Source: Myxococcota bacterium (GTDB lineage: Bacteria > Myxococcota_A > UBA9160 > SZUA-336). From it: 64,000 nt of DNA. Each line of letters opens with the position of its first letter. Position 1 is the first letter of the stretch. Shown here one piece after another: positions 1 through 64,000 of this stretch. Under the pieces are notes generated by a model. That model was not told the DNA's origin. It saw only the letters and a program-made list of their open reading frames with translations, and did not search any database. The DNA lies in NCBI GenBank assembly GCA_965247115.1, contig CBDFGR010000003.1, positions 1,312,001-1,376,000 on the forward strand. The letters are read 5' to 3'. A program made the translations under genes and the position numbers.

Positions 1-1336
1 TCACGAGGTACTCGATGATGTCATCGACATCCGGGAGAAACACTGCCTCCCTGCCGAGCTGCTCGAGCTCGCTCGTGATCCGTTCGGGCCGCAGTCGCTC
101 TTCCTCCGGAATCAGCTCCGGCCGAAATACGCCGGCGAGGATTGTCGCATCTGCGCCGCCAAGTGCCTTGCTGAACTCAGCCTCGAAGTAGCGGCGCCGG
201 CTGGTGTTCGTGCGCGGCTCGAAGACCGCCCACAGCTTGCGCTCGGGATAACTGGCCCGAATGGCGGCGATCGTCTCGCGCACCGCCGTGGGGTGGTGCG
301 CGAAGTCGTCGATGACCGCAAAGCCGTTCTCTTCCCCCCGCAGCTCCTGCCGACGACGTACTCCCTGGAACTCCTCCAGCGCCTCGGCGGCTTGCTCCGG
401 ATCCACGCCGAGTGCGTCGCTCACCGCGACGGCTCCGACCGCGTTCTCCACGTTGTGACGGCCGTACATCGGTAGCCGAATTCGCGACATGCGCCGGCTC
501 TCCTTCCAGAGCGTGAAGCTCGTGCCGTCGGAGTCGAAGGCGATGTCGCTCACGCGCCAGAGCGCGGGATCCCGGAATCCGTAGCCCTCTACCCTGGCTC
601 GCGCGCCGTCCAGCACGTCGCGGACGCTCTCTGCATCGCTCGCAGCGATGATGCACCCGTCCTCCGGCACTGCCGCCACGAGCTTTCGGAACTCGGCCTG
701 GATCTGCGAAAGCGACGCGTAGATATCGGCGTGGTCGAACTCGCAGGAGGTGAGGAGCAGCGTACGGGCAGCGTAGTGCAGGAACTTTGGCGTCTTGTCG
801 AAGAACGCCGTGTCGTACTCGTCCCCCTCGATCACGAAGTGCTCGCCCCGACCGAGGCGTATGCTGCCGCCGAGATTCCGCGCGACTCCACCTACCAGGA
901 CGCTCGGGTCCCTCCCCGCATGAGTGAGGATCCAGCCGATCAAGCTCGTCGCGGTGGTCTTGCCGTGCGTGCCCGTCACGACCACGCTGTGCTTTCCGCG
1001 CATGAAGAACAACTGCACCGCGTCGGGGAAGGAGAGGTAGGGAAGGCCGCCGTCGATGGCGGCGCGCGCCTCCGAGTTGTCCTTGCTCACGGTGTTCCCG
1101 ATCACCACCAGGTCCGGAGCCTCGCGCAGCACGTGGTCGGCCACATAGCCCTTTTGCACCTCGATCGCCGCGTCGCGGAGCTGATCGCTCATGGGCGGGT
1201 AGGTGTCGAGATCGCTCCCGGTCACGCGAAAGCCCTGATCCGCGAGCATACAGGCCAGCGAGCCCATCCCCGTGCCTGCGATCGCAATCAGGTGGACGTG
1301 GCGGATCGCCTCCAGTGGCGGCAGCTCAGGCGGCAA
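1..1336 (-). CDS. mpl: UDP-MurNAc:L-Ala-gamma-D-Glu-mDAP ligase (Mpl/MurC family), 3' end runs off window
   Basis: Manual translation from TTG at 1336 (GGAGG upstream) gives IRHVHLIAIAGTGMGSLACMLADQGFRVTGSD..YPPMSDQL, then VTGTHGKTT, IEGDEYDTAFFDK and DDFAHHPTA. Absent from ORF track because it is open at the window edge. Confidence 0.9.
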   Translation of the reverse strand, partial: MPPELPPLEAIRHVHLIAIAGTGMGSLACMLADQGFRVTGSDLDTYPPMSDQLRDAAIEVQKGYVADHVLREAPDLVVIGNTVSKDNSEARAAIDGGLPYLSFPDAVQLFFMRGKHSVVVTGTHGKTTATSLIGWILTHAGRDPSVLVGGVARNLGGSIRLGRGEHFVIEGDEYDTAFFDKTPKFLHYAARTLLLTSCEFDHADIYASLSQIQAEFRKLVAAVPEDGCIIAASDAESVRDVLDGARARVEGYGFRDPALWRVSDIAFDSDGTSFTLWKESRRMSRIRLPMYGRHNVENAVGAVAVSDALGVDPEQAAEALEEFQGVRRRQELRGEENGFAVIDDFAHHPTAVRETIAAIRASYPERKLWAVFEPRTNTSRRRYFEAEFSKALGGADATILAGVFRPELIPEEERLRPERITSELEQLGREAVFLPDVDDIIEYLV

Positions 1337-2501
1337 GGAACGCCTCCCAGATCAGGTCGTGCACATGGGGCCGCAGCTCGAAGCGGCTGCGCTTGGCGAC
1401 GAGATGCACTCGGTTGGACAGCATCACGACCACCCAGCTGCGCGGGAGGTCGATCCACAGGCTCGTGCCCGTGAAGCCTGTGTGCCCGATCGAGCGAGGC
1501 GAGAAGTAGCGTCCTGACGTCGAGCGACCGGGAGTGGGCGTATCCCAGCCGAGCGCCCAGTCGCTGCCCGGAGTGAGCTCCTGCCGACGAGAGAACTCGC
1601 GGGCGACCTGCTGCGAGAAGAGCTGGCTCTCTCCGCGGTCGGCGGCCAGCATCTCGCTGGCAAAGCGGAGCACGTCTTCCGCCGTTCCGAACAGACCCGC
1701 GTGCCCGGCCACTCCGCCCATGGCCCAGGCGTTCGGATCGTGGACCTCTCCCCAGACGACCTTGTCGCGCCAGGCGCAGTCCTCCGTCGCGGCAATCCTC
1801 GCCCGTGCGGCGCGGAACGGAATCGGGTTGAAGCCCGTGTCCGTCATCCCCAGGGGCTCGTAGATGCGTCGCTTGCAGAAAGAGTCGAGCGGCTCCTTGG
1901 CCAGCTCGCTCACGATCTGGCCCAACACGATGAAGCCCAGGTCCCCGTACACGGATGCCTCGCGTGGCTCGTGGACGGGCGCGCTGCGCAGGATGCGATT
2001 CACGATCGAATCGCGGCCCGCTGAGGTAGCGAGCAGCCGATCGCCGAAGCGGCGCTCGCGCTCGCGCAGGTCCGCGTGGTAGGCGCGCCAGGGCCGTAAG
2101 CCCGAGCAGTGCGCCAGGAGGTGGCGCACGCTGATCTTCTCCTTGCCGTGCTCTGCGAAGGCCGGCAACACGTCCATGACGGGCTGGTCCAGCGCGAGCT
2201 TCTGCTCCGCCAGCAAGAGCATCAGCGCTGGTGTGGTCGCCATCACTTTGGTCAGTGAGGCCAGGTCGTAGACCGTATCCGGCTGCACTTCGTGTCGCTC
2301 CGGCGAGAGAACCGCGGCGCCGTGCACTCCTCGGTAGCGGAGCTCCTCGCCGGCGCGAAGTCGGCTCCCTGGCACCTCGGAGCTCGCTGCGCCGAGCAGC
2401 ACGGACTCAATCACGGCGCCCGGGAGCTCTCCCTTCTGGATCGCTCGATCGACGGCGCGGTCGACCTTCGCGAGCTTGTTTCGTACGGCGGCCAGCCTCA
2501 A
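1326..2501 (-). CDS. Serine hydrolase, beta-lactamase class C / AmpC-like family
   Basis: YDLASLTK (SxxK), YGDLGF, GEVHDPNA, GHAGLF and GHTGFTGT motifs. Confidence 0.88.
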   Translation of the reverse strand: MRLAAVRNKLAKVDRAVDRAIQKGELPGAVIESVLLGAASSEVPGSRLRAGEELRYRGVHGAAVLSPERHEVQPDTVYDLASLTKVMATTPALMLLLAEQKLALDQPVMDVLPAFAEHGKEKISVRHLLAHCSGLRPWRAYHADLRERERRFGDRLLATSAGRDSIVNRILRSAPVHEPREASVYGDLGFIVLGQIVSELAKEPLDSFCKRRIYEPLGMTDTGFNPIPFRAARARIAATEDCAWRDKVVWGEVHDPNAWAMGGVAGHAGLFGTAEDVLRFASEMLAADRGESQLFSQQVAREFSRRQELTPGSDWALGWDTPTPGRSTSGRYFSPRSIGHTGFTGTSLWIDLPRSWVVVMLSNRVHLVAKRSRFELRPHVHDLIWEAFLAA

Positions 2502-3436
2502 GCGCCCTCCTCCACGACCGGGCCGAGCAGGGTCAGCGTGCCGAGGTTGCCGTCGAGCTCCGCGGCGATCCCGAACCCGAGCGCGCGATTGTCCGCGACG
2601 TGTCCGATCGGCAGATCCTCGACGATGGGCCCTTCGACCTCGGCCTTCAGGATCTCGGCAACCACGTGTCGTGCCGTAACGTCAGGGTAGCGCTCGGAGG
2701 CGCAGTCCACGAGCCGCCCGATGGCAACGCCACGCGCCGCCCGAAGCTTGCCCGCCTCCCGTAGCTGCACCAGCGTCCGGTCGATCGCGTAGGGCTCCTC
2801 TCCGACCTCCTCGAGGAACAGGATGGCGCCGCGCGTGTCCACCTCCCACGGCGTACCCAGGCTTCCCGCGAGCAACGTCAGGTTTCCGCCGACCAGGCGC
2901 CCCCGACTCCGACCGCCTTTGAGCCGGGAACCCTCGAGCGGGACCAGCCACCCCGCGCCCCCGCGCAGCAGCTCGAGCAGGCGCTCCTGAGCCTCGGGCG
3001 TCGTGTCATTGCGCTCCAGCATGGGACCGTGGACTCCGGCGAGCCGCGCGCAGCGAGCGAGCCAGAGCAAGAGCAACGTGGCGTCGCTAAAGCCCACGAA
3101 GAGCTTCCGCGTGCGGCGGATCTCCCTGGGGTCCAGCCGCGCGAGCAACCTACCCAGTCCGTAGCCTCCCCGTGCCAGGATGATCGCGCGGACCTCCGGC
3201 GCGCGGACCAGCTCGAGCAGGTCCGCAAGCCGCTCCTCGTCGCCACCGGCGAGGAAGCCGGAGCGATCGCGCAGATGTGTCGCGCAGCGCGTCTTGTAGC
3301 CCGCCCGGTCGAGCCAGCTCAGTCCAGCCTCCAGCGCGGTAGCGTTCACGGGACCGGACGGCGCGCAGATGCCGACGGTGGAGCCTGGCGGGAGCGCGAG
3401 CGGCTTCGTGAGCTTGCGCCCGAGCCCGAGCCGCAT
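2498..3436 (-). CDS. ldcA: LD-carboxypeptidase (peptidase S66)
   Basis: ARGGYG, GFSD (catalytic Ser), GGNL, LEEVGE and IGH motifs; next to mpl. Confidence 0.9.
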   Translation of the reverse strand: MRLGLGRKLTKPLALPPGSTVGICAPSGPVNATALEAGLSWLDRAGYKTRCATHLRDRSGFLAGGDEERLADLLELVRAPEVRAIILARGGYGLGRLLARLDPREIRRTRKLFVGFSDATLLLLWLARCARLAGVHGPMLERNDTTPEAQERLLELLRGGAGWLVPLEGSRLKGGRSRGRLVGGNLTLLAGSLGTPWEVDTRGAILFLEEVGEEPYAIDRTLVQLREAGKLRAARGVAIGRLVDCASERYPDVTARHVVAEILKAEVEGPIVEDLPIGHVADNRALGFGIAAELDGNLGTLTLLGPVVEEGA

Positions 3437-4890
3437 CAGAACGGCGGCTCCGTGCTGCCTCCACTGTTCCAGCCCTCCGGCTCTGGCCCCGGATCAAAGC
3501 CCGCTTCGACCGGGGGCGCAGCGTCGAGACCCGCCAGGTTGTGGAAGCGTCCGTAGCGCTTCTCGAACTGGAGCTTGGTCGTGCCGATCGGACCGTTGCG
3601 CTGCTTTGCGATGATCACCTCTGCAATGCCCTGGTCCGGACTATCTTCGTCGTAGAGCTCGTCGCGGTAAATGAACACCACGTTGTCGGCATCCTGCTCG
3701 ATCGCACCAGACTCGCGCAGGTCGGCCAGCTGTGGGCGCTTGTCGGGACGATTCTCCGGACCGCGGTTGAGCTGGGACAGTGCGATCACGGGGACATCGA
3801 GATCCTTGGACAGGAGCTTGAGCGAGCGGCTGATATCTGCCACCTGCTGCTCGCGCCGCTCCTCGTCCCGGCGCCCCTGGATTAGCTGGATGTAGTCGAC
3901 GATGAGCAGGGTCAGGTTCTGCTCTCGGTGCAGCCGCCTGGCGCGAGCAGAGATGTCGCCCACGGTGACGGCCATGCTGTCGTCCAGGTACAGACGTGTG
4001 CTCTCGAGCGTCGTCGCCGCGTGGGTCAGGCGCGTCCAATCCTCGTCGGAGAGCATCCCGTTCGCGAAGCGAACGTTGTCGACCTTGGCCTCTGAAAATA
4101 GGAAGCGCAGCACCAGCTCCCGCTTGGTCATCTCGAGTGAGAAAAAACCGACACAGCCGTTCTGGTTCACGGCATGGTTGCGCGCCACATTGAGAGCCAG
4201 AGCGGTCTTCCCCACGCTGGGGCGGGCGGCCAGGACCAACAGCTCGCCACCGTGTAGGCCGCCGGTCCTGCGATCGAAGTCCTCGAAGCCCGTGCGCACG
4301 CCGACCACCTCACCAGCCTGGACTCGCTCGATGTGGTCGAACGTGCTCTGCATCTCGTCGCGCATCGACGTGAACTGGTTCTGCGCGTGACCGATTGCGA
4401 TCTGCAAGATCTCGCGCTCGGCGTGCTCGAGCAGCTCGTCGACCGTCTCGCGCCCGGAGTAGCCGCGCGACGAGACCTCCTCGCAGCTGCGGATCAGCGC
4501 GCGGGCCAGCGATTTCTCGCGCAGGATGGTGGCGTGATGCTCGATGTGCGCGGCCGTGGGAACGGCATCGGCCACTCGGCTCAGGAACGCCACACCACCG
4601 ATCTGATCGAGCTGGCCCTGCTCCTCGAGGTAGCTCCGCAGAGTGATCAGGGTTGCCGCCTGCTGCTTCGCGGCCAGCTCGACACAGGCCTCGTACAGTA
4701 TGCGGTGCCTCGGCAGATCGAAGGCTTGGGGGCTCAGCTTGTCCTCGACCTTGAAGTAGGAGTCGTGGTCGAGGATGAGCGCGCCTAGCACCGCACGCTC
4801 GGCCTCGTGATCGGAAGGGATCGCCCGGAGGCTCTCCTGCCGCCGCGCTCCGCCCCTAGCTCTGCTGCTGACTTCCGTCTCGGTCGCCAA
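3436..4890 (-). CDS. dnaB: Replicative DNA helicase
   Basis: AARPSVGKT, FSLEM, VDYIQL, LSQLNR, LRESGAIEQDAD and KQRNGP motifs. Confidence 0.98.
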   Translation of the reverse strand: MATETEVSSRARGGARRQESLRAIPSDHEAERAVLGALILDHDSYFKVEDKLSPQAFDLPRHRILYEACVELAAKQQAATLITLRSYLEEQGQLDQIGGVAFLSRVADAVPTAAHIEHHATILREKSLARALIRSCEEVSSRGYSGRETVDELLEHAEREILQIAIGHAQNQFTSMRDEMQSTFDHIERVQAGEVVGVRTGFEDFDRRTGGLHGGELLVLAARPSVGKTALALNVARNHAVNQNGCVGFFSLEMTKRELVLRFLFSEAKVDNVRFANGMLSDEDWTRLTHAATTLESTRLYLDDSMAVTVGDISARARRLHREQNLTLLIVDYIQLIQGRRDEERREQQVADISRSLKLLSKDLDVPVIALSQLNRGPENRPDKRPQLADLRESGAIEQDADNVVFIYRDELYDEDSPDQGIAEVIIAKQRNGPIGTTKLQFEKRYGRFHNLAGLDAAPPVEAGFDPGPEPEGWNSGGSTEPPF

Positions 4891-4926
4891 ACCTCTCCCC
4901 CACGGAAGCCACAGTGTACACCGTGA

Positions 4927-5469
4927 CTACTCGTCGAAGGAGGCTTCCTCGTCGGAAACTTCGGCGGAATCCTCGGTCTCCGCCTCGGACTCCAGCTCCT
5001 CTGGCTCGGGGCTCCCCGCCGAGACGACCTTGACCTGGAGCTCGGCGATCACCTCGCGGTGGAGCCGCACCGAGGCGCTGTGGTCTCCCGCCTGCTTGAT
5101 CGCCTCTGCCAGCTCGATCTTCCTGCGGTCGATCTCGAAGCCCCCCTCGGCCAGGCGCGCGGCGATATCGGCGTTGGTCACCGATCCAAAGAGCTTGCCC
5201 TCGGGGCTCGCCTGCATCTCGAAGGTGAGATCGACGCCGGCCAGCCCGCGGGCGATCTCCTCCTGGACAGCGACGTCCTTGCGTTGCTTCTCGTCGACGA
5301 CCCGGCGCTGATGCTCCAAGCGCTTGACGCGCCCGGGGGTCGCAAGCATCGCCTTGCCCTGCGGCAGCAGGAAGTTCCGCCCGAAGCCGGGGCGAACCTT
5401 CACCACCTCGCCGGCCAGACCCAGCTTGGGGATGTCCTCGGTGAGAACGACTTGCATCGATCCGGCCAC
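4927..5469 (-). CDS. rplI: 50S ribosomal protein L9 with acidic tail
   Basis: LGLAGEVVKVRPGFGRNFLLPQG and GKLFGSVT motifs. Confidence 0.97.
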   Translation of the reverse strand: MAGSMQVVLTEDIPKLGLAGEVVKVRPGFGRNFLLPQGKAMLATPGRVKRLEHQRRVVDEKQRKDVAVQEEIARGLAGVDLTFEMQASPEGKLFGSVTNADIAARLAEGGFEIDRRKIELAEAIKQAGDHSASVRLHREVIAELQVKVVSAGSPEPEELESEAETEDSAEVSDEEASFDE

Positions 5470-5479
5470 CGCGTGCCTC

Positions 5480-5755
5480 CTACTGATGAGCCGTGGTGAA
5501 CGGGATCAAAGCGATGTGGCGGGCGCGCTTGATCTCCACGGTGAGCTTGCGCTGGTGCTTCGCACAGTTCCCGCTGATCCGCCGAGGAATGATCTTGCAG
5601 CGCTCTGTAAGAAAGATGCGCAGCGTCTTCGCGTCCTTGTAGTCGAGCTCCAAGGTGGAGTCCGCACAGAAGCGGCACATCTTGTTCCGGCTGAACATGC
5701 GTCGGGCACCGCGGCGCTTCTTACGGGTCGGCCTCTTGGCAACGATCTCGACCAT
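5480..5755 (-). CDS. rpsR: 30S ribosomal protein S18 (Zn-ribbon C+ type)
   Basis: CRFC...DYKD...[16 protein letters not shown]. Confidence 0.97.
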
Positions 5756-5764
5756 GCTGGCCTC

Positions 5765-6475
5765 CTACTCCTCGGGCTTGCTGGCCTCGGGAACCTCGGG
5801 CTTGCTGGCCTCGGGAACCTCGGGCTTGCTGGGCTCGGGAACCTCGGACTCGCTGGGCTCGGGAACCTCGGGCTTGCTGGCCTCGGGAACCTCGGACTTG
5901 CTGGCCTCGGGAACCTCGGACTCGCTGGCTTTGGCGACCTCCGGCTCCTCCGCTGCGATCGGAGCGGCGCTGGGCGGCGGCTCGTCTCCAGACGAGTCGG
6001 CTTTCGTGGGACCGTCCGCATCATCGGACGCTTTGCGCAGGTGCTCGCTCTCGGTCTGCATGCGCGCGCGCTCCTGCTCCCGTTCCAGCTCGCGCTCCGC
6101 CTCGATGCGGGCACGCTCCTCGCGCCGACGCGCCTGCTCCTCGGCCTGCTCGGTCGCTTCCTTGACCCGACCCTCTACGTCTTTGACGTTGTCGGTGACT
6201 TGGATGCTGAGGAAGCGCAGCACGTCCTGATCTAGCCGAAGCGAGCGTTCGAGCTCGCTCACCTCACTCCCGTTGCCCAGGAAGTTGAGCTGGAAGTAGT
6301 GGCCCTTCTGGAAGCTCTTGATCTCGTAGGCGAGCTTTCGCTTGCCCCAATCATCCCGCAGGAGAACCCGGGAGTCTGCGGCCTCGATCGCGCCGTCTGC
6401 CCGGGCGTGAATCTCCTGCTCTCGCTCGGGCGTGGCATCCGGCTGAATGACGTAGACGAGCTCGTACTCTCGCAC
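5765..6475 (-). CDS. rpsF: 30S ribosomal protein S6 with long charged and repetitive C-terminal extension
   Basis: [32 protein letters not shown] in the first ~95 aa. Confidence 0.96.
5771..5930 (-). repeat. 24-bp tandem repeat (about 6.5 copies) encoding EVPE(A/P)S(K/E)(P/S) in the S6 tail
   Basis: Repeated ctcgggcttgctggcctcgggaac units with few substitutions. Confidence 0.93.
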
Positions 6476-6479
6476 TCCT

Positions 6480-6570
6480 GTTGTTCCTCCTGGTCAATTG
6501 GGCCCCAGCATCCGGGACCGAGGACGCAGCGCCATTGCGAAGCGCAGCCTAGGGAGACGCAGTCTAGCAG
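6480..6570 (-). promoter_or_regulatory. Probable S6:S18 autoregulatory leader with upstream -10 (TAGACT)
   Basis: Minus strand reads CCTCGGTCCCGGATGCTGGGGCCCAATTGACCAGGAGG. The hairpin can sequester the SD and has a CC(R) internal motif, directly upstream of rpsF. Confidence 0.5.
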
Positions 6571-6590
6571 CTCCTGTGGGACCCGGCCGG

Positions 6591-6686
6591 TCTTGTGGGA
6601 CCGGCCCGCGGGCGGCCGCGGGCCACCCACCTCCGCTCAGCCCTTCGGGCTTCGCTGCGCGCGCCGCTTGCGCGGCGCTTGCAGGG
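6591..6686 (+). repeat. Interspersed palindromic repeat family A, copy 1 (a partial 5' duplicate precedes it at ~6574-6588)
   Basis: TCTTGTGGGACC..GCGGGCGGCCGCGG..CCACCCACCTCCGCTC..TTCGCTGCGCGCGCCGC..GCGCGGCGCTTGCA, shared with 13241, 17564, 17724 and 49829. Confidence 0.88.
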
Positions 6687-6712
6687 CGCCGACCCCAGAA
6701 CCTGGGTCTTAT

Positions 6713-8758
6713 CTACGCGATCAGGGGGGCGATCACTACGCTGACGACGGCCATGAGCTTGATCAGGATGTTGAGGGACGGGCCGGCCGTGTCCTTGAAC
6801 GGATCGCCGACCGTGTCGCCGACCACCGCCGCCTTGTGGGCGTCGGTGCCCTTTCCGCCATGCGCGCCCCCCTCGATGGTCTTCTTGGCGTTGTCCCAGG
6901 CCCCGCCGGCATTCGCCATGAAGAGCGCCATCAGGACGCCCGTGACCGTGACTCCAGCCAGCACACCGCCGAGCGCCTGCTTGCCGATCAGGAAGCCGAC
7001 CAGGACCGGCACACTGACGGCCAGCAGTCCTGGCGCCAGCATGCGACGGATCGAGGCCGCGGTAGAGATCGCAACACAGTTTGCGTACTCCGCCTTGGCA
7101 GTCCCCTCGAGCAGACCCGGGATCTCGCGGAACTGGCGCCGCACCTCCTCGATCATCTCGCCTGCTGCGACTCCGACCGCCTTCATTGCAAGGGAGCTGA
7201 AGACGAAGGGCACCATGCCCCCCACGAACACGCCCGCCATCACGATCGGGTTCAACAGATCGAGGGACTCCAGGTTGGATTGGGTCCGGAAGGCGCTGAA
7301 CAGCGCCAGCGCCGTGAGTGCCGCAGAGCCGATCGCGAAGCCCTTGCCGATGGCCGCCGTCGTGTTCCCGACGGAATCGAGCAGGTCTGTGCGTTCGCGA
7401 ACCTCCGGCCCCGTCCCACTCATCTCCGCGATCCCGCCGGCGTTGTCCGCAATCGGGCCGTAGGCATCGACGGCGAGCTGGATCCCCACCGTGCAGAGCA
7501 TGCCCAGTCCACCCATGGCGATGCCGTAGAGGCCGCACAGGCTGTGTGCGCCTACCATGGCCAGCGCGATCACCAGGACCGGAATCACCGTCGATCGCAT
7601 CCCGACGGCGAGGCCCGAGATGATGTTCGTTGCCTCTCCCGTGAGGGAGGCAGCGGCGATCTCGTTCACCGCGGCGGTATCCGTCGCGGTGTAGTGCTCC
7701 GTGGCAAGCGCGATAACCACGCCGCCAACCAGACCCAGCACCATGGCGCCGAGGATGTTCCAGACCGGTCCGTCTCCCACGACCTGGACGATGGTGACGT
7801 AGGCCACGGGGATCATCACGGCCACCGAGCCGAACACACCCAGGTTCAGGGCGGTCTGCGGGTTCCCTCCTTCCGACGTCCGCACGAAGAAGGTCGACAC
7901 GATCGAGACGACAATCCCCACGCCGGCCAGTGCGAGCGGCAGGATCACGAAGTTGACCTGGCCCTCCGTCGCGACGTCGATCGAGATCGCGTAGGGGACG
8001 CCCAGAATCATGGCCCCGATGATGGCGCCAACGTAGGACTCGAACAGATCGGCGCCCATGCCGGCCACGTCACCCACGTTGTCGCCGACGCAGTCCGCGA
8101 TCGCTGCGGGGTTGCGTGGGTCGTCCTCCGGAAGTCCCGCCTCGACCTTGCCCACCAGGTCCGCACCGACGTCGGCGGCCTTGGTGTAAATCCCGCCCCC
8201 CACACGCGCGAACAGCGCGATAGAGCTGGCTCCGAGGCTGAAGCCCGACATCAGGGTGAGCACCTGACCGGTCACATCGCTAACGCCCCAGCCGTGGAGG
8301 CGCGTGTACAGCAGCAGCAGCGCGGAGAGCCCGAGAACGCCGAGCCCCACGACGCTCATCCCCATGACCACGCCGCCGCTGAAGGCGACCCTGAGGCCAT
8401 CGCTGAGCGAGTTCCGCGCCGCCGCAGTGGTCCGCACGTTCGCCAGCGTGGCCACGCGCATGCCGAAGTACCCGGCAAGCCCGGAGCAGACCGCCCCCAC
8501 GACGAACGACAGGGCGATCAGCTGCGTGCCTCGAGTCCAGTAGCCGCCGACGAGCAGCACGGCCACCGAGAGGATGAAGATCGAGAGCACCCGGTACTGC
8601 TTGCCCAGAAATGCCATGGCGCCTTCCTGGATGTAGCCGGCGATCTCGGCCATTCGATCCGTGCCGACCTCCGCTCGCGCGACCGAGCGCGCCTTTATCC
8701 ACGCGAAGATCAGGGCGAGAACTCCCGCCCCGGCCGCCGCCACCACCAAGCTACTCAC
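6713..8758 (-). CDS. hppA: Membrane-bound ion-translocating pyrophosphatase (K+-dependent signature, likely Na+-pumping)
   Basis: [45 protein letters not shown] (Ala is the K+-dependent signature) and [10 protein letters not shown]. Confidence 0.96.
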
Positions 8759-9344
8759 GTGTTGCTTCCCCTTCCTGTCCGGGTGCAGGTAGCGCGTTGT
8801 AGCGGTTCATGGCCACCTCGAAGCCTTCCTGCACGATGATCTCCAGGGCCTGAGCGGCCAGCTCGAGCGTCTCCGAGAACTTCTTTCGCTCTACCCTACG
8901 CGCTTTCGAGAGCAGATGGCCGCCCCTTCCGCTCGGCGGGCGGCCGACGCCTACTCGCAGGCGCGCGAAGTCCTGGGTGCCCAGCCTCTCGATCACCGAG
9001 CGGACTCCGTTGTGGCCACCGTGCCCGCCCGCCTTGCGCAGCCGGAGCTTGCCCAGCGGCAGGTCCATGTCGTCCCAGACGAGTACGATCTCCTCCACCT
9101 CCACGGGCAGGTAGCGCACCGCCTCTGCCACCGCTTCGCCGGAGAGATTCATGTAGGTCTGCGGCTCCAGCACCGCGACGTCCGCGTCCCCGACCCTGCC
9201 TCTTCGGAAGCGACTCTGAAACTTACGAGTGTCGTTGCCGAGCCGGTTGCGCGCCGCGAACCGTTCGCACGCCAGAGCCCCCGCGTTGTGGAGGGTGTCC
9301 CTGTATCTCCTCCCGGGATTCCCGAGCCCGACGAACAGGTGCAT
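8751..9344 (-). CDS. pth: Peptidyl-tRNA hydrolase
   Basis: [28 protein letters not shown] and RLRVGVGRP motifs. Confidence 0.97.
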
Positions 9345-9359
9345 CCGTCTCGAGCGGGA

Positions 9360-10025
9360 CTACGCTTCGCTGCCGTCCTTGGCGGCAGGCGGAGGCGGAG
9401 TCTCGCCCTCCGGCGTACCCTCGGCGACCTCGGGCGTCTCCTCTTCCTCCTCCTTCACTTCCTCCTCGACCCGCGGCGTCACCACGTGCACGATGGGGGC
9501 GTCCGGGTCGGTGGAGCCCTCTACACCCTCCGGGAACGTCACGTCGCGAACGTAGATGGAGTCGCCGATCGCCAGCTCACTCACGTCGATCTCAAACGAC
9601 TCGGGAATAGCCAACGGCATGCAGCTCACCTGGAGCTGGCGCGTCAGGGTCTCGAGTACACCGCCTTGCTCGACGACCCCCCTGGCTCGGCCGACGTAGT
9701 GGATGGGAACGTCGATCGTGAGCTTCTCCTTCAGGTCGACCGCGAACAGATCGCAGTGCAGGAGCTTGCGCGTCGCGGGATTGCGTTGAAGGTCTTTGAT
9801 CAGGACGGGCTTGTTCTTGACCTGCTTCGGGCCCTCGAGGTCTATCAGCGCGTTCGCTCCGCCGTGGATGGCGCGCTCCAGTAGCAACGCCTTTATCTGC
9901 AGGGCAACGGACTCCATGCCGTGGCCATAGAACACCGCCGGAATGACTCCTGCGGCCCGCAGCTTGCGCGCTGTTCCCTTACCCGTCGCCTCGCGCAGGC
10001 TGACCTCGAGTTTGAGTCTCTCCAT
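9360..10025 (-). CDS. rplY: 50S ribosomal protein L25/Ctc
   Basis: GKGTARKLRAAGVIPAVFYG and HCDL motifs; prs-rplY-pth synteny. Confidence 0.96.
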   Translation of the reverse strand: MERLKLEVSLREATGKGTARKLRAAGVIPAVFYGHGMESVALQIKALLLERAIHGGANALIDLEGPKQVKNKPVLIKDLQRNPATRKLLHCDLFAVDLKEKLTIDVPIHYVGRARGVVEQGGVLETLTRQLQVSCMPLAIPESFEIDVSELAIGDSIYVRDVTFPEGVEGSTDPDAPIVHVVTPRVEEEVKEEEEETPEVAEGTPEGETPPPPAAKDGSEA

Positions 10026-10043
10026 CTCGCTTCCCCCGCCGGC

Positions 10044-10994
10044 TCACACGAAGAGCGTGCTGACCGACTCCTCTTTGTGGATGCGGCGGATCGACTCCCC
10101 TAGCAAATGGGAGACCGTCGCCACCGAGATCTTCTCGCAGCTCTCCGCCTCCGGCCGCATCGGGATCGTATCCGTGGTGACGAGGCGCTCGAGCGGTGAC
10201 TCGCTGATGCGGCGCACCGCCGGCCCCGAGAGCACGGGGTGCGAGACCGCGGCGAGCACGCGTCGAGCACCCGCCTTCATGACCGCCTCTGCGGTCTGTG
10301 TGATGGAGCCCGCAGTATCCACCATGTCGTCGACGATGATGGCCGTCTTGCTCCTGACGTCGCCCACGATGTGGAGAATCTCAGAGACGTTGGCCTGCTC
10401 CCGCCGCTTGTCCGCGATCGCGAGATCCGCATGCAGGCGCTTCGCATACGCACGAGCGCGCTCCACACCCCCCGCGTCCGGTGAGACCACGACGAGGGGG
10501 TCGCCGGAGGGAACGACGGATCGGATCTCCTCGAGCAACACGGGCATGGCGAACAGGTTGTCGACCGGAATGCCAAAGAAGCCCTGAATCTGGCCGGCAT
10601 GGAGATCGAGGCAGACCGCGCGGTCCGCGCCGGATGCCTGAATCAGATCCGCGACCAGCCGTGCGGTGATCGGCGTGCGCGGTCGAACCTTGCGATCCTG
10701 TCTGCTGTAGCCGTAGTAGGGGATGACCGCCGTGATGCGCTTGGCGGAGCTGCGCCGCACCGTGTCGAGCAGGATCAAGAGCTCCATCAGGGTCTCGTTC
10801 GCCGGGCTGCAGGTGGACTGGACCACGAAGACGTCCATGCCCCGCACGTTCTCCTGGAGCTCCACCCTGCTCTCGCCGTCACTGAACGCGTTGACTTCGG
10901 CCTGACCCGGCCGGACGTCGAGGTGACGGCAGATGGCGGCCGCGAGCTCTGGGGACGCGTTTCCTGTGAAGATCTTCAGGTCGCTGTCAGACAT
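10044..10994 (-). CDS. prs: Ribose-phosphate pyrophosphokinase
   Basis: FSDGE, PYYGYSRQDRK, DLHAGQIQGFF, VSPDAGG and VDDMVDTAGS motifs. Confidence 0.98.
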   Translation of the reverse strand: MSDSDLKIFTGNASPELAAAICRHLDVRPGQAEVNAFSDGESRVELQENVRGMDVFVVQSTCSPANETLMELLILLDTVRRSSAKRITAVIPYYGYSRQDRKVRPRTPITARLVADLIQASGADRAVCLDLHAGQIQGFFGIPVDNLFAMPVLLEEIRSVVPSGDPLVVVSPDAGGVERARAYAKRLHADLAIADKRREQANVSEILHIVGDVRSKTAIIVDDMVDTAGSITQTAEAVMKAGARRVLAAVSHPVLSGPAVRRISESPLERLVTTDTIPMRPEAESCEKISVATVSHLLGESIRRIHKEESVSTLFV

Positions 10995-11054
10995 GCCCTA
11001 ACTCCTGACCCTTCAGCCCTCTTTGCTCGCTCTGGCCCAGCGCTCCTTCGCGAC

Positions 11055-11129
11055 TGGCTGGGGCGGCAGGATTCGAACCTGCGAATGACGGGTCCAAAGC
11101 CCGTTGCCTTACCACTTGGCGACGCCCCA
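11055..11129 (-). tRNA. tRNA-Gln (anticodon TTG), CCA encoded
   Basis: Reverse complement TGGGGCGTCGCCAAGTGGTAAGGCAACGGGCTTTGGACCCGTCATTCGCAGGTTCGAATCCTGCCGCCCCAGCCA forms a cloverleaf with GGTTCGAAT T-loop; typical ispE-tRNAGln-prs position. Confidence 0.96.
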
Positions 11130-11990
11130 TCCCCAGTCGTCGGAGGCGCTCCCGGGCGAGCTCACCAGGATTGTTCTCGCTCCGTCCGACACCGTGAGAG
11201 CGCCTCTCGCGCGCTTGGCTGCTGCCTCGCTCTCGAACCGGCCGTACACAGTCGGTCCGCTGCCACTCATCCCCGTCACCAGCGCCCCCGAACTCTCCAG
11301 CGCCCGCCGTGCCGCCCCGACTTCGGGATGACGTCGCGAGGTCACGGTCTCGAGGTCGTTCTTGGGGGATGAGAGGACCCCCGAAGGCCCCAGGAGCGCC
11401 GCGATACTAGACACATCGCGGGGGAGCGTCAATTCGCGAGAGGCCTCTCGATAGGCCCACGCGGTGGAGACGGGAAAGTCGAAACAAATCAAGAGCCACC
11501 ACATCTCCGGGACGTCCGGAACCGGCTCGAGGAGCTCGCCGATGCCGCGGCCCACACTCGCCCTGGGGGACAGGAAGAAGGGCACATCGGCCCCGAGCGC
11601 GAGAGCGAGCGAGCCGCGGGCCCGCGCGCAGAGGCTCCGTCCTACGAGCCGCTCGATCCCCAGAATCGTCGCCGCGGCATCGGAGGAGCCACCACCCAGC
11701 CCTGCCGCGATCGGAATGTGCTTGGCGAGGCGCAGCTCGAGGGCGGGCTCCAGCTCGAGCTCTCTGCAGGTCCGCTGGGCGGCCTGCACGACCAGATTTT
11801 CCTCGTCTGTAGGCAGGTCAGCGCCACGGACGTCGAGCCTGATCCCGGGCTGTGACGCACGGTCCAGCTCCAGCTCGTCGAACAGGCAGAGAGGCACGAA
11901 GAGCGTCTCGATTTCGTGGTAGCCGTCGCTGCGCCGGGCGATCAACCGCAGCCCCAGGTTGAGCTTGGCGGGAGCGAGGAGCCGGACCAC
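11109..11990 (-). CDS. ispE: 4-diphosphocytidyl-2-C-methyl-D-erythritol kinase
   Basis: APAKLNLGL, DGYHEI, KHIPIAAGLGGGSSDAA, GADVPFF, NDLE and MSGSGPT motifs. Confidence 0.97.
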   Translation of the reverse strand: MVRLLAPAKLNLGLRLIARRSDGYHEIETLFVPLCLFDELELDRASQPGIRLDVRGADLPTDEENLVVQAAQRTCRELELEPALELRLAKHIPIAAGLGGGSSDAAATILGIERLVGRSLCARARGSLALALGADVPFFLSPRASVGRGIGELLEPVPDVPEMWWLLICFDFPVSTAWAYREASRELTLPRDVSSIAALLGPSGVLSSPKNDLETVTSRRHPEVGAARRALESSGALVTGMSGSGPTVYGRFESEAAAKRARGALTVSDGARTILVSSPGSASDDWGWGVAKW

Positions 11991-11992
11991 CC

Positions 11993-12310
11993 TCAGCCGC
12001 TGTCGCCGCGTGCCTCGACGTACTTGATGTGCACCTGGTGTAGCACGCTGTCGAGTAGGGCCGCCTCCTGAGGCTCGAGATTCCCTTTGGTCTTCTCGCT
12101 CAGCATCTCGAGAATGTCGATCGTCTGCCGTGCCAGAGGCAGGTTCATCTCTGGCGCCTCGCCCGCCTCCGGTCCTGGCGATGCGCCCAGGTGCACCATC
12201 GTCGAGGTGGAGAGCGAGAGTACGAGCGTGCTGAAGGTCAGCTCTGGCGCCGCGGCCGGAGTGGCCTCATCCATCTTGAACCCACCGGGTCCACTCTGCT
12301 CCTTAGTCAT
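11993..12310 (-). CDS. DUF1844 family protein
   Basis: FSTLVLSLSTS..HLG..NLPLARQTIDILEML.EKTKGNL pattern. Confidence 0.8.
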   Translation of the reverse strand: MTKEQSGPGGFKMDEATPAAAPELTFSTLVLSLSTSTMVHLGASPGPEAGEAPEMNLPLARQTIDILEMLSEKTKGNLEPQEAALLDSVLHQVHIKYVEARGDSG

Positions 12311-12941
12311 GCGAAGCCTCCTCTACACCGGCCTCGAGTGTTGGATCCTGGCCCGTGTCGTCCAGGATTTGCAACAGGCGATGTGCGGCCCAGATCCGCT
12401 GGGCGGCAGTCCAGGTCGAGCCGAGCGCGATGATCAGCAGGGCCACCTGGACGAAGCCCGTCAGCCCACCCAGGATCAGGATCACGCAGCGCTCGGCCCG
12501 CTCCATCAGTCCAACCGAGAGGTTGGACAGGTCCTTCTCTGCCCGCGCGCGGATATAGCTCGTCATGAACGACCCGAGCACGGCCCAGAAGAGCAGCAGC
12601 ACGCCGGTCCCGTCTCCGTGACTCGCCATGGCGAAGCCGATGCCGGCGAACACCAGCAGCTCGGAGACACGATCCATGCTGGAATCGAAGAAAGCGCCGA
12701 ACGCGGACGAGCTCCCCTGAATCCGGGCAACCACCCCGTCGACCAGGTCGAAGAACCCCGCCAGAAGGAGGAGCAAAGCCGCCAGCTGCGGCTCGTCCCA
12801 CGCGAAAGCCAGGCCGCTCGCGCCCGACACGAGCACCCCCGTAACGGTCAGAGTGTCTGGACGGAGACGCAGCCGTTCCAGAAACGGAAAGGCGCGCTTC
12901 ACGACCCGGTCGAAGTCGGCACCGAGCCGCGCCTTGATCAC
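12303..12941 (-). CDS. CDP-alcohol phosphatidyltransferase (phosphatidylinositol-phosphate synthase-like)
   Basis: DLVDGVVAR..GAFFDSSMDRVSE signature, plus SYIRARAE and GLMERAER. Confidence 0.87.
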   Translation of the reverse strand: MIKARLGADFDRVVKRAFPFLERLRLRPDTLTVTGVLVSGASGLAFAWDEPQLAALLLLLAGFFDLVDGVVARIQGSSSAFGAFFDSSMDRVSELLVFAGIGFAMASHGDGTGVLLLFWAVLGSFMTSYIRARAEKDLSNLSVGLMERAERCVILILGGLTGFVQVALLIIALGSTWTAAQRIWAAHRLLQILDDTGQDPTLEAGVEEASHD

Positions 12942-12953
12942 TGGCTGGATCTT

Positions 12954-13226
12954 CTACAGGTCGGATTCGTCGAGCGGGACGGGTTCGGGCTTGACCGTGG
13001 GCAGCGGACCCTCCTCCACGAAGCGCTCCACGCGCTCTGCGCGTGCAGCCCCTTCCGCCTCGAACTCTGCCCTGAGACGCTGCAGATCTTCGTCGGAATC
13101 CGCTTCGGCGCGCTGCTCGAGATCCGGGAGCTTCTCGAGCTCCTTCTCGACCTCGCTCTCGCTCACATCTCCTCTGCGAATGGCGCGCTCGAGGAGCCTG
13201 CTGTCCTGGCGTTGCGACGAGGCCAT
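12954..13226 (-). CDS. Small acidic hypothetical protein (90 aa)
   Basis: ATG at 13226 with AGGAG SD; MASSQRQDSRLLERAIRRGDVSESEVEKELEKLPD. The ORF-track extension upstream reads through a repeat. Confidence 0.7.
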   Translation of the reverse strand: MASSQRQDSRLLERAIRRGDVSESEVEKELEKLPDLEQRAEADSDEDLQRLRAEFEAEGAARAERVERFVEEGPLPTVKPEPVPLDESDL

Positions 13227-13240
13227 ACTGGATCTCCTTT

Positions 13241-13334
13241 TCTTGTGGGACCCGGCCGCGGGCGGCCGCGGCCACCCACCTCCGCTCAGGCCTGCGGCCT
13301 TCGCTGCGCGCGCCGCGTTGCGCGGCGCTTGCAT
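13241..13334 (+). repeat. Repeat family A, copy 2
   Basis: TCTTGTGGGACCCGGCCGCGGGCGGCCGCGGCCACCCACCTCCGCTCAGG..TTCGCTGCGCGCGCCGCGTTGCGCGGCGCTTGCA. Confidence 0.9.
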
Positions 13335-13412
13335 GGGAGGCGGCGCATGGCTTGCCTTTTTTGACCGCGGGGGCAGAGTCTAACAAGCTGGGGGGTGGGG
13401 TGCTCGTTTGCG

Positions 13413-13441
13413 TTGACACCGCCGGGAGTCATGCCTAACCT
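13413..13441 (+). promoter_or_regulatory. sigma70-type promoter for bamD
   Basis: TTGACA-N17-TAACCT, ending 27 nt before the ATG. Confidence 0.7.
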
Positions 13442-13468
13442 GCGAATTCTCCAGTAAACCAGATAGTT

Positions 13469-14431
13469 ATGAGCAAGACGCTACGTACCATCGTTGGTCT
13501 CGGGCTCGCAGTTGCGATCTCTGGCGGCTGCAGTTCGACACCGGAGCCGCAGGAGTTTCCGACCGCGGAGACCTACTACGAGCGCGGGCTCGAGGGTCTG
13601 GTGCCGCATCGCCGACTCATCTTCCTCACAGAGGTGGACTACCAGACGGCTATCGAGAACTTCCAGGAGGTGATCGATAACTATCCCTACAGTGAGTACG
13701 CCACCCTGGCGGAAATCAAGCTCGCCGACGTTCACTATGAGCGGAAGCAGTACCCCGAGGCCGCGAGCTACTACCAGGACTTCGTCGAGCTCCATCCACG
13801 CCACGAGCTGGTGCCCCACGCCATGTATCGGAGCGGCATGTGCTCGTTCCAGCAGATGCGCGAATCCGATCGGGACCAGACCGCCACCTTCGAGGCGATC
13901 TCCCACTTCCGGACGCTGCTCGGGCGCTACCCCGATGCCGAGACGGCGGAGGATGCCGCCCTGCGGCTTCAGGAGGCCGAGGATCTGCTGGCGCAGGTCG
14001 ATCTGGAGGTGGGCCAGTTCTACTTCGAACGTGGGGAGTATCACGCGGCTGTCGAGCGCTTTCGCCGGGCGTTGACCCAGTTCCCGAGTCACACCGGCCA
14101 CCTGACGACCATGTCCATGCTCGGAGTCGCGCTGATCCGCGTTGGCGACCCTGTTAGCGGGGAGGCAATCCTGGCCGAGGCGCTGGCCTCGAATCCGGAC
14201 CAGGAGCTTCGCGACTTGATCGACTCCGAGCTCCGCGAGATCACGGCCCTCCCGGGCTACGCCGCCATGCTCGAGGAGGTCCCGGACAGCCCGGTCCTGC
14301 GCGAGCGACCACCCCTGTACAAGCGAGCCTGGCGCACCACCACCGCGCCGTTCCGGTTGGCCGCAAAGCCGCTCATCGCGCTCGGATCCGGAGCAGGCAA
14401 GCTCTTCGGCGCCATGTGGGGAATGTTCTAG
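13469..14431 (+). CDS. bamD: Outer membrane protein assembly factor BamD (TPR lipoprotein)
   Basis: Lipobox ISGGC, YPYSEYA, FVELHPRH, RDQT and EVGQFYF motifs. Confidence 0.9.
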   Translation: MSKTLRTIVGLGLAVAISGGCSSTPEPQEFPTAETYYERGLEGLVPHRRLIFLTEVDYQTAIENFQEVIDNYPYSEYATLAEIKLADVHYERKQYPEAASYYQDFVELHPRHELVPHAMYRSGMCSFQQMRESDRDQTATFEAISHFRTLLGRYPDAETAEDAALRLQEAEDLLAQVDLEVGQFYFERGEYHAAVERFRRALTQFPSHTGHLTTMSMLGVALIRVGDPVSGEAILAEALASNPDQELRDLIDSELREITALPGYAAMLEEVPDSPVLRERPPLYKRAWRTTTAPFRLAAKPLIALGSGAGKLFGAMWGMF

Positions 14432-14477
14432 CCTGTTTTTTGTACAGGCTGCTCGTCGCATGCGTCATGATGTGTGT

Positions 14478-14870
14478 ATGACTATCGAGCTCAATCACAC
14501 GATCGTTGCAGCGCGCGACAAGGAAGAGTCCGCTCTCTTCTACGAGAGGATTTTCGGGCTCAAGTACGAGGGTCCACTCGGGCACTTTGCGCCGATTCGG
14601 ATTCCGAGCCAGTCGCTGACGCTGGACTTCGACAACCGGGAGTCGTTCCAGTCACAGCACTACGCCTTCAAGGTCAGCGAGCTGGAGTTCGACGAGATCT
14701 TCGGCCGCGTCCAGGAGGCCGGGCTCGAGTACGGCAGCGGCCCGTTCAGTCCCACGGATGGGGAGATCAACCACTGGAACGAGGGCCGGGGCGTCTACTT
14801 CCGCGACCCCAATGGCCACCTCCTGGAGATCCTCACCCGCGACTACACGGCGGAGCAGTTCTCCAGCTGA
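14478..14870 (+). CDS. VOC/glyoxalase family protein
   Basis: LNHTIV, HYAFKV and GRGVYFRDPNGHLLEI motifs. Confidence 0.9.
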   Translation: MTIELNHTIVAARDKEESALFYERIFGLKYEGPLGHFAPIRIPSQSLTLDFDNRESFQSQHYAFKVSELEFDEIFGRVQEAGLEYGSGPFSPTDGEINHWNEGRGVYFRDPNGHLLEILTRDYTAEQFSS

Positions 14871-14898
14871 ACTCAGCGCCAAGTACGTTCTGCCAAGT

Positions 14899-17526
14899 TC
14901 AGCTGGCGAGCGAGCGCTCGAGCAGCTCGACGGCGCGGTCCAGGGCCTGCGGGATCTTGTCGCCCTCTGTGCCGCCGGCCTGGGCGAAGTCCGGGCGGCC
15001 GCCGCCGGAGCCGCCGACGAGGGGGGCGATCTGCTTGATCAGGTCGTTCGCGCTCACGCGCTCGGCCAGGTCCGCAGTCACACCGACGGCCAGGGCCGCC
15101 TTGCGCTCCTGGCGCGTGCCGAGTACGACGACGCCGCTGCGGATGCGCTGTTTGAGCTCGTCGATCATGCCGCGCAGCTCTTTTGGCGTGGCCTCTTCGA
15201 CCTCGCTGGCGATCAGACTCACACCGGACACCTCGCGGAGCGCCAGCATCGGATCCGACCCGCCGCCGCGGCGGAGCCGCGCGCGCGCCTGCTCGAGCTC
15301 GCGCTCGAGCTCCTTCTGCCGCTCGAGCAGCCGGCGTAGCCGCTCCGGGACCTCGGAGGGCGGGGCCTTCAAGAGCTGCGAGGCCGAGCGCAGGGTGTCG
15401 GTCTCGCGGCGCGCCTGCTCCAGCACTCCGAGGCCGGTCTGGGCCTCGACGCGCCGCACCCCCGCACCGATCGCGCTCTGCGAGATGATCCGGAACGAGC
15501 CGATGTCGCCCGTGGCGCCGGCATGGGTCCCGCCGCACAGCTCCGTCGAGGGGCCGAAGCTCACGACCCGAACCGTGTCGCCGTACTTCTCCCCGAACAT
15601 CGCGATGGCGCCGGCATCGATGGCCTGCTGACGGCTCTTCTGCTCGGTGCTCGAGCGCAGGTTCTGGAGGATCAGCTCGTTCACCAGATCCTCGACCTCC
15701 GCGATCTGCTCATCGGTCAGCGGGTCATCGTGCGCGAAGTCGAAGCGCAGCCGGTCTGGAGCGACGAGCGATCCCGCCTGCGCGACCTGAGGGCCGAGCA
15801 CGCTGCGCAAGGCCCAGTGCAGGAGGTGGGTGCCAGAGTGGTTTCGCACCGTGGCGGCGCGCTTTCGGGCGTCGACCCGCAGGGTCACCGCATCGCCCAC
15901 GCGCAGCCTCCCGATGCTGACGCGCCCAGCGTGGATGATCAGTCCCTCTACGGGACTCTGCGTGTCCTCTATCTCGATGCGACCTTCGGGTCCCTCCACG
16001 GTCCCCACGTCGCCGACCTGACCGCCGCTCTCCGCGTAGAAGGGCGTGGTCTCGACGGCGATCTCCACGGGCTCGCCCTCGGAAACGGCGTCGGTCTCGG
16101 CGCCGTCGCGGAGCAACGCGGTGACACACGATGGCTGCTCGAGCTCCGCGTAGCCGACGAAGCGGGAGCTCTGGCGACTCGCCAGCTGGCTGTATACCTC
16201 GCTCGGTGCGCCCCCTCCTGCACCCTTCCACGCCGCCCGCGCGCGCTCGGCCTGCTCCCGCATCAGGGCGTCGAAGGCGGCGCGATCGTAGTCGAGCTCG
16301 TGGCCACGCAGGATGTCCTCGGTCAGATCGGTGGGAAAGCCGTAGGTGTCGTAGAGCTTGAACACGACCTCACCCGACAGACGCTGCCGCCGCTCGCGAC
16401 GCACCTGGTTGACCTCTTCATCGAGCAGCACCAGACCGCGGCCCAGCGTGCTCAGAAACCGTTCCTCCTCGCGCTTGATCGTCTCCTGGATGAAGGGACG
16501 CCGCTCCCGAATATCGGGGTAGGCCGCGCCCATCTCCGCGATCACCACGTCGGCAACCTCGTAGAGAAAGGGTTCCTCCATGCCGAGCAGTACGCCGTGG
16601 CGTGCGGCGCGGCGCAGGACGCGGCGCAATACGTAGCCCCGCCCCTCGTTCGAAGGGAGGATCCCCTCGCCAATGAGGAATGTGCAGGCGCGGGCGTGAT
16701 CGGCCACCACGCGGAGCGACACATCGTTCTCCTCGTTCGCGCCGTAGGACTTCCCAGAGAGCTCTGATCCCCTGTCGAGCAAAGGGCGAAACAGATCAGT
16801 GTCGTAATTGCTGGAGACCCCCTGCAGCACTCTCGCCAGTCGCTCAAGACCGAGGCCCGTATCGATCGACGGCTTGGGCAGCGGCACTCGGCTCCCATCC
16901 TCCTTCTGCTCGAACTGCATGAAGACCAGGTTCCACAGCTCGATGTAGCCGTCTTCGGAGGGATCGCGCCCGGCTTCAAAGGCCTCCGGGTCGAGGATCA
17001 GGTGGATCTCGGAGCAGGGACCACACGGCCCGGTGTCCGCCATCTGCCAGAAGTTCTCACTGTCGGGCAGGCGAAAGATCCGCTCGGTGCCAAGGCCGAT
17101 CTCCTGCCGCCACAGGTCGTACGCCTCCTCGTCCTCTTCGTGGATCGAGACGACCAGTCGCTCGGGGGCGATCTTCGCCACGTTGGTCAGAAAGTCCCAG
17201 CCGTACTCGATCGCCTCCTTCTTGAAGTAGTCGCCAAAGGAGAAGTTCCCGAGCATCTCGAAGAAGGTCTGATGGCTGGGCGAACGGCCCACCTCTTCCA
17301 GGTCGTTGTGCTTACCCGAGACGCGCATGCACTTCTGCGAGGTGACGGCGCGCACGTAGTCGCGCCTCTCCTCTCCGAGAAACAGGCGCTTGAAGGGCAC
17401 CATCCCCGCGTTCACGAACATCAGCGTCGGATCGCCCTCGGGTACCAGCGACCCCGCCGCCACCACCCGATGCCCGCGCTCCTCAAAGTAACGCAGAAAC
17501 TCCCGCCTGATCTCGGCCCCGTTCAT
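14899..17526 (-). CDS. alaS: Alanine-tRNA ligase
   Basis: NAGMVPFK, HQTFFEMLGNFSFGDYFK, YDTYGFP, NHSGTHLLH, ELCGGTH and GGGRPDFAQAGG motifs. Confidence 0.99.
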   Translation of the reverse strand: MNGAEIRREFLRYFEERGHRVVAAGSLVPEGDPTLMFVNAGMVPFKRLFLGEERRDYVRAVTSQKCMRVSGKHNDLEEVGRSPSHQTFFEMLGNFSFGDYFKKEAIEYGWDFLTNVAKIAPERLVVSIHEEDEEAYDLWRQEIGLGTERIFRLPDSENFWQMADTGPCGPCSEIHLILDPEAFEAGRDPSEDGYIELWNLVFMQFEQKEDGSRVPLPKPSIDTGLGLERLARVLQGVSSNYDTDLFRPLLDRGSELSGKSYGANEENDVSLRVVADHARACTFLIGEGILPSNEGRGYVLRRVLRRAARHGVLLGMEEPFLYEVADVVIAEMGAAYPDIRERRPFIQETIKREEERFLSTLGRGLVLLDEEVNQVRRERRQRLSGEVVFKLYDTYGFPTDLTEDILRGHELDYDRAAFDALMREQAERARAAWKGAGGGAPSEVYSQLASRQSSRFVGYAELEQPSCVTALLRDGAETDAVSEGEPVEIAVETTPFYAESGGQVGDVGTVEGPEGRIEIEDTQSPVEGLIIHAGRVSIGRLRVGDAVTLRVDARKRAATVRNHSGTHLLHWALRSVLGPQVAQAGSLVAPDRLRFDFAHDDPLTDEQIAEVEDLVNELILQNLRSSTEQKSRQQAIDAGAIAMFGEKYGDTVRVVSFGPSTELCGGTHAGATGDIGSFRIISQSAIGAGVRRVEAQTGLGVLEQARRETDTLRSASQLLKAPPSEVPERLRRLLERQKELERELEQARARLRRGGGSDPMLALREVSGVSLIASEVEEATPKELRGMIDELKQRIRSGVVVLGTRQERKAALAVGVTADLAERVSANDLIKQIAPLVGGSGGGRPDFAQAGGTEGDKIPQALDRAVELLERSLAS

Positions 17527-17549
17527 GCCGGGCAAGATACCAATCTTTC

Positions 17550-17683
17550 AGATTCCGGACCGGTCTTGTGGGACCCGGCCGCGGGCGGCCGCGGCCACCC
17601 ACCTTCGCTCGGCTTCGCCTCGCTGCGCGCCTGCGCTACCGCGCGGCTTGCAGGGTGCCCACTCCATCGTGGGTCCGGAATCT
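17550..17683 (+). repeat. Repeat family A, copy 3 (17564-17656), enclosed by a 12-bp inverted repeat AGATTCCGGACC/GGTCCGGAATCT
   Basis: Core matches copies 1 and 2; flanks at 17550-17561 and 17672-17683 are exact reverse complements. Confidence 0.85.
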
Positions 17684-17723
17684 AAATCATCGTGGGTCGG
17701 GTCTTGTAGGACCTGCAGCGGGA

Positions 17724-17812
17724 CACCCCGCAAGCCGCGCGATGGCGCGGCGCGCAGCGAGCCGTAGGCGAGCGAAGGTGGGTGGCCGCGGGCCGCGGCC
17801 GGGTCCCACAAG
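17724..17812 (-). repeat. Repeat family A, copy 4, inverted relative to copy 3
   Basis: ...gcgaaggtgggtggccgcgggccgcggccgggtcccacaag is the reverse complement of the core. Confidence 0.88.
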
Positions 17813-17826
17813 GCAACAAGGCAGAC

Positions 17827-19023
17827 CTAAAAACGCTCGATTTTGAGGTCGTCTTCCAGGCTGGTCTCGGCGGGGCTCTCTTCTTCGGCGTCGAGGAGCT
17901 CGAGGTCGTCTTCCTTCGCCTGCTCGAAGTCGTCCCAGGTTCCATCCGAGGTGGCGGAGATCCCCTTGAAGCGCAGAGCGAAGTCGTCGGGGTTGGACAC
18001 GTGCCCGAGGGCAGCCTCGTAGTCGACGAGGCCGTTCTTGACGTGCTGCATCAGCGACTGGTCGAAGGTCTGCATGCCGTAGGTGGTGAAACCTTTGGCG
18101 ATGGCGTCGGTGATCTCCTTGGCCATGTCCTTGTCCGCGATGCACTCGCGGATCCGGGCCGTGGATACCATCACCTCGACCGCGGGGACGCGGCCCTTGG
18201 AGTCGGCGCGGGGAACCAGGCGCTGACTGATGATGCCTTTGATGATGCTCGCCAGCTGCAGCCGGACCTGCGCCTGCTGGTGCGGCGGGAAGACCGAGAC
18301 AATGCGGGTGATGGTCTCGGTAGCGTCGATGGTGTGCAGGGTGGAGAGTACGAGGTGACCCGTTTCAGCAGCGGTCAGGGCCGTCTCGATTGTCTCGAAG
18401 TCCCGCATCTCGCCGACCAGGATCACATCAGGGTCCTGGCGCAAGGCAGAGCGAAGGGCTGACGCAAAGCTGGTCGTGTCCACGCCGATCTCGCGCTGGT
18501 TGACGATGGAGCGCTTGTCGCGGATCAGGAACTCGATCGGGTCCTCGATCGTGATGATGTTGCAGGTGCGGGTGGAGTTGATGCAGTCGATCACCGCCGC
18601 GAGCGTCGTCGACTTGCCCGAGCCGGTGGTCCCGGTCACCAGCACCAGCCCGCGCGCCTCCATCCCGATCTTCTCGACGATTTTCGGGAGGTCCAGCTGC
18701 TCGATGTTCTTCACGCCGAAGGGGATCACGCGGAACACGATGCCGACCATCCCGCGCTGCATGAACGTGTTCACGCGGAAGCGGCCCAGCCCGGCGATCG
18801 AGTACGCCAGGTCGACCTCGTGGTGCTTCTCGAAGTGCGCCCGCTGACCCGGCGTCATGATCTGGTTCACGATCTGGTTGAGCTGCTCTGGTGTGTTGCG
18901 CTCACCATTTCGCAGAGGGACGAGCACACCGTCCACCCGGAACAGGGGTGGCAGACCCGCCTTCAGGTGGATGTCCGAGGCGTTGCCCTTGATCGCGATC
19001 TTCAGAACGTCGTTGAGTTCCAT
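17827..19023 (-). CDS. pilT: Type IV pilus retraction ATPase (PilT/PilU family)
   Basis: ASDIHL, GRFRVN, GTTGSGKSTT, TIEDPIEF, LRQDPDVILVGEMRD, AETGHLVLSTLHT and GMQTFDQSL motifs. Confidence 0.95.
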   Translation of the reverse strand: MELNDVLKIAIKGNASDIHLKAGLPPLFRVDGVLVPLRNGERNTPEQLNQIVNQIMTPGQRAHFEKHHEVDLAYSIAGLGRFRVNTFMQRGMVGIVFRVIPFGVKNIEQLDLPKIVEKIGMEARGLVLVTGTTGSGKSTTLAAVIDCINSTRTCNIITIEDPIEFLIRDKRSIVNQREIGVDTTSFASALRSALRQDPDVILVGEMRDFETIETALTAAETGHLVLSTLHTIDATETITRIVSVFPPHQQAQVRLQLASIIKGIISQRLVPRADSKGRVPAVEVMVSTARIRECIADKDMAKEITDAIAKGFTTYGMQTFDQSLMQHVKNGLVDYEAALGHVSNPDDFALRFKGISATSDGTWDDFEQAKEDDLELLDAEEESPAETSLEDDLKIERF

Positions 19024-19137
19024 ACCCGCCAGACCGCGCGTGGACCCGAAACGCGCAGTATGGGGATCGATCGACGCAATACAGGGGAACCTTGAACTGC
19101 TCTTGCAAACGGCGGGTGGCGGGGATGTCCGACCGGT

Positions 19138-20199
<1,062 letters not shown>

Positions 20200-20209
20200 T
20201 TTTCTTCTC

Positions 20210-20812
20210 CTAGATCTCGGGGGCGAATTCTCGAGCTTCGGCATCCTCTACCTCGAAGAGAGGCAAACGAGCCAGGGGGCTGTAACGGGCGCCGTCGGAG
20301 GAGAGACGGCTCTCGTAGAGTACGACCTCTTGGACCCGGAAAGAAATCTCTTCCGGAGTCACCGCGCGCTCGAGCGCGGCTCGCGCGGGCGAGCGGAGGC
20401 GGCCCAGCGTGAGGTGAGCACGAAAGGGCCGCCGCTCCCGCTCCACACCGATGCTCGCGCCCGCCGCGTCGAGCTTTCGGGCGATCCGGGCCATCTCGCG
20501 GCTTCCCTTGCTGACTCCGAGCCAGACGACACGGGCCGTGCGCGCATTCGGGAGCGCGCCGAAGCCGGACAGCTCGACCTCGAAGGGTGAGACTGGCGCG
20601 AGCTTCGCCAGAGCTCGCTCGACCAGCTGCTGCACCTGACGCTCACCTACGTCGCCGAGGAACTTCAGCGTCAAGTGCAGGTTCTCCGCCGTCACCCAGC
20701 GCACCCCCTCTGGGACCGCGCGTCTCAGCTCCTCGGCCGCCTGCGCCGCCCGCACTTGCGCCGCCGAGGGAAGGTCGAGAGCGAAGAAGGCGCGGAGCGT
20801 CTCGCCGCTCAT
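20210..20812 (-). CDS. thpR: RNA 2',3'-cyclic phosphodiesterase (2H family)
   Basis: Two HxT motifs ([14 protein letters not shown]); cinA-thpR-recA synteny. Confidence 0.93.
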
Positions 20813-22113
20813 CTCGACCCCTTTGCGCCGACGCGCAGGCGCGGGAAGGTCTCATCCGGCGTCGGAAGTCCGACGAGGCGCCGTCGCACCCAGTCGAGTG
20901 CCACCTGGGCGCCGAGCTGCTTGTTGCGGCTGCGCTCCCGGGTCAGCTGATACCGTCGGGAGATCGTCCCCTCGGCGTCGGCGAGAGCGACGTAGATCGT
21001 ACCGACCGGAACGGCATCCGTCGCACCCTCGGGGCCGACGATCCCCGTCGTTGCCAGGCCGATATCTGCGCCGCTGCGGCGCCTCACACCTTCCGCCATG
21101 CCGCGTGCCACTGGGTCGCAGACCGCGCCCTCCTCCCGGATCGCCGCCTCGGAGACGCCGAGGTCCCTGACCTTTGCCTCGTTCGAGTACGCGACCACGG
21201 CTTCGAGCAGGTACTCGGAGCTCCCTGGCACGTCGGTGAGGCGGCTCGAGACGAGGCCGCCAGTGCACGACTCGGCGACCGCAATCGTGAGCCCGCGCTC
21301 GCGCAGCAGCTCACCGAGGATCTCCTCCAGGTGGCGCTCGCCCTCCCCCAGGACCGCGTCGTCGAGGCGCTCACACACCCGCGTGACCAGGGCGCGGAGC
21401 CTGGACTCCGCCTCGGCCTCGTCGGCTCCGCGCACCACGACCCTGACGAGATTGTCCGGGAACTGGGTCCGATAGCCCAGCTGGGCCTCCGGATCGCCGT
21501 GGACGAGATCGTCCAGCATGCGATCGAGATTCGACTCCCCGATCCCGAAGGTCCGCAACAGCGCCGCGCGCACGACGCCGGTTCCGTCGAGGCGACCGCG
21601 CAAGCGCGGCATTACCTGCTCGTCGGTCATGCGGTAGAGCTCGCGAGGGACTCCTGGCATGAAGAACAGCTGAGAGCCGTCGACCTCGAGCATGAAGCCA
21701 GGCGCCGTACCGATCGGATTCTCGAGAATCTCCGCTCCCTCGGGAAAGTCCGCTTGCTTGGCGTTGTTCTCCGACATCTCGCGCCCCGACGCGCTGAAGT
21801 AAGAGCGGATGCGCTCGAGAGCTTGGGGATCGCGCACGAGCTTGCGTCCGAACGCGCGGGCTGCGGTCTCCGTGGTGATGTCGTCGCTCGTCGGGCCCAG
21901 GCCTCCGGAAACGAGCACCACGCGTGCGCGGGCGGCAGCTTCGCGCAGCACCTCGATGATCGGCTCAGAATCGTCCGACACGGTCACGTGCCGGGTCGAC
22001 TCGACCTCGAGCTGCAGCATCCGCTCGGAGAGGAATGACTTGTTGGAGTCGACGATCTCGCCGCGCAGCAGCTCGTTCCCGATCGTGACCACCCAGGCCC
22101 CGCGCCTGCTCAC
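20809..22113 (-). CDS. cinA: CinA (molybdopterin-binding-like domain + NMN deamidase PncC)
   Basis: IGNELLRGEIVDSN, GGLGPTSDDIT, GTAPG, PGVPRE, AESCTGG and YSNEAK motifs; GTG overlaps the pgpA stop. Confidence 0.95.
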   Translation of the reverse strand: MSRRGAWVVTIGNELLRGEIVDSNKSFLSERMLQLEVESTRHVTVSDDSEPIIEVLREAAARARVVLVSGGLGPTSDDITTETAARAFGRKLVRDPQALERIRSYFSASGREMSENNAKQADFPEGAEILENPIGTAPGFMLEVDGSQLFFMPGVPRELYRMTDEQVMPRLRGRLDGTGVVRAALLRTFGIGESNLDRMLDDLVHGDPEAQLGYRTQFPDNLVRVVVRGADEAEAESRLRALVTRVCERLDDAVLGEGERHLEEILGELLRERGLTIAVAESCTGGLVSSRLTDVPGSSEYLLEAVVAYSNEAKVRDLGVSEAAIREEGAVCDPVARGMAEGVRRRSGADIGLATTGIVGPEGATDAVPVGTIYVALADAEGTISRRYQLTRERSRNKQLGAQVALDWVRRRLVGLPTPDETFPRLRVGAKGSR

Positions 22114-22573
22114 AAGAGCCCCGCCGGCAATGCGACCCGCCACAGCAGCTGGCCCGCCAGGTTGGCGTACACGCCGGCCACCAGGTCGTCCACGACGACA
22201 CCCATGCCGCCGGGCAGCCGCTCCGCTCTGCGGGCCGGCGGGGGCTTCCAGATGTCGAAGAGCCGAAACAGCACGAACCCCGCCAGGGCCACGTCCAGCC
22301 GCGCCGGAAGAAAGGCCAGGCTCGTGAGCATGCCAGCGACCTCGTCGATCACGATCCGCCCGTCGTCGTGTTTCCCCAGAAGCCGCTCCGCGCGGCCCGC
22401 GATCCAGACAGCCGCGGCCGAGACGCCACCCAGAGCCACCGCATAGAGGCCGGTCGAGAGCGGTGTCAGCACGGCGTACAACCCAGCCCGATGACGGATC
22501 CCGCGGTGCCCGGAGCCACCGGCGAATAGCCGACCCCAGCGCCCGTCGCCGCGAAGAGAATCAATTTTCTCAT
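22110..22573 (-). pseudogene. pgpA: Phosphatidylglycerophosphatase A with a 1-nt frameshift near 22482 (pseudogene or sequencing error)
   Basis: ATG at 22573 gives MRKLILFAATGAGVGYSPVAPGTAGSVIGLG then stops; another frame continues LYAVL..DDGRIVIDEVAG..FRLFDIWKP..DDLVAG. Confidence 0.85.
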
Positions 22574-22604
22574 TGAATATCAGGGACTTCCGCCGCCAAC
22601 AGGG

Positions 22605-22634
22605 ATCGTAGTTCCGTGCCCGGGACCGTGTCAA
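22605..22634 (-). promoter_or_regulatory. sigma70-type promoter for pgpA-cinA-thpR-recA
   Basis: TTGACA-N18-TACGAT on the minus strand, ~30 nt before the pgpA ATG. Confidence 0.65.
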
Positions 22635-22765
22635 GAAGAGCGAAAATATAGCGAAACATCGAGTCCCCGACACCCCGAAGATCACCCGCAACCAGGGGGC
22701 TCAAGCAGAGGTGTCTCCTGGTCGATTCGCTCCGGGGGACAGACCACGCAGGGGAGACGTGTCTC

Positions 22766-24535
22766 ATGAGGGAGGGAGCACCGGGCAGGGCAGCGGCGGT
22801 TCCGCTGCTGCTCGAGATCGCGCGTGCCCGACGGGCCCGCGAGTTCTACGCGCCGGGCCACCCGACCCTCTCCGAGGCCCTCAAGCGGCTCGCCCGCGTC
22901 TGGCGGATGGCGCTCTCCGAGGTGGACGAGCTCGAGCTACAGCTCGAGCGCGGCTGCTTCCAGCTGATGGGAGTGTCCGAGCTGCGCGGCCCCGGCATCG
23001 ATGAGCTGGCTGCCGAGCTCGAGACGCGAGGCATCCGACGGCTGCGGATCGGGTCCAGCGTCGAGCCCGCCGAGATGGACGCGCTGATCGATGCGCTCGT
23101 TCACGACTTCTCGGGAGCCGACGAGCTCGAGCAGCTCCTGGCTCGCTCCGACGTCCAGAACATCACGACGACGGATCTCGTGTTCGGCGAGCTACCGCAA
23201 CGCGGCAAGCGCACTCTGCACTTCGAGCGGGAGGAAGGAGAGACGCGACTCCTCCCGGTGGTCTCGCGGGAGCCCGACAGCACTGCGGAGGACGGAACAC
23301 CGACGGCGGTGGACTGTCTGGGTGGCGAGGCGCCCACACCAGTCGTCATGCAGTCGGATGATCGAAAGACCGACCAGGACGACCGGAAGACCGGAGAAGA
23401 CGCTCCGAAGACCGGAGAAGACGCTCCGAAGATCGGAGAAGACGCTCCGAAGATCGGAGAAGACGCTCCGAAGATCGGAGAAGACGCTCCGAAGACCGGA
23501 GAAGGGACTTCGAAGCTCTTGAGCCAGCTTGCCGAGCTGGAAGGCTGCGATGCGCTCGAGCCGTACCGCGAGCTCGCCGACCGGATCCGTGACTTCTCTG
23601 AAGCGCTGCTCGAGGCGCGGAGCTTCTTCGACGCCTATCGCGCCGCCCTGGTGTTCACCCGACACTCGAGCGATCGGCGCGGACACCCGGAGGAGATCTG
23701 CGCGGAGGCAAGGCTCCGCCTGCAGAGCCTGCTGGAGTCTGACGACTTCCTCGGCTTCGTGATCGAGCTCGCCTCGAGCGGGGAGGGCCTCACGTGCGTG
23801 CAGGCGACACAGGTCCTCCTGGCCTGCGGCGAGGCCGTCGTGCCGCGACTGCTCGACGCGCACTTCACGGCGGACGACGAGACGAGCAAGCGCACAGCCT
23901 CGATCCTGATCGCGATGGGTGACGCCGCGCTGCAGGTGATCGTGGCGGAGCTCGACTCGCCCACGCTCGAGCGGGCAAGGCGCGCGGCTCAGCTGCTCGG
24001 CGACCTGCAGCACCCGCGCGCGGTCGAGTCACTCAGCGCCGCGCTCCAGAACGCCGAGAATCCGAGCATCCGACCCAAGGTCGCGCGCGCGCTCGTTCAC
24101 ATCGGGAGCGAGGAAGCGATCGATACGTTGATCGAGGCGCTTCAAGACGACACGGAGCGTGCGGAGCTCGCAGCCCGCTGCCTGGGAGAGTCGCCCGAGC
24201 CGCGGGCCTGCGCCGCCCTGATCGAAGCAATGGAGGAGAGCAGCGGCCGCCAGGAATCTGTGCGCCGCGAGGCGATTCGCAGCCTCGGCAAGCTGGGTGG
24301 AGACGAGGCTCTCGCCGCTCTGCGCTCGCTCCTCGAGCAGGGCTCCCTCCTGCACCGAAGGCGCATACGTCCGCTGCGCATCGCAGCGGCGCAGGCCATT
24401 GCGCGCATCGGCAACAGCTCGGCCCGAGAAGCCCTCGAGAGAAACTCGCGCCACGGCGATACTGCGGTGCGAAAAGCCTGCGGTACCGCGCTCGAGCGTC
24501 TCGGCCCGGCGAGCGACTCCAGCAGCCCCGGCTGA
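22766..24535 (+). CDS. HEAT-repeat protein with an N-terminal FYAPGHP-type domain
   Basis: C-terminal AAQLLGDL..RAVESL, VARALVHIG, AIRSLGKLG and AAAQAIARIG repeats. Confidence 0.8.
   Translation: MREGAPGRAAAVPLLLEIARARRAREFYAPGHPTLSEALKRLARVWRMALSEVDELELQLERGCFQLMGVSELRGPGIDELAAELETRGIRRLRIGSSVEPAEMDALIDALVHDFSGADELEQLLARSDVQNITTTDLVFGELPQRGKRTLHFEREEGETRLLPVVSREPDSTAEDGTPTAVDCLGGEAPTPVVMQSDDRKTDQDDRKTGEDAPKTGEDAPKIGEDAPKIGEDAPKIGEDAPKTGEGTSKLLSQLAELEGCDALEPYRELADRIRDFSEALLEARSFFDAYRAALVFTRHSSDRRGHPEEICAEARLRLQSLLESDDFLGFVIELASSGEGLTCVQATQVLLACGEAVVPRLLDAHFTADDETSKRTASILIAMGDAALQVIVAELDSPTLERARRAAQLLGDLQHPRAVESLSAALQNAENPSIRPKVARALVHIGSEEAIDTLIEALQDDTERAELAARCLGESPEPRACAALIEAMEESSGRQESVRREAIRSLGKLGGDEALAALRSLLEQGSLLHRRRIRPLRIAAAQAIARIGNSSAREALERNSRHGDTAVRKACGTALERLGPASDSSSPG
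23386..23504 (+). repeat. 21-bp tandem repeat (about 5.5 copies) encoding K(T/I)GEDAP
   Basis: GAAGA(C/T)CGGAGAAGACGCTCC repeated. Confidence 0.93.
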
Positions 24536-24566
24536 CCCGTCCGCTACTGACTGCTAGGGTCTCCGG

Positions 24567-24986
24567 GTGCGTTCCATGGCCCTGGACTTTGGCGAGCGGC
24601 GGATTGGAGTCGCGATCAGCGATCCGTCCGGAACCCTGGCTCAGCCGCTCGAGACCCTGTCCCGACGCGGGAGCTCCGACGCGGCACTCAAGCGAATCGC
24701 CCATCTGGTCGCCGAGTATGAGGTGGAGTGGATCGTCGTCGGCCTCCCTCTCCTGCTCGATGGAACGAGCGGCTCGCAGGCGGAGCGTGCACGCCGCTTT
24801 GGCAGCGAAGTGGCGCACCGGACCGGTGTGTCTGTCGAGTACCTCGATGAGCGCCTGACGAGCGCCGAGGCGCGCCGCGCGCTCAGCGCAGCCGGCGTCC
24901 CTGCACGCAAACAGAAGGGGCGCGTGGATCCGGTCGCGGCGGCGCTCCTGCTCTCCACATTCCTGGAGCGCAAGTCCGCGCCATGA
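24567..24986 (+). CDS. ruvX: YqgF/RuvX pre-16S rRNA nuclease
   Basis: ALDFGERRIGVAISD, VVGLP, DERLTS and VDPVAAALLL motifs. Confidence 0.95.
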   Translation: MRSMALDFGERRIGVAISDPSGTLAQPLETLSRRGSSDAALKRIAHLVAEYEVEWIVVGLPLLLDGTSGSQAERARRFGSEVAHRTGVSVEYLDERLTSAEARRALSAAGVPARKQKGRVDPVAAALLLSTFLERKSAP

Positions 24987-25984
24987 AGCGCTGGTTGCTG
25001 ATCGGTCTCGCCGCCGCCCTCGCGGGCGCCAGCTCGATGGGCTGGGTCGCATCGAGGCTCTGGGTCCCCGCCGACCCCGGAGGCAATGACAGCGTGTTCC
25101 GGATCGGCTCGGGAGACACGCTGCGCGTGGTCGCCGAGCGCCTCCACGGCTCGGAGCTGATCCGCCTCGAGCCCTGGATCCTGGTGACCTGGGGCCAGCT
25201 CACGGGAGCGGAGCGCTCGATCAAGAGCGGCGAGTACGATCTGACCCCGCGCATGACGCCAGCGCAGATCCTTGCAAAGCTCGTGTCCGGGAACGTCAAG
25301 ACCCATCCCGTCACACTGCCCGAGGGCATCCGCCTGGACGAGGTCGCGGAGCGCCTCGAGCGCGCGCAGATCGTCGACGCGGGGGAGTTCCTCGAATACG
25401 CACGTCAAGCAGAGCTCGCACGCTCGCTCGGCATAGAAGGGGAGAGCTTCGAGGGCTACATCTACCCCGAGACCTACCGCTTCCGCCGGCCCACGCCGCC
25501 GGGAGAAATCCTGGAACGCACCGTGACCGAGTTCCTCAGCCGAGTGACGGACGAGGACCGCGCGCAGATCGAGGATTCCGGTCGCTCGCTACACGAGATC
25601 GTGACGCTCGCTTCGATCGTGGAGAAGGAGACCGCAGTCGAGTCCGAGCGTGCGCTGATCGCAGCGGTGTTCTGGAACCGGCTCCGCAAGCGCATGCGCC
25701 TCCAGTCCGATCCCACCGTGATCTACGGGCTGATCGAGACCCAAGGCCACTTCGACGGGGACATCCGCTACCGGGACCTGCGCGCGGACAACCCCTACAA
25801 CACCTACACGCGGGGCGGCCTACCCCCAGGCCCGATCGCCAACACCACCATCGAGTCCGTCCGTTCCGTCCTCGACCCCGCCGACGTCTCCTACCTCTAC
25901 TTCGTCTCCCGCAACGACGGCACCCACGAATTCTCGACGACGCTCACCCAACACACCAAAGCGGTGGAGCGGTACCAGCGTTAA
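24983..25984 (+). CDS. mltG: Endolytic transglycosylase MltG
   Basis: EGYIYPETY, LASIVEKET, LQSDPTV, YNTY..GLPPGPI and YLYFVS motifs. Confidence 0.96.
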   Translation: MKRWLLIGLAAALAGASSMGWVASRLWVPADPGGNDSVFRIGSGDTLRVVAERLHGSELIRLEPWILVTWGQLTGAERSIKSGEYDLTPRMTPAQILAKLVSGNVKTHPVTLPEGIRLDEVAERLERAQIVDAGEFLEYARQAELARSLGIEGESFEGYIYPETYRFRRPTPPGEILERTVTEFLSRVTDEDRAQIEDSGRSLHEIVTLASIVEKETAVESERALIAAVFWNRLRKRMRLQSDPTVIYGLIETQGHFDGDIRYRDLRADNPYNTYTRGGLPPGPIANTTIESVRSVLDPADVSYLYFVSRNDGTHEFSTTLTQHTKAVERYQR

Positions 25985-25985
25985 C

Positions 25986-26630
25986 CTACGACGGTATGGC
26001 GAGCTGCTGGAACGCTGCGCCCGGCGGTCCTTCCGCCAGGCGCTGCCGGATCTCTCCGGCGCAGCCCTCCGGACTCCGCAGGGACGTATCCACCTCCAGA
26101 TCATAGACCCCGGGCTTGTGAACCTCCTCCTGCCAGAGGAGAACGGGTGGGGGAAACGGTTCGTCGGGCGAACCAACCACATACCTTCCGGGCGGGCTTT
26201 CGTTGCGACGCTTCATGATCACCTCGATCGGGCAGCGTACGCCGACGAACAGGACGGGCAGTCCCGTGAGCCGTCGCGCACAATCACTCAACAGGCCAGG
26301 GTGGATGGCGCCGTGGTGACCGCCCTCCGTAACGACGTTGAGACCCAACCTACTGTGCGCCACGATCGACTCGTACAGTGCTGCGTAGAACGTTGGCACG
26401 AGCCGCTCCAGCTCCGGATTGTCGCCGCCGAAACCTGGTCCCGGGCCGGGCCGGAGACCGATCCCGGGCTGATATCGCACCGGTGTGACGCCTCTCGCGA
26501 ACACGTCCACGCCCAGGTTCATCCAGACGCCCTCGAACGTATCTTGGATGACCCTGACGATGCTGGACTTCCCGGCTCGAGGTGCGCCGTTCAGGATCAC
26601 GATCTGGCCCGGTGCGGCCTGCTCTTCCAT
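25986..26630 (-). CDS. Chloramphenicol phosphotransferase-like P-loop kinase
   Basis: ILNGAPRAGKSS, LGVD, FVGVRCP and YDLEVDTS motifs. Confidence 0.85.
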   Translation of the reverse strand: MEEQAAPGQIVILNGAPRAGKSSIVRVIQDTFEGVWMNLGVDVFARGVTPVRYQPGIGLRPGPGPGFGGDNPELERLVPTFYAALYESIVAHSRLGLNVVTEGGHHGAIHPGLLSDCARRLTGLPVLFVGVRCPIEVIMKRRNESPPGRYVVGSPDEPFPPPVLLWQEEVHKPGVYDLEVDTSLRSPEGCAGEIRQRLAEGPPGAAFQQLAIPS

Positions 26631-26668
26631 GGATAATGCCTGCCCGGGCAAAGATCGTACTGCAAGGA

Positions 26669-26779
26669 GTCGGAGGTCGGGAACATCGCCCGCCGGATCG
26701 TGTAGCGCTGTCCGAGGCGTACTAGACGCGGGTCCAGTTGAGTAGCGAGATCAGGCGGGGGATGTTCCCGACCTCCGAC
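26669..26779 (+). repeat. Hairpin repeat family B, copy 1 (MITE/REPIN-like)
   Basis: GTCGGAGGTCGGGAACATCGCCCGCC...GGCGGGGGATGTTCCCGACCTCCGAC inverted arms; related to 39765 and 40012. Confidence 0.85.
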
Positions 26780-26803
26780 GGCGTGAGTTGTGTAGGCCGA
26801 TAC

Positions 26804-27835
26804 CTATGTAGGCATTGCGACTTCGCGGAGGAGGCCCAGCGAGTCGAGAACGTTGCCGGCGCCGTTGGCGACGGCGGTGAAGGGGTCGTCGCCGCGGACG
26901 ATCGGGAGTTTGGTCTCGTTGCGGAGCAGCTGGTCGAAGTCGCGCAGGAGCGCGCAGCCGCCGACCAGGACGATGCCACGATCGACGATGTCGGCAGCTA
27001 GCTCCGGAGGTGTGCGCTCCAGGGTCTGCAGCACCGTGTCGACGATCTGGTGGATCGGCTCGGAGAGGGCTTCGCGGACCTCGTCGCTGGAGATCACGAT
27101 CATCTTCGGGATGCCGCCGACCAGATCGCGACCCTTGATCTCCATCGTCTTCACGGGACCATCGCCCGTGGCCGTTCCGATCGTGATCTTGATGATCTCC
27201 GCGCTGCGTTCGCCCACGAGCAAGTTGTGCTTGCGTTTCACGTACTGGATGATCGCCTCGTCGAGCTTGTCGCCCCCGACCCGAACGGAGCTCGAAGTCA
27301 CGATGCCGGCCAGGGAGATGACTGCAACGTCGGTCGTTCCCCCGCCCACGTCGATCACCATATTGCCCGTGGGTTGAACTACGTCCAGGCCCGCTCCGAT
27401 CGCGGCCGCCATCGGCTCTTCGATCAGGTAGACCTCGCGCGCGCCGGCCGAGGTGGCGGACTCGCGGACGGCTCTCTTCTCGACGGACGTGATACAGGGG
27501 GGCACGCAGATGACGATGCGGGGCCGCACGAGGCGGCGGCGGTTGTGCGCCTTCTGGATGAAGTAGCGCAGCATCGCCTCGGTAACCTCGAAGTCGGCAA
27601 TGACGCCATCCTTGATCGGACGAATGGCGGTGATGCTCCCAGGAGTGCGGCCGACCATCTCCTTGGCCTCGCTGCCGACCGCGAGCACTTTGCGCGAAAC
27701 TCCGTTCGCGATCGCCACGACTGATGGCTCGCTGCAGATGATCCCGCGTCCCCGTGCGTACACCAGAGTGTTTGCGGTGCCGAGATCGATGGCCAGGTCG
27801 TTGGATAGCAGTCCGGCGAGCCAGCTAAAGACCAT
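26804..27835 (-). CDS. mreB: Rod shape-determining actin MreB
   Basis: IDLGTANTLV, EPSVVA, IEEPMAAAIGAG, DVGGGTTD and TPPELAADI motifs. Confidence 0.97.
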   Translation of the reverse strand: MVFSWLAGLLSNDLAIDLGTANTLVYARGRGIICSEPSVVAIANGVSRKVLAVGSEAKEMVGRTPGSITAIRPIKDGVIADFEVTEAMLRYFIQKAHNRRRLVRPRIVICVPPCITSVEKRAVRESATSAGAREVYLIEEPMAAAIGAGLDVVQPTGNMVIDVGGGTTDVAVISLAGIVTSSSVRVGGDKLDEAIIQYVKRKHNLLVGERSAEIIKITIGTATGDGPVKTMEIKGRDLVGGIPKMIVISSDEVREALSEPIHQIVDTVLQTLERTPPELAADIVDRGIVLVGGCALLRDFDQLLRNETKLPIVRGDDPFTAVANGAGNVLDSLGLLREVAMPT

Positions 27836-27918
27836 ATTTTCGCTCCGGATTCAAAGAGAAGGGACCCCCAATTGCATCGGCAACACAGCCTGGAACTGGA
27901 GCAACTCGGCAGCAGGTT

Positions 27919-28263
27919 CTAGCGGCCGCTCTCGATGGGCCGGCTCAAGAGGTCCAGGACGGCCTCCACGCCCACCCGTGCCTCGCCCACGCGCTTCTCG
28001 TGGGCGGTAATCGTGGCGCGCTGGTTCGCGATCGTCGCCTCGCGATCAACGACCGCCTGCTTGAGCGCTCGCGCCTCAGTCTCGAGCACGTCAATGCGGT
28101 TGCCGAGCTGCAAGCGACTCCACACGAGCAGCGCGAGCGCGACGCTGAGGGCCAGGGCGAGCAACACCGTCATGCGCGACAGCCTGGGCTCAGGGCCTCG
28201 CTCGGAGCGCTCCGCGTCAGCTGGCGGCGGAACAGTGCGGAGCCGCGGCTCAGGCTCGGACAC
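27919..28263 (-). CDS. Small single-TM coiled-coil hypothetical protein
   Basis: Hydrophobic VLLALALSVALALLVW followed by a heptad-like helix; starts 5 nt after the pafA stop. Confidence 0.65.
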   Translation of the reverse strand: MSEPEPRLRTVPPPADAERSERGPEPRLSRMTVLLALALSVALALLVWSRLQLGNRIDVLETEARALKQAVVDREATIANQRATITAHEKRVGEARVGVEAVLDLLSRPIESGR

Positions 28264-28268
28264 GGAGC

Positions 28269-29675
28269 TCAGCTCTGGATGACCAGCTTCGAGAGCGAGG
28301 TCCGGCGCAGGTTCGTCTTCTGGATCGTGCGCACGAGCTCGGTCACCTTCTCGGTGTCGGTCTCGAACGGATTGTTGCAGATGACGCGAACGTTCAAGAG
28401 GTTGCCAAGGCGGATGTTCGACCAGTCGAGGTCGTACTGGATGTTGTTCTGCCGTGCCAGCTTGATGAAGTCGCCGCGCATGCGCGCGCGCGTGTCCTGC
28501 GGAGGCTCAGTCTTGGCCTTCTCGATCTCCGAGTCCGAGAACATCCGATCGACGATACCTTTCCGCTCCAGCAAGTAGAAGAAGCCACGGTCCTGGCGGA
28601 TGTCGTGGTACTGCAGGTCCAGCATGAAGACGCGCGGGTCGTGCCAGGAGATCTCGTGGCGATCCACGTACTGGCGCAGCAGCTTGCGCTTGATCACCCA
28701 GTCGATCTTCCGGTCGAGCTCGTCGGGATCGCGCTCCAGGCTCGTGAGCACGGAATCCCACTCCACGACTCCCTCCTGTAGCTGATCGCTCACGGGGTAC
28801 TGCTCGATGTGCCGCTTTGCCATCTCGCAGTACTCGCGCTGGATCTCGATCGGCGAGTACTCCCGCCCGTTCTCGAGGCGCAGCTTCTTGCGGCACGTCG
28901 TGTCGTAGGAGATGTCCTTGATCGCCTTGACCGGGTGCCGGAGCGTGAAGTCCTTGGTAATGAAGCCGTCCTCGATCATCTGCAGGACGATCGCGCAGGT
29001 CGAGAGCTTCAGGAAGTTTGTGTACTCGGACATGTTCGAGTCGCCAACGATCACGTGCAGGCGTCGATACTTCTCGCGGTCCGCGTGCGGCTCGTCGCGG
29101 GTGTTGATGATCGAGCGGTCGTTCGTGGTGGTACCCGAGATCTTCTGATAGATGTGCTGTGCGCGCTGGCTGATGCAGTAGTGCACGCCGTCCTGCGTCT
29201 GAAACACCTTGCCGGCGCCGGAGAAGATCTGGCGCGTGACCAGGAACGGGATCAGCTGCTCGGCCAGGTAGTAGAAGTCCACGTCCCGATCGACCAGGTA
29301 GTTCTCGTGGCAGCCGTAGCTGTTTCCCACGAAGTCCGTGTTGTTCTTGAAGATCGAGAGCTTGCCGGGGACTCGCTCCTCGCGGATCTTCTCCTCGGCG
29401 TAGAGCTGCAGGTCCTCCAGGATGCGCTCGCCAGCGCGGTCGAAGATCACCAGGTCCTTCGGGCTCGCGCACTCCGGCGAGGCGTACTCGGGATGGCAGC
29501 CGGTGTCCTGGTAGAAGCGGGCACCGTTCTCGAGGAAGACGTTGAGGAAGTGCTCCGTCGTGATGAGCTTCTCGAACAGGAACCGGATCGCCTTCTCCAC
29601 CGGGAGCGTCTTACGCCCCTCGGGCGTGAAGATGATCCCGTACTCGGTCTCCAGTCCGTAGATTCTCTTCTGCAC
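28269..29675 (-). CDS. pafA: Pup-protein ligase
   Basis: (M)QKRIYGLETEYG, FLENGARFY, HPEYASPEC, KNNTDFVGNSYGCHENY, SQRA, INTRDEPHAD and RRLHVIVGDSN motifs; lacks the Dop loop. Confidence 0.93.
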   Translation of the reverse strand: MQKRIYGLETEYGIIFTPEGRKTLPVEKAIRFLFEKLITTEHFLNVFLENGARFYQDTGCHPEYASPECASPKDLVIFDRAGERILEDLQLYAEEKIREERVPGKLSIFKNNTDFVGNSYGCHENYLVDRDVDFYYLAEQLIPFLVTRQIFSGAGKVFQTQDGVHYCISQRAQHIYQKISGTTTNDRSIINTRDEPHADREKYRRLHVIVGDSNMSEYTNFLKLSTCAIVLQMIEDGFITKDFTLRHPVKAIKDISYDTTCRKKLRLENGREYSPIEIQREYCEMAKRHIEQYPVSDQLQEGVVEWDSVLTSLERDPDELDRKIDWVIKRKLLRQYVDRHEISWHDPRVFMLDLQYHDIRQDRGFFYLLERKGIVDRMFSDSEIEKAKTEPPQDTRARMRGDFIKLARQNNIQYDLDWSNIRLGNLLNVRVICNNPFETDTEKVTELVRTIQKTNLRRTSLSKLVIQS

Positions 29676-29682
29676 CGCTACC

Positions 29683-30372
29683 CTACCTACCGACGAGTTC
29701 CTTGATCTCGGGCTCTGCCAAACGTCTGAACTTACGGCCTTCGCGCGAGCGCTCCAGGATTGCAATCTCCAGCACTTGCTCGTCCAGGTCCGCCTCCTCC
29801 GTTCCGTCTCCCGCGGAGGAGAGCGCCTTGCGTCCCAGCACGACCGCCTCGTCCAGACTCAGGGTAGCTTTCCAGCCGTTCTTGAGCACGCCCATGAGCT
29901 CGTCCGGGTCGCCGCCGATCGACACGAAGTGGTCGTGGTCCGTCAGGCTGCCGTCATACAGGATGCGGTAGAACGACACGGAATCGTCGCCGATCTCGGA
30001 AACGAGGATCTCGACCTCGAGGGACTTCATCTCGCGCGTGAAGATCGACCCGAGGACAGTCGAGTACTCGTTCGCCAGGCTCTTTCCCGACACGTCTTCC
30101 CGGGAGTAGGAATAGCCCTGCATGTCCGCGTAGCGAATCCCCGCCTTCCGCAGGTTCTCGTACTCGTCCAGCTTCCCGACGCCCCCGAACGCGATGCGAT
30201 CGTAGATCTCGGCGATCTTGCGCAGGCCCGAGCTGCGGTTCTCCGCCAGCATGACGACTCCGCCCTCGTACTCGAGCGCGACCATCGGTCGGCCGCGGCT
30301 GATCCCCTTGCGCGCGTACTCGGCCTTCTCCTGGTAGTGCTGCTCCGGCGAGATGTAGAAGGGAGAACTCAC
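29683..30372 (-). CDS. prcA: 20S proteasome alpha subunit
   Basis: PFYISPEQ..KAEYARKGISRGR, KIAEIYDRI and GIRYADMQGYSYSREDV, as in actinobacterial PrcA. Confidence 0.96.
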   Translation of the reverse strand: MSSPFYISPEQHYQEKAEYARKGISRGRPMVALEYEGGVVMLAENRSSGLRKIAEIYDRIAFGGVGKLDEYENLRKAGIRYADMQGYSYSREDVSGKSLANEYSTVLGSIFTREMKSLEVEILVSEIGDDSVSFYRILYDGSLTDHDHFVSIGGDPDELMGVLKNGWKATLSLDEAVVLGRKALSSAGDGTEEADLDEQVLEIAILERSREGRKFRRLAEPEIKELVGR

Positions 30373-30375
30373 AAT

Positions 30376-31158
30376 CTAGGTCTCTCCCCGCCGCTCGATG
30401 ACCCGGTGGTAGCCGGCGAGAAGGGACTCCTCCGACACGTCTTCGACAGTGCCGTCCGTAACGAGCTTGCAGATCGGATAGATCTTGCGAACGATGTCGA
30501 AACCGCCGGTCGCCCGATCTTCGTCCGCTGCGTCCACGAGCGCCTCGACGGCCGCCTCGACAGCGTTCTCCACGGAGAAGTCGCGGTGGCGGAACGTCTT
30601 CTTCAGGCTGGAGCGAGCGTCTTTGCCGCCAGAGCCCGTCGCGTAGTAGTCCTCTTCGCTGTAGCGCCCGCCCGTGATGTCGAACTTGTAGATCCGACCA
30701 CGGCCCTTCTGGTGGTCGTAGCCACAGAAGAGCGGCATCACGACCAGGCCCTGCATCGCGGCCGGTAGGTTCTGCCGCAGCAGAAAGGAGAGCCGGTTCG
30801 CCTTTCCTTCGAAGGTCAGGGCCTTGTCCTCGAGCTTCTGGTAGTGCTCGAGCTCGAGACGGAACACCTTCATCATCTCGACCGCGGGGCCAGCCGCACC
30901 CGCGATGGCCATGAGACAGGTTTCGTCGATCTTGAACACCTTCTCGATGTCGCGCGCACCGACCTGGCTGCCTTCGGTCGCCAGGCGGTCGCCGGCCATC
31001 AGCACGCCATCCTCGTACACGAGCGACAGAACGGTCGTCGCCACGGGCAGCTCGAGTCCGGTCCAATCACCGCGATCAAAGTCTGGCAGCAGCGCCGGAT
31101 GATCGACCCGAAGGAACTCCAGAAAGCTCGAGCCTGAGTAGGTCTGGCCCTTGAACAC
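30376..31158 (-). CDS. prcB: 20S proteasome beta subunit with 40-aa propeptide
   Basis: SSFLEFL propeptide box; mature TTVLSL with Thr1, Asp17 and Lys33 correctly spaced; LELEHYQKLE, GSGG and DAADEDRATGG. Confidence 0.96.
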   Translation of the reverse strand: MFKGQTYSGSSFLEFLRVDHPALLPDFDRGDWTGLELPVATTVLSLVYEDGVLMAGDRLATEGSQVGARDIEKVFKIDETCLMAIAGAAGPAVEMMKVFRLELEHYQKLEDKALTFEGKANRLSFLLRQNLPAAMQGLVVMPLFCGYDHQKGRGRIYKFDITGGRYSEEDYYATGSGGKDARSSLKKTFRHRDFSVENAVEAAVEALVDAADEDRATGGFDIVRKIYPICKLVTDGTVEDVSEESLLAGYHRVIERRGET

Positions 31159-31160
31159 TC

Positions 31161-31367
31161 CTACTCGCCCCCTCTCTGCACGTAGTTCTTAACGAACTCT
31201 TCCGCGTTCTCCTCGAGGACCTCGTCGATCTCGTCCATCAAGGAGTCCATCTCTTCTTTGAGCTCCTCGCCCTTCTTGGCGATCTTCTTCTGCCCGCCTG
31301 AGTCGGCGGACTCGGAGGCATCGGAACCGTCGCCTCCCTGCCGCTGCTTCTGGGTCTGATCGCTCAT
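31161..31367 (-). CDS. pup: Prokaryotic ubiquitin-like protein Pup (ends GGE)
   Basis: Disordered N-terminus followed by DSLMDEIDEVLEENAEEFVKNYVQRGGE; lies between dop and prcB. Confidence 0.96.
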   Translation of the reverse strand: MSDQTQKQRQGGDGSDASESADSGGQKKIAKKGEELKEEMDSLMDEIDEVLEENAEEFVKNYVQRGGE

Positions 31368-31377
31368 GCTTCTCTCC

Positions 31378-32862
31378 TCACGCCGTCAGATTGCGAACGA
31401 GGTCCTCCGCCGAGGGGCTGGCATCCAGAAGCTCCTCCACGTGCGACTTCGTTCCCTTCAACGGCTCGTTCATCAGGATCCGCTTGATGACCTCGTCTCC
31501 CACGTTGAAGGAGATCGAGTCCCAATTGACTCCGAACACCGATCCAGGATAGCGCCGAATGCACTCGCCCCGAAAGAAGGCTCGCGTGTCGTCCGGAGGC
31601 GCGTGGATGGCCCGTTCGACGGCCTCGTCGTCAATGATCCGGTCGACATCTCCGCGCCGCTCGAGCAGATGGTAGAGCCCCTTGTCCGGGCGCACGTCGT
31701 GGTACTGCAGGTCGAGCATCGCCACTCGGGGGCTGTTCCAGTCGAGCTCGTGCTTGTTCACGTACTCGCTGATCAGCTTGTGCTTGATCACCCAGTCCAC
31801 TTCGCGATCGCACTGGAACGGATCCTCGGCGATCCTCTCGATCAGAGATTCCCAGCGGGTCAGCACGTCCTTGGTGATGGGATCGATCTCGCGCGAGCTA
31901 AAGTATCGCAGCGCCATCTCCAGGTACTCCTGCTGCACCTGGGCGGCGGTCAGGCGTCCGCCCCGATCCATGGGGTACTCGCGCCTACAGTCGATGTCGT
32001 GCGAGATCTCCTTGACGACTTTCACGTGGTCGCACATGGAGACGTTCCTGTCGATCGCGCCGTCCTCGATCAAGCCCAGCACGATCGCTGTGACCCCCAA
32101 GCGGACGTAGATCGAGACCTCGGAAAGGTTGGAGTCCCCGATAATCACGTGGAGCCTGCGGTACTTCTCCCGGTCGGCATGCGGCTCGTCGCGGGTGTTG
32201 ATGATGGGACGCTTGACCATCGTGTCGAGGGCCACCTCGGTCTCGAAGAAGTCCGCACGCTGGGCGATCTGGTACTCGCACGGAGCCGCGCGATTCTCGC
32301 TCCCCACCTTGCCAGCCCCGCAGAAGATCTGCCTCGTCACGAGGAACGGAGTCAGGTACTCGACGATGTCCTTGAACGGGGTGCGCCGGCTGATCAGGTA
32401 GTTCTCGTGATTGCCGTAGGAGTTGCCCTTACGATCGCTATTGTTCTTGTGGATCAGCAGCGTCTGGCCCGGTGGCAGGAGTGCCGTAGCGGCCCTGCGA
32501 GCCGTCTCCATGGTGCGTTCCCCCGCCCGCTCGTAGGCCAGCAGGTCGAGGAGGTTCGTCACCTCAGGCGTCGAGTACTCGGGGTGCGCATGGTCAACGT
32601 AGAAGCGCGCGCCGTTCTTCAGTGTCTTGTTACGGGCGATGTTCTCATGCTGGTTCGGCGTGTACTTCTCGCCCTCGACGTGGAAACCTCGCGCGTCTGC
32701 TAGAGGATTCTCCTGGTCGTAGTCCCACAGGATCTGCGCATCCTTGTTGTCCTGGTAGGCGTTGACGAGAAGTACGCAGCTGGAGATCGGATCGAAGTCC
32801 GGGTCTCCCTGAACGGTGATCCCGTACTCGATCTCGGTGCCAAATACACTCGGAGGCGGCAT
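31378..32862 (-). CDS. dop: Depupylase/deamidase Dop
   Basis: GTEIEYGI, Dop loop WDYDQENPLADARGF, NGARFYVDHAHPEYSTPE, KNNSDRKGNSYG and NWDS motifs. Confidence 0.95.
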   Translation of the reverse strand: MPPPSVFGTEIEYGITVQGDPDFDPISSCVLLVNAYQDNKDAQILWDYDQENPLADARGFHVEGEKYTPNQHENIARNKTLKNGARFYVDHAHPEYSTPEVTNLLDLLAYERAGERTMETARRAATALLPPGQTLLIHKNNSDRKGNSYGNHENYLISRRTPFKDIVEYLTPFLVTRQIFCGAGKVGSENRAAPCEYQIAQRADFFETEVALDTMVKRPIINTRDEPHADREKYRRLHVIIGDSNLSEVSIYVRLGVTAIVLGLIEDGAIDRNVSMCDHVKVVKEISHDIDCRREYPMDRGGRLTAAQVQQEYLEMALRYFSSREIDPITKDVLTRWESLIERIAEDPFQCDREVDWVIKHKLISEYVNKHELDWNSPRVAMLDLQYHDVRPDKGLYHLLERRGDVDRIIDDEAVERAIHAPPDDTRAFFRGECIRRYPGSVFGVNWDSISFNVGDEVIKRILMNEPLKGTKSHVEELLDASPSAEDLVRNLTA

Positions 32863-32889
32863 GCCCTGGAAACCGACCCTTCCCGTCCC

Positions 32890-34710
32890 CTAGAGATACT
32901 GCCCGGAGCCGCCCACGTTCTCGATTGCCTGCTCCTTGCGGCTGATCCCTGTGATCAGAGTCCGAACGTTGATGATCCGCTCGCCCTTGCGACCCGAGAT
33001 TCGCGCCCAGTCGTCCGGATTCGTGGTGTTGGGAAGATCCTCGTTCTCCTTGAACTCCTCGCGAACCGAGTCGAGCATGTCGTCGCGACGGATCCCGCCT
33101 TCACCGGCGGTGATCTGACGCTTCACGGCCTTCTTCTTGGCGCGATCGACGATGTTGCGGAGCATGGCGCCGCTGGAGAAGTCCTTGAAGTAGAAGATCT
33201 CGCGCTCACCCTTGGCGTAGGTCACCTCCAGGAACTTGTTCTCCTCACTCTCCGCGTACATGGTCTCGATCACTTCGTCGATGATCCCTGCTACCGCGCG
33301 GGCAGGGTCGCCGCCGTACTTGGCGAGCTCCTCCGCGTTGAGCGGCAGGTCCGCAGTGAGATACTTGCGGAAGATCTCGCTCGCGCCCGGCCCATCGGGT
33401 CGGTTCACCTTGACTTTGAGGTCCAGCCGTCCCGGCCGAAGCACCGCGGGATCGATCAGATCCTGGCGGTTCGACGCGCCGATCACGATCACGTTCTTCA
33501 GCGACTCGACCCCGTCGATCTCCGACAGGAACTGTGCGACGACGGTCGCCTCCATGTCCGACGAGATCCCCGAGCCTCGCATGCGGAACAGCGAGTCCAT
33601 CTCGTCGAAGAAGATCACGACCGGAACGTCCTCTTCCGCCTTCTCGCGGGCGTTCTTGAAGACCTCGCGGATCTTGTGCTCCGTCTCCCCGACGTACTTG
33701 TTCAGGAGCTCCGGGCCCTTCACGTTCAGGAAGTAGCTCTTGGGATCGACCCCGCGCGTCTCGGCGATCCGCTTCGCGAGCTCGTTCGCAACCGCCTTTC
33801 CAATCATGGTCTTCCCGCAGCCCGGGGGGCCGTAGAGGAGGATCCCCTTTGGCGGGGCCAGGTTGTACTTCTTGAACTCGTCCGTATAGAGATACGGCAG
33901 CTCGATGGCGTCCCGCAGGACCTCGATCTGGTCGCCGAGCCCGCCGATATCCTCGTAGTTGACGTCCGGTACCTCCTCGAGCACCACCTGGTCGACGGTA
34001 GACTTCGGGAGCTTCTCCACGCCAAAGCCGTTGCGCGGATTGACGAGGACGTTGTCGCCAGCCTTGAGCTTCTCTCGCCGCATCGGCAGCGAGAGCGTGA
34101 TGACGCGCTCTTCGTCGGCGTGGCCCAGCACAATGAGACGACCGTCTCCCAGTACCTCCGAGACCTGCATGACTTCGCCCCGAGGGTCGAAGTCCGTCGA
34201 GTCCACGATGTTGAAGGCCTCGTTCAGCACGATCAGCTGGCCTTCCATCAGATCCTCGACGCGGACGTTCGGATGCGCGTTCACGCGCATCATCCTGCCG
34301 TCGACGTTGATCTCTACGGTTCCATCCTTGTTGGAACGCTCGTACACGCCGTAGGTATTCGGGGGCGCGCAAAGCTTGTCGACCTCTTGCTTCAGAAGAT
34401 CGATCTGCTGCTTCGCGTCCTGTAGCGCGTTCACGAGCTTCTCGTTCTGCCGCTCCGCGTCGTAGAGCTGGTGACGGGCGCGGTCGTAGCGCTGTCGCTG
34501 TAGCTCGTACTCCATGAGAAAGCGCTCGATGCGTCTGACCAGGTCCCGAGCCTCGGGACCCAGGAAACGCAGCGCGTCACGCAGGCTCTCGATATCAGTC
34601 ATCTCTTCCTGCGCGCTCGCGTCGGATTCCTGCTCTCGTGAACCCGGCGATGAGATTCGCTTCATCACGTCTCGAACGAAGCCTCTTCTCCCTGAACCTG
34701 ACTCGCTCAT
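32890..34710 (-). CDS. arc: Proteasomal AAA ATPase ARC/Mpa
   Basis: N-terminal coiled coil and PP linker, OB domains, GPPGCGKT, KGPELLNKYVGE, FFDEMD, ENEDLPNTTNPDDWARISG and C-terminal GQYL. Confidence 0.97.
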   Translation of the reverse strand: MSESGSGRRGFVRDVMKRISSPGSREQESDASAQEEMTDIESLRDALRFLGPEARDLVRRIERFLMEYELQRQRYDRARHQLYDAERQNEKLVNALQDAKQQIDLLKQEVDKLCAPPNTYGVYERSNKDGTVEINVDGRMMRVNAHPNVRVEDLMEGQLIVLNEAFNIVDSTDFDPRGEVMQVSEVLGDGRLIVLGHADEERVITLSLPMRREKLKAGDNVLVNPRNGFGVEKLPKSTVDQVVLEEVPDVNYEDIGGLGDQIEVLRDAIELPYLYTDEFKKYNLAPPKGILLYGPPGCGKTMIGKAVANELAKRIAETRGVDPKSYFLNVKGPELLNKYVGETEHKIREVFKNAREKAEEDVPVVIFFDEMDSLFRMRGSGISSDMEATVVAQFLSEIDGVESLKNVIVIGASNRQDLIDPAVLRPGRLDLKVKVNRPDGPGASEIFRKYLTADLPLNAEELAKYGGDPARAVAGIIDEVIETMYAESEENKFLEVTYAKGEREIFYFKDFSSGAMLRNIVDRAKKKAVKRQITAGEGGIRRDDMLDSVREEFKENEDLPNTTNPDDWARISGRKGERIINVRTLITGISRKEQAIENVGGSGQYL

Positions 34711-34904
34711 GTACCTTCCTCAGCATTGGCCGATATCCGCTGCGCGACACGATCTTTCGCGCCAGCTTTCGCCGTAAACTGGATGCTTCTGCAATCGACG
34801 TACCAAAGAGAGCTGGCCTCTGTGGGGAAGGGAATCGGTACCTCTCGTGCAGACACGAGGAGAGGCTCGGCACCCGGGCGTCCCCTCGCTCCACCCCGAT
34901 CCGA

Positions 34905-35078
34905 GCAAAACAATAAGGAAAAAACGGGAGTTTGCCCGCTCCCAGTCACCTGGATTGCGCATTCGGGGCCGCCCTGGCGGAGCGTACACTCCCGTGCAGC
35001 GGCACGAGGTCTCTCTTGCGCCGCCAGGGACGTTGGGCTCGAATCGGAAATCATGTGTAAAAACACAAGCTTAGACCA
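34905..35078 (-). ncRNA. Putative structured leader or sRNA upstream of the Pup-proteasome operon
   Basis: Lies between a sigma70 promoter and a terminator-like hairpin; contains a long imperfect stem (CGUCCCUGGCGG/CCGCCAGGGCG, CUCGUGC/GCACGGG). Confidence 0.45.
34915..34944 (-). terminator. Intrinsic terminator-like hairpin in the arc leader
   Basis: UGGGAG-CGGGCAAA-CUCCCG followed by UUUUUU; the stem is short. Confidence 0.5.
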
Positions 35079-35084
35079 CTGATG

Positions 35085-35113
35085 AGATTAACTGGAGATG
35101 TCTGGCGTGTCAA
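35085..35113 (-). promoter_or_regulatory. sigma70-type promoter ~375 nt upstream of arc
   Basis: TTGACA-N17-TAATCT on the minus strand. Confidence 0.72.
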
Positions 35114-35391
35114 CGGACCACACCCGGCAGCTCCCGACAAAAGCCTTTGATTCTGCGCAGTTTCCCGACTGCAAGGGGCCTCGATCCGAGCCACAGGGCG
35201 CCCGCGCCTTTTCGCGCCACGCCGACGGATCATTGACGGCGATGCGTCGAGTATCCGCCACTATCGTCGCGACCGTTGCTTGCAGGAGAGGTGCGCACGT
35301 CGCTGCCCCACTCGCTGTTCTTGGACTCGTTTGACGAAGGCCGGGGCTGCAGGGATTCACGGGAGTTGCACACGTGTGAACGGGGACGAGC

Positions 35392-36063
35392 TCAGCGCAG
35401 GTCGATGATCTCGGTTCCCTCGGGAACCCTGATGTCGAAGCTCGAGTCATCGACACCCACGTTCTCCTCGATCGAAGCGAAGCGAATACTCGTCCGGTTC
35501 TTGAACAGGTCCACCAGCACGGACTCGCGCAGCTGGTAGGTCTCGCGATTGACCCACAGCTCGATGAACTCGAAGCTGGATTCCTGGCGTGGATCCAGCC
35601 GGAGACCGAGCTCCGCCCGCTCGTCCGCGTCGATCGCGACCGCCGTGAAGAGCTCGCGCAACACGCCCTCACCGAGCAGGAAGGACAGCGCCGTCGGCGA
35701 CACGGTGCCCTCTGCCAGACCCGCGATCTGCAGCTGCTCATCCTGCGGGCTATAGATGCGCAGCGTCTGGGCGTTCAAGACGATCACGCGCTCGTCCGGA
35801 GGCGAGTACGCCCAGCGAATCAGGCCCGGGCGCTTCATCGTGACGCGGCCGTCCGAGCGGCTCTCGCTGCCGAGAGCTGCGGTGTAGCTCGTCTGCACGA
35901 AGCCGGCAGAGAGATCGGTGATGCCGTCGTAGCGCGCCTGGATAGCATCGAGCGCGGCTGTGGTCGGCTCTTCCGTGGCGCCGTTCCCGAGCAGTCCCAG
36001 GACGAGCAGCAGAGCGAGCCGCCTAGCGGGTGTCTTCCTCCGTGGGACGCACGAAGATGTCAC
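35392..36063 (-). CDS. lolA: Outer-membrane lipoprotein carrier LolA (start uncertain)
   Basis: LSAGFVQ, KRPGLIRWAY..P and F...PEGTEIID motifs; ftsK-lolA synteny. Confidence 0.85.
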   Translation of the reverse strand: MTSSCVPRRKTPARRLALLLVLGLLGNGATEEPTTAALDAIQARYDGITDLSAGFVQTSYTAALGSESRSDGRVTMKRPGLIRWAYSPPDERVIVLNAQTLRIYSPQDEQLQIAGLAEGTVSPTALSFLLGEGVLRELFTAVAIDADERAELGLRLDPRQESSFEFIELWVNRETYQLRESVLVDLFKNRTSIRFASIEENVGVDDSSFDIRVPEGTEIIDLR

Positions 36064-38317
36064 GTGCCTTCGTTCCTTCCTGCGGGCCGACGATTCCCTC
36101 CGCCTCCATGTGCTCCACGATGCGCGCCGAGCGGTTGTAGCCGATCTTGAGCTTGCGCTGAATGAAGGAGATCGAGGCGATCCTGTGCGTGGCGACGATA
36201 TCGACAGCAGCGTCGAACAGCTCGTCGATCTCGTCGCCCCGTTCCTCTCGCTTCTCACTCTCCTCCTTGAGACGAATCAGGGACGGATCGAATTCTGGCG
36301 AGGCCTGCTCGCGCAGATAGTCGCAGACGGCCGCGATCTCCTTCTCGGAAACGTAAGGCCCGTGAATACGCTCCAGCTTCGACGTGCCCGGCGGCACATA
36401 GAGCATGTCGCCCATTCCGAGCAGTCTCTCCGCGCCGTTCGAGTCGAGGATGGTCCGGGAGTCCGTGCGCGAGCTCACCTGGAAGGAAATGCGCGATGGA
36501 AAATTCGCCTTGATGATCCCCGTGAGGACGTCAACAGACGGGCGTTGGGTGGCCAGGACCAGGTGGATCCCCGCCGCGCGTGCCATCTGCGCCAGGCGGA
36601 TCAGCGACTCTTCCACATCACGCGAGGCAACGATCATCAGATCCGCCAGCTCGTCGACGACGACCGCGATATAGGGCATGGCGTGGGGAACGATGTCGTC
36701 GTCGGCCTCCAGGCGCGCCTGAGCCCGCTCGCGCGCGACGTGCTTGTTGTACTGCTGGATGTTCCGCACGCCAAGCTCGGCCATGAGCGCGTACCGTTCC
36801 TCCATCTTGTGGACGATGCCGAGCAGCGCGGCTGCGGCCCGCTTGGGGTTGGTCACCACCTCTGCAATGAGGTGGGGAATCCCCTGGAAGGGGGCAAACT
36901 CGAGCATCTTGGGATCGATCAGGAGCAGCTTGAGCTCGTCGGGGCGCGCGCGAAACACCAGGCTACAGAGCAGCGCCGACAGAAAGACGGACTTTCCGGT
37001 ACCGGTGGCGCCGGCGATCAGCAGGTGCGGCATGGTCGCGAGGTCCGTCGTGACCGGGCTGCCAAAGATGTCCTTGCCGAGTGCCAGCTCGAGCCTCGAC
37101 TCCGATTCCTGGTAGCTCGGATGGCCCATCACGTCGCGCAGCATGACAACGTCGCGCTCCGCATTCGGGACCTCGATCCCGACGACGCTCTTGCCCGGAA
37201 TTGGTGCCACGATGCGTACGGCCATGGCGCGTAGCGCCAGCGCAAGGTCGTCGGCCAGGTTCGTGATTCGGGAGACCTTGATGCCGGGCGCGGGCTCGAA
37301 CTCGTACATCGTGATCACAGGTCCGGGATGGACCTTGACCACGCGCCCCAGCACTTGAAAGTCTGCCAGCTTCTTCTCGAGGATTCGCGAGTTCTTGAGC
37401 AGGGCCTCTCGATCGAAGTTCGTGCTCGCATCCGGGCCCAGTGCGAGCAGGTCGAGATCCGGCAGCTTGTACGGTCCGAGTGCGCCGGCTTCGAAAGGAA
37501 GCGCCTCTTGCCGCGGCGCCGTCGGCCTCGTCACCCGGTGCTCGACCACTTCTGGCTCGCCAGCAGCTACCGCGCGGCGGGGGAGCACGCGGCGTGCTGT
37601 GAGCCCAGATTCGGGCTCGCCGCTCTCCCCCGCTGCCAGGATGGCACGCTCGGCTCGCTCCTCGGCATAGCGCTCGAGCCGCAGGCGGGCCCGGGCCAGG
37701 CCGACACGCCAGCGCTGAGCCAGCTCCCTCGAGAAGCTGCGCAGAATTCGTTGCGCTCGGAGCAGCGTGTCGCGTGCGGAGCCGCCCGTCGCGATGAGCA
37801 GGCTCGAGAGCAGCGTGATCGAGAGCAGCAGCGTGGCACCCGGCAGATACACCACGCTCCGGAACGCGTCGACGGTCGCGGCACCGAACGAGCCTCCGAG
37901 CCCATCCGGAAGATCTGTTGGCAGCAGCCGCTGCATCGCGTCGAGGCTCGCAGCGACGCTGATCCAGAAGACGCTCCACGCCACAATGGGAACCCAGCGC
38001 GGCCGTACCGGCAGGCCCCGCAGGTAGCGGAGAGCGACCACCAGCGCGGCCACGGGAAGCCCGTGCGACGCCCAGCCCAAGCTTCCTGCGAGGCCGTACG
38101 CGAGAAAGGCGCCGACCGGACCGCAGAGGTTCTCGACTGGCCGACCGAGTCCCCAGAGCGGATCCGCCGAGCTGTAGCTCGCGAGTGCGACCTCGACCAG
38201 GAGTGCGCAAGCGAGCAGGCCCAGCGCCACGACCTCCGCTTCCACGCGCCCCGGCGTCCGCGGCTCTCGGCCGTAGTGACCTCTCTTCGCCCCGGACTTC
38301 TTCGCCTGCCTAGCCAA
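36023..38317 (-). CDS. ftsK: DNA translocase FtsK (4TM N-terminus)
   Basis: PGPVITMYE, MPHLLIAGATGTGKS, VDELADL, ATQRPSVDV and gamma-domain QRKLKIGYNRSAR. Confidence 0.97.
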   Translation of the reverse strand: MARQAKKSGAKRGHYGREPRTPGRVEAEVVALGLLACALLVEVALASYSSADPLWGLGRPVENLCGPVGAFLAYGLAGSLGWASHGLPVAALVVALRYLRGLPVRPRWVPIVAWSVFWISVAASLDAMQRLLPTDLPDGLGGSFGAATVDAFRSVVYLPGATLLLSITLLSSLLIATGGSARDTLLRAQRILRSFSRELAQRWRVGLARARLRLERYAEERAERAILAAGESGEPESGLTARRVLPRRAVAAGEPEVVEHRVTRPTAPRQEALPFEAGALGPYKLPDLDLLALGPDASTNFDREALLKNSRILEKKLADFQVLGRVVKVHPGPVITMYEFEPAPGIKVSRITNLADDLALALRAMAVRIVAPIPGKSVVGIEVPNAERDVVMLRDVMGHPSYQESESRLELALGKDIFGSPVTTDLATMPHLLIAGATGTGKSVFLSALLCSLVFRARPDELKLLLIDPKMLEFAPFQGIPHLIAEVVTNPKRAAAALLGIVHKMEERYALMAELGVRNIQQYNKHVARERAQARLEADDDIVPHAMPYIAVVVDELADLMIVASRDVEESLIRLAQMARAAGIHLVLATQRPSVDVLTGIIKANFPSRISFQVSSRTDSRTILDSNGAERLLGMGDMLYVPPGTSKLERIHGPYVSEKEIAAVCDYLREQASPEFDPSLIRLKEESEKREERGDEIDELFDAAVDIVATHRIASISFIQRKLKIGYNRSARIVEHMEAEGIVGPQEGTKARDIFVRPTEEDTR

Positions 38318-39113
38318 AGACGATCGCTCCCAACCCGAGAAGCGCGCAGTACGCCGCAAAGGGGCGCAGCCTGCGTCGCACGACGACCCACTGCAAGGCC
38401 TTCAAGCACAGGGCTCCGCTGATCAGGGCAGTGCCGAACCCGAGCGTGAGAGGTATCAGCTCGGCACGCACAGCAGCCATGCCGACCCTCGAGACCTCGT
38501 ACAGGTTCGCACCGAGTACGGCGGGTGCGGAGAGCAACATCGAGAACTCGACGGCTGTCTCGGCTCGCACGTCTCTCCAGAGCGCCGTGCCCACGGTGGA
38601 GCCGGACCTCGATAGGCCAGGCAGGACGGCCAGTCCCTGTACCGCGCCGACCCAGAGCGCGTCCGTCACGCGCAGCTCGGCCGCGCCGCGTGTGCGGGCC
38701 CCCCTGCGCTCGGAGAGTACGAGGATCAACGCCGTCCCGAGCAGACAGGCACCCACCAGCGCGGGCTCGGAGTGGACACGACCGACGATGTCGCGCAGTG
38801 CCAGTCCGATGACCGCCGTAGGAAGGCTGCCGATCAGTAGCAAGAGCAGCCAGCGTCGGTCGGTCGGATCCCCCGGTCCCGTGCGCGGAAGAAACGTCCA
38901 CGCTGCGACGGCCAGGCGTCTCACTCGCTCCCGAAGGACCAGCACGATCGCGACTACGGTTCCAAAGTGGACGACCACATCGAACAGCAGGCCTGGTGCG
39001 TCTCGCGGCGCGACGAGGCTCTCCGCAAGAGCGAGATGGCCTGAGGAAGAAACCGGCAGAAACTCGGTCGCGCCCTGCAGAACTCCGAGCGCCAGCGCCT
39101 GAAAAACGGTCAC
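38310..39113 (-). CDS. uppP: Undecaprenyl-diphosphate phosphatase
   Basis: [15 protein letters not shown] and PGLSRSGST motifs; GTG at 39113 with GGAG SD. Confidence 0.95.
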
Positions 39114-39261
39114 CCCGACTCCATGGCGAGGGCACCGGGTGCCCGCGTCAGCAGGGGGCCGTCTAGAATCGGAAACGCGCACGCGAAAGGCAACCCAGTG
39201 CAGTCGCTGTGCTACCTTGTACCGACGAGCCTCATCCCAGCCACTTGGGAGGAATTCGCCG

Positions 39262-39735
39262 ATGGCAGGCGTCAACAAGGTAATTCTCGTCGGACACCTA
39301 GGTCGCGACCCGGAGCTCCGGTACACGCAGAACGGACAGGCTGTCGCCAACTTCTCACTCGCCACCTCGGAGTCGTACTCGAAGCGAGACGGTGAGCGGG
39401 AGGAGCGAACGGAGTGGCACAGGATCGTCGCCTGGGGCCGCCTGGCCGAGATCTGCGGCGAGTACCTGAGCAAGGGCAGGCAGATCTACATCGAGGGACG
39501 CATCCAGACACGCGAATGGGAAGACCGCGAGGGAGAGAAGCGCCGCACCACCGAGATCGTAGCCCGCGAGATGCAGATGCTCGGCCGCCGCGGCGAGATC
39601 AACACCTCCTACGACGACTCGGGCACCAGCGCCTCCGACACCAGCGCCTCCGACACCAGCGCCTCGAGCACCACCCCCTCGAGCACCGCCGCCGACCCCG
39701 GCACACCTCCTCCAGACGACGACATCCCGTTCTAA
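39262..39735 (+). CDS. ssb: Single-stranded DNA-binding protein
   Basis: [22 protein letters not shown] and C-terminal DDDIPF; linker has a 15-bp repeat (TSASD). Confidence 0.97.
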
Positions 39736-39764
39736 CGAAGCTCGCGGAGTCCTAGCCTCACGCC

Positions 39765-39880
39765 GTCGGAGGCCGGGAAAACATCCCCGGGAGGACTCCG
39801 CTCCTTGCGTGCTCAGGGAATCAGCACGCCTCGAACACCGCTACCACAGTCCTCCGGGGGATGTTTTCCCGGCCTCCGAC
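39765..39880 (-). repeat. Hairpin repeat family B, copy 2
   Basis: GTCGGAGGCCGGGAAAACATCCCCGGGAGGACT...AGTCCTCCGGGGGATGTTTTCCCGGCCTCCGAC. Confidence 0.88.
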
Positions 39881-40011
39881 TACTTGCCGCCTCGGCGCCT
39901 ACCTGCAAGAAAGTGCCACGGGCCCGGATCGCAACTAATTCGTCCGGACACAAACGTTCCGGTTGAGCCCGGTCCCCCGATTCCGACCTCTGATTGGCAG
40001 GCTCGCAGGGA

Positions 40012-40125
40012 GTCGGAGGTCGGGAAACGTCCCTCGGAGGACTGTGGTAGCGGTGCCCGAGGCGAGCGAGCTCTCTGTGAACGCAGGGAGCGGAGTCCGC
40101 CGAGGAACGTTTCCCGACCTCCGGC
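40012..40125 (+). repeat. Hairpin repeat family B, copy 3, inverted relative to copy 2
   Basis: GTCGGAGGTCGGGAAACGTCCCTCGGAGGACTGTGGTAGCGGTG...GAGTCCGCCGAGGAACGTTTCCCGACCTCCGGC. Confidence 0.88.
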
Positions 40126-40150
40126 GGCGTGGGTCCGAGGTCCGGGAGCC

Positions 40151-40492
40151 CTAGTTCCGCTTTAGCTTCCGGACCAGTTCGTTGATGGTCTCGCGGACGT
40201 CGGGCTGGAGCTCCTGGAACTCGATGCCCATGCCGGGGAAGCCCTCGTCTTTTTCCTCGCTGATCCAGGCTACCCGGCCGGCGACCTGGATCGGGGTGTC
40301 CAGATCGGGAACCCGGAAGTAGAGCTGGACCACGGTGTCGATCTCGGAGGGAGAGTCGGTCTCGATGAAGACGCCGCCCTCGTTGATGTTTGCGCAGAAC
40401 TCCCCGAAGAACGCGTCGACGGCACTGTAGTCGACACGGACCTTCAACGGCTGTCGCTCAGACTGTCGGCGCTCGGACTTCTCCGAGGACAT
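40151..40492 (-). CDS. PilZ-domain protein (TIGR02266, myxobacterial type)
   Basis: RRQSER (RxxxR), NINEGGVFI and GMGIEF motifs. Confidence 0.88.
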   Translation of the reverse strand: MSSEKSERRQSERQPLKVRVDYSAVDAFFGEFCANINEGGVFIETDSPSEIDTVVQLYFRVPDLDTPIQVAGRVAWISEEKDEGFPGMGIEFQELQPDVRETINELVRKLKRN

Positions 40493-40544
40493 GCGCGCCT
40501 CCGGGCGGATACCAGGCTCCACCGCGTAGGATCGGCGCCAGTCG

Positions 40545-41231
40545 TCAGCCGCTTGAGACCTCGAGCCAGCCGCTGCGCGCGAAGCTCGCGAAGTCCTCCG
40601 CTCCGATCACGACGTGATCGAGGAGTCGGATCCCCAGCAGCTCGCCGGCCCGGGCCAGGCGGCGTGTGACCTCGTGGTCCTCCTGGCTGGGCAGCGGATC
40701 GCCGCTCGGGTGGTTGTGCAGCACCAGAATCGCAGCCGCGGATTCTCGGAGCGCCGGAGCGAAGACCTCACGCGGGTGGACCAGACTCTGGTTCAGGCTG
40801 CCGCGGCTGACCTCGACCTCGCCGATCAGACGCTGGCGGCTGTCCAGCAGCAGCGCATAGAAGAGCTCCTGGCGGCAGCGGCGCAGTCGTCCGCCAAAGT
40901 GCGAGAAGACCTGCTCGGGAGAGCCCAGCTTCTGGCCTGGCACCAGTGGGGCACGCGCGACCCGCGAGCCGAGCTCGAAGCCCGCACGCAGCGAGGCGAC
41001 TTTGGCCGGGCCCATCCCGGGGACACTGCGCAGCTCCGCCTCGCCCGCCCGTGAGATCCCTTCCAGGCTGCCGAAGCGTCGCATGAGCTCGTCTGCCAGC
41101 CGAGTGGCCGGGCAGCCGGGCGCCCCGGTGCGCAACACCAGAGCGACGAGCTCCGACGGAGAAAGAGTGCCGCTACCGGCGTGGAGCAGACGTTCCCGTG
41201 GCCGCTCCCGCAGTCCGCCTCGCAAGGGCAT
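40545..41231 (-). CDS. radC: RadC/UPF0758 JAB-domain protein
   Basis: RPRERLL, ELVALVLRTG, VHPREVF, HNHPSGDPLPS and LLDHVVI motifs. Confidence 0.94.
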   Translation of the reverse strand: MPLRGGLRERPRERLLHAGSGTLSPSELVALVLRTGAPGCPATRLADELMRRFGSLEGISRAGEAELRSVPGMGPAKVASLRAGFELGSRVARAPLVPGQKLGSPEQVFSHFGGRLRRCRQELFYALLLDSRQRLIGEVEVSRGSLNQSLVHPREVFAPALRESAAAILVLHNHPSGDPLPSQEDHEVTRRLARAGELLGIRLLDHVVIGAEDFASFARSGWLEVSSG

Positions 41232-41329
41232 CGCATCTGACTCTCTCGGGGCGAGCGAGCTTCCGAGCAACGAAGCGTGGGTGCGCTTGGCTGGGCGACG
41301 TCGTGGCGCCCTCGGAATGAATAGCAGAC

Positions 41330-41845
41330 CTACTCGTCGGGCCGCTCGTAGACGCCGCTCTTACCGCCGCTCTTTCGCACCAGGCGCACCCCCTCGAGCG
41401 TCATCCCCCGGTCGATCGACTTGCACATGTCGTAGACCGTGAGTGCGGCCGCGGAGACGGCCACCAGCGCCTCCATCTCGACGCCGGTGCGGGCGGTCAC
41501 GCGGACGCGGGCCTCGATGTCAATCGCTGGCAGCTCCTCGACGGGCGTGAACTCGACCTCGACCGCATCGAGCGGCAAGGGATGCGCAAGCGGGATCCAC
41601 TCCGAGGTGCGCTTGGCCGCCTGGATCCCCGCGATTCGAGCAACTCCGCGCACGTCGCCCTTCCTGGCAGAGCCCTCCACCACGGCCCGAAAGGCCTCCG
41701 GGGAGAGGAGCACGCGACCCCGTGCGACGGCCTCCCGCACGGTCACTTCCTTGGCTCCCACGTCCACCATCCGAGCGCGCCCCTCCGCATCGAAGTGGCT
41801 TCCGCGGGGCCCTCCCGGAGCGTTGCGCGAGCGAGAATCAGGCAC
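41330..41845 (-). CDS. moaC: Cyclic pyranopterin monophosphate synthase
   Basis: ARMVDVGAK, KGDV, IPLAHP, TGVEMEAL, YDMCKS and KSGGKSG motifs. Confidence 0.96.
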   Translation of the reverse strand: MPDSRSRNAPGGPRGSHFDAEGRARMVDVGAKEVTVREAVARGRVLLSPEAFRAVVEGSARKGDVRGVARIAGIQAAKRTSEWIPLAHPLPLDAVEVEFTPVEELPAIDIEARVRVTARTGVEMEALVAVSAAALTVYDMCKSIDRGMTLEGVRLVRKSGGKSGVYERPDE

Positions 41846-41927
41846 GTCCGAACACCGGTATGCGGAGGCTAATCGCCCCACAAGCGCCGGTCAACGCGTC
41901 CATTAAGGCGCATCCGGACGAAAGCCG

Positions 41928-43502
41928 ATGCTTTCAGCGAAGGAGTCGAGCCTCTCCTTGAATCAGATCCATCAGATCCGGCTTCTAGACTCCGCCGTTG
42001 GACAGGGCAACAAGGGAGAGGAGGCCCTGCGCTTCCGCGCTCCGGATGGAACCTACTACCTCGGCGACCAGGGTCTGGAGCACCTGCGCGGAGCTGGTGT
42101 TCCCTTCGAGGTGGTGCGGCAGGTGGAGGAAGCGGACGTGCCCGTCCGCTTCCTCCTGCCACACGACGGGGCCGTGCTCGATCCACCACCCGCCGACGTT
42201 CGCATGGCGGTCCTGGCACGCCTGCTCGCGGAGGAGCGAGCGGACGGCAGCGTGCACATCCGCTTCCTGGGGCGCAACCGGACCATTCCCGCTGACGCGT
42301 TCGTGCTGGACCGCTTCGCCGGAAGCCGCAGCTACGTCTGGCAGATGGTGCCGGCGGAGGAGGTCGAGCGACGGCAGGGTCTCGAGCAGCGCTTCTCCGC
42401 GATCCGCAGCCTCGTCTGCGCGGATGACGCGCGCGTCGTGCTGGCGCTCGGCTCGGGAGGCCTCAAGCTCTTCGCCCATGCGCCGGCGCTGCGGCTCTTC
42501 GAGGGGGTCGGCCTGGGCGAGCGGGTCGAGGAGATCTGGGGCTCTAGTGCGGGCGCTCTGGCTGGGCTGCTCTACAGCCACGGCTTCTCGCCACACGCCA
42601 TCGAGCAGCTGGGCTACGACCTCTACTCCGGCCGCTACCAGCTGGCTCTGCGGCCCTCGAAGCTGCAGCTCCTGCGCCATCTGCTGAGAGACGCGCTCAT
42701 GCCCTCGACCGGTACGGCGGCGGCAGGCTTCGTTGATGTTGCCCGCGGACTCTCAGGCATGCTGGACCGCTACTGCACGCAGGCGAGCTCGCGCCGTCCC
42801 TTCTACTGCACCGCCTTCAACCTGGCGGAGTGCCGACCCCAGGTGCTGACGCCCGAGGCGGTGCCGGAGCACCTGCAGGAGCTGATCATCCAGGCCGACC
42901 CGCGCGAGGCAGCCCTGGCTTCGGCAGCGGTTCCGCTCCTATTCGTGCCCAAGTTGATCCGTCATGAGGATGGAGAGACGGCCTACATCGATGGCTCGAC
43001 GACCGAGGACGTTCCCCTGTACTCGGCGCTGCGCAAGTTCGACCTCGATCGCGAGGCGGGGATCGAGTCCCGGCAGCGACTCGTCATCCTGTACGTCAAG
43101 CTCACGGGATCCCTCGAGGCCTACTCCACACGAACGGGACGCGTCGGTAAGTTCCGACTGCTCCAGACGGTCGCCGCAGCGGGCATCGAGACCATGCACC
43201 GGCGCGCCGTGTCGCTGGTCCAGCAGCGCGACGACGTTGAGCTGCTGGGGCTGGAGCTGGGCGACAACGCGGCCGACTTCTTCGATACCGCTCGCATTCC
43301 GCACTTCATCCGCGTGGCCAAAGAGTGCTTTCCAGCCCAGCTCGGTGAGATCGAGCGGAAGCTCCGGAGCCGCAACGAGCGGGGCGGGGAGCGAGGGAGC
43401 GCGCCCCGGCGCAGCTCGGCCCCGAGCGGAGGGCTCGCTAAGGTCTCGCCGTGGATGAGCCGCGTTTTCCGAAGAGCGTCGAAGCCGCAACAGAGCGGCT
43501 GA
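41928..43502 (+). CDS. Patatin-like phospholipase with unassigned N-terminal domain
   Basis: VLALGSGG, GSSAG nucleophile elbow, ASAAVP..F.P and YIDGS. Confidence 0.8.
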   Translation: MLSAKESSLSLNQIHQIRLLDSAVGQGNKGEEALRFRAPDGTYYLGDQGLEHLRGAGVPFEVVRQVEEADVPVRFLLPHDGAVLDPPPADVRMAVLARLLAEERADGSVHIRFLGRNRTIPADAFVLDRFAGSRSYVWQMVPAEEVERRQGLEQRFSAIRSLVCADDARVVLALGSGGLKLFAHAPALRLFEGVGLGERVEEIWGSSAGALAGLLYSHGFSPHAIEQLGYDLYSGRYQLALRPSKLQLLRHLLRDALMPSTGTAAAGFVDVARGLSGMLDRYCTQASSRRPFYCTAFNLAECRPQVLTPEAVPEHLQELIIQADPREAALASAAVPLLFVPKLIRHEDGETAYIDGSTTEDVPLYSALRKFDLDREAGIESRQRLVILYVKLTGSLEAYSTRTGRVGKFRLLQTVAAAGIETMHRRAVSLVQQRDDVELLGLELGDNAADFFDTARIPHFIRVAKECFPAQLGEIERKLRSRNERGGERGSAPRRSSAPSGGLAKVSPWMSRVFRRASKPQQSG

Positions 43503-44749
43503 CGAGTCGCGATCACCGCACCTGGGCGGTTGGCGGTGCACTCCGCGACGCACTCCTGGGGCGTCCACCGCGCGACTACGACTTCCTCGTCGCGTCGCCG
43601 CTCGAGGCGGCGCGCGCGGCGCTTTCCGAGGGCCGGATCATCCGCGCGCGCGAGACCGCGCTGCGCTTGCCCCGACGCGGGAATCGGCCACAGATCGAGA
43701 TCACATCGCTCACCGAGCGCGGTCACTCGCTGGAAGTCGACCTCCGCGGTCGCGAGTTCACGCTGAACGCGATTGCCTTCGACCTGCGTGACAGAGCCTG
43801 GTGTGATCCGACCGGAGGGATCTCGGATCTCGCCTCCCGGCTCCTGCGGGCGAGCGATCCGGAGCGGACGTTCCGGGCGGATCCGTTGCGCATCGTGCGC
43901 GGCCTGCGCCTGGCAGGAGAGCTGGGCCTCGAGGTGGAAAGCGCGACGGGCGTCGGGATGAGGCGCACCTCGTGGTGCCTGCACTGGGTCCCGGGGGAGC
44001 GGCTGCGCGAAGAGCTGTACCGGGTCTTGCGCCTTGCGAACGCCAGCAGCGTCCTCGAAGAGCTCCGTGCTTGCGGCGCGCTGGCCGTACTGCTTCCCGA
44101 GCTGCTTCGCAGCGTCGGCGTGCTCGTGCCAGGCTCGACGGGCGACGTCTATCGGATGTGCCTCGAGCTGTGCGACGCGCTTGCGCCTGCGCCGGAGCTT
44201 CGACTTGCGGGGTTGCTGCGCGGCGCCTCGGTGGCCGACTCGAAGCACTATCTGCCCCAACAGGGCGAGTTCCAGCTGCAGCGCGTGGAGCTGCACGGCG
44301 CCGCTCTGGTTCCCCCCGTCGCCGAGCGCCTGCGCCTGTCGAGGCGTCAGGCCCGCGCCCTGGAGACTCGCGTTCGCAGCCTACGGCGCGACCCCTCCGA
44401 TGCGCGGGGGATCCGCCGCATGCTCGAGCGAGCCGGTCGCGATACTCTGGGCGACCTCCTGGAGCTGCGCCGGGCCGAGCGCGCTCGAGGGGAGAACGAG
44501 GGGAGCCGGTCCGTCGAGTGGAAAGCGCTGGAGGCGCGCATCCGAGCCGTGGCTTCCGACTGGAAGCAACAGCCGCTCGCGATCGGGGGAAAGGACGTGG
44601 TGCAGACCCTGATGATCTCCGAGGGACCAGAGGTGGGTAGGTGGCTGCGCCGCCTCCGCTGGCGGGTCGTACAGCGTCCACACGAGAACGAGCGGGAGAG
44701 ACTCGTCGCCTGGCTCCGGCAGGCCCACCAACTCCGAAGAGCGAGCTAG
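43451..44749 (+). CDS. Class II tRNA nucleotidyltransferase / poly(A) polymerase family (possibly CC-adding)
   Basis: VGGALRDALLG..DYDF, DLRGREFTLNA, DPLRIVRGLR, ERLREEL and GPEVGR motifs. Confidence 0.85.
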   Translation: MDEPRFPKSVEAATERLTSRDHRTWAVGGALRDALLGRPPRDYDFLVASPLEAARAALSEGRIIRARETALRLPRRGNRPQIEITSLTERGHSLEVDLRGREFTLNAIAFDLRDRAWCDPTGGISDLASRLLRASDPERTFRADPLRIVRGLRLAGELGLEVESATGVGMRRTSWCLHWVPGERLREELYRVLRLANASSVLEELRACGALAVLLPELLRSVGVLVPGSTGDVYRMCLELCDALAPAPELRLAGLLRGASVADSKHYLPQQGEFQLQRVELHGAALVPPVAERLRLSRRQARALETRVRSLRRDPSDARGIRRMLERAGRDTLGDLLELRRAERARGENEGSRSVEWKALEARIRAVASDWKQQPLAIGGKDVVQTLMISEGPEVGRWLRRLRWRVVQRPHENERERLVAWLRQAHQLRRAS

Positions 44750-44750
44750 C

Positions 44751-45500
44751 GTGTACCCCGTCCTCTTCCGGATCGGATCGTTCGAGCTGTCGAGCTTCGG
44801 CGTCCTCGTCGCGCTCGCCATGCTCATCGGGACGAGTGTCGCCGCCAGGGCCTTCGAGGACGACGGCCTTCCCCGGGATGCCGCGTGGCGCGTGCTGACC
44901 TGGTGCATCGTGGGCGGGCTCGTCGGGTCGAAGCTCTGGTTCGTCGCCGAGCAGCTGTCCAGGTACCCCGGGACCTCACTGTTCGATCACCTGCTCTCCC
45001 GCGCGGGACTGACCTGGTACGGGGGTCTCTTGGGGGGTGCGCTCGGCGGGGCGCTCGGGCTTCGGGCGAACAGCATCCCCCAGCTCCGGGGCTTCAACGC
45101 GGCCGCGCCCGCAATGGCGTTGGGGCACGCGCTTGGACGCATCGGCTGCCTGCTCGTCGGCGACGACTACGGCAGGACCAGCGACGTTCCCTGGGCCATC
45201 GCCTTCCCACAGGGTACGCCGCCCACGGAGCTTCCCGTGCATCCGACCATGCTGTATGAGACCCTCTGGCTGCTGCCCGCCGCGGGCTGGCTGTGGCGTC
45301 GCCGACGCTCCTCGCCGTTTCTGTTCGGCGAGTACATGATCCTCACGGGAGCCGGCCGCTTCTGGATCGAGAGTCTGCGCACGAATCCGCCCGCGCTTTT
45401 CGGACTCACGAACGCCCAGATCGCCGCCGCGCTTCTGGTTCTGGTCGGGGCGGTAGGCTGGCTCGCTTTTCAGCGGAAGATCAGCGCTCCCGACGCCTAG
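44751..45500 (+). CDS. lgt: Prolipoprotein diacylglyceryl transferase
   Basis: GLTWYGG, GRIGC..GDDYG, HPTMLYE and RFWIESLR motifs. Confidence 0.93.
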   Translation: MYPVLFRIGSFELSSFGVLVALAMLIGTSVAARAFEDDGLPRDAAWRVLTWCIVGGLVGSKLWFVAEQLSRYPGTSLFDHLLSRAGLTWYGGLLGGALGGALGLRANSIPQLRGFNAAAPAMALGHALGRIGCLLVGDDYGRTSDVPWAIAFPQGTPPTELPVHPTMLYETLWLLPAAGWLWRRRRSSPFLFGEYMILTGAGRFWIESLRTNPPALFGLTNAQIAAALLVLVGAVGWLAFQRKISAPDA

Positions 45501-46420
45501 ACTGCCGGGGGGGCGACAGAGGCCGCGACGCGCAGAGCGCGCTCCGCCAGCTCGGAGTCTCCACCCTCCCGACTCTCACCGAGACTGCAGAGGACGCGGT
45601 GCGCCCGCTGGCTCCACAGGGCAGGCCGGTTGTGCACCGACGCCCAGGTCTCGAAGGCGTCCAGCGCGGAGCGAACGTCGCCCGCGTAATAGCTGGCCAT
45701 GCCGTGTGCAAAGGATCTGGCCGCCGTACAGGTCCGCGAGTCCCGGACTTCCGGATGGTCGAGCAGGACCTCCGCTTCGGAGAAGTGGCCGTTGTCGAGC
45801 AGGCTGTGGATCGCGAGCTCGAAGGCCCGCGCCGCCGAGCCGTAGACGTCCTCGAGCAGCGTGGCAAGTGGGGTGTCAAACACGCCCTCGGTCCGCGCCG
45901 GATCGTCGAGCAGGCTGCGCGCCACGGCGCCGCTCTCGGGCATGTGCCGAAGCACGATCAAGAGCTGGTCCCGTGTCTCGCGGAACAGCTCCTCAGTCTC
46001 CGACTCGGATTCGAGCATGCGACGTCGGCCCGCCTCGAACGCCTGCAGGAAGACCGCGGCGAGCGGGCCCGCGGCGCTGCCTTCCGCAATCAGGCGCTGC
46101 AGGCGCGGCTCGTACGTCGCTGTCGTGTAATAGCCCTCGCGGAACTTCATGCTCTCGTGAAAGAGCGCGCCGACGGCGAGGTCGAAGAGCTCCTCGGCTT
46201 GCACGTCGGCGTAGGGATGGGTGTCATCCTTGCGGAACAGGGCGTGACACTCCTCCTTGAGCCGAAAGAGAACGCTCCCCTCGTCCTGCTCGACGAGCCG
46301 GTCCACGTCCGTAAAGTCGAGCTCACCGGAAGCGAGCTTCTCGCCGATCTTCCTGGAGAGCACGAACGCCTCCATGAACTCGCGGACGATCTGGGCCACG
46401 CGCTGCGTTCGTCGCTCCAC
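45497..46420 (-). CDS. Hypothetical all-helical protein (TPR-like C-terminus)
   Basis: 307-aa ORF with natural composition filling the gap; LFRLKEECHALFR and FDLAVGALFHESMKFRE look conserved but I cannot assign them. Confidence 0.7.
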   Translation of the reverse strand: MERRTQRVAQIVREFMEAFVLSRKIGEKLASGELDFTDVDRLVEQDEGSVLFRLKEECHALFRKDDTHPYADVQAEELFDLAVGALFHESMKFREGYYTTATYEPRLQRLIAEGSAAGPLAAVFLQAFEAGRRRMLESESETEELFRETRDQLLIVLRHMPESGAVARSLLDDPARTEGVFDTPLATLLEDVYGSAARAFELAIHSLLDNGHFSEAEVLLDHPEVRDSRTCTAARSFAHGMASYYAGDVRSALDAFETWASVHNRPALWSQRAHRVLCSLGESREGGDSELAERALRVAASVAPPAV

Positions 46421-46488
46421 TAGACTCTGGACCCCATGCAGCCGCTCGCCTTCCCCTCGCCAGCAACGATATCAAATGCCCGAGCTCT

Positions 46489-47709
46489 GTGGAGCAGCCA
46501 CGCATGAACGGCAAGCCGGCACGCTCCCGCATCGCAGCGGCGGTGATCTTCACCACGATCCTGATCGACTTCATGGGCTTCAGCATCCTGCTGCCCGTAC
46601 TGCCGGAGTTTGTCCGCGACCTGGGAGAGGAGTCCTTTCACGTACCACTCATCACAGCGCTCTACGCCCTCGGGCTCGTACTCTTCCTTCCGCTGTGGGG
46701 ATATGTCTCGGACAGGGTGGGTCGTCGCCCGGTGCTGCTCGTCTCCCTGCTGGGAACCGCGTTCTCCTTCGTGCTGCTTGCCAGCTCCAACTCCCTCGAG
46801 TCGGTCTACCTGGCGCGCTTTCTCGGTGGCTTCTTCGGCGCGAGCATCGGCACCGCACAGGCGTACATGACCGATCTCACCGATGTCGAGACGCGTGCCG
46901 AGGGCATGGGACTGCTCGGAGCGGCCACTGGCCTGGGACTGGTGCTCGGTACGGCAGTGGGGGGGACACTCGCCTACGTCAACCCGACGCTCCCGTTCTG
47001 GGTCACGGCGGGCGTCGCCGCACTCAACTTCGGACTCGCAGCGTGGACCCTGCCCGAGTCCAGGGCGCCCGAGCCCGCCGCGGTTGGCTGGCAGGGCTTC
47101 GCGCGCGTGCTCGTTCCCGCACCGATACTCGTCGCCGCGAGCGTCCACAGCAACCAGACGCGTCTGTACCTGTACCTCTTCCTGCACATCTTCTTCGCGT
47201 TCTCCGCCATCGAAGCCATGTTCCCGCTCTTTGCCGAGGATCGGTTCGGCTGGAACGAGCTGCAGATCGGCCTGTTCATGGCAGTGATCGGCGCGGCCCT
47301 CGGCGCGACTCAAGGACTGGTCGTCGGTCGGCTGAGCCGCGCCTGGGGAGAGGGACCGACGACCGTCGCCGGCCTCGGCATCATGGCCGCATCGACGCTG
47401 TGCCTGTCGCTGTCGTACGAGCTCTCCTGGCTGCTCCTCTCCGGCCTCGGCCTGGCGGTTGGGGCCGGACTGGCGCTGCCCACGCTCACGAGCTTGTTCT
47501 CGCAGGTGTGTGGCGAGCACGAGGCGGGTGAGTACCTGAGCCAGAGCCAGGCCATGGTCCATACAGGCCGCACGATCGGCTCGCTCTGTTGGGGATGGGT
47601 GTTCTACACCGCCGGCGCGGGAGCGCCGTTCTTGTTCAGCGGCTTGAGCATGCTCGGCGCGCTGGTGATCGTCGTCGCGGGGGCGCGGGTCCTGCTACCC
47701 AAGCTCTGA
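46489..47709 (+). CDS. MFS transporter (TetA/DHA1-like)
   Basis: GYVSDRVGRRPVL motif A, ARFLGG, AQAYMTD; about 12 TM segments. Confidence 0.92.
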   Translation: MEQPRMNGKPARSRIAAAVIFTTILIDFMGFSILLPVLPEFVRDLGEESFHVPLITALYALGLVLFLPLWGYVSDRVGRRPVLLVSLLGTAFSFVLLASSNSLESVYLARFLGGFFGASIGTAQAYMTDLTDVETRAEGMGLLGAATGLGLVLGTAVGGTLAYVNPTLPFWVTAGVAALNFGLAAWTLPESRAPEPAAVGWQGFARVLVPAPILVAASVHSNQTRLYLYLFLHIFFAFSAIEAMFPLFAEDRFGWNELQIGLFMAVIGAALGATQGLVVGRLSRAWGEGPTTVAGLGIMAASTLCLSLSYELSWLLLSGLGLAVGAGLALPTLTSLFSQVCGEHEAGEYLSQSQAMVHTGRTIGSLCWGWVFYTAGAGAPFLFSGLSMLGALVIVVAGARVLLPKL

Positions 47710-47778
47710 GCGCAGGGATATCGTGTACCCTCGAAGGGCCCGACGGTGTGACCCGTGGGAGCAAACAGTGAGGAGATC

Positions 47779-49482
47779 ATGAGTAACGTGGAGCGAGAGC
47801 GGCTGGACGTAGACATCCTCTTCGTGGGAGCTGGAGCCGCAACCTTGTCTTGCGCGATCCGTCTCGCCCAGCTCTGCCAGGAGCAGAACCTGGAGATGCC
47901 GGCCATTCTCGTGATCGAGAAGGCGCCCGAGGTCGGAGCCCACCAGCTCTCAGGAGCGATGATGGATCCGGTCGCGCTGGGCGAGCTCATTCCCGACTTC
48001 GAAGAGCAGGGCTTTCCGTATCACTATCGCTGCACCAAGGACGCGGTCTGGGTCCTGACGAAGACCGGGAGGTCCTACACCTTCCCCATCACTCCTCCCC
48101 CGTTCGCCAACCACGGGAACTACGCCATCTCGCTCTCCGACACCGTGAAGTGGCTGTCGACGAAGGCTGAGGAGCTGGGCATCGAGATCTATCCGGGCTT
48201 CCCCGCCGCTCGCCCTCTCTTCGAAGAAGATCGCCTGGTCGGTGTCCAGATCCAGGACCGGGGCATCGACGGGGACGGAAAGCAGAAGGGCGTCTTCGAG
48301 GCGGGCCCTGAGATCTACGCCAGGTGCGTCGTGTTCGGCGAGGGCCCGCGCGGGTCGTGTACGAAGCAGCTGCTCGACCGGTTCGACATGCACGGGGAGA
48401 ACCCGCAGTCCTACGAGACGGGGATCAAGGAGATCTGGAAGATCAAGCCCGAGAACCACCAGCCGGGCCGCGTGATTCATACCATGGGCTACCCACACGA
48501 CCCCACGACCTTCGGTGGCGGCTGGATCTACGATCTCAAGGACAGCCACATCTCTCTCGGGTTCGTGACCGGACTCAACTACGACAACCCGTACACGGAT
48601 CCCCACGACGCCATGCAGCGCTTCAAGACGCACCCGAAGATCGCGAAGATTCTCGAAGGCGGGGAGTGCATCCGCTACGGCGCCAAGACGCTGCCCGCCG
48701 GGGGCCACTTCGCCCAGCCCAAGCTCTACGCGAACGGTGCGCTGCTCGTGGGAGATTCCGCCGGCACGTGTAACGGCGGACGGCTCAAGGGCGTGCACCT
48801 CGCCATGAAGAGCGGGATGCTGGCCGCCGAGGCGCTGATCGACGCGGTGACGAAGGACGATTTCTCCGAGGCGACACTCTCACGCTACAAGGAGCTCTAC
48901 GACGAGAGCTGGGCCTACAAGCAGCACTGGTTCGATCGGAACTTTCATGCCTCCTTCGACTTTGCGCAGAAGATGCCGCGCTGGCTGGGGTGGCTCCGCC
49001 AGCTCCCGTGGCTGCTCAACGGACAGGTACTGGCCATGCTGACAGGGGGGAGAGGTCTCTTCCGGCATGTGAAGTCCCATCCGGATCACACGCACATGAA
49101 GAAGCTCCGCGAGCTCACGCCGCAGGAGCGGCGCAAGTCGGAGAAGCTCGCGTACGACAACAAGCTGACCTTCGACAAGGTGACAGCGGTCTCACTCGCT
49201 GGCTCCCGGCATGAGGTCGACCAGCCGCACCACCTGGTTGTCGCGGACACGGACGTGTGTGCCGATCAGTGCGCCGAAGAGTACGGCAATCCCTGCGAGA
49301 GCTTCTGTCCCGCGGACGTCTACGAGATGATCGACGACGACGATAAGCCGGGAGCACGCAAGCTCATCATCCATCACGAAAACTGCGTGCACTGCAAGAC
49401 CTGCGACGTCGCCGACCCCTACCAGATCATCACCTGGACTACCCCGGAAGGCGGCGAGGGTCCCGACTACACACAGATGTAG
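47779..49482 (+). CDS. Electron transfer flavoprotein:quinone oxidoreductase
   Basis: VGAGAA, EK...GAHQLSGA, EIYPGF, GDSAG, KGVHLAMKSG and the 4Fe-4S CP...CVHCKTCD...PEGGEGPDY tail. Confidence 0.95.
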   Translation: MSNVERERLDVDILFVGAGAATLSCAIRLAQLCQEQNLEMPAILVIEKAPEVGAHQLSGAMMDPVALGELIPDFEEQGFPYHYRCTKDAVWVLTKTGRSYTFPITPPPFANHGNYAISLSDTVKWLSTKAEELGIEIYPGFPAARPLFEEDRLVGVQIQDRGIDGDGKQKGVFEAGPEIYARCVVFGEGPRGSCTKQLLDRFDMHGENPQSYETGIKEIWKIKPENHQPGRVIHTMGYPHDPTTFGGGWIYDLKDSHISLGFVTGLNYDNPYTDPHDAMQRFKTHPKIAKILEGGECIRYGAKTLPAGGHFAQPKLYANGALLVGDSAGTCNGGRLKGVHLAMKSGMLAAEALIDAVTKDDFSEATLSRYKELYDESWAYKQHWFDRNFHASFDFAQKMPRWLGWLRQLPWLLNGQVLAMLTGGRGLFRHVKSHPDHTHMKKLRELTPQERRKSEKLAYDNKLTFDKVTAVSLAGSRHEVDQPHHLVVADTDVCADQCAEEYGNPCESFCPADVYEMIDDDDKPGARKLIIHHENCVHCKTCDVADPYQIITWTTPEGGEGPDYTQM

Positions 49483-49490
49483 CGGGCGGG

Positions 49491-49964
49491 CTAAGACTCA
49501 CACAGGTCGCCGCGGCCGTCGCCGTCGGAGTCGTCCTGACCGCGGTTCGGAAGCTCGGGACAGTTGTCCTGGCTATCCGAGATCCCATCGCCGTCCCTAT
49601 CCGGGCCGCGGGAGTCTGGATCGGCAATGAGCGCACCGATCCCCCCACCAAGGATGCCACCGGCGAGAGCTCCCCAGGCCGCCCCCCCGCCATGATTCGA
49701 GCTGCTCAGGCCACCCACCGCTGCCCCCACTCCTGCCCCGATCGCAGCCCCGTCCTTCATTCCGGTAGGCTTTGCACAACCCGCCAGTAGGAGCAGCCCG
49801 GCAAGCGCAGCGATGGCGAGGGGCCTCCGCGAAGGTGGGTGGCCGCAAGCCGCGCCAAAGGCGCGGTGCGCAGTGAGGCGATAGCCGAACGAAGAGCGGG
49901 TGGCGCGCGACCGCTCGCGCGCCGGGCCCCGCAAGACGGGCCGCCCGCGGGCCGGGTCCCGCAT
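49491..49964 (-). CDS. Small lipoprotein with glycine zipper and thrombospondin type-3 Ca-binding repeats (start uncertain; 5' end coincides with repeat A)
   Basis: LLLLAGC lipobox, GAAIGAGVGAAVG..GALAGGILGGGIG and DRDGDGISDSQDNCP..QDDSDGDGRGDLC. Confidence 0.75.
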   Translation of the reverse strand: MRDPARGRPVLRGPARERSRATRSSFGYRLTAHRAFGAACGHPPSRRPLAIAALAGLLLLAGCAKPTGMKDGAAIGAGVGAAVGGLSSSNHGGGAAWGALAGGILGGGIGALIADPDSRGPDRDGDGISDSQDNCPELPNRGQDDSDGDGRGDLCES

Positions 49965-49966
49965 GA
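49829..49966 (-). repeat. Repeat family A, copy 5 (nested or duplicated, degenerate)
   Basis: Minus strand: TCATGCGGGACCCGGCCCGCGGGCGGCCC-GTCTTGCGGGGCCCGG...GCGCGGCTTG-CGGCCACCCACCTTCGC. Confidence 0.78.
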
Positions 49967-49971
49967 CCTGA

Positions 49972-52713
49972 CTAGCCGCAGCCCCCGGTCTCGCCGCACG
50001 TTGGGCAGGTGTAGCAGCTGCCTGCCCGGAACATGATCGTGCCACAGCTCGCGCACGGCGGCGCATCCTCTTGACCACCCAGACGGGTAGGCTCGCCGAC
50101 GCTGCCTCCGCGGATCGGCACGACGCGATCTGCTGGACTGCGGAGCCCGACCTCCTCCGCTTCCGTCTCCTGCGTATCTACCGATACCGCCTCGCCCTGC
50201 AGGAAGGTAAGGCCGAGCCAGCGGAACACGTAGTCGGTGACGGACTTCGCGATCGGAATGTCGGAGCTCTGCGTGAAGCCAGAAGGCTCGAAACGAGTGT
50301 GGCTGAACTTGTCGACAAGCGCCTTCAGCGGAACCCCGTACTGCAAGGCGATCGAGGTCATGATCGCGAACTGGTCCATCAGGCCCGAGATCGTCGACCC
50401 CTCCTTCGCCATCTTCAAGAACAGCTCGCCCGGCTGGCCGTTCTCATAGAGTCCGACCGTGATGTAGCCGTCGTGGCCTGCGATCGAGAACTTGTGAGTG
50501 ATCGCCTGACGGACATCGGGGAGCTTCCTGCGTCGCAGCTCCGGGTCCGCAGAGAGCTCGAGGGCCCCGGTCTCTTCCTTCAGCTCGTCGGCTTTCGTAC
50601 TCAGCGGCTGGGTCCGTTTCGAGCCGTCGCGATAGACGGCCAGTGACTTCAGACCGAGCTTCCAGGCCTCCGTGTAAGCCTCCTCGACGTCCGAGACGGC
50701 GCACTCCTTTGGCATATTCACGGTCTTGGAGATGCCCCCGGACAGGAATGGCTGCGCCGAGGCCATCATCCGGATGTGGCCCAAGTAGTGAATCGAGCGC
50801 TCGCCCCGCGCGGAGACGAAGGCGCAGTCGAAGATGGGCAGATGCCTGTCCTCGAGGAACGGGGCTCCCTCGATCGTGTCGTTCTCGTCGATGTACTCGG
50901 CAATCGCTGCGATCTGGACGTCGCTGTAGCCGTGATTCCGCAGCGCCACCGACACCGTCCGGTTCGCGATCTTGAGCACCCCGCCGCCGACGAGCTGCTT
51001 GTACTTGACTAGCGCGATGTCAGGCTCGATCCCGGTCGTGTCGCAGTCCATCATGAACGCGATCGTTCCCGTCGGCGCGATGACCGTCACCTGGGCGTTG
51101 CGATACCCGTGCGCCCGTCCGAGCTCGAGCGCCTCGTCCCACGACTGGCGTGCCGCGACCTGCAGGTCAACGGGCACTCCCTCGGAGTCCAGCCGGCCCG
51201 CGTACTCGGCGTGGAGGCCGATCACCTCGAGGAAGGGAACGCGGTTCTTGTGGTACTCGGCGAAGGGTCCCGTGCGTCGCGCGATCTCGGCCGAGCGTCG
51301 GTAGGCGCGCCCGCTCATGAGCGAGGTCACCGCTCCACAGAGGTTTCTGCCCTCGCGGCTATCGTAGGCGAGGCCGTTCAACATGATGAAAGCGCCCAGG
51401 TTCGCGTAGCCCAGCCCGAGCGGTCGCAGCGCATGGCTGTTCTTGGCGATCTTAGACGTGGGGTAGTCCGCGAAGTCGACGATGATCTCCATGGCGAGGA
51501 TCAGCACGTCGACCGCCTGCACGAAGTCCTCCACGAGGAAGCGGCCCCGCTCGTCTGCGAACTTGAGCAGGTTCAGCGAGGCAAGATTACAGGCCGTATC
51601 GTCGAGGAAAATGAACTCGCTGCAGGGATTCGTCGCGTTGATGCGGCCGCTGTTCTTGACCGGATTCCAGCGGTTGATGGTCGTGTCGTACTGCAGGCCT
51701 GGGTCCCCGCAGACGTGCGCGGCCTCCGCGATCTCACGGATCACATCGCGCGCCTGATAGGTGTGGACGACCTCTCCGGTGGTCACCGCGCGCGTCTGCC
51801 AGGTGGCATCGCTCGCGATCGCCTTCATGAAGCCGTCCGAGACGCGAACGGAGTGGTTCGCGTTCTGGTACTGGATGGAGTCGTACGCGCCTCCCGGCAC
51901 GTTGAAGCGCCCGTCGTAGCCCGCGTCGATCAGCGTCCAGGCCTTTTGCTCCTCGCCGGCCTTGCAGCGCACGAAGTCGAGAATGTCGGGGTGATCGGCG
52001 TTCAGGATCACCATCTTCGCTGCGCGACGTGTCTTCCCGCCCGATCGAATCACCCCAGCAAACGAGTCGAAGCCCTTCATGAAGGACACCGGGCCGCTGG
52101 CCATACCTCCGCCGGTGAGCGGCTCGACGGAGCTGCGAACGTAGGAGAGGTTCGTCCCTGTGCCCGAACCTCCCTTGAAGAGCATGGCCTCGACCCGTGC
52201 GAGATCCATGATCGAGCCCATGTCGTCTTCTACAGAGTTGATGAAGCAGGCGCTGGCCTGCTGCGGGACCATGCGGCCGTCGGGCTCGACCACGCCCAGG
52301 TTGAACCAGACGGGGGAGTTGAAGCAGGCCTTCTGGTGCAGGAGCACGTGCGTGAGCTCATCCGAGAAGGTCTCTTCCTGCTCCGGGCTCGCGAAGTAGT
52401 CGCCCTCACGACCCCAATCACGAAGCGTCTTGACGACTCGACCGATCAGCTGCCGAACGCTGTGCTCGCGCTGCGGGCTCCCGAGGTGTCCGCGGAAGTA
52501 CTTGGAGGCCACGATGTTGGTGGCCAGGGGTGACCAGCTCTCGGGAACCTCGACGCCTTCTTGCTCGAAGACCGGCTCGCCGTCATCTCCCTGGATGCGG
52601 GCCGTTCGCAGCTCCCATTTGGCGCTCTCGTAAACGTCCTGATCCGGTCGCGTGAAGTGTCTTCGAAGCCCGATTTCCTCCGCCCCTTCGCCGTACCTCA
52701 AGCTTTCTGCCAC
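49972..52713 (-). CDS. nrdJ: Class II (B12-dependent) ribonucleotide reductase with TSCPD domain and Zn ribbon
   Basis: FNSPVWFN, QASACFI, GGKTRRAAKM, TNPCSE, APTGTI, ISKTVNM and C-terminal CASC..CPTCG...GC. Confidence 0.97.
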   Translation of the reverse strand: MAESLRYGEGAEEIGLRRHFTRPDQDVYESAKWELRTARIQGDDGEPVFEQEGVEVPESWSPLATNIVASKYFRGHLGSPQREHSVRQLIGRVVKTLRDWGREGDYFASPEQEETFSDELTHVLLHQKACFNSPVWFNLGVVEPDGRMVPQQASACFINSVEDDMGSIMDLARVEAMLFKGGSGTGTNLSYVRSSVEPLTGGGMASGPVSFMKGFDSFAGVIRSGGKTRRAAKMVILNADHPDILDFVRCKAGEEQKAWTLIDAGYDGRFNVPGGAYDSIQYQNANHSVRVSDGFMKAIASDATWQTRAVTTGEVVHTYQARDVIREIAEAAHVCGDPGLQYDTTINRWNPVKNSGRINATNPCSEFIFLDDTACNLASLNLLKFADERGRFLVEDFVQAVDVLILAMEIIVDFADYPTSKIAKNSHALRPLGLGYANLGAFIMLNGLAYDSREGRNLCGAVTSLMSGRAYRRSAEIARRTGPFAEYHKNRVPFLEVIGLHAEYAGRLDSEGVPVDLQVAARQSWDEALELGRAHGYRNAQVTVIAPTGTIAFMMDCDTTGIEPDIALVKYKQLVGGGVLKIANRTVSVALRNHGYSDVQIAAIAEYIDENDTIEGAPFLEDRHLPIFDCAFVSARGERSIHYLGHIRMMASAQPFLSGGISKTVNMPKECAVSDVEEAYTEAWKLGLKSLAVYRDGSKRTQPLSTKADELKEETGALELSADPELRRRKLPDVRQAITHKFSIAGHDGYITVGLYENGQPGELFLKMAKEGSTISGLMDQFAIMTSIALQYGVPLKALVDKFSHTRFEPSGFTQSSDIPIAKSVTDYVFRWLGLTFLQGEAVSVDTQETEAEEVGLRSPADRVVPIRGGSVGEPTRLGGQEDAPPCASCGTIMFRAGSCYTCPTCGETGGCG

Positions 52714-52943
52714 ACCAAGCTTCCTCAGCCCCTCCTCATCTCCAGGTCCGGAGACTCGAGTATCAGAAAGAATCTGGGGGTCAAGGAGAGGCTCTGAACC
52801 TCAGAGCCCCCGGGCTGGCGACCTCCTCCAGGCTCACCGCCCGCTCCCCTCTTGCCGCCCGTAGCCCCCCCTGGCTGCATGAGAGAATCCTTGAGTCCCA
52901 ACGATGGTTGTAGTTCTCGCCGTCCAAAGGGTCAACCGTTGGT

Positions 52944-52990
52944 GCACAATATCTTGCGGTTCCAAATCCTGGACCTCCAAGATATTGAGT
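52944..52990. promoter_or_regulatory. Tandem NrdR boxes upstream of nrdJ
   Basis: GCACAATATCTTGCGG (52944-52959) and CTCCAAGATATTGAGT (52975-52990) match acaCwAtATaTwGwgt with a 31-bp period. Confidence 0.85.
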
Positions 52991-53163
52991 TAGTTGGGGT
53001 TTCTAGGCCAGCTTCCGCTTGGAGCGAGACGGGGCTCAGGTTCCGAACCGGCCCGGTCGCCGCAGGGGTCCGCACAACCTATTGAAAAAGCAGGCGTTTC
53101 GTGACCGCTGACCCCGTTCTGGAGTCAGCGTGTAGACTGGCCGCACCTCGGGGAGGTCTCGCT

Positions 53164-53991
53164 GTGGAGAAGCTCGTCTCGGGCTATGGATTAATCGAAG
53201 GACCGCGGGTCGACCAGCAGGGGAACCTCTACTTCAGCGACGTGACAAACGGCGGGGTCTTCGTGCGCCGGCCCGATGGTCAGCTCGAGACCGTGGTGCC
53301 GAAGCGCCGCGGCGTCGGGGGCATCGCGCTGCACGCCGACGGCGGGCTCGTCATCTCGGGACGCAACATCTGCCACGTGAAGGACGGCAAGACGCGGGTG
53401 CTCTTCGACCGCGAGGACATCCCGAGCTTCAATGACCTGTACACCGACGCCGAGGGCCGCGTGTACGCGGGCAGCCTGCGCCAAGATCCCTTCTCCGAGT
53501 CCGGGCCGCGCACGGCCGGGGAGATGTATCGCATCGACGCGGAAGGGAAGGCGGTCGAGCTGTATGGAGACGTCGCGCTGACCAACGGGATCGGCTTCTC
53601 GCCCGACGGCCGCCGGCTCTACCACTCGGACTCGGCACGGCGACACATCATCGTGCACCGCGTGGCAGCCGACGGCACGGTGAGCGAGCGCAGAGTATTT
53701 GTGGAGCTCGAGCGGGGAGCGCCGGACGGGCTGGCCGTCGACGAAGAAGGAGGCGTCTGGACGGCGGCGGTCGGTGCGGGCTGCCTCATGCGCTTCGATC
53801 CGGATGGGAAGCTCGATCGTGTCGTCGAGGTCCCGGCCAAGACCGTCACCAGCCTGTGTTTTGCTTTGGACGATCCTAGAGTCATCTACATCGCGACGGC
53901 CGACAACACGCAGGATCCCGAGCTCAAGGGCTGCGTCTTCCGCGTGCGGGGATCGGTTGCCGGGTTGCGCGCACCGCGTGCACGGATTTGA
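53164..53991 (+). CDS. SMP-30/gluconolactonase family protein
   Basis: EGP, YFSDV, FND, NGIGFSPDG and PDGLAVD motifs; GTG with GGAGG SD. Confidence 0.93.
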   Translation: MEKLVSGYGLIEGPRVDQQGNLYFSDVTNGGVFVRRPDGQLETVVPKRRGVGGIALHADGGLVISGRNICHVKDGKTRVLFDREDIPSFNDLYTDAEGRVYAGSLRQDPFSESGPRTAGEMYRIDAEGKAVELYGDVALTNGIGFSPDGRRLYHSDSARRHIIVHRVAADGTVSERRVFVELERGAPDGLAVDEEGGVWTAAVGAGCLMRFDPDGKLDRVVEVPAKTVTSLCFALDDPRVIYIATADNTQDPELKGCVFRVRGSVAGLRAPRARI

Positions 53992-54616
53992 GCACGTCTT
54001 CGACGCGGAGCTGCGAGAGCGCATCACCACACACCTCGAACGCCATGAGCGCCGCGGCCACCAGGACTCGACCAAGAGGCGAGCGGCCGTCGCGATCGTG
54101 CTCGTCCCGGATGCCGAAAACGAGGCGAGCTTCGTCATCACGCGCCGCGCCGAGACGCTCAGCGCGCACGGAGGACAGTGGGCAATCCCAGGAGGACGGG
54201 TCGATGCGGGCGAGAGCCCCGAACAGACAGCCCTGCGAGAGCTCCGGGAGGAGGTGGGACTGCGCCTTCCCGAGGCGAACGTGCTCGGGCTGCTCGACGA
54301 TTACCCGACGCGCTCGGGGTACGTGATCACTCCCGTCGTGGTCTGGGGCGATCGTGCGGGAGAGCTCGCTCCGAACCCGGCCGAGGTCGCCAAAGCCTAC
54401 GTCGTTCCGCTGCAGGCGCTGGATCTGCCGCAGATCCCCCAGCTGCGCGCCATCCCGGAGAGCGACCGGCCCGTGCTGTCCCTACCTATAGACGTGCTGG
54501 GAGTCAATGTGCACGCCCCTACCGCGGCGGTCCTGTTCCAGCTGCGAGAGGTGGCGGTGCACGGCAGGCCCACGCGGGTGGACCACTTCGAGCAGCCCGT
54601 CTTCGCCTGGCGTTGA
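53978..54616 (+). CDS. Nudix CoA pyrophosphatase (NudL-like)
   Basis: TRRAETLSAHGGQWAIPGGRVD..E....ALRELREEVG and NPAEVA. Confidence 0.9.
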   Translation: MHGFEHVFDAELRERITTHLERHERRGHQDSTKRRAAVAIVLVPDAENEASFVITRRAETLSAHGGQWAIPGGRVDAGESPEQTALRELREEVGLRLPEANVLGLLDDYPTRSGYVITPVVVWGDRAGELAPNPAEVAKAYVVPLQALDLPQIPQLRAIPESDRPVLSLPIDVLGVNVHAPTAAVLFQLREVAVHGRPTRVDHFEQPVFAWR

Positions 54617-54665
54617 GCCCCGCGCCAGGGTGCGGAGGGAGGGCAGCTCCCGTACCCTGCGCACG

Positions 54666-56462
54666 ATGACGGGGGAAGCGAGTGGGGTCCGCGCCTGCTA
54701 CCAGGATCGGCTCGAGGCGCGCCGCGCGGCCGTTACCGAGCGAGGCGCGCGCGCGCGCTGGCTCGCGAACACACGGCTCGCTGTGTTCGCGCTGGGCGTC
54801 GCACTGGTGGCGCTGGCCTTTCAGAACGGGAGCTACGTATGGGCGGCAGCCGCCGCCGCCGTCCTGTTCGTCGGGCTCGTGCTCGCCCACGACTCTGCAA
54901 AACGGCAGCTCCTGCGCGCCGAACGCGCGGCGGACTGGTACCAGCGCGCCCTGGACCGTCTCGATTACCACTTCGAGGGCCGCGGTCACAGCGGCGACCG
55001 CTTTCTCGATCCGGATCATCCCTACGGAACGCACCTGGACCTGTTCGGGCGGGGCTCGCTCTTCGAGTTCCTGAGCCTGGCTCACACCGCTGCCGGGGAG
55101 GAGACCCTGGCGCGCTGGCTATTGCAGCCCGCCTCTGCTGACGAGGTTCGAGCCCGCCAGTCCGCCGTCCTCGAGCTGCGTCCCTCGCTCGACCTGCGTG
55201 AGGAGCTCGCGAAGCTCGGTCCGGAGTTTCGTGAGGGGCTGCATCCGGAGCAGCTCGTGGACTGGGGCAACGGGCCCCCCATCCTGGAGCCACGGACCGG
55301 ACTGCGGATCTCAGCTCTGGCGCTTCCATGCGCCGGCGGCCTGGCAGCGTGCGCCGCGATCTTTGCCGGGGCCGGCATCCTGCCCCTGCTGGCGGTCCTC
55401 GCGCTGCAGGTCGGCTGGGCGCTGCTCTTGCGCCGACGCGTCGCACAGGTGCTCCGGGCAGTCGAACGCCCGGCCCGCGAGCTCGCGCGCCTGGTCGGTC
55501 TGCTGGAGCTCCTGGAGTCGGAGCGCTTCTCAGCGCCCCGACTCGTGGAGCTGCGAGCCGCGCTCGACACGGAGGGGATCGCCCCGTCGCGCCAGGTCGC
55601 ACGGCTGGGCCGACTCGTCACCCTGCTCGACTCGCGCAGAAATCAGCTCTTCGCGCTGGTCGCGCCCCTGCTGCTCTGGGGGACCCAGCTCGCCCTTGCG
55701 CTCGAGCGCTGGCGGCTCGTCTGCGGGCCGCGCCTGGCAGAGTGGATCCAGACGGTCGGGGATTTCGAAGCGCTCTCTGATCTGGCGAGCTACGCGTACG
55801 AGCACCCTGACGACCCATTCCCGGAGATCCGCTCCGAGGGCCCATACCTGGAGGCGGAAGGATTGGGCCACCCGCTCCTCTCTGCAGAAGTCTGCGTGCG
55901 CAACAATCTCCGTCTCGACCCGGAGCTCGCGCTGCTCGTCGTCAGCGGCTCCAACATGTCGGGCAAGAGCACACTCCTGCGCAGCGTCGGGAGCAGCGTC
56001 GTGATGGGGCTCGCCGGCGCCCCCGTGCGTGCGCGGCGACTGTGCCTCTCGCCGCTCTCCCTTGGCGCGTCGCTGCGGATCCAGGACTCGCTGCTCGACG
56101 GCAAGTCGCGCTTCTACGCCGAGATCACCTGCCTGAAAGGCATCGTGGCCCAGGCGGACAACGGCCCACCGCTCCTGTTCCTGCTGGACGAGATCCTCCA
56201 GGGCACGAACTCGCACGATCGTCGCATCGGCGCGACCGAGCTCGTGAGAGGCCTCGTGAACCGCGGCGCCCTCGGCCTCATCACGACCCACGACCTGGCG
56301 CTCACCGAGATGGTCGACGAGCTCGCCCCGCGCGCCCGCAACACCCATTTCGAAGACCAGCTCGTCGACGGCCAGATGTCCTTCGACTACAAGCTCCGCG
56401 AAGGAGTCGTCACCCGCGGCAACGCCCTATCCCTCATGCGCGCCGTCGGCCTCGACGTCTAA
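54666..56462 (+). CDS. Membrane-anchored MutS-like ATPase (domain V only)
   Basis: N-terminal TM pair, DLFGRGSLF, GHPLL, SGSNMSGKST, SRFYAE, LDEILQGTNS and TTHD motifs. Confidence 0.92.
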   Translation: MTGEASGVRACYQDRLEARRAAVTERGARARWLANTRLAVFALGVALVALAFQNGSYVWAAAAAAVLFVGLVLAHDSAKRQLLRAERAADWYQRALDRLDYHFEGRGHSGDRFLDPDHPYGTHLDLFGRGSLFEFLSLAHTAAGEETLARWLLQPASADEVRARQSAVLELRPSLDLREELAKLGPEFREGLHPEQLVDWGNGPPILEPRTGLRISALALPCAGGLAACAAIFAGAGILPLLAVLALQVGWALLLRRRVAQVLRAVERPARELARLVGLLELLESERFSAPRLVELRAALDTEGIAPSRQVARLGRLVTLLDSRRNQLFALVAPLLLWGTQLALALERWRLVCGPRLAEWIQTVGDFEALSDLASYAYEHPDDPFPEIRSEGPYLEAEGLGHPLLSAEVCVRNNLRLDPELALLVVSGSNMSGKSTLLRSVGSSVVMGLAGAPVRARRLCLSPLSLGASLRIQDSLLDGKSRFYAEITCLKGIVAQADNGPPLLFLLDEILQGTNSHDRRIGATELVRGLVNRGALGLITTHDLALTEMVDELAPRARNTHFEDQLVDGQMSFDYKLREGVVTRGNALSLMRAVGLDV

Positions 56463-56514
56463 AACTTACCTAGGAGATAACTTGGGGACCCCAAGTTATC
56501 TCCTAGGTAAGTTT
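56462..56514. repeat. Perfect 26-bp inverted repeat with 1-nt spacer between convergent genes
   Basis: AAACTTACCTAGGAGATAACTTGGGG-A-CCCCAAGTTATCTCCTAGGTAAGTTT. Confidence 0.95.
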
Positions 56515-57198
56515 CTCGAGGTAGGTGAGGCGGAGGCCGGCGCCTTCGGGGAGCTTGTAGCGGGAGTTGATGCCGATCAGCAGCGCGGTGAGCTGCTCGA
56601 CGTAGCGGGCGTTGTAGAGGGGGCCGCCGTCGATGGCCCGGGCTCCGGGGATGTCGTCGCATAGGGCGCTCACGCGGCTGCGCCCTTCCTTCGCTCCGGA
56701 GATGATGACGTCGCACTCGACAGGGTTGTCGACGTCGAGCAGCCGGTGCGCGGCCACGTTCTGGAAGGCAGAGATTACGTGGACACCCTTCGGGGCCAGG
56801 CCCTGACACAGCTCGGCGCACGAGCCCTGCGAGACGCCGATCACGCGGCCAGGGACGTCCCCGATCGAGGTCGCAAGCGGGACGCCCATCGAGACCAGCA
56901 CCGTTCCCGGCGAGAGCTCATCACGGATGCTCTTGACTGTGCTCGCCGTGTGCTCGAACGGGACCGACACGATGACGATGCCGTCCTTGGCTGCGCGCGT
57001 AGCCTCTGGGTTCTCGAAGCCTCGGACGTCCGCGTCCTGGAACTTCGCCAGCACCTCTTTCTCCGCATCCAGCGCGCGGTCGGCCCGACGGCTTCCGATC
57101 CGGACTGAGCGCCCGGCCGCCGCAAAGCGGTAGGCCAGCCCGAGACCCTGCTCGCCAGTTCCGCCCAGAATCGCCACCACTTCTTTCGACATCTCCAT
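56503..57198 (-). CDS. npdG: NADPH-dependent F420 reductase
   Basis: ILGGTGEQGLGLA.R, IGSR, GSCAE, AFQNV.A, DGGPL.NA..VE.LTALLI.IN motifs. Confidence 0.9.
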   Translation of the reverse strand: MEMSKEVVAILGGTGEQGLGLAYRFAAAGRSVRIGSRRADRALDAEKEVLAKFQDADVRGFENPEATRAAKDGIVIVSVPFEHTASTVKSIRDELSPGTVLVSMGVPLATSIGDVPGRVIGVSQGSCAELCQGLAPKGVHVISAFQNVAAHRLLDVDNPVECDVIISGAKEGRSRVSALCDDIPGARAIDGGPLYNARYVEQLTALLIGINSRYKLPEGAGLRLTYLEKLT

Positions 57199-57272
57199 CC
57201 CTTCGTGTGCCCCCTGCCGCGGTCCTCGCTCCGGAGCAGCGGATCCTAGCAGAGGTGAGCTACCCTCACGGC

Positions 57273-57587
57273 GTGAGCGAGCCCGCGACGCCCACGGCTA
57301 TCAACCAGGCCGGCCCAGACACCCTGCAGATCGTCTGGAACGACGGGCACGACAGCCTCTATTCGGTGCGCGCGTTGCGGCTCGCGTGTCGCTGCGCGCA
57401 CTGTGTGGAAGAGGGCACCGGCCGCCCGCTGCTCGACGAGACCAACGTGCCCCTGGACGTCCGACCCGTGCAGATCTCTCCCGTCGGTCGGTACGCGATT
57501 CAGTTCACCTGGAGCGACGGTCACGACACCGGCATCCACACGTTCGAGTACCTCCGCAGCCTCTGCCCCTGCTGTGCACCGTGTTGA
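57273..57587 (+). CDS. DUF971 / GBBH-like N-terminal domain protein
   Basis: WNDGH, LRLACRCAHC, VGRYAI and WSDGHDTGI...YLR motifs. Confidence 0.88.
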   Translation: MSEPATPTAINQAGPDTLQIVWNDGHDSLYSVRALRLACRCAHCVEEGTGRPLLDETNVPLDVRPVQISPVGRYAIQFTWSDGHDTGIHTFEYLRSLCPCCAPC

Positions 57588-58909
57588 ACCTGCTGGAGTG
57601 GGCCGAGCGGTTCATCTCCACGCCCTCGGTCTCGGCGGACGGCAACACGGAGATCGCCGCAAGGGCGTGCGAGCTCCTTGCTGAGATCGGCCTCGAGGCG
57701 CGACGCGAGCCCACGCAGGTCGACGGGGTGCTCCACGAGACCGTCATCGCCGACCTGGGGCCGCGCGGCGCGGATGGTCTGCTGCTCTTGACCCACCTGG
57801 ACACGGTGCCTCCCGGAGATCCCGAGGCCTGGACGTCGACGGGCTCGGACCCTTGGAAACCGACCCGCGAAGAGGATCGGCTCTACGGCCTTGGCTCCGC
57901 CGACGCCAAGGTCGACTTCGTCTGCAAGGTGGTCGGACTGGCCGGGGTGGACCGCGCGAGAATCGGACGACCCGTGCGCGTGATCGGGAGCTTCGGCGAG
58001 GAGGTCGGACTGCTCGGTGCTCGCTGGCTGATCGACCACGGTCTGGCCGAGGGATTCCGCTACGCGCTCGTCGGTGAGCCCTCAGAGCTGGTGGCCATTC
58101 ACGCCCACAAGGGTCGCAGGGTCTACGAAGCGCGCATCCCCCTCGAGCCCCTCGGCGAGGTCGCCGGACGTGTGGAAAGTCAGAGCTTCGCCGGACGCTC
58201 GGCGCACTCGAGCTCTCCGCAGCTGGGTGCGAACGCAATCGACGCCGCCCTCGGCAGGCTCGCGCGCAGCGACGTGGTCGGGCTCGTGGACGTCGATGGT
58301 GGCGAGGCCGTCAACAAGGTTCCAGAGCGCTGCGCGCTGGAGCTGCTCGTGGAGGACGTCGGAGCGAGCGCCGCTGCCAGCGCATGGCGCGTGGCGCCGT
58401 TGCTGCGCTTCCACGCGGCCCTGCAGGGGATGCTGCAGAAGCTCACGAAGCGCCGCGACCCAAGCTTCGATCCGGATCACAGCGTGGGCAGCCTCGGTCG
58501 GGCAAGACTGCGCAACGGCATGGTCATACTCGAGTTCGATCTGCGGCCGATCCCCGGTATCGACGTGGACGAGGCCGTCGCCCCACTGCGGGAGCTGGCG
58601 GAGCTCGAGTGCTTGCGCGTCAACCCGCCGCTCTCCACCTCGCTCGACTCGCCGCTGGTGAGTGCCGTCTGCGCAGCGCAAGAGTCCCTTGGCCTCGGGC
58701 GTCGCATCGGCACCAAGGCGACGTGTACGGAGGCGGGAATCCTGTCGGACTCCGGCCTCGACGCGCTCGTCATCGGACCGGGGACCTCGGTCGGTAACGT
58801 GCACCGTCCCAACGAGTACACGCGGGTGAGTCAGCTGGAGCAGGCCGGAGCGCTCTATCGGCACGTCGTGTCCACGTTCTGCGTCCAGGAGGCCGACGCA
58901 TGTTCCTGA
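57581..58909 (+). CDS. M20 metallopeptidase/deacylase (ArgE/DapE-like)
   Basis: THLDTV, GLGSADAK, GEEVG, VGEPS, SAHSS and HRPNE motifs. Confidence 0.88.
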   Translation: MLNLLEWAERFISTPSVSADGNTEIAARACELLAEIGLEARREPTQVDGVLHETVIADLGPRGADGLLLLTHLDTVPPGDPEAWTSTGSDPWKPTREEDRLYGLGSADAKVDFVCKVVGLAGVDRARIGRPVRVIGSFGEEVGLLGARWLIDHGLAEGFRYALVGEPSELVAIHAHKGRRVYEARIPLEPLGEVAGRVESQSFAGRSAHSSSPQLGANAIDAALGRLARSDVVGLVDVDGGEAVNKVPERCALELLVEDVGASAAASAWRVAPLLRFHAALQGMLQKLTKRRDPSFDPDHSVGSLGRARLRNGMVILEFDLRPIPGIDVDEAVAPLRELAELECLRVNPPLSTSLDSPLVSAVCAAQESLGLGRRIGTKATCTEAGILSDSGLDALVIGPGTSVGNVHRPNEYTRVSQLEQAGALYRHVVSTFCVQEADACS

Positions 58910-59943
58910 TGAGGCCTGCAGGACCCGACGACCTCGCTGCCATCCTCGTGCTGGCGCAGTACCTCGACAGCCCGAATCTTCCGGCAGACGAGGGATTCTT
59001 GAGCGCGCGGCTCGAACGCTCGGAAGTGTCCTTCGCGCGACTCGGTCCGCCCTGTGCGGAGCGCGAGTACCAGTTCGCGTTAGAAGACGAGACGAAGGGC
59101 GTCGTGGGCACATGCGTCATCCTGGCGAAGCACGGAACTGTGCAGATGCCACACCTGTTTCTGCGCGTGCGCGAAGAAGAGCGCCGCTCGAAGAGCGTCG
59201 GCGTGTGCGTCAAGCATGTCACGCTCCAGCTCGGGGCCTCACGCGACGGCCCCACCGAGCTCGGCGCGCTCATCCTGCACCCGGACCTTCGCGGTCGAGC
59301 AGGGCAGCCGGGCAAGCTGCTCTCGTGGGGTCGCTTCGCGTTCATCGCCCGCCACCCCGAAGCCTTCGAGGCTACGGTACTGGCCGAGATGCGAGCGGCC
59401 ATCGACGCGCAGGGCCGGAGCGCGTTCTGGGACGCCTTCGGCCGCCACTTCACTGGAATGTCCTACGTAGATGCCGATCGGCTGAGTGCGACCGAGAAGA
59501 GCTTCATCCTGGACCTGTTCCCAGACACGCCGTTCTACGCGGCCCTGCTGGACGAGCCAGCAGCGAGAGAGCTCGGCCAGGTGCACGATGAGGCCTTTCC
59601 AGCTCTGCGCCTGCTGGAGAAGGCGGGGCTGCGCTGGATCGGCGAGATAGACCCCTTCGACGGCGGGCCCTTCGTCGGAGCCGCCGTGTCGGAGATCGTT
59701 CCGGTCCGCGAGAGCGTCACCGGACGGCTCGGGACGGGGTGTCCGCCCGAGGGCGCTCGCCCCGCCATCGTGTCCACCGAGGAAGCCGGGTCGTTCCGAG
59801 CGACGATTGCGCCCGCGCTTTCGGATGGGATCGAGATCTGCCTGTCCAACGAGGCGCGCAAGCGCCTCGAGCTGCGCGCCGGTGAAGAGGTAACGAGCAC
59901 ACCTCTTCCACCACCGAGCCCAAGAGGGAATGGGAATGGCTGA
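58900..59943 (+). CDS. astA: Arginine N-succinyltransferase
   Basis: NLPAD, YQFALED, TELGALILHP, GKLLS..RF.FIA, LAEMR, FW...GRHF..M.Y..AD and DPFDGGP motifs. Confidence 0.9.
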   Translation: MFLMRPAGPDDLAAILVLAQYLDSPNLPADEGFLSARLERSEVSFARLGPPCAEREYQFALEDETKGVVGTCVILAKHGTVQMPHLFLRVREEERRSKSVGVCVKHVTLQLGASRDGPTELGALILHPDLRGRAGQPGKLLSWGRFAFIARHPEAFEATVLAEMRAAIDAQGRSAFWDAFGRHFTGMSYVDADRLSATEKSFILDLFPDTPFYAALLDEPAARELGQVHDEAFPALRLLEKAGLRWIGEIDPFDGGPFVGAAVSEIVPVRESVTGRLGTGCPPEGARPAIVSTEEAGSFRATIAPALSDGIEICLSNEARKRLELRAGEEVTSTPLPPPSPRGNGNG

Positions 59944-61438
59944 CCCTTCTCCCTTCGAGCCTCGTGGCGACTACATCGACGGACACTTCTCGCTACCCGA
60001 GCACAGCTCTGGAGAGATCGCACTGGAGGAGCCGGGAGATCTGACCGCGCTGACCGGCGCGTTTCCGTTCTCGTGGGACGCCGTCGACGCCGCGGTGGGG
60101 GCCGCGCGGCGCGCCTACCCCCGTTGGCGGGACACGGATCCAGCCGAACGTGCCATCTGCTTGAGACGCTTTGCGGAGATCATCGAGGCGGATCGGGAGC
60201 ACCTGGCCGAGCTGATCGCGCGCGAAGTGGGGAAACCGCTCTGGGAGGCGAGCACAGAGGTCTCGGCCATGGTCGGCAAGGTCGCGATCACCCTGGGCCA
60301 GGGGTTGGATCTCGTCCAGGAGCGCAGCTTCCCGGCGGCGGGCGGGCGCGTTGCGCGCTGGAGCTGGCACTCGCGAGGTGTGCTGGCCGTGCTGGGCCCG
60401 TTCAACTTCCCGGGACACCTGTCCCACGGTCACATCGTCCCCGCTCTGGCTACCGGAAACTGTGTCGTGCTGAAGCCCTCGGAGCAGGCGCCGGCCATCG
60501 CACAGCGCTACGCAGAGCTCGCGGATCGTGCGGGCTTCCCCCCGGGCGTACTCAACGTGGTGCAGGGCGACGGAGAGCAGGGCGCCCGTCTCTCCGCGCA
60601 TACCGGGGTCAACGGGGTGCTCTTCACCGGCTCTTACGCGGTCGGCCGCCGCATCCTCGAGGCGACACTCGGTCAGCCGCACAAGCTGGTAGCGCTCGAG
60701 ATGGGCGGGAAGAACGGCGTGCTCGTCTGCGATGACGCCGACCTGGACGTGGCGGCGGCTAACATCGCTTTCGCGACCTGCGTCACCGCCGGCCAGCGCT
60801 GCAGCATGACGAGTCGGGTGATCGCCCTGCGAGAGGTGGCGGACGAGCTCGCCGAGCGCCTGGTCACACTCTTCGAACAGATCGCGATCGGCTACCCCCT
60901 GGACCCCGGCGTGTTCATGGGACCGCTGATCTCGACACAAGCGCGGGCCCGCCACGACGCCGTCATCGAGTGGGCGCGCGAAGAGGGCGCAGAGCTCCTG
61001 GTCGCGGGAGGACCGTGCGAGGGTCCGCGCCGCGGGCACTACGTTCGGCCGACCCTGCACCGGGTGCCGGCGCTGTCAAAGGGTCTCTATCAGACCGAGG
61101 AGCACTTCGTGCCCGACGCGGCCCTGCTCGAGGTGGACTCCCTGGAGGAGGGGATTACCGCACTCGGAGCCGGCGACTACGGCCTGGCGAACAGCGTGTT
61201 CAGCGCCAGTCGCGCGAGCTTCGAGCGCGTGCTTCGCGAGTCGCGCGTGGGAGTGCTGAACTGGAACACCGCCACCGTCGGTGCCTCTTCGGAGCTGCCC
61301 TTTGGGGGCGTGGGGAAGAGCGGGAACGATCGACCCGCAGGGGTCCTCTCCACGCAGTACTGCAGCTACCCTGTCGCGAGTCTGGAGATCGCCCAGCCAG
61401 GCCCCCCTGCGGCCTACCCCGGCTTTCCAGTGAAGTGA
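59936..61438 (+). CDS. astD: Succinylglutamate-semialdehyde dehydrogenase-like ALDH
   Basis: GKPLWEA.TEV.AM..K, GPFNFPGHL, FTGS, ALEMGG, TAGQRC and SGNDRP motifs. Confidence 0.87.
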   Translation: MADPSPFEPRGDYIDGHFSLPEHSSGEIALEEPGDLTALTGAFPFSWDAVDAAVGAARRAYPRWRDTDPAERAICLRRFAEIIEADREHLAELIAREVGKPLWEASTEVSAMVGKVAITLGQGLDLVQERSFPAAGGRVARWSWHSRGVLAVLGPFNFPGHLSHGHIVPALATGNCVVLKPSEQAPAIAQRYAELADRAGFPPGVLNVVQGDGEQGARLSAHTGVNGVLFTGSYAVGRRILEATLGQPHKLVALEMGGKNGVLVCDDADLDVAAANIAFATCVTAGQRCSMTSRVIALREVADELAERLVTLFEQIAIGYPLDPGVFMGPLISTQARARHDAVIEWAREEGAELLVAGGPCEGPRRGHYVRPTLHRVPALSKGLYQTEEHFVPDAALLEVDSLEEGITALGAGDYGLANSVFSASRASFERVLRESRVGVLNWNTATVGASSELPFGGVGKSGNDRPAGVLSTQYCSYPVASLEIAQPGPPAAYPGFPVK

Positions 61439-62337
61439 CGCATACCATCCTGATGGGCGACCCGACCCACTTCTCCGTCGTGGGTGGCGCCAATCCACAC
61501 ACACGCGACCGCTACGGCCGCAAGAAAAAAGTCGACCGTGAGCTTGCAAAGCACCAGTGGGCACGCTTGCGCGAGCAGCTGCTGGAGCTAGGGCTGCACG
61601 TCCTTGTCATTCCCCCCGACCCCGCGCACCCCGGCCTGGTGTACCCCGCGAACGCGGGCTTCCGCAGCGGGGACGAGTTCATCCTCTCGAACCTCACCCC
61701 GACCCGCTCGGGGGAGCAGCCCGCCTACCGGCGGGCGATCGAGGGATCGGGCCTGCGCTGTCATACGATCCAGAGCCGCTTCGAAGGTGAAGCAGACCTG
61801 TTTCCAGCGGGTGACAGGTACATCTTCACCTTCGGCGGCATCGTGCGTCAGCGTTTCGTACCGAGGCTGGGCTGGCCGCCTTGGCGTCGCATCTACGGCT
61901 TTCGCAGCGAGCCCGAGAGCCTGGCCGAAATCGAGGCGATCCACCCGCTCGACCGCGACGTACTTCGGATCCGTCTGATCGATGAGCGCTACTACCACGG
62001 CGACACGTGCCTGTGCTCGTTCGGGCCAACGCGCGAGTTCCTGCTCGCCTACTCTCCCGCAATCGAGCCCGCGTCGCTCGGGATACTGCGCGCGGTGCTC
62101 GGCGACCAGCTGCTCGAGATCGGCGACGAAGACGCCGCGATCTACGCCGCGAACTCGTTCGCGTTCACCCGCCAAGGAACGCCTTTCCTCGTGATGCCAG
62201 AGGGAATCACGAGCTCACTTCAGCACGCGGTGACCGACCGTGGAGTCGAGATCCTCTCGGCCGACGTCTCCGAGTTCCACAAGAAGGGCGGCGGCTCCGT
62301 CAAGTGCATGATCGGAGACCTGGGGGAAGCCCCCTAG
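61435..62337 (+). CDS. Pentein (amidinotransferase/dimethylarginase/ArgZ-like guanidino hydrolase)
   Basis: LMGDPTHF.V...NP, VYPANAG, FEGEAD, YHGDTC and EFHKKGGGSVKCM (catalytic Cys); GTG overlaps the astD stop. Confidence 0.87.
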   Translation: MTHTILMGDPTHFSVVGGANPHTRDRYGRKKKVDRELAKHQWARLREQLLELGLHVLVIPPDPAHPGLVYPANAGFRSGDEFILSNLTPTRSGEQPAYRRAIEGSGLRCHTIQSRFEGEADLFPAGDRYIFTFGGIVRQRFVPRLGWPPWRRIYGFRSEPESLAEIEAIHPLDRDVLRIRLIDERYYHGDTCLCSFGPTREFLLAYSPAIEPASLGILRAVLGDQLLEIGDEDAAIYAANSFAFTRQGTPFLVMPEGITSSLQHAVTDRGVEILSADVSEFHKKGGGSVKCMIGDLGEAP

Positions 62338-62453
62338 ATCCGGATGCTTCCCCTTGATCATCGCGCGCGAACGATCCGCGGGCGTGCCCAGGGTTCAGAA
62401 TGGATCCACGGCCTGGACCCCACGATCGGCGTTGCGCTGGCCCATGTATCCGA

Positions 62454-62585
62454 CTAGCGACTCGAACGCGACGACGACCCCTTGCTGCGCGCGGGCTGAG
62501 GCAACCCCGACGCCCCGAGGTCGCTCAGCGCGGCGCGGACCTCCTCGAACTTGAACGGCTTGATGATCGTCTGGATGAGTTTCAT
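62454..62585 (-). pseudogene. glnK: Truncated P-II regulator (GlnK/GlnB) remnant, 43 aa
   Basis: AGGAGG SD, then MKLIQTIIKPFKFEEVRAALSDLG; similarity is then lost in all frames (no T-loop). Confidence 0.8.
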
Positions 62586-62596
62586 CGCCCGACCTC

Positions 62597-63835
62597 CTAG
62601 ATGTCGTAGCCCGCTTCGGCGTGCAGGGTCGTGTCGAGCCCGGTCATCTCTTCGTCGTCGCTGACGCGCAGGCCGATCGTGGCGTCGATGCCCTTGAAGA
62701 TGACCCACGACACCGCCGCCGTGTAGACGACCGCGATCACAGCCGCGGTGAGCTGCGTGAGCATCTGGCTGCCGATCGCGAGGTCGCCCTGGTTGCCGCC
62801 GAAGTAGCTCGCGGCGAAGAGCCCCGCCAGCACGGTGCCGACGAACCCACCGACGCCGTGCACGCCGAACACGTCCAGGGAGTCGTCGTAACCCACGACG
62901 CGCTTGACCACGATCGAGGCCCACCAGCAGATCGAGCCCGAGGCCAGCCCGATCGCGAGCCCCCCGAAGGGACCGATGAAGCCCGAAGCGGGAGTGACCG
63001 CCGCGAGCCCCGCGATCGCCCCGGTGGCCAGGCCGAGAACGCTGGGCTTGCCGTTCTTGATCCACTCGATGCCCATCCAGGTGAGCGCCGCGGTCGAGGC
63101 GGAGATCTGCGTGACGACGATGGCCATGGCGGCGTCGCCGTTCGCGGCGAGCGCGCTGCCGCCGTTGAAGCCGTACCAGCCGACCCACAGCATCGCCGCG
63201 CCGGTCGCCGTCATGGTCATGTTGTGCGGCGGCATCGGCGAGTTCGGGTAGCCCGAGCGCGGACCGATGACGATACACGCGACCAGGGCGGCCACTCCCG
63301 CCGTGATGTGCACGACGATGCCGCCCGCGAAGTCGAAGACACCCATGTCGGCGAAGAAACCACCGTCCCCGCCCCAGGTCATGTGGCAGATGGGCGCGTA
63401 GACCAAGAGGAGCCACAGCGCGGAGAACCAGAGCATGGCCGAGAACTTCATCCGCTCCGCGAACGCACCAACGATCAGGGCGGGAGTGATGATCGCGAAG
63501 GTCATCTGGAAGACAAAGAAGAGGATCTCAGGGATCGTGCCTGAGAGCACGCCTGCGTCGATGCCCCGCACGAAGAACTTGCCCAGGCCGCCCACGAAGG
63601 AGTGCAGGTTCGTCACCCCGGCAGACATGCCGGTCGAATCGAAGGCCAGGCTGTAGCCGGCGATGGTCCACAAGACGGTGATCATCCCCGTGAGCGCCAG
63701 GCACTGCATGAGCACCGAGAGCACGTTCTTGACGCGGACGAGGCCGCCGTAGAACAGCGCGAGTCCCGGAATCGTCATGAAGAGGACGAGCGCTGTAGCC
63801 ACAAGGATCCAGGCCGTGTCGCCGCTGTTGAGCAT
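62597..63835 (-). CDS. amtB: Ammonium transporter
   Basis: DTAW..LVLFM..GLALFYGG, FQMTFA, AERM, DFAGG.VVH, GWYGFNGGS and DDSLDVFGVHG motifs. Confidence 0.97.
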   Translation of the reverse strand: MLNSGDTAWILVATALVLFMTIPGLALFYGGLVRVKNVLSVLMQCLALTGMITVLWTIAGYSLAFDSTGMSAGVTNLHSFVGGLGKFFVRGIDAGVLSGTIPEILFFVFQMTFAIITPALIVGAFAERMKFSAMLWFSALWLLLVYAPICHMTWGGDGGFFADMGVFDFAGGIVVHITAGVAALVACIVIGPRSGYPNSPMPPHNMTMTATGAAMLWVGWYGFNGGSALAANGDAAMAIVVTQISASTAALTWMGIEWIKNGKPSVLGLATGAIAGLAAVTPASGFIGPFGGLAIGLASGSICWWASIVVKRVVGYDDSLDVFGVHGVGGFVGTVLAGLFAASYFGGNQGDLAIGSQMLTQLTAAVIAVVYTAAVSWVIFKGIDATIGLRVSDDEEMTGLDTTLHAEAGYDI

Positions 63836-64000
63836 AGGGTCCCTTCTGCGTGTCGCGCGGGGATAGTCCGCAACGGGCCTTATACCCCGAAGCCTGCACG
63901 CCCGGCTATTACAACAACGAGGGCAAGGTGGGCGAGCGCGTGGCCTGACCAGCGAAATCTGTACGCCGGGAGCCAACGCGTTGAATGCGCTTCTCGTTGA

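Follow-up and report, generated by a model that had tools for sequence, protein, structure and literature searches.

The window analysed here, a stretch of 64,000 nucleotides, carries six genes of a Pup-proteasome system in the order arc-dop-pup-prcB-prcA-pafA (Table 1). According to the ORF list of the window all six lie on the minus strand, with intergenic gaps of 27, 10, 2, 3 and 7 nt, in keeping with a preliminary description of the locus as six co-oriented genes with gaps of 2-27 nt. Five of the six proteins exceed their NCBIfam cut-offs and PafA falls slightly below; no stops or frameshifts were found in the operon genes of the window. The open frame of pafA already begins at 29765 and overlaps prcA, and the GTG listed as its start agrees with the start in relatives. 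For every component searched the best PDB match is an actinobacterial Pup-proteasome protein. The operon machinery itself is canonical and extends the tag-and-destroy degradation system known from mycobacteria.

Table 1. Features of the Pup-proteasome locus and its flanks (positions in the window; scores with NCBIfam cut-offs where available).
Feature	Position	Strand	Description
ftsK	36023..38359	-	upstream flank, start approximate; NF007615 E 4e-152, below cut-off; assigned with synteny
lolA	35392..36060	-	upstream flank, start approximate; PF03548
sigma-54-type promoter	34790..34805	-	TGGTACGTCGATTGCA, GG-N10-GC; 79 nt upstream of the start codon of arc
arc/mpa	32890..34710	-	proteasomal AAA+ ATPase, 606 aa; TIGR03689 729 bits (cut-off 505)
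dop	31378..32862	-	depupylase/deamidase, 494 aa, Dop-loop; TIGR03688 564 bits (cut-off 492)
pup	31161..31367	-	68 aa, C-terminus YVQRGGE; PF05639 and TIGR03687 (62, cut-off 41)
prcB	30376..31158	-	20S beta subunit, 260 aa; TIGR03690 265 bits (cut-off 192)
prcA	29683..30372	-	20S alpha subunit, 229 aa; TIGR03691 271 bits (cut-off 139)
pafA	28269..29675	-	Pup ligase, 468 aa from GTG
orf114	27919..28263	-	candidate seventh gene, co-oriented, starts 5 nt past the pafA stop
mreB	26804..27835	-	downstream flank; TIGR00904 498 bits

The ATPase ARC matches PF17758, PF16450 and PF00004, corresponding to the coiled coil, two OB domains and the AAA domain, and aligns with Mpa (E 1e-195) up to the last residue of Mpa, both proteins having the GQYL tail. 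This C-terminus reads GQYL or GQYV in all 64 parsed rows. The ARC proteins further possess an N-terminal extension with the motif RRGFVRDVMKRI, which is common to the ARCs of Tectomicrobia and Moduliflexota. PrcB has a propeptide of 40 residues; in alignments Thr41 coincides with the first residue of the mature beta chains, and Asp and Lys are found at the mature positions 17 and 33. The residues ahead of Thr1 are Val-Ala, and the usual Gly at position -1, present in 58 of 61 parsed rows (Ala in the other three), is missing in the window. Glycine at this position of the beta propeptide favours autoprocessing, and its loss slows propeptide processing, though the residue does not define the family.

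The Pup of the operon is the only one over the cut-off in the genome, and its family ends with RGGE or RGGQ in 69/69 parsed rows. UBact as the modifier found no support: only TIGR03687 matches this protein in an NCBIfam search at E values up to 5. This presupposes that NCBIfam contains a model for UBact, and the C-terminus expected of UBact is likewise an assumption on our side. Dop aligns with 4b0r including the loop and shows the motifs GTEIE and YVDHAHPE. PafA scores 548.6 with TIGR03686 (cut-off 551.3), and 414.5 with the Dop model (cut-off 492.3). It lacks the Dop-loop, has the motif GLETE and keeps E9, R53, D57, E63, H123, T183, T184 and R193. In an alignment of 46 rows E9, E11, R53, D57, E63, H123 and R193 are invariant and T183/T184 nearly so, D57 aligning with the Asp replaced by Asn in chain 4bjr. 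T183, T184 and R193 matter for ligation according to PMC7947786. The alpha-loop departs from that of actinobacterial PafA (W176Y, E177Q, G178K, S181G, A182T, R185N) at six positions given as PafA-specific; in addition S186D and a Dop-type Pro at position 67 are observed. The predicted model of PafA (pLDDT 88) superimposes on the PafA-Pup structure 4bjr with a TM score of 0.91. Its C-terminal tail, terminating in KLVIQS, is invariant in the lineage. Family scores, residues and alignments thus bear out the preliminary description, which had called the system complete and intact and had listed the ARC GQYL tail, Thr1/Asp17/Lys33 of PrcB and the PafA and Dop motifs as conserved.

The host had been described as a diderm, Myxococcota-like bacterium, and this agrees with the AlaS relatives carrying organism labels, as 8 of 11 are Myxococcota and none belongs to Actinomycetota or Nitrospirota. 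The class is probably UBA9160/Vahlivitia. Profile searches also recovered BamD (YfiO), LolA, Lgt, a PilT-like type II/IV secretion ATPase and TIGR02266, all of which had been reported for the window. Throughout the class a Pup ligase is present in 148/151 genomes (102/104 among those of good quality); a second count gave 76/78 in the class and 11/323, with weaker matches, in other classes. The proteasome beta subunit exceeds the cut-off in 37 of 38 sampled class genomes (36/37 without the window genome), whereas none of 163 genomes from other classes of the phylum has it. All six genes occur in 54/56 loci with enough DNA. Synteny is fixed, the same operon borders recurring in dozens of genomes: lolA lies upstream of arc in 53/53 loci with enough DNA, and mreB downstream in 49/61. 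The GC3 of the operon (0.84-0.92) resembles that of housekeeping genes (0.82-0.89). The operon therefore belongs to the core traits of this class of uncultured bacteria as a whole and is not an oddity of a single genome. Of the earlier proposal of an old, domesticated acquisition, the age and domestication are supported by class-wide presence, fixed synteny and GC3; in place of an acquisition, deep vertical descent may be considered.

A sigma-54-type promoter precedes arc. The site was found in sense orientation in 55/56 class loci and in antisense in none, with 0.27 expected by shuffling. A first strict pattern had matched only 9/56 loci; the wider pattern, fitted later, was then tried on held-out loci, where it matched 15/15. 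Among 31 outsider loci there were no strict matches and one loose match. The genome encodes rpoN and gives 14 strong matches to the activator domain; the motif also lies ahead of two P-II genes, amtB and a pilin-type gene. Inspection by eye revealed no conserved activator site upstream, and a scan for sigma-70 promoters and terminators stayed at chance level (1 vs 1.2 and 4 vs 4.8). Regulation by PafBC found no support: a search of the 98%-complete genome for WYL-domain proteins (PF13280), which detects 7/14 controls, gave no match, in line with the reported lack of an adjacent pafBC. Together with the conserved promoter this upholds the view that regulation differs here.

Near-identical contigs from two metatranscriptome runs of one study cover arc, dop/pup, prcA and pafA, and several flanking bins have zero cover, which we do not read as a measure of expression level. 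One RNA contig reaches 34896, beyond the start predicted near 34779, and a second stops at 34773; contigs of this kind do not reveal transcript starts, and these may derive from DNA.

In our trees the nearest relatives are the six-gene operons of Tectomicrobia, Nitrospinota and Moduliflexota, and the class lies outside the sampled Actinobacteria. It is sister to this set with support of 100/99 for PafA and 85/87 for Dop, and is not nested within it. The paralog-rooted PafA/Dop tree comprises seven actinobacterial rows and was built without identified Nitrospirota or UBact sequences. Actinobacteria form a single clade in either paralog (100/100 and 100/99), and all sampled groups branch separately. 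PafA shares 59-64% identity with the copies of Moduliflexota and Tectomicrobia and 44-51% with full-length actinobacterial ones. P0004, a candidate sister lineage from FastTree, turned out to be a lone PafA-like gene without operon and was discarded. With its closest relatives in other diderm phyla that have this operon too, the class may have acquired it from a donor or may have it by deep vertical descent.

We see roughly even chances that the class ancestor received the operon in one old horizontal transfer from the Tectomicrobia-Nitrospinota-Moduliflexota group and that a sigma-54 promoter was then captured at its place between lolA and mreB. The sharp class boundary (beta subunit and Pup ligase), the supported sister group and the promoter and gene context specific to the class speak for such a transfer. 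However, no donor is demonstrated, since the class is sister to the sampled donor group and not inside it, and loss in the other classes would yield an equal pattern. Somewhat unlikely, in our estimation, is an operon ancestral to a large set of diderm phyla that most descendants have lost, the other classes of this phylum among them. The same gene order and a QRGG[EQ] Pup in Tectomicrobia, a Nitrospinae genome, Moduliflexota and Poribacteria fit this reading, and so do the separate branches, the actinobacterial monophyly and the shared ARC N-terminal motif. It requires many losses, however, and the diderm rows do not jointly form a supported clade (54/6 for Dop, two changes for PafA). According to the proposal in PMC7947786 the system arose in Actinobacteria and was passed on to Nitrospirae, Nitrospinae and Proteobacteria. 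A direct gift from an actinobacterium would follow this printed model, and the compact gene order occurs in some actinobacteria as well, but neither PafA nor Dop nests among the seven sampled actinobacterial rows, and PafA is closer to Moduliflexota and Tectomicrobia; we hold it to be unlikely. A variant, in which a stem or unsampled actinobacterial lineage gave the operon to a diderm ancestor, may be considered.

Compared with the actinobacterial system (Mpa/ARC and PrcA/PrcB of Mycobacterium and Rhodococcus, Dop of Acidothermus, PafA of Corynebacterium) the six proteins and their order are the same, as are the GQYL tail, Thr1/Asp17/Lys33, Asp57 of PafA and the Dop-loop pattern. Differences are the diderm host, the presence of HslUV in the genome, the branching outside the sampled Actinobacteria, and the sigma-54 site, which is absent from the sampled actinobacterial loci. 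No WYL protein (PafBC) was found here, and Bpa/PafE gave no match in the genome, yet its controls were silent too. Pup ends in QRGGE in place of QKGG[EQ], and PafA has a longer, invariant tail besides the altered alpha-loop. The operons of Tectomicrobia (Entotheonella), Nitrospinota, Moduliflexota (KSB3) and Poribacteria share the compact order and the QRGG[EQ] Pup but have no strict sigma-54 site and differ in their flanks and PafA tails; we found no description of them as a group in the literature. Nitrospirota (Leptospirillum; PMC3511204) and UBact systems likewise combine a proteasome and a small-protein ligase in outer-membrane bacteria; the modifier here scores as Pup only. Our literature search found no publication on pupylation in Myxococcota. 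In PMC3511204 and PMC7947786 bacterial proteasomes beyond Actinobacteria and Nitrospirae are called sporadic, and the latter mentions sporadic proteobacterial copies. A whole class keeping its proteasome at a fixed locus, with the nearest copies in four further diderm lineages, reopens the question in which lineage bacterial pupylation originated and whether Actinobacteria were the source of its spread.

We consider it very probable that the operon specifies a working, canonical Pup-proteasome, a core, vertically inherited trait of the class that is transcribed from a sigma-54 promoter. An enhancer-binding activator would open this promoter, so that six, perhaps seven, genes could be read as one unit. 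As Pup ends with Glu it should need no deamidation, while in relatives Dop would deamidate those Pups that end with Gln, by analogy with actinobacterial work. With ATP, PafA would join the terminal glutamate of Pup to lysines of cytoplasmic proteins, as its sequence and model suggest. By homology, ARC would bind Pup, unfold the substrate and dock via GQYL on the alpha ring, and the beta ring would cleave with Thr1; Dop would presumably strip and recycle Pup. The functional pathway and the different substrates proposed earlier stay at the level of inference. Because the promoter is of the sigma-54 type the trigger should be findable, as one of about 14 activators should control the operon. The likeliest physiological use would be regulated turnover of proteins when nutrients, probably nitrogen, are limiting; this is a tentative guess, based on the same motif before two P-II genes and amtB, but also before a pilin gene. 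Pupylation can be reconstituted in E. coli according to PMC7947786, so the rules by which a diderm PafA selects substrates, and what its tail does, can be tested without a cultured host.

Besides the operon, 26/151 class genomes have a membrane-inserted ligase paralog elsewhere. In the present genome this third ligase carries a hydrophobic helical insert of about 55 residues directly after the strand with the conserved His, occurs together with a full proteasome in one genome, and forms a long branch without reliable placement in the tree. A second Pup serving it was rejected: none exceeds the cut-off in the genome, and no Pup-like ORF ending in G[G/T][E/Q] lies within about 1.5 kb at 20 loci. 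Pup ligases of Plesiocystis and Rhodopirellula have a comparable membrane insert of four helices (PMC2588565); here, the insert is a stretch of hydrophobic residues and not four helices, and the protein is not the PafA of the operon. Behind pafA, 47/78 loci encode an unnamed membrane protein of the orf114 type, with an N-terminal PxLxxV motif, one hydrophobic segment and a heptad-like C-terminal part. No Pfam family matches more than 3 of 32 members, Atlas matches are all below 0.9, and the names of its 81 homologs are inconsistent; the anatomy would fit a putative FtsL-like role. One could imagine that diderms have a pupylation branch of their own, equal in age to that of actinobacteria and in this class rewired into a membrane-linked system under signal control. 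Its switch would be a sigma-54 activator, the PafA tail, invariant and unstructured, and the PxLxxV motif would place ligase or unfoldase at the inner membrane as docking motifs, and the paralog with its remodelled active site would tag or present membrane proteins using the single Pup of the operon. We regard this as decidedly unlikely.

Quite improbable, too, is a mainly regulatory pupylation (tagging, unfolding, disassembly) with a weakly coupled or decaying 20S core. Among the same loci the median identity of PafA is 84% and that of PrcA and PrcB 51% and 53%, with loci picked by PafA and hence biased upward for it; the Ala at -1 of PrcB and the additional HslUV point the same way. Against decay stand the beta subunit in nearly all sampled class genomes, the universal GQYL/GQYV terminus of ARC, the intact reading frames, and a PAC2-family protein, present in this genome and in 48/61 class genomes. 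The last alternative is a binning artefact or a chimeric assembly, the latter named earlier as a threat to the reading: an actinobacterial operon fused into a diderm contig could explain the lower total GC of the operon, 0.61-0.63 compared to 0.64-0.70 in the rest of the window, but is ruled out for practical purposes by the housekeeping-like GC3, the identical borders in dozens of genomes, and contigs from a run of another study which bridge both borders at about 99% identity, spanning mreB-pafA (27400-29322) and arc-lolA-ftsK (33585-38252).

The preliminary description of six genes, arc, dop, pup, prcB, prcA and pafA, holds: they lie on the minus strand, separated by 27, 10, 2, 3 and 7 nt, and the catalytic and docking motifs are intact. 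The alignment of ARC to Mpa extends to the terminal GQYL, residue 41 of PrcB falls on the first position of mature beta chains (Thr1) and Asp17 and Lys33 are present, Asp57 of PafA matches the Asp that is Asn in chain 4bjr, and Dop retains the Dop-loop. A PafA structure model, made from a 46-row alignment, gives a TM of 0.91 against 4bjr. Five of the six proteins pass the NCBIfam cut-offs; PafA scores 548.6 versus a cut-off of 551.3, and far lower with the Dop model. In the window Val-Ala precedes Thr1 of PrcB; Gly stands at -1 in 58 of the 61 rows that could be parsed, and another 10 were partial or unparsed. We regard the operon as a real, intact Pup-proteasome system, which very probably works. 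Every sequence test assigns it to the known kind, apart from a borderline score for PafA and the Gly-1 residue, which does not define the family. What makes it valuable is its fixation across the class, the predicted control by sigma-54, nearest relatives only among diderms and a few testable, unexplained additions.

The window's genome (5.17 Mb, 3 contigs, 98% complete) is that of a diderm, and BamD, LolA, Lgt, a PilT-like ATPase and a TIGR02266 protein were all confirmed in the window. Eleven of the best 120 AlaS relatives bear an organism label (8 Myxococcota, 1 Deltaproteobacteria, 1 Proteobacteria, 1 'bacterium'), none of them Actinobacteria or Nitrospirota. The titles of 68 of the best 80 PafA loci name Myxococcota, Myxococcales, Myxococcaceae or a deltaproteobacterium, with UBA6930 and UBA4427 among them. 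Since a passage of a 2026 preprint (10.64898/2026.07.10.737566) assigns the family UBA6930 to Vahlivitia (formerly UBA9160) of Myxococcota_A, we infer this class for the host. Eight of the 80 loci carry spirochaete titles, taken as labelling errors because the gene context is shared. Ten records titled spirochaete, Geobacter or Gammaproteobacteria (L017, L022, L024, L025, L028, L036, L053, L076, L049, L071) have the class gene context and a PafA 78-85% identical, and their labels are probably wrong.

The Pup-proteasome operon is a core trait of the whole class. Of 151 class genomes 148 have a PF03136 match, as do 102 of the 104 of good quality, and all 11 families drawn are represented; the class comprises 225 genomes in 13 families, two small ones lying outside this sample. 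In a phylum sample the bacterial 20S beta exceeds the cut-off in 37/38 class genomes versus 0/163 others, and Pup ligase matches are found in 76/78 versus 11/323, where the eleven are less strong (E 1e-43 to 1e-82) and for the most part single. As kin are not independent, the counts stand for one old presence rather than for many events. The synteny check proposed earlier gave a recurrent arrangement: among 80 PafA loci, 56 have enough DNA and 54 of these contain all six genes; lolA lies upstream in 53/53 and mreB downstream in 49/61. A chimeric assembly is contradicted by contigs of run X5, which bridge both borders at ~99% identity and belong to a different study from that of the best-matching run. 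Counting the window, Pup ends in RGGE (49) or RGGQ (20; 69 rows) and ARC in GQYL (61) or GQYV (3; 64 rows). GC3 of the operon resembles that of housekeeping genes.

Some arrangements deviate. In one genome (L011, L001) pafA is present twice, at 96% and 90% identity to the copy in the window, and the second has only a prcA fragment in front and no operon; this may be a duplication or a mixed bin. In L076 pafA precedes mltG-ruvX-recA and none of the other five genes lies within the 6.9 kb before it, which means that the operon is split there. The lone PafA-like genes of L139 and L140 (titled Deltaproteobacteria, Thermodesulfobacteriota) are 44-46% identical; no pup, dop or proteasome genes were found near them.

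Features located in the window, its genome (G000; C2, C3, contigs), the genome of L152 (G556) and fetched related loci (L numbers)
Feature	Location	Strand	Remark
TTGACA-17 nt-TAATCT	window 35085-35113	-	upstream of sigma-54 site
Hairpin with T run	window 34920-34944	-	upstream of sigma-54 site
Sigma-54-type site TGGTACGTCGATTGCA	window 34805-34790	-	upstream of arc
Likely pafA start, GTG	window 29675	-	
orf114	window 27919-28263	-	5 nt after pafA
Chloramphenicol phosphotransferase-like gene	window 25986-26651	-	between mreB and mltG
HEAT-repeat protein	window 22766-24535	+	
Putative third ligase	G000:C3:2261684-2263483	+	between fpg and gatC-gatA; also L081:9685-11487, L119-L138
PAC2-family protein	G000:C3:2298329-2298979	+	also L118, L237
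HslU and HslV	G000:C2, L236:2453-4299	-	
pafA copy	L011:10001-11407		
pafA	L076:6921-8333		
Lone PafA-like genes	L139, L140 (8001-9410)		
Second 20S beta-like gene	G556:C1:3338394-3339077		Poribacteria

Regulation probably differs from the known pattern, as had been proposed: pafBC is not adjacent and no WYL protein was found in the window's genome. A sigma-54 pattern, fitted after a first look at the loci, precedes arc in 55 of 56 loci, with none on the other strand, 0/56 inside arc and 0.27 expected by shuffling. Among loci kept out of the fitting, 15/15 class-like ones and 1/31 others have it, some of these 31 repeating genomes of the 56-locus scan. The genome has rpoN and 14 strong activator-domain matches. 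A stricter pattern occurs 29 times in the genome, 24 times with an ORF behind; five of these ORFs were checked (two P-II, one AmtB, one with a pilin methylation motif, one without match). A nitrogen link is plausible because PMC7947786 cites a Pup-proteasome role in nitrogen starvation of M. smegmatis, but motility genes here are served by sigma-54 as well. The hairpin and the TTGACA element, the latter seen by eye and rejected by the promoter scan, are not above chance. In two metatranscriptome runs of one study, contigs with 0-5 differences cover parts of arc, dop/pup, prcA and pafA; one ends 6 nt inside the predicted transcript start and another passes it by ~117 nt. They fit transcription but do not show it, as the library may contain DNA.

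Passages of earlier papers mention a few sporadic cases outside Actinobacteria (PMC3511204), a sporadic occurrence of Pup among nitrospirae, verrucomicrobia and planctomycetes and in the deltaproteobacterium Plesiocystis, the last with a membrane-inserted ligase and no proteasome (PMC2588565), and very sporadic draft-genome matches in Nitrospinae and Proteobacteria, with transfer from Actinobacteria proposed (PMC7947786). No description of the class's system was found in literature on pupylation with Myxococcota/deltaproteobacteria or UBA9160, and a prior mention is possible in subscription papers, including the UBact paper, which lay mostly outside the search; 'proteasome' and 'pup' do not occur in the accessible part of the preprint on the class (10.64898/2026.07.10.737566). 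Public records already name related proteins Dop or PafA through automatic annotation.

Outside the class, the closest full-length PafA cluster comes from Moduliflexota (61%); Tectomicrobia, Nitrospinota and Poribacteria relatives were found through Dop searches. Loci of all four share the six-gene order and Pup QRGG[EQ], except one Nitrospinota-titled locus with dop alone. Tree rows were hand-picked from fetched loci, none of which came from Nitrospirota or UBact systems. In a tree of five genes (29 rows, quick search, LG+G4) the class forms one clade, whose sister comprises Tectomicrobia, Nitrospinota and Moduliflexota; Poribacteria branch next. In a PafA+Dop tree (41 rows, mixture model, rooted at the duplication) it groups with the same diderm set (100/99 for PafA, 85/87 for Dop), and the placement of Poribacteria is not settled by support. 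The seven actinobacterial rows form a single clade for each paralog (100/100, 100/99), and since the class joins the diderm group a recent actinobacterial donor seems unlikely. The operon may stem from transfer between diderms or from deep descent with loss; the trees fit either. The PafA tails of these diderms (L141-L146, L152-L154, L162, L185, L188, L207; L082-L090) are constant inside each lineage and different among lineages (KYGYLL, RFRFY/RFRLY, MIYSI, SNFFYR). The second, divergent beta-like gene of Poribacteria (172 bits, under cut-off) is distant from that genome's Pup operon.

In the class PafA ends in KLVIQS in 80 of 81 rows; the remaining row is truncated at a contig end. As this tail is conserved, yet residues 456-468 have a pLDDT under 50, its pattern suggests a docking motif. 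The alpha-loop, tied to target contact in a passage of PMC7947786, departs from that of actinobacterial PafA at seven positions; T183, T184 and R193 are unchanged. A protein with the anatomy of orf114 follows pafA in 47 of 78 loci, some without nearby mreB; database searches with orf114 and its homologs found no family, and it may equally be part of the cell-shape gene group as a seventh gene of the operon. Among 151 class genomes the putative third ligase occurs in 26, which belong to just two families. It has a hydrophobic helical insert at 157-214 and retains GhExE, the His and R193, with Glu at the Asp57 position and without R53, T183/T184 and the EPHAD His; its nearest Atlas clusters are mostly from Myxococcota and Planctomycetota. 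About 35 kb away lies a PAC2-family protein, a proposed proteasome assembly chaperone, present in 48 of 61 class genomes. HslU and HslV exceed the cut-off, so HslUV and a 20S proteasome coexist in the window's genome, in contrast to actinobacteria, from which HslUV is absent according to a passage of PMC3511204.

Elsewhere in the window, the chloramphenicol phosphotransferase-like gene has a lower GC3 (0.77), was found in none of the 80 related loci and is probably a recent insertion. The HEAT-repeat protein has a short tandem peptide repeat (GEDAPK-type), and its gene is syntenic with ruvX-mltG across many relatives.
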